From contig NC_068986.1 of NCBI RefSeq assembly GCF_001194135.2, positions 72,655,471-72,719,470 on the forward strand: a stretch of DNA of 64,000 nt, written 5' to 3'. The notes under the pieces were generated by a model that saw only the letters and a program-made list of their open reading frames with translations, was not told the origin of the DNA and did not search any database. Both the position numbers and the translations under genes were made by a program. This DNA comes from Octopus bimaculoides. Its lineage: Eukaryota. Within the stretch, counting starts at the first letter, position 1, and each line of letters opens with the position of its first letter. Of this stretch, positions 1 through 64,000 are shown in pieces.

Positions 1-240
1 CAAGTAATACAAGAAGGTATCATACCTTGTAACTGGTATTGCAGTATCATCACAAACTGCTGCAAAGGCAAAGGAGATGGCTTAGAGAGAGAAAATTATA
101 GAGGAATCTAACTACTTGAACAGGTTATGAAGGTCACAGAGAGCCATAGCGCAATTGATTCATAACAGAGTAAACATAGATGAAATGCAATTTGGCTTCA
201 TGCCCAGAAGAGGTTCTGCAGTAGAAATACTGCAGTTCAT
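1..240 (+). mobile_element. Decayed RTE-clade LINE reverse transcriptase fragment
   Basis: Translates QVIQEGIIPCNWYCSIITNCCKGKGDGLERENYRGI*LLEQVMKV...DEMQFGFMPRRGS, with a stop and a frameshift. It is homologous to the RT N-terminus of the element at 2962-3285. Confidence 0.85.
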
Positions 241-1252
241 TTCCAATCTTCTGTGAAAACATTTCAGGCCATGGGAAAATACTGTCTTGCTTAGAAACAA
301 ATGAGTTAGCAAGAAAAAGGGTGTCCAGCTGTAGAAAATCTGTTGCAACAAATTCATTCTGACCTATGCAAGCATGGAAAAGTGGACTTTAAAATGGTGA
401 AGCTAGCCTCACCATCACATCACCTTACATGTCCCCAAGTGGATTCCAATCTTTTCATCACCACAGCACACACTCCTCTGGGTTACTTCTATTGCCACTC
501 TTTATCTCTTACCTTTATTTTACTACCTGCCCTTACACCTCTAGGATATCTTCACTGCACCTACCTATTTCCCCCCAATTCCTCTTTCTCCATCCTCTCC
601 TCTGCTCTTCCTCGTCATTCTGGAAAGTACTTCTATGGTACCCAACAATATCTTTTTTCCTCTCATCCTCTAACCTCTCCCCCTCAATTTCTCTTCTCCC
701 TCAACACCTTTTCTCATCTTTCCCCTTCTGACTTACCACCATACTTCACTTCAATGACTCATTATTCCTCTCCATCCTAGTCTATTGCTCCCTTCCTGTC
801 CCCTTTCTCTCATACCGTCTGTCCATACTTGCCCCTTATAATGTCACCACTGTCTCTAATCCCTTCCCTTTCCTTTGTTCTTTGCCAAACTCCCATCTTA
901 TTCTCTTATCTACAATTTTTCATCCCTTCACCTTGGACCATTGCCCCCTTCTCTTCTGGCCTGTCTCAGTTACAGAGGCCTCTTTAAGCTCTTAATGTTG
1001 GTACTATGAAGAAAACACCTAGAGCTTTCTGTAAAGTGGTTGGCATTGGGAAAAGCATCCAGCCATATAAACCATTGGTGCATAATGTCATCCTCCAATT
1101 CACCAAACTCATTCCATCTGTCCAATCCATGCAACATGGAAGCCAGCTTACTATGATTAAGACAGCAAATTCCAGAATCTGTAGTGTATCATCAAATACT
1201 TTGTGTGTCATTGAATACCTTGCAACAATCACACTTGGATGGTGCTCTTAGC

Positions 1253-3923
1253 ACTCTACTCGCACAGATGACAGTCAAGCAGTGCTGTCATCGAATTTGA
1301 TTTCGATTTCACTTGCCTCAACAGGTCTTCGCAAGCAGAGTTTAGTGTCCAATGAAGGAAAAATATGCATAAGTGGGCTGGTTACACCACTGGCATAGGC
1401 CACGGGTTATGGTCTCACTTGGCTTGCCGGGTCTTCTCAAGTACAGCATATTTCCAAAGGTCTCGGTCACTAGTCATTGCCTCGGTGAGGCCTAATGTTT
1501 GAAGGTCATGCTTCACTACCTCATCCCAGGTCTTCCTGGGTCTACCTCTTCCTCAGGTTCCCTGAACTGCTAGGGTGTGACNNNNNNNNNNNNNNNNNNN
1601 NNNNNNNNNNNNNNNNNNNNNNNNNNNNNNNNNNNNNNNNNNNNNNNNNNNNNNNNNNNNNNNNNNNNNNNNNNNNNNNNNNNNNNNNNNNNNNNNNNNN
1701 NNNNNNNNNNNNNNNNNNNNNNNNNNNNNNNNNNNNNNNNNNNNNNNNNNNNNNNNNNNNNNNNNNNNNNNNNNNNNNNNNNNNNNNNNNNNNNNNNNNN
1801 NNNNNNNNNNNNNNNNNNNNNNNNNNNNNNNNNNNNNNNNNNNNNNNNNNNNNNNNNNNNNNNNNNNNNNNNNNNNNNNNNNNNNNNNNNNNNNNNNNNN
1901 NNNNNNNNNNNNNNNCATGTTTCACTGCCATGTAGCATGGTTGTTCATACACATGCATCATACAGTCTACCTTTTACTCTGAGCGAGAGGCCCTTTGTCA
2001 CCAGCAGAGGTAGGAGCTCTCTGAAATTTGCCCAGGCTATTCTTATTTCTTTATTGCCCACAAGGGGCTAAACATAGAGGGCACAAACAAGGACAGATAA
2101 AGGGATTAAGTCAATTATATCGACCCCAGTGCGTAACTGGTACTTAATTTCTCGACCCCCAAAGGATGAAAGGTAAAGTCGACCCCGGCGGAATTTGAAC
2201 TCAGAATGTAACGGCAGACGAAATACTGCTAAGCATTTCACCTGGCGTGCTAATGTTTCTGCCAGCTCGCCCAGGCTATTCTTAATCTAGCAGCTACACT
2301 TTCAGAGCACCCACCCCTGCTACTGATTTGGTCGCCTAGGTAACAGAAGCTATCAACTACTTCTAGTTTTTCTCCCTGGGATGTGGCATAAATTGTTCTC
2401 TGCACATTTTCAGTGTTTATTGCTCCTGAGCATCTGCCACATACAAAAACTATCTTCCCAGTTAGCCTTCCTTTAATATTGCTGCACCTCTTATGTGTCC
2501 ATAGCTTACACTGAGTACATCTTATGGAGTTTCTACCTATGCCTCTTCTACAGATCGAGCAGAGCCATCTACCTGAAGGGATTTGTGGTTTGTCTACTTT
2601 CCTACTTATTAGGACTTTGGTTTTAGCTAGGTTGACTCTAAGGCCCTTCAATTCTAATCCTTGCTTCCACACCTGAAACTTCTAGTTCTGATAGTGACTC
2701 AGAAATTAGAGCAAGGTCATCAGCTTAGAGGAACTACCAGGGGCATCCTGTCTTGAATTCCTCTGTTATTGCCTGGAGGACTATGATAAATAGGAGGGGA
2801 CTGAAGACTGAACCTTAGTGGACCCCTACCTCTACCCGGAATTCTTCACTGTACTCGTTGCCAACCCCCACCTTACTGACAGCATCCCCTGTACATGGTT
2901 GCACAGCTCTCACTAACCATTCATCTATCCCTAGTTTCCTCATTGACCACCAGATAAGGGATCAGGGAACCCTGTCAAAGGCTTTCTCCATGTCAACAAA
3001 AGCCAGGTACAGAGGTTTATCTTTGGTTAGGTATTTCTCCTGCAGCTGTCTTACCAGAAATATAGCATCAGTGGTGCTTTTCCCTGGCATGAACCCAAAC
3101 ATCTCATCTAAACTGACTCTCACTCTAATTAGTTGGGCTATGACCCTCTCCGTGAACTTCATTACCTGATCCAACAACTTGATACCTCTGTAATTATTTG
3201 TATCTAAAGCGTCACCTTTATCTTTGTAGCAGTTGTCTATGGTGCTGCTACACCAGTCATTGGGTATGACTCCTTCATGTATCACCTGGTTAACTATACG
3301 GGTGACTAAGCCATAGAGCCGACACCGCCAGATATTTTGAGCATCTCTGCGGTGATTCCTGATGGGCCGGGGGCTTTCCCTGACTTTATACTCTTAATTG
3401 CTTTATCTACCAAGGTACTGTCAATTTGGATAGCTGGTCCCTCTGTTGGGTCGACATTCGGCAGACTCTCTTTCTCCCATTCATTCTCTTTATTGAGCAA
3501 CCTTTCATAGTGGCGTCTCCAGACCTCTCTCTTTGCAGCCTCATTTAGTGCAAGTGAACCATCATTCATGCAGACACATTACTCTCCTACGACATCACGG
3601 TTCTCTCTCACACACTGTCTTGCAACATGAAATACCTCAAGTCTTTGGTCCTCAAGGCGCAGGATATGGCAAATTTTTTCTTATTTGCTTCCCCTCTATC
3701 TCCTAGCTTCTCTTCTGGCAGTCTGACACAATTCCCTGCTACATCGTTCTTCCAGTCCTTCCAAGCCTGTTTCTTTTTTCTAATAACCCTGTCAACAACA
3801 TTGTTCCACCACCACGTTACCTTGGGTCGAGAGGGGACTTTGCACCATCCACAGATCTGGTCAGTGGCCCTCAGCAGGTTGTCTCGTAGAAACCTCCAGT
3901 TGTCTTCCACATCATGTGATGCT
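1253..3923 (-). mobile_element. 5'-truncated, inactivated RTE-clade LINE (ORF2 RT region plus 3' UTR), interrupted by a gap and a SINE
   Basis: Collinear ORF pieces: KAPGPSGITAEMLK (3306-3569); NYRGIKLLDQVMK...FGFMPGKSTTDAI...AFVDMEKAFDRVP (2962-3285); YADD mutated to *ADD (2716-2727); GLRVNLAKTKV plus a Cys/His finger (2250-2672); LHGSET (~1920); C-terminal GRGRPRKTWDEVVKHDLQTLGLTEAMTSDRDLWKYAVLEKTRQAK* (~1410-1580). Boundaries approximate. Confidence 0.92.
2046..2268 (-). mobile_element. tRNA-derived SINE (Meta-domain-like core) with 16-bp target site duplication
   Basis: The minus strand has A-box-like GGCAGAAACATTAGC, B-box-like GAGTTCAAATTCC and the core GGTCGACTTTACCTTTCATCCTTT. Direct repeat GCCCAGGCTATTCTTA at 2030-2045 and 2269-2284. 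Confidence 0.88.
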
Positions 3924-3938
3924 ATTATTGTTATTATT

Positions 3939-4413
3939 TACATAAGGTGGCAAGTTGGTAGAATTATTGGCATGCCAGACAAAATTCTTAGTGGCATTTT
4001 GTTCATCTTTACTCTCTAACTTCAAAATTCTGTGAAGATTGATTTTTGTCTTTCATCCTTTTTTGGGGGAGGTGGGGGGTCAGTAAAATAAATACCAGTT
4101 GAGCACTGTCCCCTCCCTTAAAATTTTAGGCCATGTGTCTAGAGTAGAAAGGATTATTGTGATTATTATTATCATTTACATAAGGTGGTAAGCTGGCAGG
4201 AATGTTAGCACACTGGATAAAATGCTTAGCAGCCTTTCATCCATCTTTACCCTCTGAATTCAAAGGCCATCAAGGTCAACTTTGCCTTTTACCATTTTGA
4301 GATCAATAAAATAAGTATCAGTTGAGCACTGAGATCAATGTAATTCACTTGCTCCCTCACCTAAAATTTCAAGACTTGTGCCTACAGTAAAAAGGAATAT
4401 TATTATTATCATT
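3939..4413 (+). mobile_element. Two older head-to-tail copies of the Meta-type SINE
   Basis: Two units each begin ACATAAGGTGG, contain TTTG(T/C)CTTT..AATAAAATAA(A/G)TA(C/T)CAGTTGAGCACTG and end in (ATT)n tails. Confidence 0.7.
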
Positions 4414-7400
4414 TACTAGTAATATGGTCTGTTGTTTTATGCAGGAAATAAGTGATATTTTGCTTTATTGAAATATGGGAATATTATTAGTTTAATGCCT
4501 GTTTTTATTTCTGTAAACAATATTCCCTAAATAGGAAATTTTTGACAAACAAACATTTTCAAAACTGGAACACCTGTGATATCCTCTTGATCTAGTAAAT
4601 TGACTTTCATCAACAAAAAGCTTTATGTGCAAAGACTCTCCAACTCTACTGAGAAAAACATACAACTGACTATATGTGAACACTGTAGTAGGGAGATAAA
4701 TCCTTCATTTTCATAATTTGTCTTTGACTTTTGCTTATTAGCTTGGTGAATAGAGAATTAATGTTCAAATAGAGAATTAATGCTGACTTAAAGTGGAGGG
4801 CAAATGTGTATTGCATAATAGATGTGAGGAATCAACAAAGTACATCCTGGATCAACACCAGTAATTCTGTTGCTTTCATGAAAGTGTCAGTGGCAGATTT
4901 CTTGAAAATGGCAGTAAGGAATTCAACTATCTTTCTGAAATGATGAAAATGAAGGAACTGAAGTGGACAAATATGTGAATCTGAGTTATTTGCATGTTGG
5001 GAAGACTAAGAAAGATAAGTTAGTAAAGAGACAGACACAGATAGTCAGATGGATATAGGTTAGATAGACAGACAGACAAATTACACTTTCTTTTTTTTAT
5101 AAATAGTAACTTTAAAAAAAATTTTTTAAAGAAATTTATGAATGGTAATTTGTATTTATCTTTACTTGCCTACTTACCTGATTTATTATTTCATTTCTGT
5201 CTTTTCTTTATTTTTGACTTAAAACTTTTAGCCGATTAAAATCACATCAATAATGAGGAAACAGAATCATTTGCTTAATTATTAATTCTAGTCTGGAAAA
5301 GCATTGAAATGATCATTAAGCTAATAAGTCATTCCCTTTTCCCTGAGGTAAAATTTTAATTAATTAAATTTTTTTGGCTTACAGCATTATATTAGTACTG
5401 ACCTTAGTATTTGGTTTTCATGCAGATTATCTCCCTAGGTAAAGTCCTTCAATCAACTATAGTATTTTTAAAAAAATAAGATTTGGAAGTAATAAAGAAA
5501 TCGGTATTGTTATCTTGTGGAGGATTACTTACAGTGGTCATGTACATAATATGCTTCTATTTTAACTGAAGAGTTGCAAGTTGATATCTTGGGTAGTGTG
5601 TTGTGTTCTATATTGCAGTAAAGCATGAGGTTTTGGTTGTTGAAGTATGGAAATCAAACTCTCCTTCTACATTTCAAAATAATATTAGATCTTGCAGTCA
5701 GATTCTCAACAACCATGACATTTTATGCTGTCTGTTTTACTTCAGTGTCCAAATTCAAATTCTACTAGTATCAGGTTTTATCTTCCATGCCATCACACAA
5801 TTAAAATATATCATTATTATTCTATTAGTTAATAGAGATGTTGTTCAAGGTTTGGTGACAAGTCTCCTCAAATCTCAAGAATCTTTCTTTGGATTCTTTT
5901 AGAATATAGGATTGTATATTTCTACGGATCAACAGTGCAAGTCTCAATTCCAATAAATTGGAGTTTTGATTGTTTTTCAAGAAGTCTTGATTGCTTTGTT
6001 CTAAAAGCTAACTTTTAGATCTATGACTTAGCGTGCCGTTGTTAAAATCTTTTAATGCTGGAATTTAGAATAAGAATGATTTAGTTTGTCTAGCCTAAAT
6101 ATTATGTGAGAAATACTGCATGGATTTCAGAAACACTCATACTTTTAAGATGTGTTATTTAGTTCAACATTTCACATTTCTAAATCCTAATTCTCCTGAA
6201 TCAATGTTGTTGACAGCCTCATTTTCATTAATATTTTGAGAACTAATTTATTAGCTATTAGCTTTGTTTTAAGTATATAGGTACTAATTATAGCTCTATT
6301 AATAGTCTATGTGTATTAGTTTCTATTATAAGACTTAAATTTCTTTTTTTTTACAAACGGATGTTATCCAAATTCCTTTATGTTATTGATATTTGTATCA
6401 ACCTCAGAAGGATGAAAAGAAAATTTGAACTCAGGAGTATAATTTTAGTGTAATTTGAACGCGGAAGTATAAAGTAATGAACAAAATATTATTGAGTGTC
6501 TAGTTCAACTATTTAAATAGATCGTGGTATCCATTGCACTTTGAACTAAATATCTATAAATTGATAGTCCTAGATTAAATTTGACTATTTTTCACCTACT
6601 GCATCTTTTACACTGTTCTAATATGTTTATATTAAATACCTTGCTTACTAAATGTAATCTATTCACATTATTAAAATTGAAATTACTAAATTTCTTCCTT
6701 ATATATATATATATACAGATGCACACACATTTTCATCACTTTCTAAAATTTTGTTTAACTCTCATGTCCATCTGTCCGTCTCTTATTCCTCTCATTCCAT
6801 TTATGCTATTTCACATGAATATGTTTCCTATACTGGCATAGGTTGAACCAAGTAACTTATTTGAAGTAGTATTTTTATGACCAGGTACCAACTCTTACCT
6901 GTTATTTAAATAAGAAACTTTTTTATTCCACTATTTTAAGAGCACATGGACTGTAATATTTACTAGAGATGCATATATAAAACCACTTTTGGAGTTTTTT
7001 TTATCATTCATCTAACATCATGCAAGTAGTTTAAATGATAACTCTCAGGCACATGCATGTGCACAAAACACACACACACACACACACACATGCATGCATG
7101 CACAAGTTTCCATACCAATTTCATCTAGCAAATTTGCTCACATGGCATTGATTGGTCTGGGGCTAAAGTAGAAAATGTTTTGTACAGAGGGGCTGAACTT
7201 CAAACTTTGTGGAGTGAAACAAACTTCTTGGACACAATTACACAAACACACGTGTGTGTGTGTGTGTGCATGTGTACATGTATATTTAGGATCAATCAAA
7301 ATTGTCTCCTTGTGTAGACATTGTGTACTGATTATAAACAAAGTTCCAGTTCATACAAAACAGTTATTTGTTTGTAATCTGTGGAAACATATCTAGCCAT

Positions 7401-9349
7401 TGAGATCTTCGTATCTGAAGGACTAGGGGAATATTACTTTGCTTGGAAACAGGTGAGAGGTGGTAACAGGAAAAGCATCTGATAGAATATCTGCCTCAAC
7501 AAATTTTTTTTGACCCATGCAAGCATGGGTAGATGTTAAAACTATGACACTAGTAACAAGACAGCTGCTAGAGTTGTCAACACAAATACAGCTATGAGGT
7601 TAAGAAGTTCACTTCACAATCACATGGTTCTACAGTCAATCTCACAGTACAGTACTTTATCAGTGGATTTTGATATGCATGAAATGTACAGAAGCTTTGT
7701 GTGTGCGTGTCCACTGGTGATCCTGAGCATCATTTAAATTAACATTGTTTTGTTTAACATAAGTGCAAAGTAATGTTAAATGAAATACTGCGTATTTATT
7801 TTCCCTTCTCTCTCTGGAATTTTTTTTTTTAATTCATTAAAACTCTTTCAATTAAGGAAAACAAAAATAAATAATGATGAGTAACATTATTTGTTATTCA
7901 AACGAAGTAAATAACAAAAGTAAGTGATTTACACTTACGATATAGAAGTTTTATCATTAAAAGCTTCTTTTAATTAACTTATCAACTGACTAAATTAAAT
8001 AAGTTATTGGACTCTGAAGTTTGATTGAATGATATCAAAATGTTATTGTTCTTTTTTTTTTCTATCCCTTTTTTTTTTTCTTTTGTTATATTTAATTAGA
8101 AAAATAACAATAGAATCAGTACAATTCTTTCTTGATAACTTTCAGTTCTTCTAGACTGACTTTATATAATTTTTTAGAAGGAAATTTTTTTTACATTTAA
8201 AATACATGGTAAGATAATTTTAGAAATTTTATAGCAGTATTCAAAATTTTTAGATATTTATCATGATTATTAATATTGAATATTAGGTCTTGTTTTGCTT
8301 CCTGCTTGTAACTATTTTATTTGTACTACAAATGCTCTCGGCAAAGTTATATACATCAAAACATTCAATTTGTACATGTATCTATGTAAGTGTGTGTGTG
8401 TGTGTATATATTTGATCATTTTAATGACTACATTTCTATGTTAGCATAAATTAAATGAATATATTATCAAATTGTTTTACAACTGGATGCCTTTACTGCC
8501 ACTAATTTTTAACTGTTTTTCAAGTAAGGGTTACCTTATTTCACGTGTCTTTGAAGGCTTGAAACCAATGGGTAACCAATTGACAGGAGAAATTACAGCA
8601 ATGTCACTGCTTGTGGCTTGTGCAATTTCCAGAAAAATGCAAACATAAAGTCACACATACACACACACATGGATTTATTTCAGTTTTCTTCTATGAAATT
8701 CACCTACAAGGCATTTGTATGTATGTATGTGTGTGTGTGGGTGGGGGGGTGAACTTTTCAAAAAGTAACACTTGATACTTTCAGTTGAAGAGAACAAATC
8801 TTATATATTTTTTTTTAGTTTTTTTATTTTCTTTCCTCCTTTTTGCTCTGTATATTCTCTCTTTCAGTTATTGAAACAGTCTACAGACCATGTTGATTAT
8901 CCATCAACTCCTTGATTAAACTTTTGTTATTGCTTGAAGGGTTGTACCACTACAAAAATGTAACCTGTGAAAAATATTTTTGTGTTACTTATTAATAAGC
9001 TATTTTGCATTTTCTAAAACGTAGTAGTGTATATATGTAAAACATATTTGTTAGTTCAATTTGAAGAAACCTATATCATTTATTTGTTCATCAACAAATG
9101 ACAAACATCTAAATGCAGTTATTTAAGAAATCATTTTCTTTTATCTTTTATTATTACATATGCTAACATCTTTTACACACCAGTGCTCAGGAGATTGGTG
9201 GATGAGACAAATTACATAGTAGATAATACACCTTTCTGATTAGTACTAATATACAATTATTCACAAGTTTTCTACTATATATGTAGGTAAACTGATGAAA
9301 GTTAGATTTAAGTGTAACAAGGCCTTATATATGTGTATATTTATATATA

Positions 9350-9393
<44 letters not shown>

Positions 9394-9927
9394 CACCATT
9401 TTAATTTCCCCTTTTCTATGTTTGCATGTAATAGACAGAATTTGTTAAAGTGAATTTTCTAAGGCTGGATACCCTTTCTGTTGCCAGTAGTCAGCTGTTT
9501 TCAAGTAAGGTAATATTTACCCTTGTCTCGATGATCTTTCATGGAAGACTGGAAAAGAATGGCACTGTCTGCATGACAGAGGCATTTGCTTACAACTATT
9601 GCACAATGGTAATGTGGAAGAAAAAGCAAATTTGTTAATTAACTGAATAGCTTTCTTTTGGTTATGTTTATGTGTGTAGAAACAATATAGTCCAAATATG
9701 TCAGTAGTAGTCCTGTGTGAGCAACACTTGTGTAACTGCTCAATGCAGACATACATATTTCTGCTATGTATAATAGTTTACTTTTTGTTTTCTTTAGACC
9801 ATGATTGTGGTTCAGAATATTCATCTTGAAGAATTTCATGCTATATCTGAGGAAAGTAATACTTAACTCTTCCAATTATTTTTATTTTTACTGAGCATTT
9901 AAATTTGTTTCTTTTTTTTTTTTTTAG

Positions 9928-10080
9928 GAAACAGAGACAACTGATCTGGATTTACCTGATGACGATGAACTGGCAGAAGCCTTTGATATGCACTCTCTGA
10001 TTATTTCCAGTCTTAACACAGATGAAGGTCATCTGGCCACTGCTGATGAGGTCATTAATGAAATAGAGCACATGATGCAG
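9928..10080 (+). CDS. FEZ1/FEZ2 (unc-76): FEZ/UNC-76 family coding exon (first one visible), phase 0-0
   Basis: Poly-T acceptor TTTTTAG| and donor CAG|GTAAAT. The 153 nt encode ETETTDLDLPDDDELAEAFDMHSLIISSLNTDEGHLATADEVINEIEHMMQ, matching the FEZ motif DMHS..S....TADQVIEEIEEMMQ. Confidence 0.95.
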
Positions 10081-10150
10081 GTAAATTATAATTGCTTTCT
10101 CCAAATATCAGGTTGAGAAATTATATAATTAAGGAATTTGAAATTTGAAA

Positions 10151-10743
10151 TCTGAAATCGAAATCGAACCGAATCCAACGACTGACACCCATGCCAACCT
10201 CTCCTTCATTGGACACTAAACTCTACTTGCGAAGACCTGTTGGGGCAAGTGAAATCGTAATTGACTTGATGACTGGCATACTCGATGACTGGCACCTGCG
10301 CCAGTGGAGCACTAACAGCACTGTCCGAGTGTGTTCATTGCCAGAGCAGCTGTCTGGCTTCCATGCTAGTGGCCCATAAATAGCACCATTTGAGAGTAAT
10401 CGTTACCTGCATTGTCTTCTAGCACTTGTGCTGATGGCACGTTAGAAAATCATTTGAGCGAGGTCGTTGCCAGTGCTGCTGGACTGGCTCCCATGCAGGT
10501 GGCATGTAAAATACACCTTTTTAAGCGTGGCCGTTGCCAGTACCATGTGACTGGCACATAAAAGCACCCACTACACTCTCGGAGTGGTTGGCGTTAGGAA
10601 GGGCATCCAGCTGTAGAAACTCTGCCAGATCAGATTGGAGCCTGGTGCAGCCATCTGGCTTGCCAGTCCTCGGTCAAATCGTCCAACCCATACTAGCCTG
10701 GAAAGCGGACGTTAAGCGATTATGATGATGATGACGATGATGA
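10151..10743 (+). mobile_element. RTE-tail-derived short retroposon (called family B here) with internal ~65-nt repeats and (GAT)n tail
   Basis: Its 5' part TTCATTGGACACTAAACTCT.CTTGCGAAGACCTGTTG matches the 3' UTR of the RTE at ~1310-1355 (minus strand). It ends ...GGAAAGCGGACGTTAAGCGATTATGATGATGATG. Confidence 0.85.
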
Positions 10744-13700
10744 ATAAATACATATGATTAAGAAACATAATTAAAACATATGTTTTGTAAGTATGTAGTT
10801 CAATACAAAATCATTTACATGGCAGAACTTGTTTTCTACATTTATTTTTTACCTGATGGAATTAACATGTTTTTGTAAATTAAGACATTTGCATATAAAT
10901 TATTCAAATATACCTATGCTTTTCACATTCGTATGATTTATAAACCAACATTTACTAAGTCTTCTCTCTCTCTGTTTCTTCTTTCACTGCTAGTTTGGAG
11001 GAACAGAAATTCCTGTTCTTCCAAACCAGCTAGCTAAATGCTACCTACACCTAATGCCTCATCAATATTGCACCCCAATCCACTCCCATCTAATGTTCCA
11101 TCAATCCTACATCCTATTCATTGTTTCATCATGATTACCTCCATCCAATGCATCACTAATATTGTCCCTATCTAATGACCCATCCAATTCCTACCCTGTC
11201 TTACTCCATCGCACTCAGTATTAAGCACTTTATCTCATCCTTTCTACTTGCAACTAGAGTACCTGCCTGTTCATGTTATTCTTACAATCACTAACCTGCA
11301 GACCAAGTTGAACTAGTCTGAGGGAGCCTGCAATGTCTGTTGATGCTGTCCACTACTAATTTGACTAAATAAAAAAACACATAACACATATGCACACATA
11401 CACTCACTTTCTCTCTCTCTCTCTCACTTGAAAAAGAAATTAGTGTATTATGTACTTGTAACTGACTAAACTGAAGAAATCGAAGTATTGTACCATTCCC
11501 AAGAACACAATATACAAGCTTTTGCAATCATTTGTGACGTAGAACTTTGCAAATGTTTTCCCCAGGTTACACAAAGGCTTTTCATTTAAGATATTCTTAT
11601 AGATTGACAACAAATATGAAAATAAATTCTTGATAGAGAAGCAATACATTTAAGCTCCCTTGAGAAAGTTATTTCTATATTAAAAATTTTTTTAAATCAG
11701 TATAAGTAACTTTTCAAGTTACTTCAGTTTTTTAAAATCTATTTGAAAGTGGGAGTAGTTAAACCTAATGAGGTATCTCAATTTCTGCATGAGAAATGAA
11801 GAAAGATTATGGCAGGAAACTTTCATTTAACCGAGTTTTTAGAGTACCAAATAGTTAACTGACAAATTGTTTGAATATATTCTGTCACTGACAGAGCAAT
11901 GCATCTATGACCAAAATATAATTCACTAAGGGTTAGTAGCATACAAATTTGGTATGTCTTTTGTCAGTTTGCTTTGCTGATGTCACTCAGTATCACCTAA
12001 GGTGTGCTGTAACCATACTGACTAGCCCTAGACATACTAGCATCTTCTGTGGTGATCCAATGTGTTGTAGAATTTACAACCAGATGTACTCTTTTACTTG
12101 TTTCAGTCAGTGGACTACAGCCATACTGGAATACTGTTTTGTAGAGTCAGTCAAACAAATCATGAATTTCAACAAACCAATTGTAACTATTACATTGCCC
12201 TAGGATTATTGTAGTAGTAATCATATCGACAATAACAACAGTCACTAGAGTATATCAAATGTGAAAGCAAGGTTGTAGAAATGTCCTCAATGTTTTTATG
12301 ATATTTGGATCAAATTCTTTCTTATGTGACAGACAGACTTCAGTCAGTATGTTTGTGAATAGGTCTGCAAATCATTCACAGGTTGTCTGGCTACACAGAC
12401 ACTCACACAAACTCATAGACACAGGCTGTCTGACGATGCACATATATACACATCCATTCACATTCACTTATACAAACATTCATATATGTAGATACTCACA
12501 TAGTCACATGCATGCGTGAGCACACACACACACTCATGCACAATCACACAACCATAAACATATATATGCACAGACAGGCTTGTCTGAAATTGACCTTGTA
12601 ATTTCCAGACAATACCAGATACACCCCATCCCTGTAAGACTTTCATGCACATGTATACATCTTTTAGCTTCCACAAATACAATAGTAAGTCAATACAGAG
12701 CACTGCAGGTATTCAGTGGTACTCCATCTATTATTACATATCATACACAGTGTATCCATGCTGGAAGGCTTAATATCATATGGGCCCAGCATCAATGTTC
12801 CAGGTAGAACAAACCTGGGAGCTGTCAAAGTCCAAATAGTTTGGTGCATTATGTGATTATTTGCCTGGTGCAATAATGTTCAGTGCGGGCAATAGAAGTA
12901 CCCATTATTCTGCAGTATTGGCTTGTGTAATAGAGACAATTGGCTTGAGTAATAGTGAAAATCATATAACATAAGAGTATCTTGAAGAGACATGCTTTTG
13001 TCGTATAAAGCATAAAAAGTATCAATAACAGTTTCTGTATTTCTTATGAATATATAATACAGCTTGCCTGTTCAGAGTTATGATGATTATTATCAAACCA
13101 CATGGAGTATAGGAATAGTGTGGAAGCATTTCCCAATCCCAAGCCTTTTGGCCATGTGTTGTGCCTTCCAGCACACTTTTAAATTACATATGCACTTATA
13201 TAGATACATGTGTATATATGTATATATATTTGATTAACTTTCACACAGTTCCCATTGCCCAAATTCACTAACTAGGCTTTAGTTGGCTCAGGACTGTAGT
13301 AGAAGACATTTACCCAAGGTGTTATACAGTAGGACTGATCCCCAAACCATGTGGTTGCAAAACGAATTTTTGAAACAGCTATATCTGCACCATCAAAATA
13401 ATATTTACTCAACCACAAAATTTTGTGGCATGAGTGGAAGAATTGCTGAAGATTTGTTAATTATTTTTTTTCATAAGATCTTTCCAAATTTGTACAAATA
13501 TAGATGTTAGAAGTGAAGTGGCTGACTTAGGATATTAAGAGTCATGTATTATTTATTTCTATCCTATTTTGTTCTTTATATATCTATTTATCTAGCTGAA
13601 GAAAAGATACAAAGCATTATAAGAAGTAATATACAGTAGCAAATTCCAAATATCAGTTGAGCTTCCTTAATAAGCCATTGGTTAATATAGTCATTAATAT

Positions 13701-14789
13701 ATAAATATATAAATATGTATAGAACAATAGAAGACTTTTTACTTAATTATTAGGTTTATTTTCTTTATATGATTTAGTCAGAAGAGGCACAGCAGCATCA
13801 ATGAGTCTTTCAGGACATCTGAGATAGGTGGGAGGAAGGGGAGAAGATGTTCTCAGATTGGAGACTGAGCTCAAATGTTTGTAACAGATTGGACCCACCC
13901 AGAGGCACTCATAGACCAGATAGTGGTGTTAAACTGGGTAACAGATTAGGTCAGCCAGACCAAAACAAGAAAAGTCTCTGACAAGCTTCACACAGTTTCT
14001 GTCTACTAAATTCCACTCACAAAATTTTGGTTGATCTGAAATTATGATAAAAACTACTTGACCAAAACGCTATGCAGTTAGTTTGAACACCAAACTTCTT
14101 AACCACACAGTCCTGCTTACAAAGATATTGTTGTATTTTGATGTGAAAATTATTTGAACCAACAACAGTCTATATGGTGTAATTGATTCACTCATTAAGT
14201 ACTTTTACTTTGATCTTAATTTGAAAAATCTCAAAGCTTGAACCTTCAAAGCTGAGATAATTAACTGAATTTCTGTTGAAATACTTCCTACTTTTCTACA
14301 TTTACATGCATTTTCTATGCTTGCATAGGAGAAGCAATTTTGTTATGGAGTAGTAGTTTTTGCAGTCAAATTACACTCTTACCATTGAGCATGTAGGTGT
14401 TATGTATTTTTTTCAGGGAAGTATATGGAGACAGTTGATATGAGGTGCAATTTGTTTTGTTAATGAAGTATACTGGAAAAGTTGTTTATGAGGCTTGTTT
14501 AAAAGTGTTACACTTCCTTTACTTCATAACTATTGTATGTGTGCAAGGTGTGTGTGTGTAAATCTGTATCAACTGGAGCACTGACACAGCATATATAAGA
14601 TTAAAACTGTAACTAAGGTTACTAACATATTTTTAGTGATTGCCACAATATCTCAGCAACCAGGATTGAGTAAGTGGCTTTAAAGAAAAGTGAAACTAAT
14701 TGATAGTTCACTCATTCTCACTCCCTGGCTGCTGAGAAGATTGGGTTAATTACGGAATGTATTTTGACCATAACCTTGTTTACACTTTT

Positions 14790-14791
14790 GA

Positions 14792-14860
<69 letters not shown>

Positions 14861-14870
14861 ATATATATGT
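14790..14870. repeat. (TA)n microsatellite
   Basis: Long perfect TA run read directly. Other simple repeats: (TG)n ~9355-9391, (CA)n ~22214-22255, poly-T ~30733-30770, (TA)n ~33113-33162. Confidence 0.95.
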
Positions 14871-14874
14871 GTGT

Positions 14875-15150
14875 GTGTCTTGTTTCAGCCATTGGGCTGT
14901 GGCCATGCTGGGGCACCACTTTGATGGGTTTAGTTGAACAGTTGATTCCCAATACATAAATTTTTAAGCCTGATACTTATTTTATCTTTTTGGTGAACAG
15001 CTGTTATACTGACATAAACAAACCAACACCAGTTGCCAAGTGGTGAAGAGTGACAAACACAGATACACACACACACATGCATGCGTGCGCGCGCACACAC
15101 ACACACACACACACATACACATATATATAATGGGTTTCCACACAGTTTGA
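14875..15150 (-). mobile_element. tRNA-derived SINE family A, 3' part
   Basis: Reverse complement of the ...GGTGCCCCAGCATGGCCACAGCCCAATGGCTGAAACAAG tail, with an internal (TG)n. Same family as 26795-27025 and 61007-61270. Confidence 0.75.
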
Positions 15151-15424
15151 CCAAATGTACACATTGTAAAATAATGAGGATTCTTTATTCTTATGGCGTA
15201 TGTGGTGACTCTTCTGATGCTGATACCACAATAAAATGCAGTAATTACACACTGTAGAAACTGAGCCCAAAAGAAATTGTAAGATCAATATGTACTCCAC
15301 CAATTTATATACGAGAGTAGTGTTACCTAATAAGAAATGACTCAAGTTCTGACAACCGATCCAACATAAGTAACCATGGAATGTAGGTGATGATGATGAT
15401 GGTGGTGACAACAGTTGTTGTGAT

Positions 15425-15760
15425 GATACATATCATCATCATTTAATGTCTGTCTTCCATACTGGCATGGGTTGGACAGTTTGACAGGAGGTGGCAAGCC
15501 TGGGAACTAGACCAAGCTCCAGTGTCTGCTTTGGCATGGTGTTTACAGCTAGATGGCCTTCCTAACACTAACCACTTTAGAAAGTGTACTGGGTGCTTTT
15601 TATCTGGCACCAGCATAGTCTGATTTGACATGGTTTTATGGCTGGATGCCTTTCCTAATGCCAACCACTTGACAGAGTTAACTGGGTGCTTTTTATGTGG
15701 CAGCAACACCAACATGGTCACTTCATAACTTGCAAGACAAAGACCCCTCGAGAGGGAAGT
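15425..15760 (-). mobile_element. Family B retroposon copy (older, CpG-decayed)
   Basis: CATCATCATTTAATGTCTGTCTTCCATACTGGCATGGGTTGGAC and GGATGCCTTTCCTAATGCCAACCAC match the family B 3' end. Confidence 0.8.
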
Positions 15761-15978
15761 GGTATTGAGGGAGGCATATATATATATATATATAGTTGAA
15801 ATTTACAGAAAAACAAAAGATGAAGACAGGTGTATGAACAACAAGCAGGTGTTTTAGTTTGATGCTTGGGAAAGTGAGAAAGTTCTTTACATTTCAAGCC
15901 TATGCTCTTCAACAGAAAGGAATAAGAGAAAATAAACAGAGAGAGAATTAAAAAAAACGGTGGATTTAGTGATACACA

Positions 15979-16704
15979 CACAGTGTTCAGGCTAAATTTG
16001 ACAGTTTGCATAAAAAGAAAAGAAATCACAGAATTCCATCCAAAAATTAAAATATTTTAAAAAATCAAAAAATATCCACCAGATTATGGTTCAGCAATAA
16101 CAGTTTATTCAGAGTAGCCAGGCTCAATTTTCACCATGGCCTTAAGACAGCTCCAGAACCGACACATGTGTTCCTCACTGTGACCCTGGGAAGATCTTCA
16201 AGCACCTCCTTGATCTTTGTCACTGGCTCAGCCTTGAGTTGCAGGCAGAGTGACTGGTCTCTTTTGTAACCATGCCCCACACATAGTCATCCATGGGATT
16301 ACAATCGAGGGAATTAGGAAGCCAGAAATTCAGGCTGGTGAAGTCATAGAAATTCTCCGACAACCACTTCTGACTCTTTCTGGAGGTATGGCAAGGAGTT
16401 GAATCCTGCTGCCACACATACAACCTTCCAACAGCAACCCTCTCCAGCCTGGGATTGACTAATCTCCACCAGCTTTGCAAAACTGTCTTAATGGATCCAA
16501 AGGCCCTGTTCAAAGATGTGGGGCAGCATACCCTAAGACCATCACAATATTCAGATTGTTCCCAATCCTCCATGTCAGCTAACATTTTCTTAACTACAAC
16601 TTTAATCTTTATGCTCTTCAATGTGGTTGACTGTTCATCAATATATTAAGCTATTCCTGTAAAAAGGAAACAAAAAAATCTTCAAATATAGCCTGAACAC
16701 CCTA
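15979..16704 (-). mobile_element. Internally deleted Tc1/mariner (maT/DD37D-like) DNA transposon with both TIRs
   Basis: TIR-like ends GTGTTCAGGCTAAATTTGA (15983-16001) and TCAAATATAGCCTGAACACCCTA (16682-16704). ORF 16220-16621 has WQQDSTPCHTSRKSQKWL...FWLPNSLDCNPMDDYVWG, the catalytic C-terminal motifs. Confidence 0.85.
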
Positions 16705-17775
16705 TATACACACACGCATGTGCACATATAAATATATGATGGGTGTGTGTGTATACACCAGCATTATAATTAAAGGAGACACCTTAAAGAGAAGTAATTA
16801 CAGAGGTATCAAATTGCTGGACCAGGTCATGAAAGTTAGAGAAAGAGTTAGACCTCAACTAATCAGGAAGAGAATTAGCCTAGCTGAGATGTAGTTTTGT
16901 GATATAGAGAAGCACTACTGCTGCTTTTTTTCTAGAAAGGCAACTTCAGGAGAATTTAGCCAAAAGTAAGCCACTGCGTTTGTTGGCTCAGAGAAAGCAT
17001 TTGACACTAAATGTGGATGGAACCTATGGAAGAGGGAAACAAGGAAGACAGGGAATAAAGTAGTGGAGACCAATCTCAGGATGTTGAACCTCATGGAAGA
17101 GATGACAAAGGACCAAGATGATTGGTGATTTACTGTGCTCAAGAAGACCTGACCATCTGTGCAAAAATTAGGTTCTTGAAAGCATATCATTTTGTCTACA
17201 CATTCAAGTCATCCCCACCACTCATCTTCTCAGTATCTATCCCCCATCATTCAACTAACTCTACCTCAGCTGTTATAATAATTATATGACAGCAGAGTTG
17301 CATCATACCCTTTTGCACTTCAGTTTCCCCTCTACTTGGAATTACCTCCCCATGTCATCCACCTCACATTTTCAGTATCATCCCATAACACTATTGAACT
17401 AATATCAGCCATCAGTGCCCCTCTCCACACTCATGTAGACAGATATTGAGTTGCCAGTGTTTCAGTATTGTGAAGAAGGTGCTTGGGATGCAATGGAGTT
17501 GATTGAAATGTTTGGGTATTTGATGGCAGGGCAGTAACTATTTGTGTTTGAGATACACATATAAATAACAGATTCTAAATTGTTCAAAGATTTCTACATA
17601 AAGATGCCTTCACATGCATACAGGCATAGAAGTTTGTTGACTTATGTGTCATTCTTAATCTAGTGTGATACAAATAAATTAATTTTTGGTCTAAGTATTT
17701 TATTTTCTGTTTAAATGGAATTCAATTTTCTCTTCCGAAATTGAGTGTTATTATTTTTTTAACTATTGTCATTAG

Positions 17776-17887
17776 GATTCCCCAAGTGAAGAGTCACCCG
17801 AGGAAGAGGAGGAAATATCTGAGGAAATGGATAGTTATACAAAAGTGAAAGAAACTTTAAAACATTTGCAAACAATTACAGAAACAG
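17776..17887 (+). CDS. FEZ1/FEZ2 (unc-76): FEZ/UNC-76 coding exon, phase 0-1
   Basis: ATTAG| acceptor and G|GTATGT donor. The 112 nt encode DSPSEESPEEEEEISEEMDSYTKVKETLKHLQTITET (cf. FEZ1 NSPDPEEEEE). Phases join both neighbouring exons. Confidence 0.88.
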
Positions 17888-19069
17888 GTATGTTTATTAC
17901 AGTTTGCCATCAATTCTAAGAAAGTTTTTAGTATTTTTCTTGCCTGAGTTCTAATCAGTTCAAAAGTTTTTTATCTTTTTGTAGTTCCCATATTGTTTTT
18001 CTATATCTCACATATAGCTTTTGTTTGTCCATGTATTTTTAAGATGTATTTGTTATTTTCATTAATTGTAAGGTGGAAATAACAATAGAAAATTTGATGT
18101 GGTAATTAGTTATAGTCAAAGTTCAAATTCAGCCAGAAATCTTTCCTTGTTTACCCTAGAAATCCGGTATGTGTGTATCTTTATGAATGTCCCACCACTA
18201 AACTAGTTAATGTTTAATCTAAATTGTAAATATTGGTTGGAGTAGGGGCCACAGTTCTAGGAAGGTAAGACTAAGTAAGATGCTTAGTTTTGTTTCTAGA
18301 AAGTAAGATATCATGACTGTTTAACCACAACAAGTATGAAAAGCATGTAAGTTGTGACTGTGGTATAAAGAAAAGGTATTGAAAGGCAAAACAGTTTATC
18401 ATAGCTGACAGTAAAATTAATTTCTGAGAGAATATACTAAAATGTTAATGACTTTTTCTTGTTATTCAAAGTACAGAAATAATATGTGGTATATCTCATT
18501 TATAATAATTCTTAAACCTGAAGGTTTTTTTTTTTTTTTTTGCTTTTGAAGAGAAGGTTAATTACTTTAATACAATTTATTAAAGTATTAATTGGAGAAT
18601 ATAATAAGATTGGATTTTCTAGTTAGTTTTATTTTCAAGCATGTCACAATGATTTCACATATTAAAGAAAAAGAAAAAAAGAAAAACTAATTTGTTAGAA
18701 TGTGTATAGCATTGAATGAAACCTAGCATATTACTGATAACAAAATTTTACTTTTATATTTTAGTGTTTGGTTAGTAAATAAGTACAACCCATTGAAAAA
18801 TAAATTTTCAGGTTATCTATCATTATTAATGAAAATATCATCGGAGAAATAATTCATATAGTGAAAGAGAGTACAATGGGCAATGCTTGAAATGACAAGG
18901 TTTACTTTATAAAAAAGCTTTCTACATATACAAGGTACTTTCAGAAAGTACCCAACTTTATTTTTTCCCACCAAAACTAATACCATATAAGCAAAATCCT
19001 TTGGGTGGGAGGTGATGCCACCCTTCTTACATATGTTAAAATTCTCATGCCAGTAAGCCACATAAGTTC

Positions 19070-19767
19070 CCAGCTGTTACACCTTGAGTACAGATGTATA
19101 GTTGCAAGATGACCAAACACATTCAGCAGAAACCATAAATCCATATCTCATCACCAGTGATGATGGTCTTCATGAAGTCTGAGAAATTTCCATGTGGACT
19201 TGCTTTTGCTGCTCTGCCCGCACTTTGGGGGTGAGTTCCAACAACACTCTCTACATGCACAAATCCTCTGTTTAAATGGAATACACTGATCTTGTACTTA
19301 TTCCAACTTTGTGAGCAATTTCCTGGATTGTTACATGACTATTTTACCAAATCTGCTCAATCAGCTCCTCATTTTGGCCTGCCTGAGAGTACCACGCTCT
19401 CTACTGAGGTGCAGCCATGTTTGAAGTGATTGTACCACTCCTTGATCTGAGTTTTGCCCATGGCTTCATCATCAAAGGCCTGCTGAATCTTTTGGATGGT
19501 CTGAGCTCGAGTATCACCAAGCTTTTGACGAAACTTAATACAATATCTCTGCCTGATATGTTCGGTGAAAATGGAAATCCAACAAGCACACACTACACGT
19601 CAGTACTCTAGGTGTAGCCGCCAAGAATTGACACAGCTTACTGGCATGAAAATTTTCATACATGCGCTTGAAGAGTGACGTCACCTCCCAGCCAAGAGAT
19701 TTTGCCCACGCAACATTAGCTTTGGCAGGAAAAAATAGAGTCAGATATTTTTTAAACACACCTCATA
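19070..19767 (-). mobile_element. Mariner transposase 5' remnant with left TIR
   Basis: ORF 19369-19593 QRYCIKFRQKLGDT...MGKTQIKEWYNHFKHG..SVES...SGRP is the mariner HTH. IITGDEIWIYG occurs at ~19135-19170. TIR-like TA|TGAGGTGTGTTTAAAAAATATC at ~19745-19767. Left boundary approximate. Confidence 0.85.
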
Positions 19768-19942
19768 TACTGTAGAATGTGACAGCCAGCAAGCTTTTGA
19801 TTAAAATAAATAAGTTGGAGTTTTGTTCTGGTGATTTTCAAGTATTATTGATTGATGCTTAGGGTAACATCATTCTCAAAGTTACATCATACATTAGTAG
19901 CAAATGTCTTATGTGTATATTATCATCATCATTATCATTATG

Positions 19943-20174
19943 AAGGCAACAAGCTGGCAGAATCATTAGTGTGCTGGGCAAAATGCTTAGCAACATTTCG
20001 TCTGTCTTTATGTTCTGAGTTCAAATTCTGCCAAGGTCAGCTTTGCCTTTCATCCTTTTGGGGTCAATAAATTAAGTACCAGTGAAACATTGGGGTCAGT
20101 GTAATCAACTAGTCCCCTCCCTAAAAATTTCAGGCCTTGTACCCTTAGAAGAAAGGATGATTATTATTATTATT
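19943..20174 (+). mobile_element. Meta-type SINE with (ATT)n tail
   Basis: GCTGGCAGAATCATTAG head, GAGTTCAAATTCTG B box, TTTGCCTTTCATCCTTTTGGGGTCAATAAATTAAGTACCAG core, and (ATT)5 tail at 20160-20174. Confidence 0.85.
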
Positions 20175-21793
20175 GCCTTTGCACAGCTTCTAACGCTGAA
20201 GATGTACTACGGTGTCAGCTGTTCACTGCCAGTGAACCAAGGTACCACCTCTTATTTTCAAGCACCTTCCGGAGTATTTGAGCGGTTTCAAGCAGTGCTG
20301 TTTTCTGCAAGTGCTCCACCCTTATTGCAGCCCCCATTTGTTCCATGTACTTCTCAAGATTTTTACTCACTGTTCCCAGGACTCTGACAATTATTGGTAC
20401 TATTATCACCTTTTTCATCGATCACAACTGCTTAAGCTCCCAAGCTAACCTGCCATATCTATCGACTTTTCTTTCTTCCTTATCACATACCTTGTTGTCA
20501 GCTGGGCATGCTATTATTACTATTAATATCCAGCATAGTTTGTTTTCTTTCTCAATTAAGATTATGTCTGGCTTCCTATTCTCTATCTTATAATTGCACT
20601 GAATCTTAAAATCCCATAGAATCTTTGCATTGTTATTTTCAACGATGCCTTCAGGTTTGTGGTTGTACCAATTTTTGGCTCTGTCAAGTCCATACTTGTT
20701 GCAAAGTGTCCAATGGACAAGCCTTGCTATATTTGTCATAGCATCTCTTATATTCCTTCTGGGCTAGTGGTGTACATTGGCTGGTAATATGCCATATGGT
20801 TTCACCATTTTGTCCAAAGATTCTGCACTTATCACTTTCTGATGTGTTATCTATTCTGTATTTTATGTAGTTTGTTCTTAGTGCTTGCTCTTGGACAGCA
20901 CAGATTAGAGCCTCTGTTTCTGGTTTTAAATCACTTTTAGTCATCCACAGCCATCTTTTTTCTCTGTCTGTCTTATCTTTAACATCCCTATGAAATTGTC
21001 TATGCATTCTTTTCTTTACCCGCATATTTTCAGTTTAATTCATTTTCAATTGCTTGTTCAGTGCTTTATCTTTGCAATCTTTCATCCTACACAAGCCTGA
21101 CCTTCTTACTTCTAATAATAGCGGTTCTGTGGCATTTTTTACATCCCATGCTATGTTGTTTTCTTCTGCTCTAATGCTCTGTTCACATCCAATAAGTCCT
21201 GTTCCCCCCTCTTTTTATTGGTACATATCGTCTCTCTGTGTCACTTTTTGGGTGGCGTGTCCCATATCTAGTTAGTAACTTCCTTGTCTTTCTGTTTAAG
21301 CTGTTTAGTTCATCTACTGTCCATGCAATTACCCCTGCTCCATATCTAAGGAGTGAAACCGTCCAGATGTCGATTGCTTCAATCTTATTCCGTCCTTTTA
21401 ATTTTGATTTGAGGATCAGTTTCAGTCTGTGCAAGTACTCCACCTTTTTTTCTGTCATTTCTTTCTCTATCAATTTATCCATTTCCAAAATCCCCAAGTA
21501 CTTCTGGCCTGTCTCTTCTATCTGCTTCATAACCTCTCCCGATGGTATCGTTAGTCCATCCATACATTTGATTTTGCCTCTCTTCAAGACTAACACACCA
21601 CACTTTCTCAGTCCGAACTCCATTCTGATATCAGCACTGAAAGAATACACCGTATCAACGAGGGAACTGACTTGGGCTTCATCTTTACCATAAAGTTTGA
21701 GGTCATCCATGAATAACAAATGGCGGCTTTTGAATACATACCCAGCTTTTGCATTCCTCAAAATCAGTGTTAGTGGTATCAAGCACAGTACAG
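20175..21793 (-). mobile_element. 5'-truncated R4/Dong-clade non-LTR retrotransposon (RT C-terminus, CCHC knuckle, restriction-like endonuclease), frameshifted
   Basis: HLLFMDDLKLY; MEFGLRKC; KYLGI; LRYGAGVIAW; CRIFG..ETIWHITSQC; LWDF...RKPDIIL; PIIV..LGTV; LQKTALLETAQILRKVL. The pieces are collinear over four ORFs. FMDD plus a C-terminal PD..D nuclease is the R4-clade architecture. Confidence 0.9.
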
Positions 21794-21822
21794 ATTATTA
21801 TTATTATTATTATTATTATTAT

Positions 21823-22196
21823 GTTTGAGCAATAACAATTTATACAGAGTAGCTAGGTTCAATTTCCACCATGGCCTCAAGACAACTCCAGAACCTGACA
21901 CATGTCTTCCTCACTGTGCCCCTGGGAGGTTCTTCAAACACCTCAGTGTCTATATAAGTGCCAGTTGAACATTGGGGTCTTGTGCCAAAATTGAAACCAT
22001 TATAATTTTTTTTCCTCCCTTCCTCGAAATACATTGTGTCATATAAGACTTATGTCACATGTACCCCACTCAGTTGAGAGGTCTTATTTTTTGAATACTT
22101 GGTGGCTTCACTACTGTTGGTGCCATAAAAAAGCATTCTGTACCTTCTGTAAAGTGAAATTTTGATTTACTGTCGAGTGATTTTTGGTCAACCCTG
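21823..22196 (-). mobile_element. Non-autonomous Tc1/maT-related fragment
   Basis: 21823-21950 closely resembles 16090-16210 (CAGAGTAGC.AGG.TCAATTT.CACCATGGCCT.AAGACA.CTCCAGAACC). Terminus TA|CAGGGTTGACCAAAAATC at 22198-22180 on the minus strand. Confidence 0.7.
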
Positions 22197-22211
22197 TATG
22201 TATGTGTGTGT

Positions 22212-22257
<46 letters not shown>

Positions 22258-23229
22258 CAAGCTTTCACACAGTTTTTATCTACTAAATTCACTAAGTATT
22301 GGTTGACTGGGGTTAAAGTAGAGGACCTGCGCTGTAGGGCTGAACCCAAGAACATGAGACTGCAAACCAAGCTTCATAACCACACAGCCATGCCTTTGCC
22401 TAAGATAGTTTAATTTCATAAATTGAAGTGTTACACAGTACTTTCTTTCTGATTAATTTTATTTTAAATAGAGTATTTTTACATTATCATACTAATCCTT
22501 AGTACAAATTATGTTTAGATATTTATAAGTTTTGTGGTAAAACCTATCAGAGTTTGTATTTTACATTATCTTTTGGTCCTAAATTCTGTTTTGATGGAAT
22601 AAAAGCTTTCAATAAATGGAGTATTTTGATAGGGAGGAGAGGATATCTTAGTCATTAACTATAAATTGTGCTAATCTGTCTTTAAAGTATTAATAGAATG
22701 ACACAGTTTCTTTTATTGTTTACATGTGTTAACTATCTCACATTGTTTTTGTCTTTAGCTCAACAAATGGATTAGTGATGGGGATAATAAGAACTATGTA
22801 CCTGCATTCATAATTAAGAGTCTGGCTTAATTTGTTGTCTTTTTATTAGTTTTTCAATCAGAAACTCCTAATTTATCCTAAATCATCATGCCTTTGTTAA
22901 TGTTACAAGTATGCATTCTCATTAAAACAAATATCTCTTCAATATTATTGAGGCTATTAGTTTAAGTATAGATATAAATATTGAATAAAAATTAGTCAGG
23001 GTCATTTATAAAATTTTAAAATACCAAAGAAACAGAAAATTTATGAAATAATATTTGAGTTTAAAATATTGCTTCTGAGTTATGTCTGAATGTATTTCAG
23101 CAATGAGTATCTGTATTATCTTTCCACTTTTATGTCTTAGTGAATTGCTAATTTTTAAAACGTTTTTAGCAAGAAGAAAAAAGTTAAGATGAGCATTAAG
23201 AGAATAACATATGCATTCCATAGAGTCCA

Positions 23230-24030
23230 CTATTGTCATGTGTTTAAAGATATGAAAACAGGAAAAGAAGCTGGTCCATCAAGTGTAGTTACTAAGATGC
23301 TGAATTCTGGCACTGTAGGACTCAAGCTAATCTTTCACATAGTCAATCAAGTAATTCAAAGAAGTTTTATACCAAATGAGTGGCATTTCAGTATAATCAT
23401 CAATTTCTACAAGGACAAGGAGATATTTCAGAAAAAAGCAACTACAGAGATATCAAACTAATGGACAAGATTATGAAAGTAATGGAAAGAACTTTAATAT
23501 AATTGATTAAGAACAAAATCACCTTAGATGAAATGCAATTTGAATTTGTACAAAGCTGGCAGTACTGCTGATGCATTTTTCATATGAAACAATTCCAAGA
23601 GGTATTTTCTGGCTAAAAATAAATCTCTCTGCCTTGCATTTGTTGATCTGGAGAAGGACTTTGATAAGATTCTACAATTTATAATCTGGTGGTCTTTAAG
23701 AAAACTAGGTATAGATGAATGGCTTGAGAGCAATGCAGGCCATGTACAGGAATGCAGTTAGTAAAGTGAGAGTTGACTAGAAATTTGGTGAGAAATTTAG
23801 CATGCAGGCAGGAACTCACCAAGTCTCAGTCCTCAGCCCTCTCCTATTTATTATAGCTCTCCAATCTATAACAAAGGAATTTAAGACTAGCTGTGTAGCT
23901 TCTATGTAGTTCCTATGAAAAAGTGGTCTAGTCCTTATAGCAGAGTCTGTGAAAGATCTACAGAAGAAATTTCAGACATGGAAGCATAACCCAGGATTAA
24001 GTGGCCTCAGAGTAAACTTTGCTAAGACTA
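23230..24030 (+). mobile_element. Heavily decayed RTE-clade RT fragment
   Basis: KEAGPSSVVTKML, IPNEWHFSIIINFYK, DEMQF, LAFVDLEKDFDK and GLRVNFAKT remnants, with many stops and frameshifts. Confidence 0.85.
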
Positions 24031-24031
24031 A

Positions 24032-25112
24032 TCGTCGTCGCCGTCGTTTAACGTCTGCTTTCCATGCTAGCATGGGTTGGACGATTTGACTGAGGATTGG
24101 TGAAACCAGATGGCTACACCAGGCTCCAATCTGATTTGGCAGAGTTTCTACAGTTGGATGCCCTTCCTAACGCCAACCACTCAGAGAGTGTAGTGGGTGC
24201 TTTTACGTGTCACCCGCACGAAGGCCAGTCAGGCGGTACTGGCAACGGCCACGCTCNNNNNNNNNNNNNNNNNNNNNNNNNNNNNNNNNNNNNNNNNNNN
24301 NNNNNNNNNNNNNNNNNNNNNNNNNNNNNNNNNNNNNNNNNNNNNNNNNNNNNNNNNNNNNNNNNNNNNNNNNNNNNNNNNNNNNNNNNNNNNNNNNNNN
24401 NNNNNNNNNNNNNNNNNNNNNNNNNNNNNNNNNNNNNNNNNNNNNNNNNNNNNNNNNNNNNNNNNNNNNNNNNNNNNNNNNNNNNNNNNNNNNNNNNNNN
24501 NNNNNNNNNNNNNNNNNNNNNNNNNNNNNNNNNNNNNNNNNNNNNNNNNNNNNNNNNNNNNNNNNNNNNNNNNNNNNNNNNNNNNNNNNNNNNNNNNNNN
24601 NNNNNNNNNNNNNNNNNNNNNNNNNNNNNNNNNNNNNNNNNNNNNNNNNNNNNNNNNNNNNNNNNNNNNNNNNNNNNNNNNNNNNNNNNNNNNNNNNNNN
24701 NNNNNNNNNNNNNNNNNNNNNNNNNNNNNNNNNNNNNNNNNNNNNNNNNNNNNNNNNNNNNNNNNNNNNNNNNGCACTGGCAACGATCTCACTCGAAAGA
24801 TTTCATGTGTTGCCCGCACATGAGCCAGTCTAGGGGCACCGGCAACGATCTCGCTCGAAAGATTTCATGTGTCACCCGCACATGAGCCAGTCCAGGGGAA
24901 CCAGCAACGATCTCGCTCGAAAATCCTACAACGGCCCCGCACAAGAGCCAGTCCAGGGGCACTGGCAACGGTCTCGGTCGAAAAATTTCTTGTGTCACCT
25001 GCACAAGAGCCAGTCCAGGGGCACTGGCAACGATCTCACTCGAAAGATTTCATGTGTTGCCTGCACATGAGCCAGTCCAGGAGAACCAGCAACGATCTCG
25101 CTCGAAAATCCT
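24032..25112 (-). mobile_element. Young family B retroposon with expanded 61-62-bp tandem array (spans gap 24257-24773)
   Basis: CpG-intact 3' end at 24032-24256. Units start at 24774, 24836, 24898, 24959, 25021 and 25083. The unit's reverse complement TTTCGAGCGAGATCGTTGCCAGTGCCCCTGGACTGGCTC matches the family B internal repeat. Confidence 0.85.
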
Positions 25113-25619
25113 AGAAAAATATCCATTTCAGGTTCTTTGTAATATGCACTCGATCCAAAACCTTTTTTCTTAATAAGAGCCTGTAAAAACTAAAGTCCAT
25201 ATTGAAATCCATTTTAAATTGATGGGAAGATATAGCAAAAATGAGTACTTGGGACCAATTTACAAATCATTTTTTACATTGCTAATAATACAACACAGCT
25301 GGCTACTGTACAATTATGGTTTCTTGTCATATCTCTACCACCCACTAAGGATGTATCAATACTTTAGTATAAACCAGCAACATTGACAAAGACAAAAGCC
25401 AAACTTATTACTCACATGACTATACGTTCCTTTTTCCAAGTACATTAAATATTTTATGCAATGTAATGGATATTAATTTCTATTGTGAAATATTTTTATT
25501 GGTTCATTTGAGCCAGTGTACATTGCTTGGATAATGAGGCTGAAGTTACATAAAACATTAAGTTATATTAAATATGCAGTAGCCATGGCCTATGCCAGTG
25601 TCACATCACCAGCCCATTT

Positions 25620-26225
25620 AAGAGTACCCTTCAATCATTGGGCAATATACTGTGCTTGAGAAGACCTGTTGAGTCAAGTGAAATCATTGTTGTGGCCATT
25701 GCCAGTACCGCCTGACTGGCACCTGTACAGGTGGCATGTAAAAAGCACTATTCGAGCATGGTTGATGCCAGTCCCACCACACTGGCTCCTGTGCTGGTGA
25801 CACATCAAAAGCACCATACAAGAGTGGTCAATACCAGTGCCACCTGACTGGTCCCATGCCTGTGGCATGTAAAAAGCCCCATTCGAGCATGGTCGTTGCC
25901 AGTGTCGACTGACTGGCTCCCATGCTGGTGGCACTTAAAAAGCACCATTCAAGCGAGGTCGATGCCAATGCCATCTAACTGGCTCCCATGCTGGTGGTAC
26001 ATGAAAAAAACCATTCAAGTGTGGTCAATGCTAGTACTGCCTGACGGTGGCATATAAAACGCATTCACTACACTGTCGGAGTGATTGGTGTTAAGCGCAT
26101 GCTACTGTAGAAACTTTGCTGGATTCAGATTGGAGCCTGGTGCAGCCTCTCAGCATCCCAGTCCTCAGTCAAACCATCCAATGCATGCCAGCATGTAAAG
26201 CAGATGTCAAATGATGCTGAGTATG
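25620..26225 (+). mobile_element. Family B retroposon with about 5.5 diverged ~65-nt internal repeats
   Basis: Repeating TGGT..TTGCCAGT...CTGACTGGCTCC..TG..GGTGGCA..TAAAAAGCACCATTC units from 25693 to ~26060, followed by the family B 3' end. Confidence 0.82.
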
Positions 26226-26269
26226 ATTATAATAGCACCGTTTTTCTTTTTCATTTTCTGTTTTGTGCG

Positions 26270-26288
26270 TATATATATAATATATATG

Positions 26289-26357
<69 letters not shown>

Positions 26358-26471
26358 TTATGTATATAATATATATTATGTATATAATATATATTATGTA
26401 TATAATATATATTATATATATATAATATATATATATAATATATATATATATATAATATATATATATATATA
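26270..26471. repeat. Compound AT-rich microsatellite/minisatellite (18-bp unit ATATATATTATGTATATA) running into a gap
   Basis: Read directly; it explains the YNIYYV-repeat ORFs. Confidence 0.9.
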
Positions 26472-26794
26472 NNNNNNNNNNNNNNNNNNNNNNNNNNNNN
26501 NNNNNNNNNNNNNNNNNNNNNNNNNNNNNNNNNNNNNNNNNNNNNNNNNNNNNNNNNNNNNNNNNNNNNNNNNNNNNNNNNNNNNNNNNNNNNNNNNNNN
26601 NNNNNNNNNNNNNNNNNNNNNNNNNNNNNNNNNNNNNNNNNNNNNNNNNNNNNNNNNNNNNNNNNNNNNNNNNNNNNNNNNNNNNNNNNNNNNNNNNNNN
26701 NGTTCACCAGTCCTCAGTCAAATCGTCCAACCCATGCTAGCATGGAAAGTGGACGTTAAACGATGATGATGATGATATATATATGTGTGTGTGT

Positions 26795-27025
26795 GTGTAG
26801 CTGTGTGGTAAGTAGCTTGCTTACCAACCACATGGTTCCGGGTTCAGTCCCACTGCGTGGTACCTTGGGCAAGTGTCTTCTACTATAGCCTTGGGCCAAC
26901 CAAAGCCTTGTGAGTGGATTTGGTAGACAGAAACTGAAAGAAGCCTGTCGTATAATATATGTGTGTGTTTGTGTGTGTGTGTGTGTGAATGTTTGTGTGT
27001 CTGTGTTTGTCCCCCAATATCGCTT
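26795..27025 (+). mobile_element. tRNA-derived SINE family A
   Basis: TAGCTGTGTGGTAAGTAGCTTGC head, GGGTTCAGTCCC B box, CCTTGGGCAAGTGTCTTCTACTATAGCC core. Further degraded copies at ~13240-13400(-), 22255-22400(-), 28740-29010, 32200-32450, 32915-33100, 37350-37500, 38330-38640, 41175-41340 and 42280-42410(-). Confidence 0.85.
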
Positions 27026-27239
27026 CACAATCGATGGAGCCTGGTGCAGCCGCTGGCTCTCCAGACCTCAGTCAAACTGTCCAACCCAGGCCAGCATGGA
27101 AAACGGACGTTAAACGATGAAGATGATGATGATGAGTGAGACAGAGATAAGTGTCTTGCTGTAGTTATATGGATACCACTTGGAAAGGAGAGGAGAGTAA
27201 GTTACAGACTAAGATAAGGGAAGTGTGTAGTCATATATA

Positions 27240-27455
27240 CATTCTTTTCTACTCCAGGCACAAGGCCCGAAATTTTGGGGGAGGGGCCAGTCAATTAGAT
27301 CGATCCCCAGTATGCAACTGGTACTTAATTTATCGATCCTGAAAGGATGAAAGACAAAGTCGACCTTGGCGGAATTTGAACTCAGAACGTAAAGACAGAA
27401 GAAATATGGCTAACCATTTCGCCTGGTGTGCTAATGTTTCTGCCAGCTCACTACC
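27240..27455 (-). mobile_element. Meta-type SINE with 12-bp TSD
   Basis: TAGTCATATATA at 27228-27239 and 27456-27467. Core GGTCGACTTTGTCTTTCATCCTTTCAGGATCGATAAATTAAGTACCAG on the minus strand. Confidence 0.85.
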
Positions 27456-29157
27456 TAGTCATATATATATTTGGAACAGTTTCCTATAAATTCATAAGTT
27501 ACCAAATTCCCTAGTGATTAATGCTATAAATCTTATTCTCCTAACAAACAACTTAAAAAGTACCTAAAGAAAACATTCCTTACAATAAATATTAACTATT
27601 GCAGAACCTTTTACAGCTACAGTCGACTACCATCATATACTCCCTTTCTTCCTCCTCCCCTGTGTCTATGATTCTTTCACTCTCACTTTGTGTGTTGCAT
27701 TTCTTTACTCATTGGCTTCCAAAGAGCCTAATATATGCATTCATCCAGCACCTCTCTGTATCTCTCTTTTATTTCCTCTTCTTATCTCTTTATATGATGT
27801 ACAGCACAAAGAAATCAACCAACCAACATATTGGTTATTATTTTATAGAGATAGAACATGCACACATACACACACACATACATACAATACATATACACAC
27901 ACATACACATATACAGTACATATACACATATATATGGTTGGGTAAACCAACTGCTTCTTTATTTTCTTCAACCAACTTGTCAAGTTTATCATGCTATTGT
28001 AGGTGTGTGTATGTGTGTGTAAAGCATGTGTCTTTTATTTGGCATCCATCAACTGTGTAACTTTTCTCATCTTTACCATCCTCCTATTGCTTGTCAATTT
28101 CAATGTTTCTCTATCAACTCGATGTTAAATCAATCTCTTTCTCTCTCTCCTTTGTACAATGTAAAATGTAACTGGAGAAATCAAGCAATCAACTAACATT
28201 TTTATCAGCTTATTATAATATAGAGATGACACTCATTTAATAACTGCTGAAGGTGTTAAAGTTAACAACTTTGTAATTATTCTGTCCAGGCTACTGAAAC
28301 ATTACCAAACTTTTAGATTACACATGTTGAGTTTGGTTAAATTTTTTTAAGCTTTTCTAATTATATCTTTCTATGTATTGAGCCTGAAATCCTGAAAATT
28401 AAGACTTTGAACTTGGAGTTTTAATGTTTGAGACAATTGCATTAGGGAATTGTAGACTTTAGTATTAATTTTTTTTATGCATTCACTTCAAGTTTTCTTT
28501 CATATAAGACGTGAATCTACAGACCGGAGGTAGTAGTTTCATTAATTTTCCATGAATAATATACAATACTCATAAATTTTAAATTGTTGTATCCCTGAGT
28601 TTTAGTTTCTAGCAAAAAAAAATGAATATTAACTCGATTTAGATGGAAAATATTAACATTGTAACAAACTATCAAAAACTGCACCTATGTTTATGTTGAA
28701 AAACAAAGTTATAAAATGATATTTGCTTAGATGATTATAGAACTTTGTTTAGCCTTAGGCCAATCAAAGCTTTGTGAGTGGATTTGGTGAATGGAAACTG
28801 AAGGAAGCTTGTTGTGTATGCCTTTGTATTTCTGTTTGTTCTCCAACACCACTTTACAACTGGTGTTCATGTGGTTACATTCCTGTAACTTAGCAGTTCA
28901 GCAAAAGAAACCAATAGAATAAGTACCAGACTTTAGAAAACAATAAGTACTGGGGTTGAATTATTTGACTAAAAAATTCTTTAATGTGGTGCCACAGTAC
29001 AAGTAAAAGGTAAAAGATAGAAAATAGTTATTATATAATTGCTTTGTCAGAAATTGAGAATCTTAAATAATATGCAAAAAGAAGAAAATTATATAAAACA
29101 ATAAATTAAATATGAATTCATGTGACCAAAAGAAAAATATTCTTGTATTTTTTTCAG

Positions 29158-29405
29158 AGATGAAAAGCATGTCAACGGCAGCTCTGAATGAGTTACTTGC
29201 CCAATTTGAGCTGACCATAAAAGAGCTATCAGAAACTCTAGTCACTGAACTAGCCTTACGTGATGAGCTTGAATATGACAAGGAACTCAAGAATCAGTTC
29301 ATCTCTCTACTGCTGACTCTTCAGAAAAAAAGACGTGAAAACAATGTTGACAAAAAGAAGAAAAGAGTAAAAGTTAATAATGCATTGGCAGAAGGTGCTG
29401 GAACA
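29158..29405 (+). CDS. FEZ1/FEZ2 (unc-76): FEZ/UNC-76 coiled-coil exon, phase 1-0
   Basis: TTTTCAG| acceptor and ACA|GTAAGT donor. Encodes EMKSMSTAALNELLAQFELTIKELSETLVTELALRDELEYDKELKNQFISLLLTLQKKRRENNVDKKKKRVKVNNALAEGAGT (cf. LARRDELEFEKEVKNSFI). Confidence 0.96.
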
Positions 29406-30730
29406 GTAAGTATATATGAAATTTGTTTTAATGTTCCATACATTGCTTCCAGGGTAACTAGGGACATCATAGGACTTATCTGGACCACTTTCCAACACTT
29501 CACTTCTCTCTCTCTTATCATTGTTTACTTGAGCTGTCTCACCATCTTCAAATATATACATAAGGGACATCAGATCTACATGTATCCACTTGAGTAACAA
29601 AGGTATCATGGGACTTGATGAAATTTGGTTGCCATGAAAGGTTATTATAGATTGCAGTGAGTGTCTTGCTTTGAGCTGTGTATTTTCTATGAATGGATTA
29701 ATACACCATTTGCAGCTTCTTTACAATAAAATATATAATGCATGTGTTTTGTCATTATTGGTTATTTTGTCACCTTTGTAGAATATTGTTTTAGGTTTCT
29801 ATTGGGAAGAATTGTGTTTCAGTGTAGATAATGTAACACACTGAAAAGCATTTATATTTTTAATATAGCTTTAACCTTTTTGACAGAAACTTTTAAAGTA
29901 AAGAATTGCATTATCTCCTGGCTCTACAAGTTATAAAACTGTTCCAATATAATGTACTGCTATTATCCTCTATTCATTATACACAGCTAATGAAAATCTA
30001 TCTTTTTGATTGATAAACTCTCTAAAATTCCCTGCCAATTGCCATATTATATTCTCTGTTCCTGTTATAACTGACTTACATGGGTATCATACTTCTACTT
30101 GCTAAAACTTTCTATCTGTTCCTTGCTGTCTCTTTAAACCCAATCCTAAACATAATTGTTCTAAGTTCTAAGGAATACCACTCTTTTTTCCTTATGCATT
30201 TTATAATGTACTCATCTCCATTCTCCAAACTCTATATCAACCACCAATCTCATTTATAGGCCCTTCCTCTCACTCTACTAATCAAAGTGGGACTGAATTT
30301 CTATTAATAAATCTCCTCCAGAGAGATTGTTTAGAACTTTATCTGCTTCTGTGAACAGAAAAATCTAATTCTTCCCCTCCAGAAATATTTAGATAAATTA
30401 AATGTTTGCAATGATAATATTTGTTTTATTCCTTAAACTTTATTTAATATAAATTTTAATTACTTAGTATCTTATAAATTTAGTTATCATAAATCCAATA
30501 AAACATTTTTCTTATGGGATTTTTCTATAAAGAGTGCATCAAACTATACATTTGATATTTTTTATCTTTGTCATGATGCTCAGTATAAAAGTTGTCATAG
30601 ATGTTTTACTTTAACCTTTCAGTATAATATAAGGTACACATTTAAATGTTTCCTCTTCCTTTATTTTTCTTTTTTGCTGAAACCTGATCCGAGGGGATAA
30701 TCTTGCTTATATTGGAATGAATTTTTGATT

Positions 30731-30768
<38 letters not shown>

Positions 30769-31695
30769 CTTTTTCAAAATGATAAATTGCATAGATAAAT
30801 TATGCCATAATTCATTTAGCAATACCCACTCTTGCACATATGATGCTTTCCTTCATTCTTTCCTAACATTCTGCACTGACTCCATGAAGAAACACCTTCA
30901 AAAACATCTTCAGTAGACTCGTGCCAATTTTATCCCCTTTTACAACTCAGAGACACATTTCACTATCATATCACAAAAGCATTATCATACTTTAGTCCCC
31001 CAGATGTAAACCACTTCAAATGCTAGGTCTCACCACCATTGAGGATCTCACCCAGTGAACATTCATCCTCAGCATAGTAAAAACTGCATCATAAAAACAA
31101 GGCCTTCTCTTCAAAGCCAGAAAATACTTCAACTTTCTACAAAGCTCAGGTGAGACCTCACATCTGAGACTCAGTTTCTGCTACACACACAAACACCCTA
31201 GATTACACCCAAAGAAAAACCACTTAATCATTATGATGTTATCAGCTAACATACTTCTACCTTTGGTCCATAGACATGTTGTCTATTCTCCCTGTCTTTT
31301 TTTACCACTACAATGGCTTTTACTCCATGTAGCTGGTCTTGTGTCACCTCTTCTCCATATTGTGTCAACCCTCCCGCACCCTGCACCAACCACTATACTC
31401 GGTCTTTCCTTTTGAGAATTTTGGCCCTCTAGAAATTGTCTTCTGCACATGTTTTTCCTGTAACCATTGATCTTACCAGTTCCAGGAAGGCTCTGAAGGT
31501 TATGGGCATAGACCCTTCCTGCAGACCTCTGAAGGCCATGAACGCTGACCCTTTCTCCAAGCCAAATCATTAGAAAATTTTTAATTTTTTAAAAATTGAT
31601 AATAGGGAAATATTTTCCAAATTGTCAAGATCATTCAATTCTTTCTTACACAGTTACAAAACTCTTATTAAATAAAATGATTATTCTTTTTACAG

Positions 31696-31771
31696 TATCT
31701 AACTACAGTTATTCCTTATCACCCCTTCCTTGGACCACCGGCCTCTGAACAACTCCAAATTTACATTAAAA
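31696..31771 (+). CDS. FEZ1/FEZ2 (unc-76): FEZ/UNC-76 coding exon, phase 0-1
   Basis: TTTTTACAG| acceptor and A|GTAAGT donor. Encodes YLTTVIPYHPFLGPPASEQLQIYIK (cf. YLNTVIPYEKKASPPSVEDLQ). Confidence 0.95.
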
Positions 31772-33112
31772 GTAAGTTATTGGTTTTTATTCCTGCATTT
31801 CTTTTCTTTGGAGCTTTTTTTTCTTAATCAGAAGAAATGCCATATACTTGCAATAATTGTCAGTACCTCACATGTTGAAGTATCAAATTCTGCTTGAAGA
31901 ATTGGAAGTAATGTTTTCAAATTCTACTTAACATAATTTATCTAATTGGGAAATAGCTATATAAGTACTATAAAACATAACAAAAAAAACCTTTCCTTTC
32001 CTGATTTCTAGAAAATCATTTTCAAAGACTTATTTGTTAAAGTAAGATAACCACTACAAAGAAATGGCTATGTTTAGAAACAGAGCCAGGGTTATAGTTG
32101 AACAAACTTTAACATGTAAGACTTCAAATAGGAGAATGTAATGCTAGTTTACATTGTATACTTTACAGCTGTTGGTCAATTGATACAGTTAATAACCTCA
32201 AACTGTGTGAGTTTGGTTGATAGAAATTGTGTGGAAGCCTGTTGTGCATGTCTTTATGTCTGTCCTACCACCACCACCTATTGACAACTAATGTTAATTT
32301 GTTTACATCCTCATAACTTCACAGTTCAACAAGAGACAAAATAGTAACCTTAAAAAAATGCACTGGGGTTGATTTGATCAACTAAACCCTTCAAAGTGGT
32401 GTCCAAGCATAGCCAAAATCCTATGACTGAAGCAAGTAAAAGAATATATCTAAAACTAATAGCATCAACAGACTTATTTCATGTTACAGAGCTTGTTTAT
32501 TTAAAACTGGCCCAGGATACTTACAACAAAAGCAAATACATATTGTATGTATTTAGAAAACCATTGCGGAAACGTTTACTGTTATTAGAATGACTCTGTT
32601 TCAAAAATTGGTGTATAACTGTAGTAAAATTGATCACAATTTACTTAATCCCTAAAGGATTAATAATACTTTCAACTTCTCATTCCACTCATTTGCCTTT
32701 TCATCTCAACAAAAAGTGAAAAATTTGCTCAGATTACATTTTTATGACAATTTAGATGAGTTTTACAAATAGTGTTGTTGTCAGTGATGGTGGTGGTGGT
32801 GTCTATTATGGAATAAGAAGCCATGTTGATTTTGGGCTCTAACTTTTCGCCAAAATCTCTTTTTCTACCTTCCTTGGTGGTTGTTTGCTTGATATGTTTT
32901 TGTATAGTAGGTGCAGGTGTAGCTGTGTGATTAAGAAGCTTGCTTTCCAACCATATGGTTTGGGGTTCAGTCCCACTGCTCAGCACCTTGGGCAAGTGTC
33001 TTCTACTATAGCCTCAGGCCAAATAGAACATTGTGAATGGATTTGGTGGACACAAACTAAAAGAAACTTGTGTGCATATTTATGTGTGTGTGTGTGTATG
33101 TANNNNNNNNNN

Positions 33113-33166
<54 letters not shown>

Positions 33167-33899
33167 ACTTCATAATAATCCTTATTATTGATATACATAT
33201 ATGTGTGTGTGTATATGTATATATATATGCTATGCTACTTCATCACCCATTACACTCTCAGAGTGGTTGGCGTTAGGAAGGGTATCCAGCTGTAGAAAAC
33301 CATGCCAAATCAGACTGGAGTCTGGTGCAGCCTTCCAGCCCTGGTCAAACTGTCCAACCCATGCCAGCATGGACAATGGACCTTAAGTGATGATGATAAT
33401 ATATATATATATATGTCTTACGTTTAAGATGATCCCCATACATTTCCCTGAGGAGAAGTTTACATTTTTAACATCGACGATTCCTATGGATCGCATAAAT
33501 TGTAATTCTTTGAAACATATGTCGGAATAAAGTATGCAGTTATAACATGCGTTCACTCCATTCCTTAAATTTATATATACTCAAATACCCAAAATATCAA
33601 GGAGTTTCTGCCTCAAAAACAGGAATTACACCACAGTTATTTTGTGATCTTTGCTACCTTGGTTTTTATTAACCCATTTATTCTATCCGAATTATTATTA
33701 ATTAGGATAAAATAAATACATATAATTAAATATATATATAATGACACTCCAGTAGGGATACTGAATGTTCTGAATTGTTTCAAATCTACAAAATTTTCAT
33801 TTTCTCTTTAAAAAATGATGCTCAGTGATCCTGTATTAATGTTTAAACCAGTAAAATAAGAGTGAGAGAGTGAAAAGAGCATAACCGAGAAAGTGAGAA

Positions 33900-35420
33900 G
33901 GGGATTCTCTTTTGCAAGTTGTTACATTCATAATGCTATAATTGAAACTGATGGTGATATCATTGTCATGGTAACAAAAACATGGCCAAAGAATGATAAC
34001 AATAAAGGCAATAGTGTCACCACTAATACCAATGGACAGAAAAACAGGGAAAAAAAAGGAACAAAAACCACAACAGCAAAAGTAAGAATTTTCCAAGTTT
34101 TATAGTCCTATGGAAGATAAAGTACATTAACATCAACCACAATGTTGCCTTCACTACAAGTGATAATTGTACCATCTCTTCTACCATCACCAATATAGCT
34201 GCTACCAGATTGACTGTGGCTTCTGGAAACACTACTACTAATAACAGCTGATATGGTGAGAACACATTTTGGATTGATGGTCATATATAGTACAAGTCAC
34301 ACCAACACTAATACAGTTGATACCTCTTCCAGCACCAGTACCTCATTCTCTGAGGCAGTTGGGAGCACCACGAGCAACAGCAACATTAGCAGAGAGAAGG
34401 CCAGCTCCTTTGCAGGAGTTGCCTAAAATATTGAGTATATACTTCTGCAGGAAAAGATAATTGAATTGCATGCAGGAATTTGTTAACTTTGAAAGCCAAA
34501 TAGCTTCTTGGCTAGTACCAAGAAACCATTTGGAAAAGAAATAGCCCAGAAAATAGTACACTGGTGTCTGGTGTGTATTGGTTAAACTGTTGAGAGGAAA
34601 TAGCCACCTATGCCCAAGTAGAAAAGTGCTTGATAGGAATTTCTAGTGATATCAACTTTATCACTCAACCCAAACAATATGATAGTATCAAGGTTGGATT
34701 CCTCTCTGGAGCACATGTGCAAAGGCATTCTATTGTCCTATGCATTAGAGTGAAGATCTTATCATTCTGCCATACTTGGTCAAGCATGTAGTGAAGATTA
34801 AAATTTCAGACATGCCACTGGAATTAGATGTCTGGTGAGAGGTGGTGTGTATTGTTCTAGAGAGAGCCATTTCTCTTCTAGAAGTTAAGAAACATTAACA
34901 GAAAAACTAGTCTGGAATTGGGTTGAAAGTTATCATGCAAGTCAAACTAAAAAATCTAGACAAAATTACATATATACAACTTCTCATTGGACAAAACCTA
35001 AATATTGTTGTGGAAGAGAAGAGAGTGAGGTGATAGTACCAACCAATTGAAGGTTCTCTGCCCACAACAAAAAGAAGCAAAAAGAAAGCTTGCACCTCCA
35101 TAACAACAACTATAACAAAGCATGCACCAGTAAAAACAAACACAGTTGCAACATCAGCAGCTAAAACAAAATAGACAACCAGAGTAACAACAAAATCTGA
35201 ATCAACAACTACAGAAGCAGTAGCAACAACAGAATCTGCAACATACAACAGTAAACCATGATGTCAAACCCATGGAAACCTTCCTGCAATGACCTCACAG
35301 TTCACCATAGACAACACAAGCACACACATAGCCATAGACTCATCTCTCCCTTCAGCTACTACAGACCTCCCTGGACCAGAGATGTTGCCAAGCCATGATG
35401 CTGAAGTCGGAAACAAAACC
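33900..35420 (+). pseudogene. Decayed coding-like block, probably a LINE ORF1 (gag-like) remnant with Thr/Ser-rich low-complexity flanks
   Basis: Broken frames read EEIATYAQVEKCL...IKVGFLSG, LPYLVKHVVKIKISDMPLELDVW and YIQLLIGQNLNIVVEEK, followed by ACA-rich Thr tracts. Many stops and no splice structure. The family assignment is pattern recognition only. Confidence 0.45.
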
Positions 35421-35657
35421 GAAGAAGCATTATACTAGATGATAATACTATAACAAAATAAAAGTGAATATAATGGTGTATATGTGTTTTAATTGATTAT
35501 AATACTATATCATGATCTGCAAGTTTTATTTTATCTAAATAAAAGTATTGACAGACTTGCCATGAAAAATAAGTGTTGGCAATAAAATTATCTGTGTGGA
35601 TTGTTTTTTCTTTGATATTTAATTATTTAATAACTTGTTTCTTGCATCTATTTTTAG

Positions 35658-35723
35658 TTTTGCAGGCAATCAATGAAGACAGTAGCCAAGTACCAACATT
35701 GTTGACTGACTACATCTTGAAAG
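35658..35723 (+). CDS. FEZ1/FEZ2 (unc-76): FEZ/UNC-76 coding exon, phase 1-1
   Basis: TTTTTAG| acceptor and G|GTTAGT donor. Encodes ILQAINEDSSQVPTLLTDYILK (cf. ILFAMKEDNEKVPTLLTDYILK). Confidence 0.95.
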
Positions 35724-35808
35724 GTTAGTATGATGCAGGCAGATGAACATATCTAGAAAGTTTGTTCATAAGTTATATTGTAATGTCATCTAAAATGTAT
35801 TTCATTAA

Positions 35809-36026
35809 CCCTTTCGTTGCCAACCCAGCTGAAACCGGCTCTGGCTCTGAGAACAAATGTCTTGTTTTCATAAGTTTTGAATTAAAATCTTCCACCAAAC
35901 CTTAGTCACAATTTAGATTCCCAACACTAGCTGAATAACTAAGTTATTTTAACTAAATTCTTTGTTATATTTAAAGTAATTGAAAGAAACAGAGAGCATC
36001 TCAAAATTAATACAGTAATGAAAGGG
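35809..36026 (+). mobile_element. TTAA-flanked MITE (piggyBac-like), copy 1
   Basis: TTAA|CCCTTTC...GAAAGGG|TTAA; 218 bp, non-coding. Confidence 0.85.
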
Positions 36027-36617
36027 TTAACATGAATAAAAATCCTACTGCTCAATCTGTGACAAGTGACTCCAGGAATAAAAGTTGAAATGATGACATA
36101 ACCCCAGAAATCCTCAACACAAAGTAACTTGAGACTAAGTCATGCTAACCATTCAAAAAGCAAGGGCTAGGATGATATAAATTTATATAAACCCAAACAT
36201 TCAGAATACTAAGACAGTACTCCTACATATCACAGGATTTCCTACTTTTAATAGCAATGACAAATATAATACTATGTGCATAATAGTATTTATCATCATT
36301 ATTATCATTTAACATCCATTTTCCATGTTAGCATGGTTTTGATAGGAGCTGGCAAGCTAGAAGATTATGCGAAACTCCAGTGGTTTCTGCTAAAAACAAT
36401 GAGGTAAGAGGAAAATAATCTAAAAAACAGCAAGAAAATACAAGTTTAATAGCCTCTCTTGGACTCCCCAAAAGTAATCACTTACCTGTAACTATAGAGT
36501 AGCCATTCAATATCTTCTTGAAGGTAAGTACCTTTATAAGTAACATAATCTACAATTGCAATATCATTACCAAGCTAGCAGTAGATATTATATCAGTTCT
36601 ACTCTGAGCCCCATTAA

Positions 36618-36837
36618 CCCTTTCCTTACTGTATTTATTTTGAGATGCTCTGTGTTTCTTTCAATTGTTTTAAATATAACAAAGAATTTAGTAAAATAAC
36701 TTAGTTATCATTAAGCTGGTGTTAGGAACATAAATTGTGACTAAGGTTTGGTGGAAGATTTTAATTCAAAACTTATGAAAACAAGACATTTGTACTCAGA
36801 GTCAGAGCCGGTTTCAGCTGGGTTGGTAACGAAAGGG
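36618..36837 (-). mobile_element. TTAA-flanked MITE, copy 2 (inverted relative to copy 1)
   Basis: TTAA|CCCTTTC...GAAAGGG|TTCA. Its reverse complement aligns end-to-end with 35809-36026. Confidence 0.85.
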
Positions 36838-39800
36838 TTCAGTGCTGTTATAATACATTTGCTAACAAAAAAATTAAGCCACCCAACATCACAAGCAGAA
36901 TATATATGGAGTTTAAAATCTCAGGGTATTGTTTTCGTATTGCAATGAGTATTATAGCCCCAGTGCCAACATGTACAGGTAACAAAAAACAGGTGTAGGT
37001 TTTGCACAATTGAATCTCTTAAAATACTTGTAGATGGTAATAAATTACTAAATCACAAAAACAAAAGTATAATTTCATGCATACATAAAGTTTTCAGAAA
37101 TTTTGAAATCTCCAAAAAAAACATCTACTAAGTAAAAAAGTAAGGTAAAGTGCAAACCATGCATCTATTTCTAATTACCAAAATAGAAAATTAAAGTCAA
37201 ATATTAATACCCTAATCATCCATCTAAAAAGAAGCTCATGCTATTCTACTGAAATTATTGTTGTTATTCTAATTATTGTCTTCTAATTGTTATTAATGTT
37301 AAGTTTTTTTTTCTCTACATAGCCACTATATACCTATAGTGCATAAAGAGCAGGAATGGCTGTGTGGTTGAGAAGTTCACTTCTTACCACATGGTTTCAG
37401 TTCAGTTCCTCAGTAGCACTTTGAGCAAGTGTCTTCTGCTGTAGCCTTAGACCAATCAAAGCCTGAAAAAAACTGAAAGAAGCCTTTTGTGTATTTATAC
37501 GAGTGTGTGTGTGGGGGGGGGGGGTGATCGTTGTAAATAGGTGATGTTCTTTGTTTTCAGTCATCTGTGAAAACATATCCAACTACAGGGAAATATTACC
37601 CTACTCAGAAACAGATGAGTGTTGGCATCTAACTGTAGAAAATCTACTTCAGCCCATGCAAGTATAGAAAGATAGAAAGTGCACATTAAAATGACAATGA
37701 TGTACATATTTGTATGAGCATAAATATAAGGACCCACATAGTTATTAATGTATATGAGTATATATGCAATTATACATATAGTTGTACATTTGTATATGTA
37801 TGGGTGTGTGTGTGTTATATACATTTCTACATAGGTATATGTATGTACATGTGTGTTTGCATTTATTTGAGTACATCTGTACAAGCATGTGTGTGTTTAT
37901 GAATGTATTTGCAGTTATGTGTGTGCATAGTATATGTAAGTGTATATAAATGTAAGCATGTACTCTATTTTTTTTTAATTAGCAGAAAGTAACAAAAGTG
38001 ACTCAAGGGCCACTTATCAAAATGTCTTCAAGTCAGGGAGTTTGTTGCTTTATATAGTGTATTATAATTCTTTCTTGAACACTTGATTAAAAATTAAATC
38101 AGGAGGTCATGTGAAGAACGTGTCTATTCACAGGAAAATATGTAATCTTTATTTATTTATCTATTTGTTTACTTTTGTAACTGTTCAGTTTACAGGCAGA
38201 TTATTTAAAATACGTGCATTTTTCATACAGTTTTCTAATTTCATTTTTAATTGAATGCTCCAGAAAGAGTTATAATTCATTCTATATGATGAGCTTGATA
38301 AATGTCATGCACTATTGCATGGCACCTTGAATAAGTGTCTTCTACATAGCCCTGTGCTGATCAAAGCCTTGTCAGTGGATTTAGTTGACTAAAATTGAAA
38401 GATGCCCATTATATATCTATGTGTGTATATGTTTATCTCTACCACTACTTGACAACCAATGTTAGTTTCTTTACATCCCTGTAACTTAGCAGTTTGGAAA
38501 AAGAGACCAATAGAATAAGTACCAGGTTTAAAAATAAATAAATAAATACTGGGGTTGTTTTGTTCAGCTAAACCCTTCAAGGTGGTGCTCCAGCATGACA
38601 TGCAATCCAGTGACTGAAACAAGTAAAGGATGAAAGATAAAGATTCTTGTTTTGAGTTCTATTGTTCTTGTTTGTCCTACTAAACTTGTGAACGTGTGTG
38701 TGTGTGTCTGTGCATATGTGTGTGTATGTCTATATGTATATATGTGTGTGTGTGCTTATGTATATGTAAATACGTGTACATATATGTATATATGTGTTTG
38801 TCTATAAATACACACACACACACACCCAAGTATTTATTGGTTAGCTGTCAAGTATATATAAAATGTATGATTGTTCTGTTGGAAGCTTTGAAATTTGATA
38901 CCTGCAGTTATTGATGCCCATTAACACTGGCACAGTGGGGGTAAAAAGTATTCCCTTCTCTACTATTATAAAGAAACTTCTCTACTCTTTTCACTTCGAA
39001 TTGAATATTTTTTTTTAATCTATTTTAGCACACTAGTTATGGTCTTTGATACAATAACACTACCCAATGTCCTTTATAAATCCCAAAGGTTATTTATGTT
39101 TGTTATGCAATATCTGAATATTTTATGACAGTCTGTTTATCAGTTTTCCCAGTATAATGGATATTATTGATACTAACATACATGTAAGATGATGTAACTA
39201 AATAATTTATGAGCAAACTCCAGTTTTGTTCTGTTCATATACTTTGTGATCTTTCAAGTTACTGAGACCAGTGAAAAGAAATTTGAACTATGATATGACT
39301 ACTCTTTATAGTTTTCTCTTTTGATACATAAGGATGTGTTTGGGGTTCTAAATACTGGTTATATGTTATGAAATTTAGATTTAAATCATACTATATAATT
39401 ATATTATATATACAAACACATCTGTAGGTATACTGTTTTGTAGACAGACAAACATACATACATGCCAATGTGCATATATACAATATAGATACAGAATAAC
39501 ATGACTAACACAATTTCCTCTTATTTACATTACATTATTACTTATTACATAACATTATTATTATGTTGAATCTATTCATACATTTATTGTCTATTTCATG
39601 TAATTTTAATATATGGCCAGTCTCTATCAGAAATACTTTCCACCCGAAACTCTATAATCTCACCCAGAATGTATCAGCCACTTGCATGCAGCCCTGTCTT
39701 AAATATATATCTATGCCTCGTGATCAATTACTGTTAACCTTTTACATTTACTGCTCATGCCTGATATTAAGTACCAGTTGAGCACTGGGGTCAATTTAAT

Positions 39801-40224
39801 CAACTCAACCCCACCCCCAAACCTTCTGGCCTTGTGCCAAAATTTGAAACCAGTATTATCTTTGAACTCATCTGTAGTTTATTCCACTGTAGTACTACTG
39901 CTTTTTAAGCATAGGAAATTGTCATTGAGTGTCTCTGATGTGTAAAATATACATTTTTGCTCTTCTAAATGTCATATTTGTGACATATTAGTCAACCTAG
40001 ATCATAATAAATACTGTTCTGCATAAATAGAACAGTATAATTGGTCCAACAAAGTCTCTATGTTTTCTATGTAACAGAAATATCATATCTTAATAGTACC
40101 TCAGTCTTATGAATTATAGTACATTTTAGGACCTTCAGAGTAATTGGCAAAATTAATATCACTAGGGTAAAACCTTTAAGTTTTGTTGGTTTTGTAACTT
40201 AAGTGGCAATGTTTTCAATTTTCT

Positions 40225-40560
40225 ACGGATCATCATCATCATTTAACATCCATTTTCCCTGCTGCATAATTTAGACAGTTTGACAGGAGCTGGCTAGCTG
40301 GAGAGCTGCCTAGGTTCCATGTCTATTTTGGCATGGTTTCTACAGCTGGATGCCCTTCCTAATGCCAAACCACTAGTGTGAACTGGGTGATTTTATGCAG
40401 CACTGGCACAGATGCTTTTTATGTTGTACCAGTACCCATGAGCCCACTCAGCTGAAGAGGGATGCAGAGGACATGCCTATATGCAAGGACAGACACAATT
40501 TTACTTAGCTTGACGCGTCTTCTCAAGCACAGCAATTTGTCATGAGTCTTGGTCCCTTGT
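40225..40560 (-). mobile_element. Family B retroposon copy (old)
   Basis: CATCATCATCATTTAACATCCATTTTCC...GGCATGGTTTCTACAGCTGGATGCCCTTCCTAATGCC. Confidence 0.75.
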
Positions 40561-42723
40561 CATTGATTGAAAGTATTAACCATCTCAAACTGACAAAGTA
40601 AAATGGATGTGCTGTGCAGCTAAGCACTGGACTGGTGAAGTGTCGATGTAGCTTCTACTGAGGGGTTTGGTGTAGTAGCAGTGTTCAGGGATGTGTGAGA
40701 CGTGGTATGTGTTGTCACTGCCAGCACATTTGAATGACAGGTAGAATCAGAAAATGATACTTCTTGGGCATGTGATTTTTATTTGTGGTGGCAGAGGAAT
40801 TGGATGCAATTGAAATATTCATTTCAGCATCAAAACCATCTATTTTTACACATCTGTCATTCATTGGAATGATTTAAATTAGTCTGGATATCACTAGGCC
40901 TGTCACTACTCATGCAACATTTATTTGCTCAACTTCCTATGTCATTCTGTACAATTAAATTACACAAATAATTTAATAAACATTACATCTTTTTCCTTTG
41001 CTAATGCTAGCAAAAAGAAAAACAAACACAAGTGGAAAAAAATAATAAATATGAAATTAGGAAAGCAAAACATGTTTTAATGGTGCATTGATGACACTAC
41101 AGCTTAAAATATTAACAGAAGAAAATATTACCAGAAATCAGGTTAGATAAAATATCTATAGAAACCAGGTTAGACCTAGGCATGACTGTGTGGTTAAGAA
41201 GTTTGCTTCAGGATCTCATAGTTAGGAGTTTGGTTCCACAGTATGAAAGTTGTTAGCTAACATTCTATACCAGAGCCATTGGTCAACCAATATCTTGTGA
41301 GTGAAAATGGTTGACAGAAACTGAAGCCTGTTGTATGTGTGTGAATGTGTTTGTATGAATGATTTTGTAATTTTCTTCTTGTCTTATGTGTGTTCATTGA
41401 CTGTAAACAAAACAACAGCCTCACTATCAAATACAGATGATGTATGCTTGCAGTTAACCATGGAAGCACATGAGCTTCTTTACATGTTTTGACATGTGTG
41501 AACTTTGTTCAGACTGTTCATTAGCTCAATAGACTATGGGATTATTACTTCGCTTGGAAAACATGTGAGGTTTGGCAACAGGAAAGGCATGGAAAAGTGG
41601 ACATTAAAATGATGATAAATAAACAGATATAAAGAGTACTCTTGGTAAGTTTGAGAATGGAAGTTAAGGTATAATTTCATTACCTGTGAAATAAAGGGTT
41701 CCAAGAATAAAATGAGTTACTTTTCCTTGTGTATGTTGGACTGAGGTAACCACAATGTAGAGCACCAAGAACAAAAAGGTTTTCAGTGAAGTGGTTGGTG
41801 AGTTAAAGCAACAAGTTAAGGGTTATAGATTCTTTAGGTGTTGCTGAACCTGTCGTTCCATCTTGCCTAAGTACTGTGCATTGTTGAGTTTATATGCAGT
41901 TGTGGCTTCAACACTCCTCTCAGTAACTGAACTGCTCAAACTTTCCAATAAATTAACATCATTACCACTTTGCTCAGACTTTGGATCTTACCTTAAAAAT
42001 CTTCATTGTTTCTATTCATAATTAGGTTAAATGATACACATTCATCATCATCATTTTAGCGTAACTTCTATGTTTGCTTGAGTCAGAGGAAACACATTGA
42101 GCCAAATTTTCGACTGCTGGATGTTTTTCTTGTTACCAAACCCAATTTATTTCCAAGTACAGTAATATATCCCCTTGTCCTTCAAATATGAACAGCACAG
42201 TGACCAGACATATTTACACAAGGTTACAAACAAATGACATCACTTGTATGATGATGACACTTGATTACAATTAGTGTGCACTGCCAACCAAATCCACTCA
42301 GAAAGCTTTGATCAGCCCAGAGATATAACAGAAGACAGGTGCTGCATAGTGGGACTGAACTCAAGACCATGTGGTTGTGAATCAAAATTCTTAATTCTTA
42401 ACAACACCTTACAAATAAGTAAATTTGTTATTCCTCATACTCTTAATAATCTTATGTTATTCATTTCTGAGAAACACCAACTTTACACTTTATGATAAAA
42501 ATAGCATTCAATCAAAAAATCCTTGCTCCAAAATACTTTATTTAAATGTTCAAAATTAGACTGTATTTATTTTATTCACATTATTTAATTACTGGCAGAT
42601 CTAAGCATTTTAATTTTATTTGGACTAATTCATTTACAAATTTAGGCATTTTAATAAAATATTATTTAGCTACCTTTTTCTAAATTTTTAAAATTTCTAA
42701 CTTAAAATTCATTCTATTTTCAG

Positions 42724-42740
42724 TTCTGTGCCCTACGTAG
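42724..42740 (+). CDS. FEZ1/FEZ2 (unc-76): FEZ/UNC-76 terminal coding exon (VLCPT*), followed by 3' UTR
   Basis: TATTTTCAG| acceptor. G from the previous exon plus TT CTG TGC CCT ACG TAG gives VLCPT*, the family's conserved C-terminus. Confidence 0.93.
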
Positions 42741-44961
42741 GGTAATTGTGTTTGGCCTGCATCACCCACTTGACAGCAAGGAGAAAAGGCTGTGTGCATT
42801 GTTGTCAGCAGCTTCAGAATGCCTCCTGTTTTAGTACTGCAACTGTTTGAACTGCGTCACCTCTTTTCCTTTTGTCTTTGTCGTCATTTTTGCTGATTTC
42901 TATCTTATGCTATTCTCCTCTCTGGCCAGACTCAACATTTACAGCCTATTTAGCAACAAATTTCTATTTTGGCATTCATATCCTGATATGCAATTGAAGT
43001 GGGAGATTTGTTTAGAACAATCTACTAAATTTGATTATTTAAAAACACAATGGTGATAATAATGATAATAGTAAGAACAACAAGCATGCAATATTTTTTT
43101 TCTATCTCTACCATAACTGTATAGCAGAGTTCACTTTATATGCCTGTATTTTTGAAATGAGTTATTGCTTAAGTGATATGCATTGTGCAGACCAGTATCA
43201 TCATCTTTTGTTTTATTATCTATATTACATTTTGATCCCAACATTTTTTCTAATTGAATATAATGTTGATATAAACACAGATGATGACTTTATCTGATCA
43301 ATGTACACTACTCTAGATTTCAATTTGTGGATTTTGTTTAAAATTGACTCTGCATTTCAATGGATGAGGTACTGCAAAGTTGCTGATGTTATAAACAGAA
43401 GCAAATTTGCTAACATTTGGAATTGTTTATTCCCTTCTTTTAACATATATGTATACTATGTAATCAAAAACAGCAGAAAATTCTTTCTTCCAGTTAGAAC
43501 ACCCACCTAAATTTATTTTGGGAAATTGAAGGTAGTTTTGATTGTAATGATTAGTGAAATGCATAAACAATTTTATTTATTTATTACAGTTAAAATAAGT
43601 TAACTGCTGTTGTCTCACTTCTTACAAGATTATCTTCTATATTTTATGTTGCTATATTCCTGAAAAAAAAAAGCATTAATTTTTTTTTTCTCACTCCCTT
43701 TTTCTTCAGGGTCTTTTCATTTGCTATCTCTATATGTTCATGTTGCATTGCCTTGTCGGGATTTCCAACCTGCCAGACTGGCACATTCTGTATATTATTC
43801 TCTAATGTCATACATTTTGTATGGTTTTAGATTTTCCCTATCATTTTCGTGCAATTTATGCTTACTTCTCCTCTCAACTACATCAGTCTGATTAATATTT
43901 TTTGTACAACTATATCTATTCATCTTTTTCCAGTAAAGACATTCAAAATATTTTAAGTGAACAAGTTAGGACTGTGCCTGTCAACCAAAATATACAGATT
44001 TATATAGGAAGAAAAAAAAATTATTTATCCACAACAGTTCTTTATCATTTATATGTTTCCTGAATTCTTTGTACTTTTTTATTATCTAAGGACATTGAAA
44101 AAGTCACCTAAGTGTGCTTGCCTTGTATAACTCATAGCTGGTATGTTATCTTGCTATTAGAAAGCAAGTAACTACTGATGCATCAAAAAACTCACCATAG
44201 AATAGCCATCTGTATACAACAGAGCATAAAATAAAGGCTCTCTAGTCCAAGGATGTCAATTTAGTTTTTTAATCATGCTTAAATTACATTTTATTTAACA
44301 GGGAAAGAGCTGATTTTTAAAACTGCTTTGTTTCGTTTAGTTTTTGTTCACAGAAAATAACTTATTTTTCCTAATAACTTTTTATTCTATATTTTCACTA
44401 CATTTTAGCAAATTTATGTTCATTCACAAATTTATTTGCATATACTTATGATAAATCAAGATGACCTAATACCATGGAGAACTGTTAATCTATATTGTAA
44501 ATAACATCCTGCCAGCTTTTTATTCAGTGACTGAAAGAACTTTTCCTACATATTCTTGTTCTCTCTTCAGTAGCCAAGTTTGACCATTTAACAATTTTTG
44601 AATAAGCAGTGAAATCTAAAAAGTAATTTAATCTCACTTTGGTATTGTCACTCTAGTTGCAGAGCTGGCATTTTTCATTGCTATTAGAAAACCTTGAGAC
44701 ATCAGCTCAGTATCAAACCCTCAAGTATTTGAATAAAAGTAACCTTAGTCTGTTAGTTTTTTTTATTAGCCAAAGTGAACATAAGGTAGATAATTTATAT
44801 GCATATCTGTTGTATTTCTAAGAATAATCACCAAAAATTAAAATCAAAATTACATAGTATTAGGCAGTAATGTTTTCAGTTTAATCAAATTAAGAATTAG
44901 GATAACATGACAGCTTAAAATATTCAATAAGAAAGTGATTTACTTTTCAAACAAGTCTTAA

Positions 44962-45183
44962 CCCATTTGATACCAACCAACCTGAGACTGCCTATGGTTC
45001 TATAATGCAAACTTTTGTTTTAAAGTGATCTAAATTAAAACCTTCTATCAAAATTTCCTGTTATTTAAGTTCCTAACACCTAACATCTTAATGATGACAG
45101 TTATTTTATTAAATTCTTCAATATTTTCAAAATTAACTGAAACAAAAGCAGTTTATTTCAACAGAAATATCGTAACAAAAGGG
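44962..45183 (+). mobile_element. Older TTAA-flanked MITE of a related family
   Basis: TTAA|CCCATTTG...CAAAAGGG|TTAA, 222 bp. Internal similarity to copy 1 (AATTAAAA.CTT, TTCC.AACAC, AGTTATTTT). Confidence 0.65.
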
Positions 45184-46410
45184 TTAATTCATAACATCTT
45201 TTAATTGGCTTTTTTTATTAATTGCAGTGACATCCATTTTGGTTGAGTCTATATTTTAATGTGCAGTGCTACTCTTGATGAACATTGCATGCTTGTAACT
45301 TATGGTTGTTTCAATAAATCTTACACAGCTTGTGATTTTTTTTCCTTCCTTATCCTGTTTATTGTTTTAATCTGTGACTAGGAAAATAGTTTTTTTGTTT
45401 TTGCAGCTAACACTAAAAAGCATCACAAAATTATCATGCATTAATCCTATGGATGGTGTATCTACAGGATATTTAAGAAGGAATAATATAGGTAGGACCA
45501 TGGAACTTGAAATCAGCAACACAAAAATTCCAGTTATTTAGACAGATCCAATGAGTGTTGGCAATGGATACTGTTAACTGCCAGTGACAAGATATAAATT
45601 GCCAAGAATATTGATAGAATCCCCTCCCTTCCCTATACCTGAGAATTGGCTATAGAATTAAAATAAAGATTGATCTTAAAAATCGAGTTGTTTGAAATGT
45701 CAAACCTTTCTACATGTATTAAAGTGGACACAACCATACTTGAACATAGTAATCCAAAAAATTAAAATTGCACTACTAGTAAGCAGGAGTAGAAATAGTT
45801 GTCCCTCTTATGGATAATTGACTGTCATCTTTAATATACATATCTCACCGGAATTGTAGTCAGGTATGCAATAGGATTACACCAACCCAATAGTGTCTTG
45901 CATTACCCATAAGCTGTGCAGTCCTGTCTTTGCTTAACTCTTCTATCTTCCTATCTATATTATTACCGGTTTCTCAGATTTAAACAATGTCACCTATTTC
46001 CCTCCATCTTAAAGCAACTTCTCCGATGCTGCCAGCTAGTGATCTATCAGTCTTACTTAGTCATTGGTGAACACTAATATATAGCTTCTATAATTACACA
46101 TCTATTAGAGACTTGCTCCTTTACCTTTGCCCTTCAGTGGAAATTTTTTTTCATTTAAATCTTCTTGGCTGAGCATGTCTGTCCACTGTTCATTTTTCAG
46201 ATTAATCTTCTGCAGATAGGCATCATCCAGTCACCTCACACCAAACATATACTGACTTTGTAAGCCATCTTGAGAATACCCTTTGATGAGTTTCCTCTCA
46301 ACATCATGACACAATAAGACTTTCCTTTACCTCATTTTCATGACTTGTTAACAAAAATTTACAAATGCAAGATAGTACTCTTTCGGATGATGACTTCCTC
46401 CTACTCCACC

Positions 46411-46588
46411 TTAGTACTACAACTGTTTGAACTGCGTCATCTCTTTTCCTTTTGTCTTTGTCGTCATTTTTGCTGATTTCTATCTTATGCTATTCTCCTC
46501 TCTGGCCAGACTCAATATTTACAGCCTATTTAGCAACAAATTTCTATTTTGGCATTCATATCCTGATATGCAATTGAAGTGGGAGATT
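46411..46588 (+). repeat. 178-bp direct duplicate of FEZ 3' UTR segment 42831-43008
   Basis: Ungapped alignment at offset 3580 with three substitutions. Confidence 0.95.
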
Positions 46589-48450
46589 AACCAGGATCTC
46601 CAACTAGAAATTCTTGTGTACATCAGTTTTGGTTAAGGTGCCCTATTCTCCGATCAGTCTAATTATGGCACATTTACAGCTACATAAAGTTAGACCACTG
46701 AACTAGTTTCACCAGTACGGTGTTGATGATGACATAAGCCATTTAGTAAGGTTATTTTCCAACAGCTCTGCTCCATTTCTTCATTTGTTATTCCATACTA
46801 GAATGGATTAGGTAAATATATTGTTGAGGCATTGCTTTATACCAGGATACTACACCTTTTCCATTATTACTCAAAAGTTGTTTTTCAAGAATGTATATTT
46901 CATTCCACAAGTGTTTGAAGGTGCAAATAGATCTTTGCTCTAAAATTTATTGTTACTATTTCAAATGTGATGACACAAGGCATATTGGGCAATAGTTTCT
47001 CAGATCAAGATAGTATTCTAGTCTTCAATAGTAATATAGAATGAGGGTTTTCCACAGCTGCTCTCTCCCACTTGATATTTCCATTGTTATACCATCTTTT
47101 CTTGGGACTTTGTCTCGCATCAGCTTGAAAGCATTATCTATTTCACTGGCCAAAATGGATAGTACTTCTTACATGTGTAACAGTGAATTGAGCATTTGAT
47201 AAATGATTTTACAAACCTCTTTATCACTCTTTTGTCGGTCATTCTCAAGTATCATGATCTCAAATTTATGCAGCAACATCTCTCTCCTGCATCCATTTTC
47301 CTCTCTTCTGTAGTTCTCAGTCTCTTTTCAAATGTCATATCACCATGCAGTGGAAAACTAAAGGTGATCGTTCCTGTTCCTTTTCAGTCTTCCATTCTGC
47401 TAGTATTTTTTGTTTTCTCAAAATGCCTTCCTTGTGGTTCCTGCAGGTTTACTTCTTACTTGCCACATGCAGCTAGCCAGTAAACTGGCAGTGTAGCTCT
47501 TCATCAATTTCTTCTAGCCTACTTTTCTTCTTGAATCTGCATCACATTGAAGACTAATTCATCAAAATGTGCAGTGAATTTTATCTCTATATTTGTCAAT
47601 TTTGATCTTCTCCTTAGTAAACACTGGTCATTGCTATTAAATGCCATTGTGACCAGGATGTTCCGCAATGTGCCTCATTTGTTGACCACATAATCCCATT
47701 TCAATGCTATGCATTTAAGGTTATACAAGTCCATCTCTTTTCCTGAATTGGGTTGTTCTTAATGTAAAGTCTTTACTTTGGCTCAGTGACTGAACATTTT
47801 CCTTTCACTTCTCTTTCCGAACCCAAATTTTACAATGTTTTTTGTCATCACCTTTTCCTGACCTTCACTTTGAAATCTGTCAGAGCATTTTTACCAGGTC
47901 TTGTTAGAATTCTTACACTTCATCTTACATGTGAGAAAATAGATATCAATGAACTTGAGCATGGCATTTCCTGGGAGTTAAATGTGTAGCACCCCAGTGT
48001 TATGATATTGCTAAATATGGTTTTCACACCATCCATTTTTTGCTCTCAAACCTATGCCACATCTTGCTTCTGCATCATCTACCTTTCCCTTTGATTCATG
48101 GGGGAGTGAAACTTGTCTTTACACACTATTTTAGCTTTTGAATGAGCCATCACACTGAATGAGTTTGGAAGTCAGTTACTTCACTAGTTTGGCTGGCTTC
48201 CAGCCTCTAGCAAATCGACTATGTGACCACTTTTGCAAAACAGTCTTTTTGGAACTGCCAGAGTATGCACCCTGCTACAACAGCTATTGGGCAGCCCTTC
48301 ACTACAAGCTGTCTACAAAGGTCATAGATACCAGATTCTCAAAATATTTTGACCAACAACCAGATATCCAGAATAAACACAGCACAATAGACTGCATATT
48401 CACAAGAGAGCCACTGAAAGATTCGCACTAGGAATATCATTGGTTACATG
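46589..48450 (-). mobile_element. Old RTE-like LINE remnant (endonuclease/RT-0 and C-terminal pieces, internally deleted)
   Basis: Minus-strand fragments RDKVPRKDGITMEI (KxPGxDGI motif), DLRNYCPICLVSSHLK (NYRPIxL motif) and GITNEEM. Many stops; boundaries approximate. Confidence 0.6.
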
Positions 48451-50337
48451 AAGATGACAAGTCAAAATAGTCAGGCACAATCAAAGGAAGAATGTGACTA
48501 GCAATGTGCAAGGATATCATAGTTTAAACACAAACAATTTGTCAAAACTGAGCAAATCCATAAAAAGTTTTTTTTTAAAAATGTTGCCATGCACGGTCTT
48601 GTTTCTACAGTAACCATTATTTTTTACTGTATTGTTGATCATATAGTCCAGGTACTAAAACCTTAGGGTAGTTCAGTACAGAGGAAACCTTGTCTATCTG
48701 TGGTCTTGGGCACAGATCATTCAGCAGTTTTTTAATGCCAACAGCTTTGTTTAGGATATGTAAGAGATAACATTTTTTCAAAGCATGTGCACATTGTCAT
48801 TCCAGTTAACTGACTGGTTACAAATGTTGCTAGGTAGACATTTTTCAGTGGTTAAAAATTCCACAAATCCAATGCATTTGATTTGAATGCAAAATTTAAA
48901 CTTGTGCTTAATAAGTAACAAATTAAAAATTAAATAAGTCTGGACATATCAGCAAATAATCCTTCAGTGACACCAGCCAACAATGAACATCACAGATCCA
49001 GTACCTGCACATTTTTCTTTCATTCATTCATAAAAACAAATATCCAGTAACCCATTTCAGCCACAATAAGTCCTTTATCGATCCAATACAGTATAAAAGA
49101 TAAATTGAGTTAATACTGCTGGACTGGGTTTTCTTGTTTGCACCAGGATTAAAGCAATGACTAGCCTCATACCAACCCTAATTTCATTACATTGGAACAA
49201 TGCAAGTAGCAATAATATAATTAAAACAGTGGCTTATACTGGAAGAAATCAGATAAGTATTTTAAACTGTTATGAAATAAAACAATTGCCAATAAGTTTT
49301 CATTATGGTTCAGTGGCAAAAGTCATAATTGATTGAAATCCTGTCAATGGAGCTAGACAGCAGAGTCAACAGGACAGTAAACAAAATACCATATTTAGCT
49401 AGTTCAAATCCCAAGCAGTAAATTTTGCCATTCATTCATCCTTCTGATGGTGCCAACAAGAAAGAAAAAAAAAAAAAACAAGAACAAAGCATATTAAATA
49501 TCAAAGAAAACTATTCAAGTTTATATCTCAGCAGATGTTGCCAATTTTATTGACTAAGATCACAGTACAATATTGAAGATGCAAAAGCCTAGCATTTGAA
49601 AAAGGAGCCATCAAAGCTTTTAAGCATCTTTCAAGATCCAGTCACATACACAAAACGTCTTGATTTCAAAATATTTATCTAACTATTCTTAAATCTTGCT
49701 TACATATATACTCTTAAGAAATTGTCAACCCATGTTTAAGATCAGAATAAAAAGCCAATTGTATATTTCTTAAAGCAGAGGCTAAAGAAATAAAAATAAA
49801 ACTGCAAAAGTAACCAATGAATGTCGTTTTATTTTTAGACCTACTTCAATGACAAAATCAAAATGTTTGTGTAAATTAAGTGAAATAGTTTTGGAGGTAA
49901 TCAAAATTTTTCAAGAGCAACCAAAACTATCCATTTACTAAATAAAAATGGGGATGTAGTTAGTTTTTGAGAAAATCTCCCAAAAGATGATGACTATTTA
50001 CAATGATTAAATGCATTGAAGAATGAAAGGGCAGGATACNNNNNNNNNNNNNNNNNNNNNNNNNNNNNNNNNNNNNNNNNNNNNNNNNNNNNNNNNNNNN
50101 NNNNNNNNNNNNNNNNNNNNNNNNNNNNNNNNNNNNNNNNNNNNNNNNNNNNNNNNNNNNNNNNNNNNNNNNNNNNNNNNNNNNNNNNNNNNNNNNNNNN
50201 NNNNNNNNNNNNNNNNNNNNNNNNNNNNNNNNNNNNNNNNNNNNNNNNNNNNNNNNNNNNNNNNNNNNNNNNNNNNNNNNNNNNNNNNNNNNNNNNNNNN
50301 NNNNNNNNNNNNNNNNNNNNNNNNNNNNNNNNNNNNN

Positions 50338-50682
50338 GCATCTTTGTCATTGACTTGATTTTCTTCAACTGGTGAACCATTTTCCTTTGGTTCCGGAGTT
50401 CTAGACTTAGAACGGGATGGTGAAGGAGACCGTGACTTAGATTTACTCTTGCTTACTGATCGTGACCGTGGCGTGTTGGATCTCGAATGGCTAGGACTCT
50501 TGCTCCTGCTTTTACTGGGACTGCGGCTTGCAGACTGCCTACTTCTTGATCTAGAACGAGATCGAGACTGTTCGGAACGAGATCGACTATGATGAGACCC
50601 AGATCTAGAACGAGAGTGAGACCGGCTCCTTCTGCGTGACCGAGATCGAGACCTTGATCGGCTACGTGAATGAGAGCGAGAG
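50338..50682 (-). CDS. SRSF4/5/6: SRSF4/5/6 RS-domain terminal coding exon (stop lost in gap 50040-50337)
   Basis: TTCTTCTCTTCAG| acceptor. Open frame SSRSHSRSRSRSRSRSRRRSRSHSRSRSG...SPSPSRSKSRTPEPKENGSPVEENQVNDKD up to the gap. The ORF track misses it because there is no in-frame ATG. Confidence 0.93.
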
Positions 50683-50949
50683 CTGAAGAGAAGAAAAAAA
50701 AAGCAAGAATTTTAGAACTCTACAAAAATTTACATCATATTTTACAAATTGGCATCTTTCCAATATTGACACCTGCTAAACACGTTACAATTTGTTATTC
50801 ACAACTCTTTACTAAGGTTTTTACACAGCAGAAAAAAAAAATAACTGCATTTCTTTATCATTATCAAATATTAACTTTTTATACAGTTAAAAAGACATTT
50901 ACATTGTAACACAAACCTATATCTACCAACACATTTAAAATCATCTTAC

Positions 50950-51069
50950 CTGCGCCTACGCTTACGTGGTCTGTCTTCAATCAACCTTATGTGCCTCCCA
51001 TTAATCTCTGTATCATCCAATTTATCTAAGGCATTTTTCATATCTGAATATGTGGCAAACTCTACAATT
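50950..51069 (-). CDS. SRSF4/5/6: SRSF4/5/6 RRM2 C-terminal exon
   Basis: TTTGTCAG| acceptor and AG|GTAAGA donor. Encodes (G)[39 protein letters not shown]. Confidence 0.96.
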
Positions 51070-51258
51070 CTGACAAAAAAAGAAAAATATAATATCAGGA
51101 ATCTAAAAGCTTAAAACAGCAGGATATAAAATATATACTAATTTACTATATGAGAAGTAATTAAGTGTTATGGAACTAAATAATACATAATTATACTTTT
51201 TATAATAGCATGGTATTCACTGAAAACCAGAAAAATTAAATAATGACCATGAACTTAC

Positions 51259-51332
51259 CCCTCATTTTTACGGTCCTTATGAGCATCAGCATATGTCACT
51301 TCACCAGCCTGTCGCATATAGTCTTTGAGATC
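51259..51332 (-). CDS. SRSF4/5/6: SRSF4/5/6 RRM2 exon
   Basis: TTCTTTCAAAG| acceptor and GG|GTAAGT donor. Encodes [24 protein letters not shown]. Confidence 0.97.
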
Positions 51333-54049
51333 CTTTGAAAGAACAGAAGCTATATTATAAATTTTAGTTAAAACTTCAAAAGCAAAATAACCATTCTATC
51401 TAACACTCTCACATACACTCAGATCACACAAGACACCTACCGGACAAATGTTACTAGAACAGAAATGGTCAAAGATTACAAAACTACATTTTAAAGAAAG
51501 CATCTGGTAAAAGTTCAGCTGGTAGTTACAGACAGGAACAATATGTTACTGAACAGTAACCACTAAACTGAGCTATAAACCCCAGGACCAGCCAGCTGAG
51601 CTGGACCAGCAGTGAAGTTTATTATTCAGTGTTGCAAAGACAGCATGTAAAAGTTCAAGCTGTTACAGCCACAAAACTTATGTTGATTTAATGAGAAACT
51701 CATTTCACCGAGTTCCTTGAATCTTTCTAAAATATATATCCAAATCTGATTTTGGAAAACTGCACCAAATGTTAAATAGTTTGCTTTAACAAGTTTCCTA
51801 GTTATTTATCATTATAATTAAAATTTTAAATAATTTAAATTACTCTAGAAAAAAATGTAAATATGAAGATGAACAGTGAAATTTGAAAATTAAAGTATCT
51901 TTAAATTATATAAAAAATATTTAAAAAAAAAAAAAAAGGAAAAAAGACTTAATGCCAGATGCTTTATAAAGTTTATATAGTAAACTAAACTAAAAACACT
52001 GATCACAAAATATGAGGAGGATTACAATTACCTCTCCTTGTACATTGCCATGTTTCTACGTCATTCACTAGCCCTGATAGATTGACCAAGTGACATCTAA
52101 TGGATGCGAGCAACCCTATTGCCAAAAGGAGAAGCAGCTTTGTGTGCGCCCATCCAGCCAGGATGGGGAAAGAAGAGGTAAGAGGTAACAAGCTTGCACT
52201 GCCTGTGCACAGCTGCCGAGGAAGCGGTGGCACCCGCCTGCCACACAGCCAGTCAGTTCAGAGTGGACTTCCCAGAAGACCAACCACATTGTGGGACTTC
52301 AGCCAGAGTGGAATAACGACAAGTACCAATTGGAAGAGTGGACCAGTGCAAAATAAGCGGAGCCAACACGTTCTGTAAGATGGTTCTATTCCAAGCCAAA
52401 AGGGAGCCAGCACGTAGGAAGAGGGCAGGCCACCCTCAGTTGGTTAGAAAGGGAAAACCTCCAGCCAGCCAGAACTTTAGCGCAACCCCAGATACATCTG
52501 ATTGCTTTGAGACCACTGCCCTCACGCACTCAGTATTTTGGACAGGCCAGTTCAACCCAAAAGCGTCTCATCGGCTGTCATCTGTACAAGCTTTCAGGGG
52601 AGAGGAAGAGTAGTTACAAGTCAGATGACATAATTAGTACACATTTCTAATAAAAAGGGCTTTCAGTATTTGTTTTGACTATACTTTTTATGTAAATATT
52701 TTATTACATCCTCAAGCAAAATGCATCTCTGATAAAAAGATGTATACCATACACACACACATATTTAAAGCATTCACTCTCACATGCAACTTTTACAATT
52801 TAAGAAAGGAAACCGTCATCACTGTACATTCATGCTGAATAAAACTATTCAAATAAATGTAAAGTGATGTCAGTCCTTTGGATATTTTGTCCCAATATAT
52901 TAAATTTTATGATTGTTTAAACAAGAACAAAACAAACACTTTAAAAGCCCCTTTTTCATAATGTAATAACCATCACAATATTAAAAATAACAAGAGATTC
53001 AACATTCCAAGTTTGAAGCAATACAAGCCTTGGTAATTAAACCTTATTTAATAAGTCACCTTAGTTGCATTAATTAGTTGTCTTTTATAATAGGAAGACA
53101 TTGGAATAAAAGAATCTCGTGTCAATCAAATATTAGGGATTCTGTAGAAAATAAACAAAAATTAGGCCCACTATAAATATAATCAACACTAAAACAATCA
53201 AAGTGAGATTAAATTAAAATTATTGTGATGTGTAATTGTCCTTTTTTAAAAAGATAAAACACCACGGAAGTGAAACCAAATTGGAAAAATCTTGCTTGAA
53301 AATCAAATACATCAACTTTTAAATATCAAGCAGAGTGCCAATTTAGCATCAATATTTATAGTGGGCCCACATAAGATACAAAACAATCTAGGGAAGTTGG
53401 CAAACATAATTACAACTACATATTCCACACCCCAAAAAATGCCCAGAACGAAGGAGAAAAGGGACGTAAATAAAATATTTTTCTTTCATCCTTTCCTGGG
53501 ACATTTGCTGTCAACACTGGAGTTTCCATCTTCACAAGAAATCTTGTTTCTGGTCGTCTTAATCACATTGCTAGATAATTCACAACTCGAGTTAAATCAA
53601 TCGGCAAATGTTCTCAATAGAAGTTGCAAATCCATTCTGATCAGTTTTGGTACATTTTTAGAGAGGGGGGGAGGGAAAGAGAATTACACTAGTAGCTTTA
53701 AACCAACCCACAAAGTGGTCCCTTTTCAATAAAAGAAATTTTAAGTGAATAATTAAAATCAAGTACAATGCAGTTTCAACTTTAAACATGCATTTTCCTA
53801 ATCAACACAATATGAATTTACAACAAATATGAAAAAAAAAAACAAATATTACAATTTTAAAAATAAAACAGCATTTACTAAAGCTTTAAGATATTCTCTA
53901 CAAAATCTGCCAAACTAGGTCGGACAAGTAAATAGTAATTGCTAAATTAAATTAATTACTAAACAGATTCCCAAACCTAGTTCAGCAGATACATAAAGTG
54001 TCGCTGTTGAAATACATAAGATAAGAAAAAAAATCAAATTCATAAATAC

Positions 54050-54119
54050 CTGCCAACTGACTCTAGATGATAAATTTTCAACTATAAGTCTGAACTCTGT
54101 CCTTGTGGGAGGCCCATAC
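54050..54119 (-). CDS. SRSF4/5/6: SRSF4/5/6 exon ending in the SWQ motif
   Basis: TAGCAG| acceptor and CAG|GTATTT donor. Encodes (K)[23 protein letters not shown]. Together with the next exon it forms the diagnostic SWQDLKD pseudo-RRM motif. Confidence 0.97.
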
Positions 54120-54572
54120 CTGCTATGAATTGAGAAACACAAAAAATCTGAAATTTTGTGTATGATCAAAAACTGAAAGATGCAAGCTCCTACTGTAAAA
54201 GTATTTTGAATGTTCTGTCCCCAGGGAATGCCATCCCAATTCAATTGAATGATACTAACAATGGCTTTGTGTAAATACAGAAATTATTACTTGACCTTTG
54301 GCAGCCCAATCAAGATCATGGAAACAATGGCACATTTTCACTAACCTGCTGTTAAAAGCATTAAAAATTACAGATTCAAAGCTTAATTTACAAAGGTGGT
54401 TATAATCTGCAGTCATGCATACATTACACAAGACCATATTTCTAAGTTCATTATACTCTTACAATTAATATACTTGAGCATTTTAAAACTTGTAACTGTT
54501 CACCCACTACACAAAAACACTATATCAACCTAAGCTATTTAGAAAGAGCACCAAAAAAAATGATATCCTCAC

Positions 54573-54677
54573 TTGTCTCTGCCTCCTCGGCGACGGGGTG
54601 GAAAGCGTGAACCCCTATCTCTATCACGCCAACTTTCCTCGCTCCTTGGTAACCCACGAGCATGTTCCACAATCACT
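54573..54677 (-). CDS. SRSF4/5/6: SRSF4/5/6 RRM1 end and linker exon
   Basis: TTTTTATCCAG| acceptor and AA|GTGAGG donor. Encodes (R)VIVEHARGLPRSEESWRDRDRGSRFPPRRRGGRD. Confidence 0.96.
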
Positions 54678-55289
54678 CTGGATAAAAAGATCAGCAACTT
54701 AAGAAAACATTTACTATAAAACATTACAAAAGAAAACCATTTTAAAGAGTCTTCAACTAGTTGTACATCAAACCATACTTCCTAATGCACAACCACTTTT
54801 CCAGGAACATCATTTAAGTTTGACTAAATATAATCATGGATTTTGCATTGGTAAATACAGTCAACAGAAGCTCCATACATTTATCTTAAAATCCTTGCTA
54901 TTTCCAGTACAAATTCTATCATGCAGCACAATTTCTACATACCTATGCAGTGTTTTTTCTCCAGTCTACCCAAAGTTCTAATTGCCTATCTGCCAATAAT
55001 CCAGTTTTAACTGGCATACCTCATTCCAATTTCTAAAACATTTTGCAATCCAAGCAATTGAGCAAAAACTAGACTGAACTGAATATTCTTTTAGAGCTAA
55101 ATTTCACCTATATTGTTAGCATATAATCACTTCTCACAAAAGCCTACTCTAAGACAAAAAAAAATTCACACATAATAGTGCCTTGCACATTGGAAGAAGA
55201 ATCTGGAGAAAGGATACAATACATATTTTCAGGAAAATAAGAAATTAAAGAAAACTTCGAACTAATTTATAATAATTTCCTTGACTTAC

Positions 55290-55360
55290 CTCTCACCACA
55301 TAGTTCTTTACCATTTAACTCATATACTGCATCATCAGCATCCCTATAATCTTCAAATTC
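55290..55360 (-). CDS. SRSF4/5/6: SRSF4/5/6 RRM1 exon
   Basis: Pyrimidine tract then AAAG| acceptor and AG|GTAAGT donor. Encodes EFEDYRDADDAVYELNGKELCGE. Confidence 0.97.
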
Positions 55361-55538
55361 CTTTAAAAAAAGGGGGGGAAATGTATATTCAAAAAAATCA
55401 TTCGAAAGGAAAGAAAAAGGGTTAACGTTCATAAAGAATGCAATTGTTTACATTAATGTAACGGTGAAACACTTTAAAATTACAAGGAATTTTCGATGAC
55501 TAATTAATGAAAACCAAAACTTCAGGGAAATCACTTAC

Positions 55539-55661
55539 AACAAATCCATAGCCATTTTTCAGCATGATGTCTCTGATTCTACCGAATCCGCGGAAAAATC
55601 TCTCCACATCTTTCTCTCTGGCATGGTAAGACAAACGACCAATATACACTCGAGTTCCCAT
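55539..55661 (-). CDS. SRSF4/5/6: SRSF4/5/6 first RRM1 exon
   Basis: TTTGCTTTCCAG|ATG acceptor and GTT|GTAAGT donor. Encodes MGTRVYIGRLSYHAREKDVERFFRGFGRIRDIMLKNGYGFV. Confidence 0.97.
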
Positions 55662-55777
55662 CTGGAAAGCAAACAGGAATAGATTTACTTATGGTGAAAC
55701 TTGTTAAAAAGAAAATCAAATCTTATCAAACCAAAGATAATAAGAATCCAGCTATTTATCAGCTTAAAATTACTCAC

Positions 55778-55816
55778 ACGAGAAGTAGCCACGTCGTCCA
55801 TTGTAGTTTATATCGG
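55778..55816 (-). CDS. SRSF4/5/6: Predicted 39-nt upstream exon of the SRSF gene carrying an in-frame ATG (MDDVATSR, 55801-55778)
   Basis: CTGTCTCCCTTCAG| acceptor and CGT|GTGAGT donor. The ATG lies in ACTACAATGG context, 24 nt from the exon end, in frame with the next exon. Confidence 0.6.
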
Positions 55817-57000
55817 CTGAAGGGAGACAGCAGGATACTCGTTCAATCAAGATAATGGAGATAGTGTGTGTGTCTCGTTAGTCACACTTCACTATTATTG
55901 GAGTATCGTTAAATCGGTTGATCTAGGAAGGAGTCTCAGCAGATAGATTACTCTGTAGTGATAGTAGCAGCCTTAGAGAGGAGGGTTGTGTCACACGTGG
56001 CGCCTGGTACCTACACCAACTTTAATAGTAGTTACTGGTAAACTTAGTTGTGCCTAGACAGAAAACCAAAGAACACTCAGAAAATGATCCATATACTTCA
56101 GGTGGGAAGGGGGAACCACACATAGTTAGTGGCGAATTAGTGTAAAAGTCGAATAAATTAGAATACATTTTGTCGACTTAATTTTTCATCGTAAATACAG
56201 AAAAATTCAAAAAAGTGAAAATAACATTTCTAGCGGTAGGTTTACTTTTGAGTTAATTATCTCGGTAATGCTCCATCATAATTAGTTAAAAGTTGGTGGA
56301 TTGATCCAAAAGATCTAATTTTTCATCATAATGGGAAAAAGGATTCTATAACAAAAGTATTTTTATACAAAATTTCAATGATACCGATTTTGCTAACGAT
56401 TGTGATTTCATTTTTTCGAGTTATTTAATTGAGTTTTCGCTCGGAGGTGAGAACAAATTTTTGAGCTTAAAGCCTTTACTACCCACAACTATGAAAATAA
56501 ACGTATTTTATCTAGTTAATATTAAAACAAGCTCGCCATTACTCAGCAGAATGGGGTCAACGCAGCATGCTGCTTTTTTAGGTCATCCAATTGACGGCGG
56601 CAAGTCACGTTGAAAATTAATGCGAAAACCTCGTTATTTAAACTACACTAGTTAAATGTTTGCTAACTTTTCCGTCTTTAAACATGATTATTTGTTAAAG
56701 ATACAATAATAAAAAAACGTTTTAAAAAAATAATCAAATAAAACTACTAAACACGGAAAGGGAAAAAATAATGAAGCAACATCCAACGTAAAGGTTTTTT
56801 TTTTTTTTGAAATATACAAGTTATAGTTAAACATCTAAAAATGAAATTTTTATAATTGCGGGGATAATGTGAATAATGATTACATAATCAATTTCTATAA
56901 GTAGTCTTTATATGGTTCCAAAATAATTAAGGCCTTTGTGGCGAAGAAGAGTAGAAGGAAGAAGGCGGAGGTATTTAAACAAACAAAAAAACTGCATCAA

Positions 57001-57009
57001 GCGGGAAAA
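57001..57009 (+). promoter_or_regulatory. E2F-like site in the intergenic promoter interval
   Basis: GCGGGAAAA is the reverse complement of TTTTCCCGC. Motif match only. Confidence 0.25.
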
Positions 57010-58780
57010 CCATTCTACAATTTACAAAATAGAAAAAAAATTCAAAGTTTTAATTTATGGTATAAGGATATAAATAAGGGGGAAATGGCTATTTTTAAAA
57101 TGATTAGATAAAATTAGTTCAGATATACTAATTTGAAACACTATAGCAGAGGACTAGAAGGTAAAAACAAAAAAACATTGTCATAAGCGAATGGTTTTTG
57201 AGAAATATTACATGATGAGACCTAACATTATTTAAATTTGATAACTAGAGCAATTCAGAAGAGAAAAATAAACTTATTCAAAGTGTAAATATTTGGTTGA
57301 CGTTTATAAAATGTGGAGTTAGTGGTCTGTTTGTATTTAAGATAGAATTTAATAAACTGCTATAAGAAGATACTGGATTTATTTAAAAGAATGTTTCAAG
57401 TGAAATGTGATTTGTTTCTGTAAATTCATCCTTTCCTTCTACACTAAGTCGATGTGCAATTTGAAGAAATTTATAAGGAATGGACAAGAATTAAAAGATA
57501 AAGCTTATAAAAGTGATTCCACATGCAATGATTCTTGAGAGATTCCGGGTCCAGTTTGTAATAGAACAGAAAAACTTGGATAGAAATTGCCGGTCAAAGT
57601 TAACTTGATGATGAGTTCATAAATATTGTTCGCCAGCTTAGTGAGAAAATCTGCTTCGAGAAACTAGATTAAATTTAACAAATAACGTGATTTTTTTTTA
57701 ATATATATATATATTTTAGAAAACTAACATTAAATAATTTCGATCAACTCATATATATTAACGGTAAGATTTTGTAGTAATCAAATTCAGATAATTTCGA
57801 TTAATATTTCCGTTTTTTCTTCTACACAGAAAAACTACAACTGAATAATAGATAATAGCAAAATTGTATTAAAATTAAAATTTAAAATATTTCCTTCCAG
57901 TTATCCAAAAAAAAAGATGTTCAAAAGATGAATTGGTGAGAGAAATTAGAAATTAAGTGAAATACTTACATTTCACAATTAGTCAGCTTGGAAATTGTAA
58001 TAATGACCGGCAATAAAGAACAATAAGTACAGAAAAGAACCGGCCTTGATGAAAGTTTCACTTAAAAGACGTGGTACTTGTAGATATATACACACACATA
58101 CAGAAACGTATAGAAAGACATACACATATCGATATACATACATACACGTCTTTCAGATTACATATGTGGGGATCACTATTTTGCTGCACGGGCTGAAAAA
58201 CGTTACTTAATTTCATATATCTTCTTTTCTTTTTCAATTTTAATTAATGAATATTCTACCAAATATTCTATCTAAAATTTTCATATATGCTGTACAGAAG
58301 TTTTTTCAATAATTATTTTTGTGAAATTTAATTGTTCATTCGTATCATTATTCACTTCCGGTATTGTGTTAGATTACGAACTAAATATTATGAATATTTT
58401 TTTCTTTCATAATTAAAAAATTTTCAGTCAGAAATTATCCTAATTATTTTAAAGGAATATCTCAAAAATTATTAGGATACTTTTAAAATAAATTCTAATT
58501 ATTCATATGAGTGAGTGTATATTGCAGCACCATCACTCACGTTTACTGCGGGATTTATGTTACACCCCACCCCTAAAAAAAATTATTATTGTTCTAGAAG
58601 CTCGGTTTCAATTTTGTTTACATGCGAAGAAAATTATTTTTCGTTCTTTCTGTTAATGTATTGGAAGTCTGTTATCGATTTTGACTGCTGCACTTTTTAT
58701 ATAGATTTTTTCTTCCTCTTAAATGTCTTTATTTTATTTTATTTTTTATATTCTAAACTTTTATAAGACAAATAAAAATT

Positions 58781-58793
58781 AAATGGCGGGAAA
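58781..58793 (+). promoter_or_regulatory. Overlapping YY1-like and E2F-like motifs ~190 bp upstream of the ATG at 58977
   Basis: AAATGGCGG and GGCGGGAAA form a GC island inside a near-pure A/T tract. Motif match only. Confidence 0.35.
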
Positions 58794-58976
58794 TTATTTT
58801 TTTTATATAAAAAATAAAATTAAAATTTATAACAATTTGATAATAAATTGTAATTTTTATTAATTCATCACTTATTTTGGTATTTATGAAATAGCAAATA
58901 ATAAAAAATAAATAAAATATAATTATTACTTGTAAGAATAACGGAGTGTTATCGTGGTTTTCCGTCGACACGAATA

Positions 58977-59147
58977 ATGGCGGGAGCCCCCCCACGAAGT
59001 AAGAGGAAAGTTATGAGTGAGGTTTTATTTGCCGCTACCAGACATTATTACCCTGGAACGCACTCGATTCGCCATATTGGGACTTGTTATTCTGGCAACA
59101 TCGCTCTCGATGCGGACAGACTTAACAGGGACGAATCGACTCCGAAG
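58977..59147 (+). CDS. Probable first coding exon of an unidentified gene (57 aa, phase-0 donor)
   Basis: Strong Kozak AATAATGG and donor AAG|GTATGT. GC/CpG-rich, non-repetitive frame MAGAPPRSKRKVMSEVLFAATRHYYPGTHSIRHIGTCYSGNIALDADRLNRDESTPK. No second exon was recognised before 64000. Confidence 0.7.
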
Positions 59148-61006
59148 GTATGTCGTGAAAGATTTGTATGTATGTACATATATATCTATATATAATTTTT
59201 TTTTCTCTCTCACTCTCTCGCTGCCTGACACGGGTGGCAAAAAGACATGCAAACCCAGTCTTTTCGTCGTGTAGTAGCGTTGTTATTTTTACACTAGCTG
59301 CTTTCTCTAAGCTGTTAGTAATGTAGCGGTCGCTGCTGTATTGCTGATAATTTTCTTTCGTCGAAACAGGATTTTATGTATCGCTTACTGTTTGTCTTTG
59401 AATTTTTCCTCGGCAAATATTTCTATAGATCTGGTAAAGTCAGCTGTCACACGAGCCCGTTTACTAATCACGAACTAATATAAATAAATATGTGTGTATG
59501 TGTATATATTATACACACACACTTTCCCTCTAATTCGTGAGTTTTAATTATATTTAGTTGCATCGTATCCAATCCTGCCAATGATTAAATACACTCGAGT
59601 CACCTTCGTTATTTATCTTGGTCAATTTTTATTTTTTTAAGTATCTCTGTTTGATAATTAACTAAGATGTGAACAACTGAAGAAGTAAAAAGTCCCTTAT
59701 TAACATTGACGTAATGATATTTTTCTTGTTTACCCTTCTCAGAAGTCTGGTGAAATCTAGGCTTTTCAACCTTGTAGACTGGATCCAAATTGACAAGCCG
59801 ATCCTTTTTAATGTAAATGCTTGTATTTACCTTATTACTCTCAGCTCAAAGTTTCATTACCTTTCGTGAACAACTTCCTTAGTTGTTTATCCCTAAGTTC
59901 TTAGATCTGATCAAGTAGAGCTGTGTGTTCCAGCCGTGGTTACTCCCTTTTAATATACCAAGGACTATATTACCCAATATCCCACTTTTTAAAACGATAG
60001 CGTTATAATCTGAGGGAGATTTGGCTGTTTTTCCTAGCAATGGAGCAACCGCCTAAAGGTTCCTAGTGTTTTCTAGACAGCTATTAAGTCGTCTTTATCT
60101 AATTTAGAGTAATTTCACTTGGCTAAAATTGAACTTGTGTCTCCAGTGTGATTACCAAATCTTTTCATTAAGGTAGTCTTGAGAGAAAGATTATTGTAAA
60201 AAAGAATTATTTCATTTTTGATCAAAGATTGGAATCAATGTTCGTCTGCTGTGTTTTATACAGTATTGATATGGCATTACTTTCAAGACACATAAACCTG
60301 GTTTATTTCACAAGATTAATTGATTCCAAATCACGCTGTGGTATTGAGTCTTTTTGATACTTTCATATTAAATAGGCGTGTATAGTATGTAACTGATTAC
60401 TAATTATGTAATAATTTGTTTTTTTTATATTGGTTACTAATCATGTAATAATAATAGTAAAGATTTATATTCATTACTTATTATATAGCAATATTTTGGC
60501 AAATTCTTGTTTGCTTGGTTCAAGATGTTATGTCCTGTTCCTCTTTGTGTCTTGGATGTTTCCTTGAATTTTATTCTCTACAAAAGCCCTCGATGATAAC
60601 GGCCACTAAATTGTTGCTCGGCATACTAACAATAGCTGCTAAATATCCCTCAATTTATATCTTATCCTGTTGTTTTGAATTTTAAAAAAATCGTACATTA
60701 GATAATGTAGACTTCGATATTTTTAAGATGCAGTGATAAAACTAACACTTTTAATCATTGGTCTTGTTCAATCAAAACTGACTGGGAATGCTACTCCTTC
60801 CCCTTCTTCAATGAATCAAATTTGAGATTACAAGCATTCGATATATTTGACATGTATATAGTTATCAGCTAAATAGAGGGATCAAAGATACTTTGACCTT
60901 CATTTCTTACCTCTTCAAGATATCTAGCATTCATTTGATTGCTGGTTATCATTTTGTAGTAGCTCCTTTATTAACCACAGGGGCTGGAAACATGAAATAC
61001 ACAATG

Positions 61007-61270
61007 AACCAAAGCCTTGCGAGTGGATTTGTTAGACAGAAACTGAAAGAAGCCCGTCATGTGTTTGTGTTTGTCCCCACCACCGCTTGACAACCGGTGT
61101 TGGTATGTTTACTTCTCCGTAACTTAGCAGTTCGGCACCAGTGACCGATAGAATAAGTACCAAACTTTTGAAAAAAACAAGTACTGGGGGCGATTCGTTC
61201 GACTAAAAATTCAAGGCGGTGCCCCAGCATGGCCCAGTCTAATGACTGAAACAAGTAAAAGGTAAAAGAT
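61007..61270 (+). mobile_element. SINE family A, 3' part (relatively young, CpGs kept)
   Basis: CCAAAGCCTTGCGAGTGGATTTG...CACCACCGCTTGACAACCGGTGTTGG...GGCGGTGCCCCAGCATGG...GACTGAAACAAGTAAAAG. Confidence 0.85.
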
Positions 61271-61739
61271 GACATGTGGAACTGCTTTTTTAAATTAAAA
61301 TTTTTTTTTTTTTCGTCACTGACGACAGTCTTCTAACTCTATTTGGGCTCTCCCATCTTCGCAAATGGATGATGTGGTATTTATGAGAGAGGGCTTTGCA
61401 CAAAGTAACCTGACGTTTCTAGACTGGGAGATGTCTCTGCATTGTTTGCTTCTGGGGTTGAGGACGAGGCAGGTTTACCACGATAATGCTTGGTATTACT
61501 GGTGGTGTTACTAGCTGGAACAATTACCTTCGGACGCCTCTGCTTAATCTTGGTTTATTGCCACAGAATCGGTACCACAATAGCCTTGAAGGTCTGAGAG
61601 GTCATCAAGACTTCTAAATCCATACTAACCCCTCCCAACCTCATATCTCTTGTTCCTTGGGCACTTAACACTTGTTCATATTTACAATTGCATCGACAGA
61701 CCAATGGTTACTATAAACTATGCTCCTATACTTTCGTTT

Positions 61740-63200
61740 TGCCCTGCCCTATGTACGAGAGTAAAAGGTTATGGGCGGGTGCTTCCATACAATTTCTGCT
61801 TCCCTTTTGCCACATTCTCCATCCACATTAAGTGATCGGCATTTCTTTATATTACTGTCCTTATTCATATGCATCTCGTAGCACAATCTTTCTTGCACAC
61901 TACATCTAAATCCTCTTATGCTCAGTTTTTCTCTCAACAGATTTATACTTTGTTTACATTTCATTGCACATCCATCAAAATATACTATCTTCATTTCTTT
62001 TTAATCTTTTCAAGTCCTTTGCATTTAAGGCCCATGTCTCACCACCATACAGCATTGCAGTTCTAATACAAGCAAACAATCTGCTTTTCACGCTGAGGGA
62101 AAATACCTTTGTTGCCAGTAGTAGTAATAGCTTTCTAAACTTTTTCCAACCCATTCTTACTTTGGCTATTATTCTTTCAGAGCAACCATCTCCCTCACTA
62201 ATTACATCCCCTAAATAATGAAATCTGTTTACTTCTACTGAACCAGCCAAGCATTTAAGAGAATGTATTGCAAGGTTGCTTACAGTGCATACTGCTCCAG
62301 TACACCTGTCTCATATGAAGCTTACTTTCTTTGTTAGTCTACCTGTGATTCTACTCCACCTTTTATTGCTTATATTGAGTACAATATACAGAGTTTATAC
62401 CTACTCCTTTTCTGCATGTCAAGCAAGTCATTTCTCTGAACATATCAGGCTCTTGCCTTCTTTCCTTCTTGCTAAGTTTACCTTGAAGCCTCCCAATTCT
62501 AGGTTTAGCTTTCATACCTAGAATTTCCTCTTTAATTTCACTATAGTGAATTAAATCATCAACATAGAGACTTCCAAAGGACAGCCAAGTTTAAACACCT
62601 CTGTGATGGCCTGTAGAGCTATGATGAATTGGAGCAGACTTCTACCTTCATGCTAAATTTGTCACTGAAATTGTTGACTGACTTTTTGTACCTTTGTACA
62701 TAGAGTGTATACCCCTCACAAGCCATTCATCTACGTCTTGTTTCCTCAATGACCAAAACACCTTCATCAAGTCAATGGATGCCAGGAATCGTGGCTTACT
62801 CTTAATCAAGTAACTCTGCAGTTTCCTCTGTAAGAAGATTGCATCTGTGGTATCTCTTCCTTGTACAAAGCCAAATTCCATTTTGTCTAAGTCTACTTGT
62901 CATGGATCAATTGTGCTATGACACTCCTCTTTGTGACCTTCATAACTGAATTCAGTAGTTTGATTCCTCTATAATATTCTCTCAGTAAGGCATCTTCTTT
63001 GCCTTTGTAACAGTTTATGATGATATTGTTCTGCCAACAATTCAGTATGACACCTTCATGTATAACTTAATTTAGCTATCCAAAAGGTAATTATGTATCC
63101 TACTTCACCAGATATTTTGAACATCTCCATAACTACCTGTGGTGAGCCTACAGCTTTCCTTCCCTTTGTATCCTTAACTATTTATCTACCACACTGCTGT
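61740..63200 (-). mobile_element. Decayed RTE-clade LINE of the same family as 1253-3923
   Basis: FGFVQGRDTTDAI, RFHYLGDVISEGDGCSE..RMGWKKF, AMLYGGETWAL and KKCRSLNVDG, plus a decayed Cys/His finger at ~62290-62430. Confidence 0.88.
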
Positions 63201-63758
63201 TATTTTGAATTACAAGTCCCCCTGCAGGTTCTTGGCATTTGATAATTTTCTTTACTGTCACTCTCTTTCTGAGTTTTCCAAGCCTTTCTCTTAACCTTTA
63301 CTACCCAATCAGTTGTGTCGTTCCACCGCCACAACCTTCAGGCATTGCTCCAACTCCTTGTCTGATCTGTAACTCTAAGCAGGTCATCATCTATACTGTA
63401 GATATTCAAATTTTTTTCTCCCCAGTCATGCATTGATTGGAATTTCTCTAAACCTATTCCAGTTGCAGAATCTTTTCATTTTTATATCTTCCTTCTCTAT
63501 GTCAACTTCTTGTGTCTGCCTAGCTCTGAAATCATTAGCTACAAGTCCATGTTGTAGTTTTCACCAGGAAAGGTATTGATATTTACAATAGCGCTTCTGC
63601 TCCTGCTTTCTGGTGGTGAAATGGTTGGTTGGCTCAAAATGTTACAAATTGTTAGATCAGTTGATTCACTGAACTCAGAAGCCTCACACCCTCTTCCATT
63701 CTTGAACTATATCCCTAGCTGCTTTGTATATCACAGAAGCCATCATTGTGTTGGCCAA

Positions 63759-64000
63759 CATCATCATCATCATCATCATCGTTTAACGTCCGCTTTCCAT
63801 GCTAGCATGGGTTGGACGATTTGACTGAGGACTGGTGAAACCGGATGGCAACACCAGGCTCCAGTCTGATATGGCAGAGTTTCTACAGCTGGATGCCCTT
63901 CCTAACGCCAACCACTCAGAGAGTGTAGTGGGTGCTTTTACGTGTCACCCGCACGAAAACGGCCACGCTCGAAATGGTGTCTTTTATGTGCCACCCGCAC
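63759..64000 (-). mobile_element. Young family B retroposon 3' end (runs off the window)
   Basis: (CAT)n followed by CGTTTAACGTCCGCTTTCCATGCTAGCATGGGTTGGACGATTTGACTGAGG; near-identical to 24040-24230. Confidence 0.9.

What the first reader, a model, noticed from the sequence alone, without database searches (positions are those of the whole stretch)
52032..52590. Candidate poison (NMD) exon of the SR splicing factor, in the intron after SSRVSWQ
Seen: this intron (51333-54049, 2717 nt) is 4-23 times longer than the gene's other introns (116-612 nt), yet I recognise no SINE or LINE in it. It contains a GC-elevated block with 14 CpGs in 559 nt, bounded on the sense strand by CUGAC/GUAAC, a pyrimidine tract UACUCUUCCUCUCCCCU and AAG| (52590; alternative CAG| at 52581), and by the donor GAG|GUAAUU (52032). 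Spliced to SWQ it reads LVQMTADETLLG* (TGA 52554-52552), far upstream of later junctions. A second internal acceptor (long pyrimidine tract, 7-bp hairpin CCCAUCC-UGGCU-GGAUGGG at 52149-52167, AAAG| at 52137) gives a 106-nt frameshifting exon with a stop in the next exon. Known: SR genes autoregulate through AS-NMD. From memory, the exon layout matches human SRSF5, whose unproductive event is in this same intron and is reported as ancient. Inference: this is the cephalopod version of that homeostatic switch, with two exon lengths sharing one donor.
Basis: partly seen in the sequence, partly recalled or inferred. Interest (0 to 1): 0.8.

Follow-up and report, generated by a model that had tools for sequence, protein, structure and literature searches.

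The report
Probable poison exon, cuttlefish SR gene
The GC-rich block in the long intron of this cuttlefish-type SR splicing-factor gene is very probably the mollusc version of the ancient SRSF5 "poison exon", which shuts off surplus mRNA; this was expected, not new, and it has not been confirmed by RNA data from this species.

Summary
The minus-strand gene is an SRSF4/5/6-family SR protein with the SRSF5 exon layout. Its SWQ|DLKD intron (54049-51333, 2717 nt) is 4-23 times longer than the other introns. It contains a 559-nt block (52590-52032) with 51.5% GC against 29.5% for the rest of the intron, the GC-richest 500 nt of the window.

The block starts at the best-scoring acceptor of 124 AGs in the intron and ends at the fifth-best of 173 GTs (GAG|GTAATT). 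Inclusion gives SWQ-LVQMTADETLLG-TGA, with the stop 520 nt before the next junction.

Independent support:
- The deposited Acanthosepion pharaonis protein CAE1322964.1 joins SWQ to this same acceptor and reads into the block, but in a shifted frame, so the peptide is not conserved.
- The same intron in a mussel, an oyster and a gastropod holds a GC-rich block of 407-527 nt.
- In mussel a metatranscriptome contig shows that block is a 466-nt stop-bearing cassette exon, with the same GAG|GTAATT donor.

No repeat, Rfam, tRNA or Pfam signal was found. No sequence similarity between mollusc classes was detected. The proposed 106-nt short exon has no support.

This is a new member of the known SRSF5 unproductive-splicing switch (Lareau and Brenner 2015). 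Inclusion, NMD and autoregulation in this species remain untested.

The parts
54050..54119 (-). Constitutive exon 5 (K)[23 protein letters not shown]. It ends in phase 0 with a weak donor, CAG|GTATTT.
   Evidence: tblastn and manual model; donor score 5.1.
51333..54049 (-). Intron 5, 2717 nt, which splits SWQ|DLKD in RRM2. It is the positional equivalent of human SRSF5 intron 5.
   Evidence: Intron positions match paddlefish SRSF5. PMC4379411.
52591..52638 (-). 3' splice-site region of the candidate exon: TACTAAT, CTGAC and GTAAC branch-point-like motifs, the pyrimidine tract CTACTCTTCCTCTCCCCT, and AAG|.
   Evidence: Read. Acceptor ranks 1 of 124 AGs in the intron. The same junction is used by A. 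pharaonis CAE1322964.1.
52032..52590 (-). Candidate poison cassette exon, long form: 559 nt (length mod 3 = 1), 51.5% GC, stops in all three frames.
   Evidence: Architecture is shared with the mussel (transcript-verified), oyster and gastropod blocks.
52552..52554 (-). First in-frame stop (TGA) after SWQ-LVQMTADETLLG. It lies 520 nt upstream of the exon's 3' junction.
52026..52034 (-). 5' splice site GAG|GTAATT, non-consensus at +5. The nine bases are identical to the mussel (verified) and oyster (predicted) poison-exon donors.
52155..52472 (-). Five copies of the heptamer CTGGCTG (52466-52472, 52462-52468, 52300-52306, 52246-52252, 52155-52161), plus CTGGCTC at 52404-52410. These are candidate protein-binding (enhancer) sites; what they do is inferred, not shown.
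   Evidence: Observed 5 against 0.27 expected; none of 5000 dinucleotide shuffles reached 5. A count of 5 or more for any 7-mer occurred in 1 of 2000 shuffles. Six of the 10 window matches lie in this intron on the sense strand.
52149..52167 (-). 7-bp hairpin CCCATCC-TGGCT-GGATGGG ahead of the proposed internal acceptor (AAAG| at 52137). It is present in the sequence but not statistically notable.
   Evidence: The 52137 acceptor ranks 59 of 124.
51259..51332 (-). Constitutive exon 6, [25 protein letters not shown].

Best explanation
The block is an alternatively included, non-coding 'poison' cassette exon of an SRSF5-type (B52-like) SR splicing-factor gene.

Proposed mechanism: when the exon is recognised, exon 5 (…SWQ) is spliced to 52590 and 52032 is spliced to exon 6. 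The mRNA then carries a stop 12 codons into the 559-nt insert and a frameshift, so it can only encode RRM1 plus half of RRM2. It is expected to be degraded by nonsense-mediated decay. By analogy with other SR genes, inclusion is expected to rise with SR-protein activity, giving negative feedback on expression.

The weak flanking signals (AAG acceptor, GTAATT donor, and the weak GTATTT donor of exon 5) make inclusion dependent on exonic enhancers. The five CUGGCUG copies are the best candidates for those.

Shown here: the sequence anatomy, the stop and frameshift, positional homology, use of the acceptor in a sister species' gene model, and a transcript-proven homologous exon in mussels.

Inferred: inclusion in this species, NMD, autoregulation and the role of the motifs.
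For: 1. The gene is an SRSF4/5/6-family member with the SRSF5 intron layout. [quoted passage not shown]

2. The block begins at the best acceptor in the intron and ends at a top-5 donor, exactly where GC drops.

3. There is a stop after 12 codons, 520 nt before the next junction. All three frames are closed.

4. A. pharaonis protein CAE1322964.1 reads ...SSRVSWQ|LVQMTADETLFGLNWPVLNECVRAVVSKQSDVTGVALKFWLAGGLPF. This is the same acceptor and the same DNA (89% identity over 36 residues), but in a different frame from the window, with the stop at a different place. The sequence is kept while the peptide is not, as expected for a non-coding exon.

5. In Mytilus californianus, Saccostrea echinata and Gigantopelta aegis the SWQ|DLKD intron is the longest in Saccostrea and Gigantopelta. 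In all three it holds one GC-rich block of 452, 407 and 527 nt, with GC 0.43-0.49 against 0.26-0.35.

6. Contig L006 joins the SWQ exon, a 466-nt insert and the DLKD exon. The insert maps to the mussel block and gives SWQRPQR*. Logan transcript contigs L002-L005 also run from SWQ into a stop-bearing exon and end at GAG|G.

7. The donor GAG|GTAATT is shared by the cuttlefish, mussel and oyster.

8. Many database isoforms from other animals end a few residues after SWQ.

9. There is no copy elsewhere in the window, and no Rfam, tRNA or Pfam match. The RNA folds less well than its shuffles (z = +1.76), so it is not a structured RNA.
Against: - There is no RNA evidence from this species. The A. 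pharaonis entry is a gene model whose evidence base I could not check.
- Genome-wide copy number could not be measured, so a transposon-derived origin is not excluded.
- Conservation against a neutral baseline in cephalopods could not be measured. Only about 141 nt of one sister species is visible, and only through a protein.
- No primary-sequence similarity to the mussel, oyster, gastropod, annelid or paddlefish introns was found. Homology therefore rests on position and architecture.
- The 3' boundary is not proven. An internal donor, TGC|GTGAGG after 52526, would give a 65-nt exon that still contains the stop.
- NMD rules in molluscs have not been characterised.
Confidence: 0.75

Rival explanations
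1. The block is a GC-rich insertion, such as a transposon fragment or other neutral sequence. On this reading its splice-site-like ends are cryptic or only occasionally used, and it has no regulatory role.
For: The other GC-rich stretches of this window are mostly SINE-like repeats. No cross-class sequence conservation was found. Genome-wide copy number was not testable.
Against: There is no second copy and no similarity to the window's repeat families. No Pfam domain was found, and no protein relative other than the A. pharaonis model exists among 1.84 billion representatives. The same kind of block sits in the same intron in three other mollusc classes or orders and is a real exon in mussel. 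The intron's best acceptor lies exactly at the block's edge.
Confidence: 0.1
2. The operative unproductive event here is retention of intron 5, or premature polyadenylation, rather than cassette inclusion. On this reading the block is an intronic platform for regulators that slows splicing of the intron.
For: Retention also gives an early stop ([10 protein letters not shown]...LI*). PMC4379411 reports retention next to the alternative exon in many species, and retention alone in fungi. Several database isoforms after SWQ start with V (GT...), consistent with retention.
Against: The A. pharaonis model is spliced at the 52590-equivalent acceptor rather than reading through from exon 5. The mussel contig is a clean cassette with both junctions. 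There is no AATAAA or ATTAAA in the block or in the 330 nt after it. The two events are not mutually exclusive.
Confidence: 0.1
3. The block is a true coding alternative terminal exon that produces a functional truncated protein containing only RRM1.
For: A. pharaonis CAE1322964.1 is deposited as a 192-aa protein ending in the block.
Against: The peptide after SWQ is 12 residues here and 47 in A. pharaonis, because indels shift the frame. There are stops in all frames, no domain and no polyadenylation signal. The tails in other molluscs are unrelated and 2-29 residues long.
Confidence: 0.03
4. The block is an independent element such as a structured non-coding RNA, a CpG-island promoter or enhancer, or an antisense gene.
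For: High GC content; open reading frames of 91-92 aa on the plus strand.
Against: No Rfam or tRNA hit. The fold is weaker than in 96 of 100 shuffles. CpG observed/expected is 0.38. No Pfam hit for the ORFs on either strand.
Confidence: 0.02

Closest known systems
Human and vertebrate SRSF5 (SRp40) intron-5 poison cassette exon, and its counterparts in lancelet, sea urchin, Drosophila B52, C. elegans and sea anemone (Lareau et al. 2007; Lareau and Brenner 2015, PMC4379411)
   Same: Same gene subfamily and same SRSF5-type exon layout. The same intron (SWQ|DLKD in RRM2) is involved. [quoted passage not shown] That intron is also unusually long.
   Different: No sequence similarity to a vertebrate (paddlefish) SRSF5 intron was detected, whereas the paper reports human to sea-urchin similarity. 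No transcript, NMD or binding data exist for this species. Molluscs were not among the taxa in that study.
Mussel poison cassette exon documented here (contig L006 mapped to Mytilus californianus L007 23212-23663)
   Same: Same intron. It is a long exon (452-466 nt, against 559 nt here), richer in GC than its flanks. It has an AAG| acceptor, the identical GAG|GTAATT donor and a stop within a few codons of SWQ.
   Different: The sequences cannot be aligned. The enriched motifs differ: TGATG/GATGA in the bivalve exons, CTGGCTG in the cuttlefish and partly in the gastropod.
SRSF6 and SRSF4 intron-2 ultraconserved poison exons of vertebrates
   Same: The same regulatory logic (alternative splicing coupled to NMD) in paralogous genes.
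   Different: [quoted passage not shown] According to PMC4379411, SRSF4 and SRSF6 lack the SWQ|DLKD intron altogether, so they are not homologous to this block.

Membership tests
SRSF5-type ancestral unproductive-splicing event (intron-5 poison exon or retention) | The host gene is an SRSF4/5/6-subfamily SR protein with the SRSF5-like exon-intron structure. | tested here: met
   tblastn model. Best hits are SFRS4_5_6, B52 and SRSF4/5/6. Exon boundaries are identical to those of paddlefish SRSF5.
SRSF5-type ancestral unproductive-splicing event (intron-5 poison exon or retention) | The alternative exon lies in the intron equivalent to human intron 5, between ...SWQ and DLKD... of RRM2. | tested here: met
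   The block at 52590-52032 lies inside intron 54049-51333. PMC4379411.
SRSF5-type ancestral unproductive-splicing event (intron-5 poison exon or retention) | Inclusion introduces a premature in-frame stop well upstream of later exon junctions. | tested here: met
   TGA at 52554-52552. It is 520 nt before the exon's 3' junction, 594 nt before the exon 6/7 junction and 714 nt before the exon 7/8 junction.
SRSF5-type ancestral unproductive-splicing event (intron-5 poison exon or retention) | Transcripts that include the exon exist. | tested here: inconclusive
   No RNA data for this species were reachable. Sister-species gene model CAE1322964.1 uses the acceptor. Mollusc transcript contigs L002-L006 show the homologous event.
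SRSF5-type ancestral unproductive-splicing event (intron-5 poison exon or retention) | The exon-included isoform is stabilised when NMD is inhibited. | not testable with these tools
   This needs cycloheximide treatment or UPF1/SMG1 depletion followed by RT-PCR or RNA-seq.
SRSF5-type ancestral unproductive-splicing event (intron-5 poison exon or retention) | The exon is under purifying selection relative to the flanking intron. | tested here: inconclusive
   Only the A. pharaonis protein tail is visible (89% identity over 36 residues in a non-coding frame), and no flanking intron is available as a baseline. Between mollusc classes nothing can be aligned.
Autoregulated SR-gene poison exons | The SR protein, or other SR proteins, binds the exon and promotes its inclusion. 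| not testable with these tools
   There are only motif hints: CTGGCTG five times, and one near-match, GCACAGG, to the SRSF5 SELEX heptamer TCACAGG. That heptamer is exact in three bivalve exons.
Transposon- or SINE-derived exon | Multiple dispersed copies, or similarity to a repeat family or a transposon protein. | tested here: not met
   No other copy in the 64-kb window. No Pfam hit. Only one true relative was found among 1.84 billion proteins. Genome-wide copy number was not tested.

The most novel reading that the evidence does not exclude
Across molluscs, over more than 500 million years, the SRSF5-type poison exon may have kept its architecture while its sequence and enriched motif arrays turned over completely. 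The kept features would be one long (about 400-700 nt) GC-rich exon in the longest intron, a weak acceptor and a fixed suboptimal GAG|GUAAUU donor. The motif arrays differ by lineage: CUGGCUG in the cephalopod and gastropod, UGAUG/GAUGA in bivalves. That would imply that the regulator or its binding code changed while the feedback switch persisted.
Probability: 0.3. Interest if true: 0.5.

Novelty: new member of a known kind. Interest (0 to 1): 0.3.

Why it matters
It adds the Mollusca, including cephalopods, to the phyla in which the oldest known conserved alternative-splicing event, SRSF5 unproductive splicing, can be recognised. It also gives exact junctions to test.

For genome annotation, it explains why a truncated 'SFRS4_5_6' protein is deposited for A. 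pharaonis: it is probably the NMD isoform, not a real protein.

Comparing the mollusc exons suggests that architecture and a weak GUAAUU donor are conserved rather than sequence. This bears on how such switches are maintained. It does not change current understanding, because the 2015 study already predicted the event to be near-universal in animals.

Tried and rejected
- Fetching the A. pharaonis locus by its protein failed: it is not on record.
- A full-length protein search, intended to find other cephalopod orthologues and their loci, returned no cephalopod.
- A six-frame translation of the block used as a protein query returned nothing. It also missed its positive control, P0001, so I treat it as uninformative.
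- The exhaustive HMMER search with the 39-aa frame found P0001 plus three repeat proteins. I judge those three to be chance matches inflated by internal repeats.
- Two exact-pattern scans of metagenome contigs, one with a block 21-mer and one with the end of exon 5, found nothing.
- blastn and nhmmer between the cuttlefish intron and the mussel, oyster, gastropod, annelid and paddlefish introns or transcript tails gave only AT-rich chance hits.
- Rfam, tRNA, Pfam and RNA folding gave no sign of an RNA gene or a coding exon.
- The SRSF5 SELEX heptamer TCACAGG is exact in three bivalve exons but has only a one-mismatch match here. That is too weak to build on.
- One protein lookup for a land-snail locus also failed.
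Full report
**What is there**

The minus strand of the window carries an SR splicing-factor gene of the SRSF4/5/6 subfamily. A probe search and manual splice-site reading give these exons:

| Exon | Coordinates (minus strand) | Note |
|---|---|---|
| 1 | ends at 55778 | 5' UTR |
| 2 | 55661-55539 | start ATG at 55661 |
| 3 | 55360-55290 | |
| 4 | 54677-54573 | |
| 5 | 54119-54050 | ends ...SSRVSWQ, phase 0 |
| 6 | 51332-51259 | [11 protein letters not shown]... |
| 7 | 51069-50950 | |
| 8 | from 50682 | RS domain; runs into an assembly gap at 50040-50337 |

The introns measure 116, 178, 612, 453, 2717, 189 and 267 nt.

The block at 52590-52032 is 559 nt, 51.5% GC, with 14 CpG, against 29.5% GC in the rest of the intron. 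It is the GC-richest 500-nt stretch of the whole window. CpG observed/expected is 0.38, so it is not a CpG island.

**Splice signals and reading frame**

Upstream of 52590 lie TACTAAT, CTGAC and GTAAC, then an 18-nt pyrimidine tract and AAG|. With a crude acceptor score this is the best of the 124 AGs in the intron, and it scores above most of the gene's constitutive acceptors. The donor GAG|GTAATT after 52032 ranks 5 of 173 GTs and scores above the constitutive donors of exons 2 and 5.

The scoring is rough. Applied to the mussel intron, where the true sites are known from a transcript, it ranks them 8 of 96 and 4 of 98. The cuttlefish sites do at least as well.

Splicing SWQ to 52590 gives LVQMTADETLLG followed by TGA at 52554-52552. 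The stop lies 520 nt before the exon's 3' junction. The exon length is 1 mod 3, and every frame has five to eight stops.

The proposed CAG| at 52581 is present and keeps the same frame and stop. The proposed 106-nt short form exists on paper, with its stop in exon 6, 162 nt before the exon 7/8 junction. Its acceptor ranks only 59 of 124. By my own rough estimate, not a tool result, a perfect 7-bp hairpin in 559 nt is not unusual by chance (about 0.2 expected).

**What it is not**

- No Rfam family or tRNA matches.
- The sense RNA folds less stably than 96 of 100 dinucleotide shuffles (z = +1.76).
- ORFs on either strand hit no Pfam family.
- The intron has no second copy in the window. The window's other GC-rich stretches belong to multi-copy SINE-like families.
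- There is no AATAAA or ATTAAA in the block or in the 330 nt after it.

**Evidence from a sister species**

A protein search with the predicted stop-bearing isoform returned one near-identical hit, 'SFRS4_5_6 [Acanthosepion pharaonis]' (CAE1322964.1, 192 aa). Its sequence runs ...SSRVSWQ|LVQMTADETLFGLNWPVLNECVRAVVSKQSDVTGVALKFWLAGGLPF.

In the window the same DNA reads LVQMTADETLLG* in one frame and LNWPVQNTECVRAVVSKQSDVSGVALKFWLAGGFPFLTN* in another. The two species therefore differ by small indels that shift the frame and move the stop. The sequence itself stays close, at 89% identity over 36 residues in an exhaustive HMMER search that found no other true relative among 1.84 billion proteins.

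Nucleotides kept while the peptide is not kept is what a non-coding poison exon predicts. I could not retrieve the A. pharaonis DNA. I could not check what evidence that gene model rests on.

**Evidence from other molluscs**

I fetched the orthologous loci of three species:

- Gigantopelta aegis: L001
- Mytilus californianus: L007
- Saccostrea echinata: L008

The SWQ|DLKD intron is the longest in Saccostrea and Gigantopelta. In all three species it contains one GC-rich block bounded by an acceptor and a donor:

| Species | Block length | GC, block vs rest of intron | Donor | Peptide after SWQ |
|---|---|---|---|---|
| Cuttlefish-type window | 559 nt | 0.515 vs 0.295 | GAG\|GTAATT | LVQMTADETLLG* |
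| Gigantopelta | 527 nt | 0.49 vs 0.35 | AAG\|GTAAAT | RIMTGSRRSELTASLRGGDQNCRNRSTLR* (29 residues) |
| Mytilus | 452 nt | 0.43 vs 0.26 | GAG\|GTAATT | RPQR* |
| Saccostrea | 407 nt | 0.49 vs 0.31 | GAG\|GTAATT | PH* |

For Mytilus the block is a proven exon. A JGI metatranscriptome contig (L006) carries the SWQ exon, a 466-nt insert and the DLKD exon. The insert maps to the GC-rich block at 77% identity and gives SWQRPQR*.

Four Logan transcript contigs from unidentified molluscs (L002-L005) also pass from SWQ into a stop-bearing sequence (LTQP*, LAML*). They end at ...GAG|G, where spliced and unspliced paths would diverge in an assembly graph.

Many deposited isoforms from insects, spiders, fish and sharks likewise end a few residues after SWQ.

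**Limits of the homology**

No primary-sequence similarity links the cuttlefish block to any of these exons or introns, or to the paddlefish SRSF5 or Capitella introns (blastn and nhmmer). Homology is therefore positional and architectural.

Motif content differs by lineage:

- The bivalve exons are enriched in TGATG/GATGA.
- The cuttlefish block carries CTGGCTG five times. Expected is 0.27; none of 5000 shuffles reached 5. Any 7-mer reached five copies in 1 of 2000 shuffles. Six of the ten window matches lie in this intron.
- The gastropod shares CTGGCT.

What binds these motifs is unknown.

**Comparison with what is known**

Lareau and Brenner 2015 (PMC4379411) showed that the ancestral animal gene had the SRSF5 structure. 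[quoted passage not shown] They also found NMD-sensitive retention of the same intron in Neurospora, and they called the event essentially universal in Metazoa. No mollusc appears in that paper. Full-text searches found no paper on SR poison exons in cephalopods.

The cuttlefish gene's intron positions match a vertebrate SRSF5 gene exactly. The block is therefore best filed as a new, expected member of this known switch.

**Verdict**

- The main interpretation is well supported by indirect evidence. I put it at about 0.75 that this is an alternatively included unproductive exon. I am somewhat less sure that its 3' end is exactly 52032, because an internal GTGAGG donor after 52526 would give a 65-nt exon that still contains the stop.
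- The short 106-nt form, NMD sensitivity, autoregulation and coleoid-wide conservation remain unshown.
- Interest is modest, because the result was predicted by earlier work.
- The most interesting residue is that mollusc exons keep their architecture and a weak GUAAUU donor while losing all alignable sequence.

Noticed in passing
window 54119-54124 (minus strand): The exon 5 acceptor is a tandem TAG|CAG| (NAGNAG). Using the upstream AG would replace K with NR at the exon 4/5 junction.
   Followed up: no
window 55801-55778 (minus strand): Exon 1 contains an ATG (MDDVATSR) that is in frame with the main ATG after splicing. The A. pharaonis model instead has a different 22-residue N-terminal extension (MTFLLLRGGAPAIIHKWKKKIN).
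   Followed up: no
window 51441-51660 (minus strand), same intron: A smaller GC bump downstream of the block holds a sixth CTGGCTG (51589-51595). It also holds the best-scoring donor of the intron (CCG|GTAGGT after 51441) and acceptors at 51595 and 51518. The 78-nt version is in frame with no stop; the 155-nt version has stops. It could be a second cassette exon or chance.
   Followed up: partly
window 52526-52590 (minus strand): An internal donor, TGC|GTGAGG after 52526, would give a 65-nt exon that still contains the TGA. The A. pharaonis model reads across this site, so it is not used in that model.
   Followed up: partly
window 50040-50337: A run of 298 N interrupts the RS-domain exon, so the C-terminus and stop codon of the SR gene are not assembled. 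The window has four other N runs (1582-1915, 24257-24773, 26472-26701, 33103-33112).
   Followed up: no
window about 10450-10740, 24030-24220, 25680-27130, 33240-33400, 63760-63960: Several multi-copy SINE-like repeat families occur in both orientations. Examples are ...GGCGTTAGGAAGGGCATCCAGCTGTAGAAA... and GTCAAAC.GTCCAACCCATGCCAGCATGGAAA.... They account for most of the other GC-rich stretches in the window.
   Followed up: no
window 42831-43008 and 46411-46588; 35807-35936 and 36710-36839: There is a 178-nt direct repeat at 98% identity, 3.6 kb apart. There is also a 130-nt inverted repeat at 94%, 773 nt apart, together with a nested 83-nt pair, which looks like a possible small foldback element.
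   Followed up: no
L009 5617-5781 (Polyodon spathula SRSF5 locus): The deposited paddlefish 'SRSF5 factor' protein carries a 55-residue in-frame insert between SWQ and DLKD. The insert is taken from the GC-rich middle of the same intron. It is probably an alternative or poison-exon region annotated as coding.
   Followed up: partly
L003 472-1168, L002 467-1062, L006 522-987: Bivalve-type poison exons are packed with TGATG, GATGA and GATGT (for example 14 TGATG in L003). Three of them contain the exact SRSF5 SELEX heptamer TCACAGG. The cuttlefish block has only GCACAGG.
   Followed up: partly
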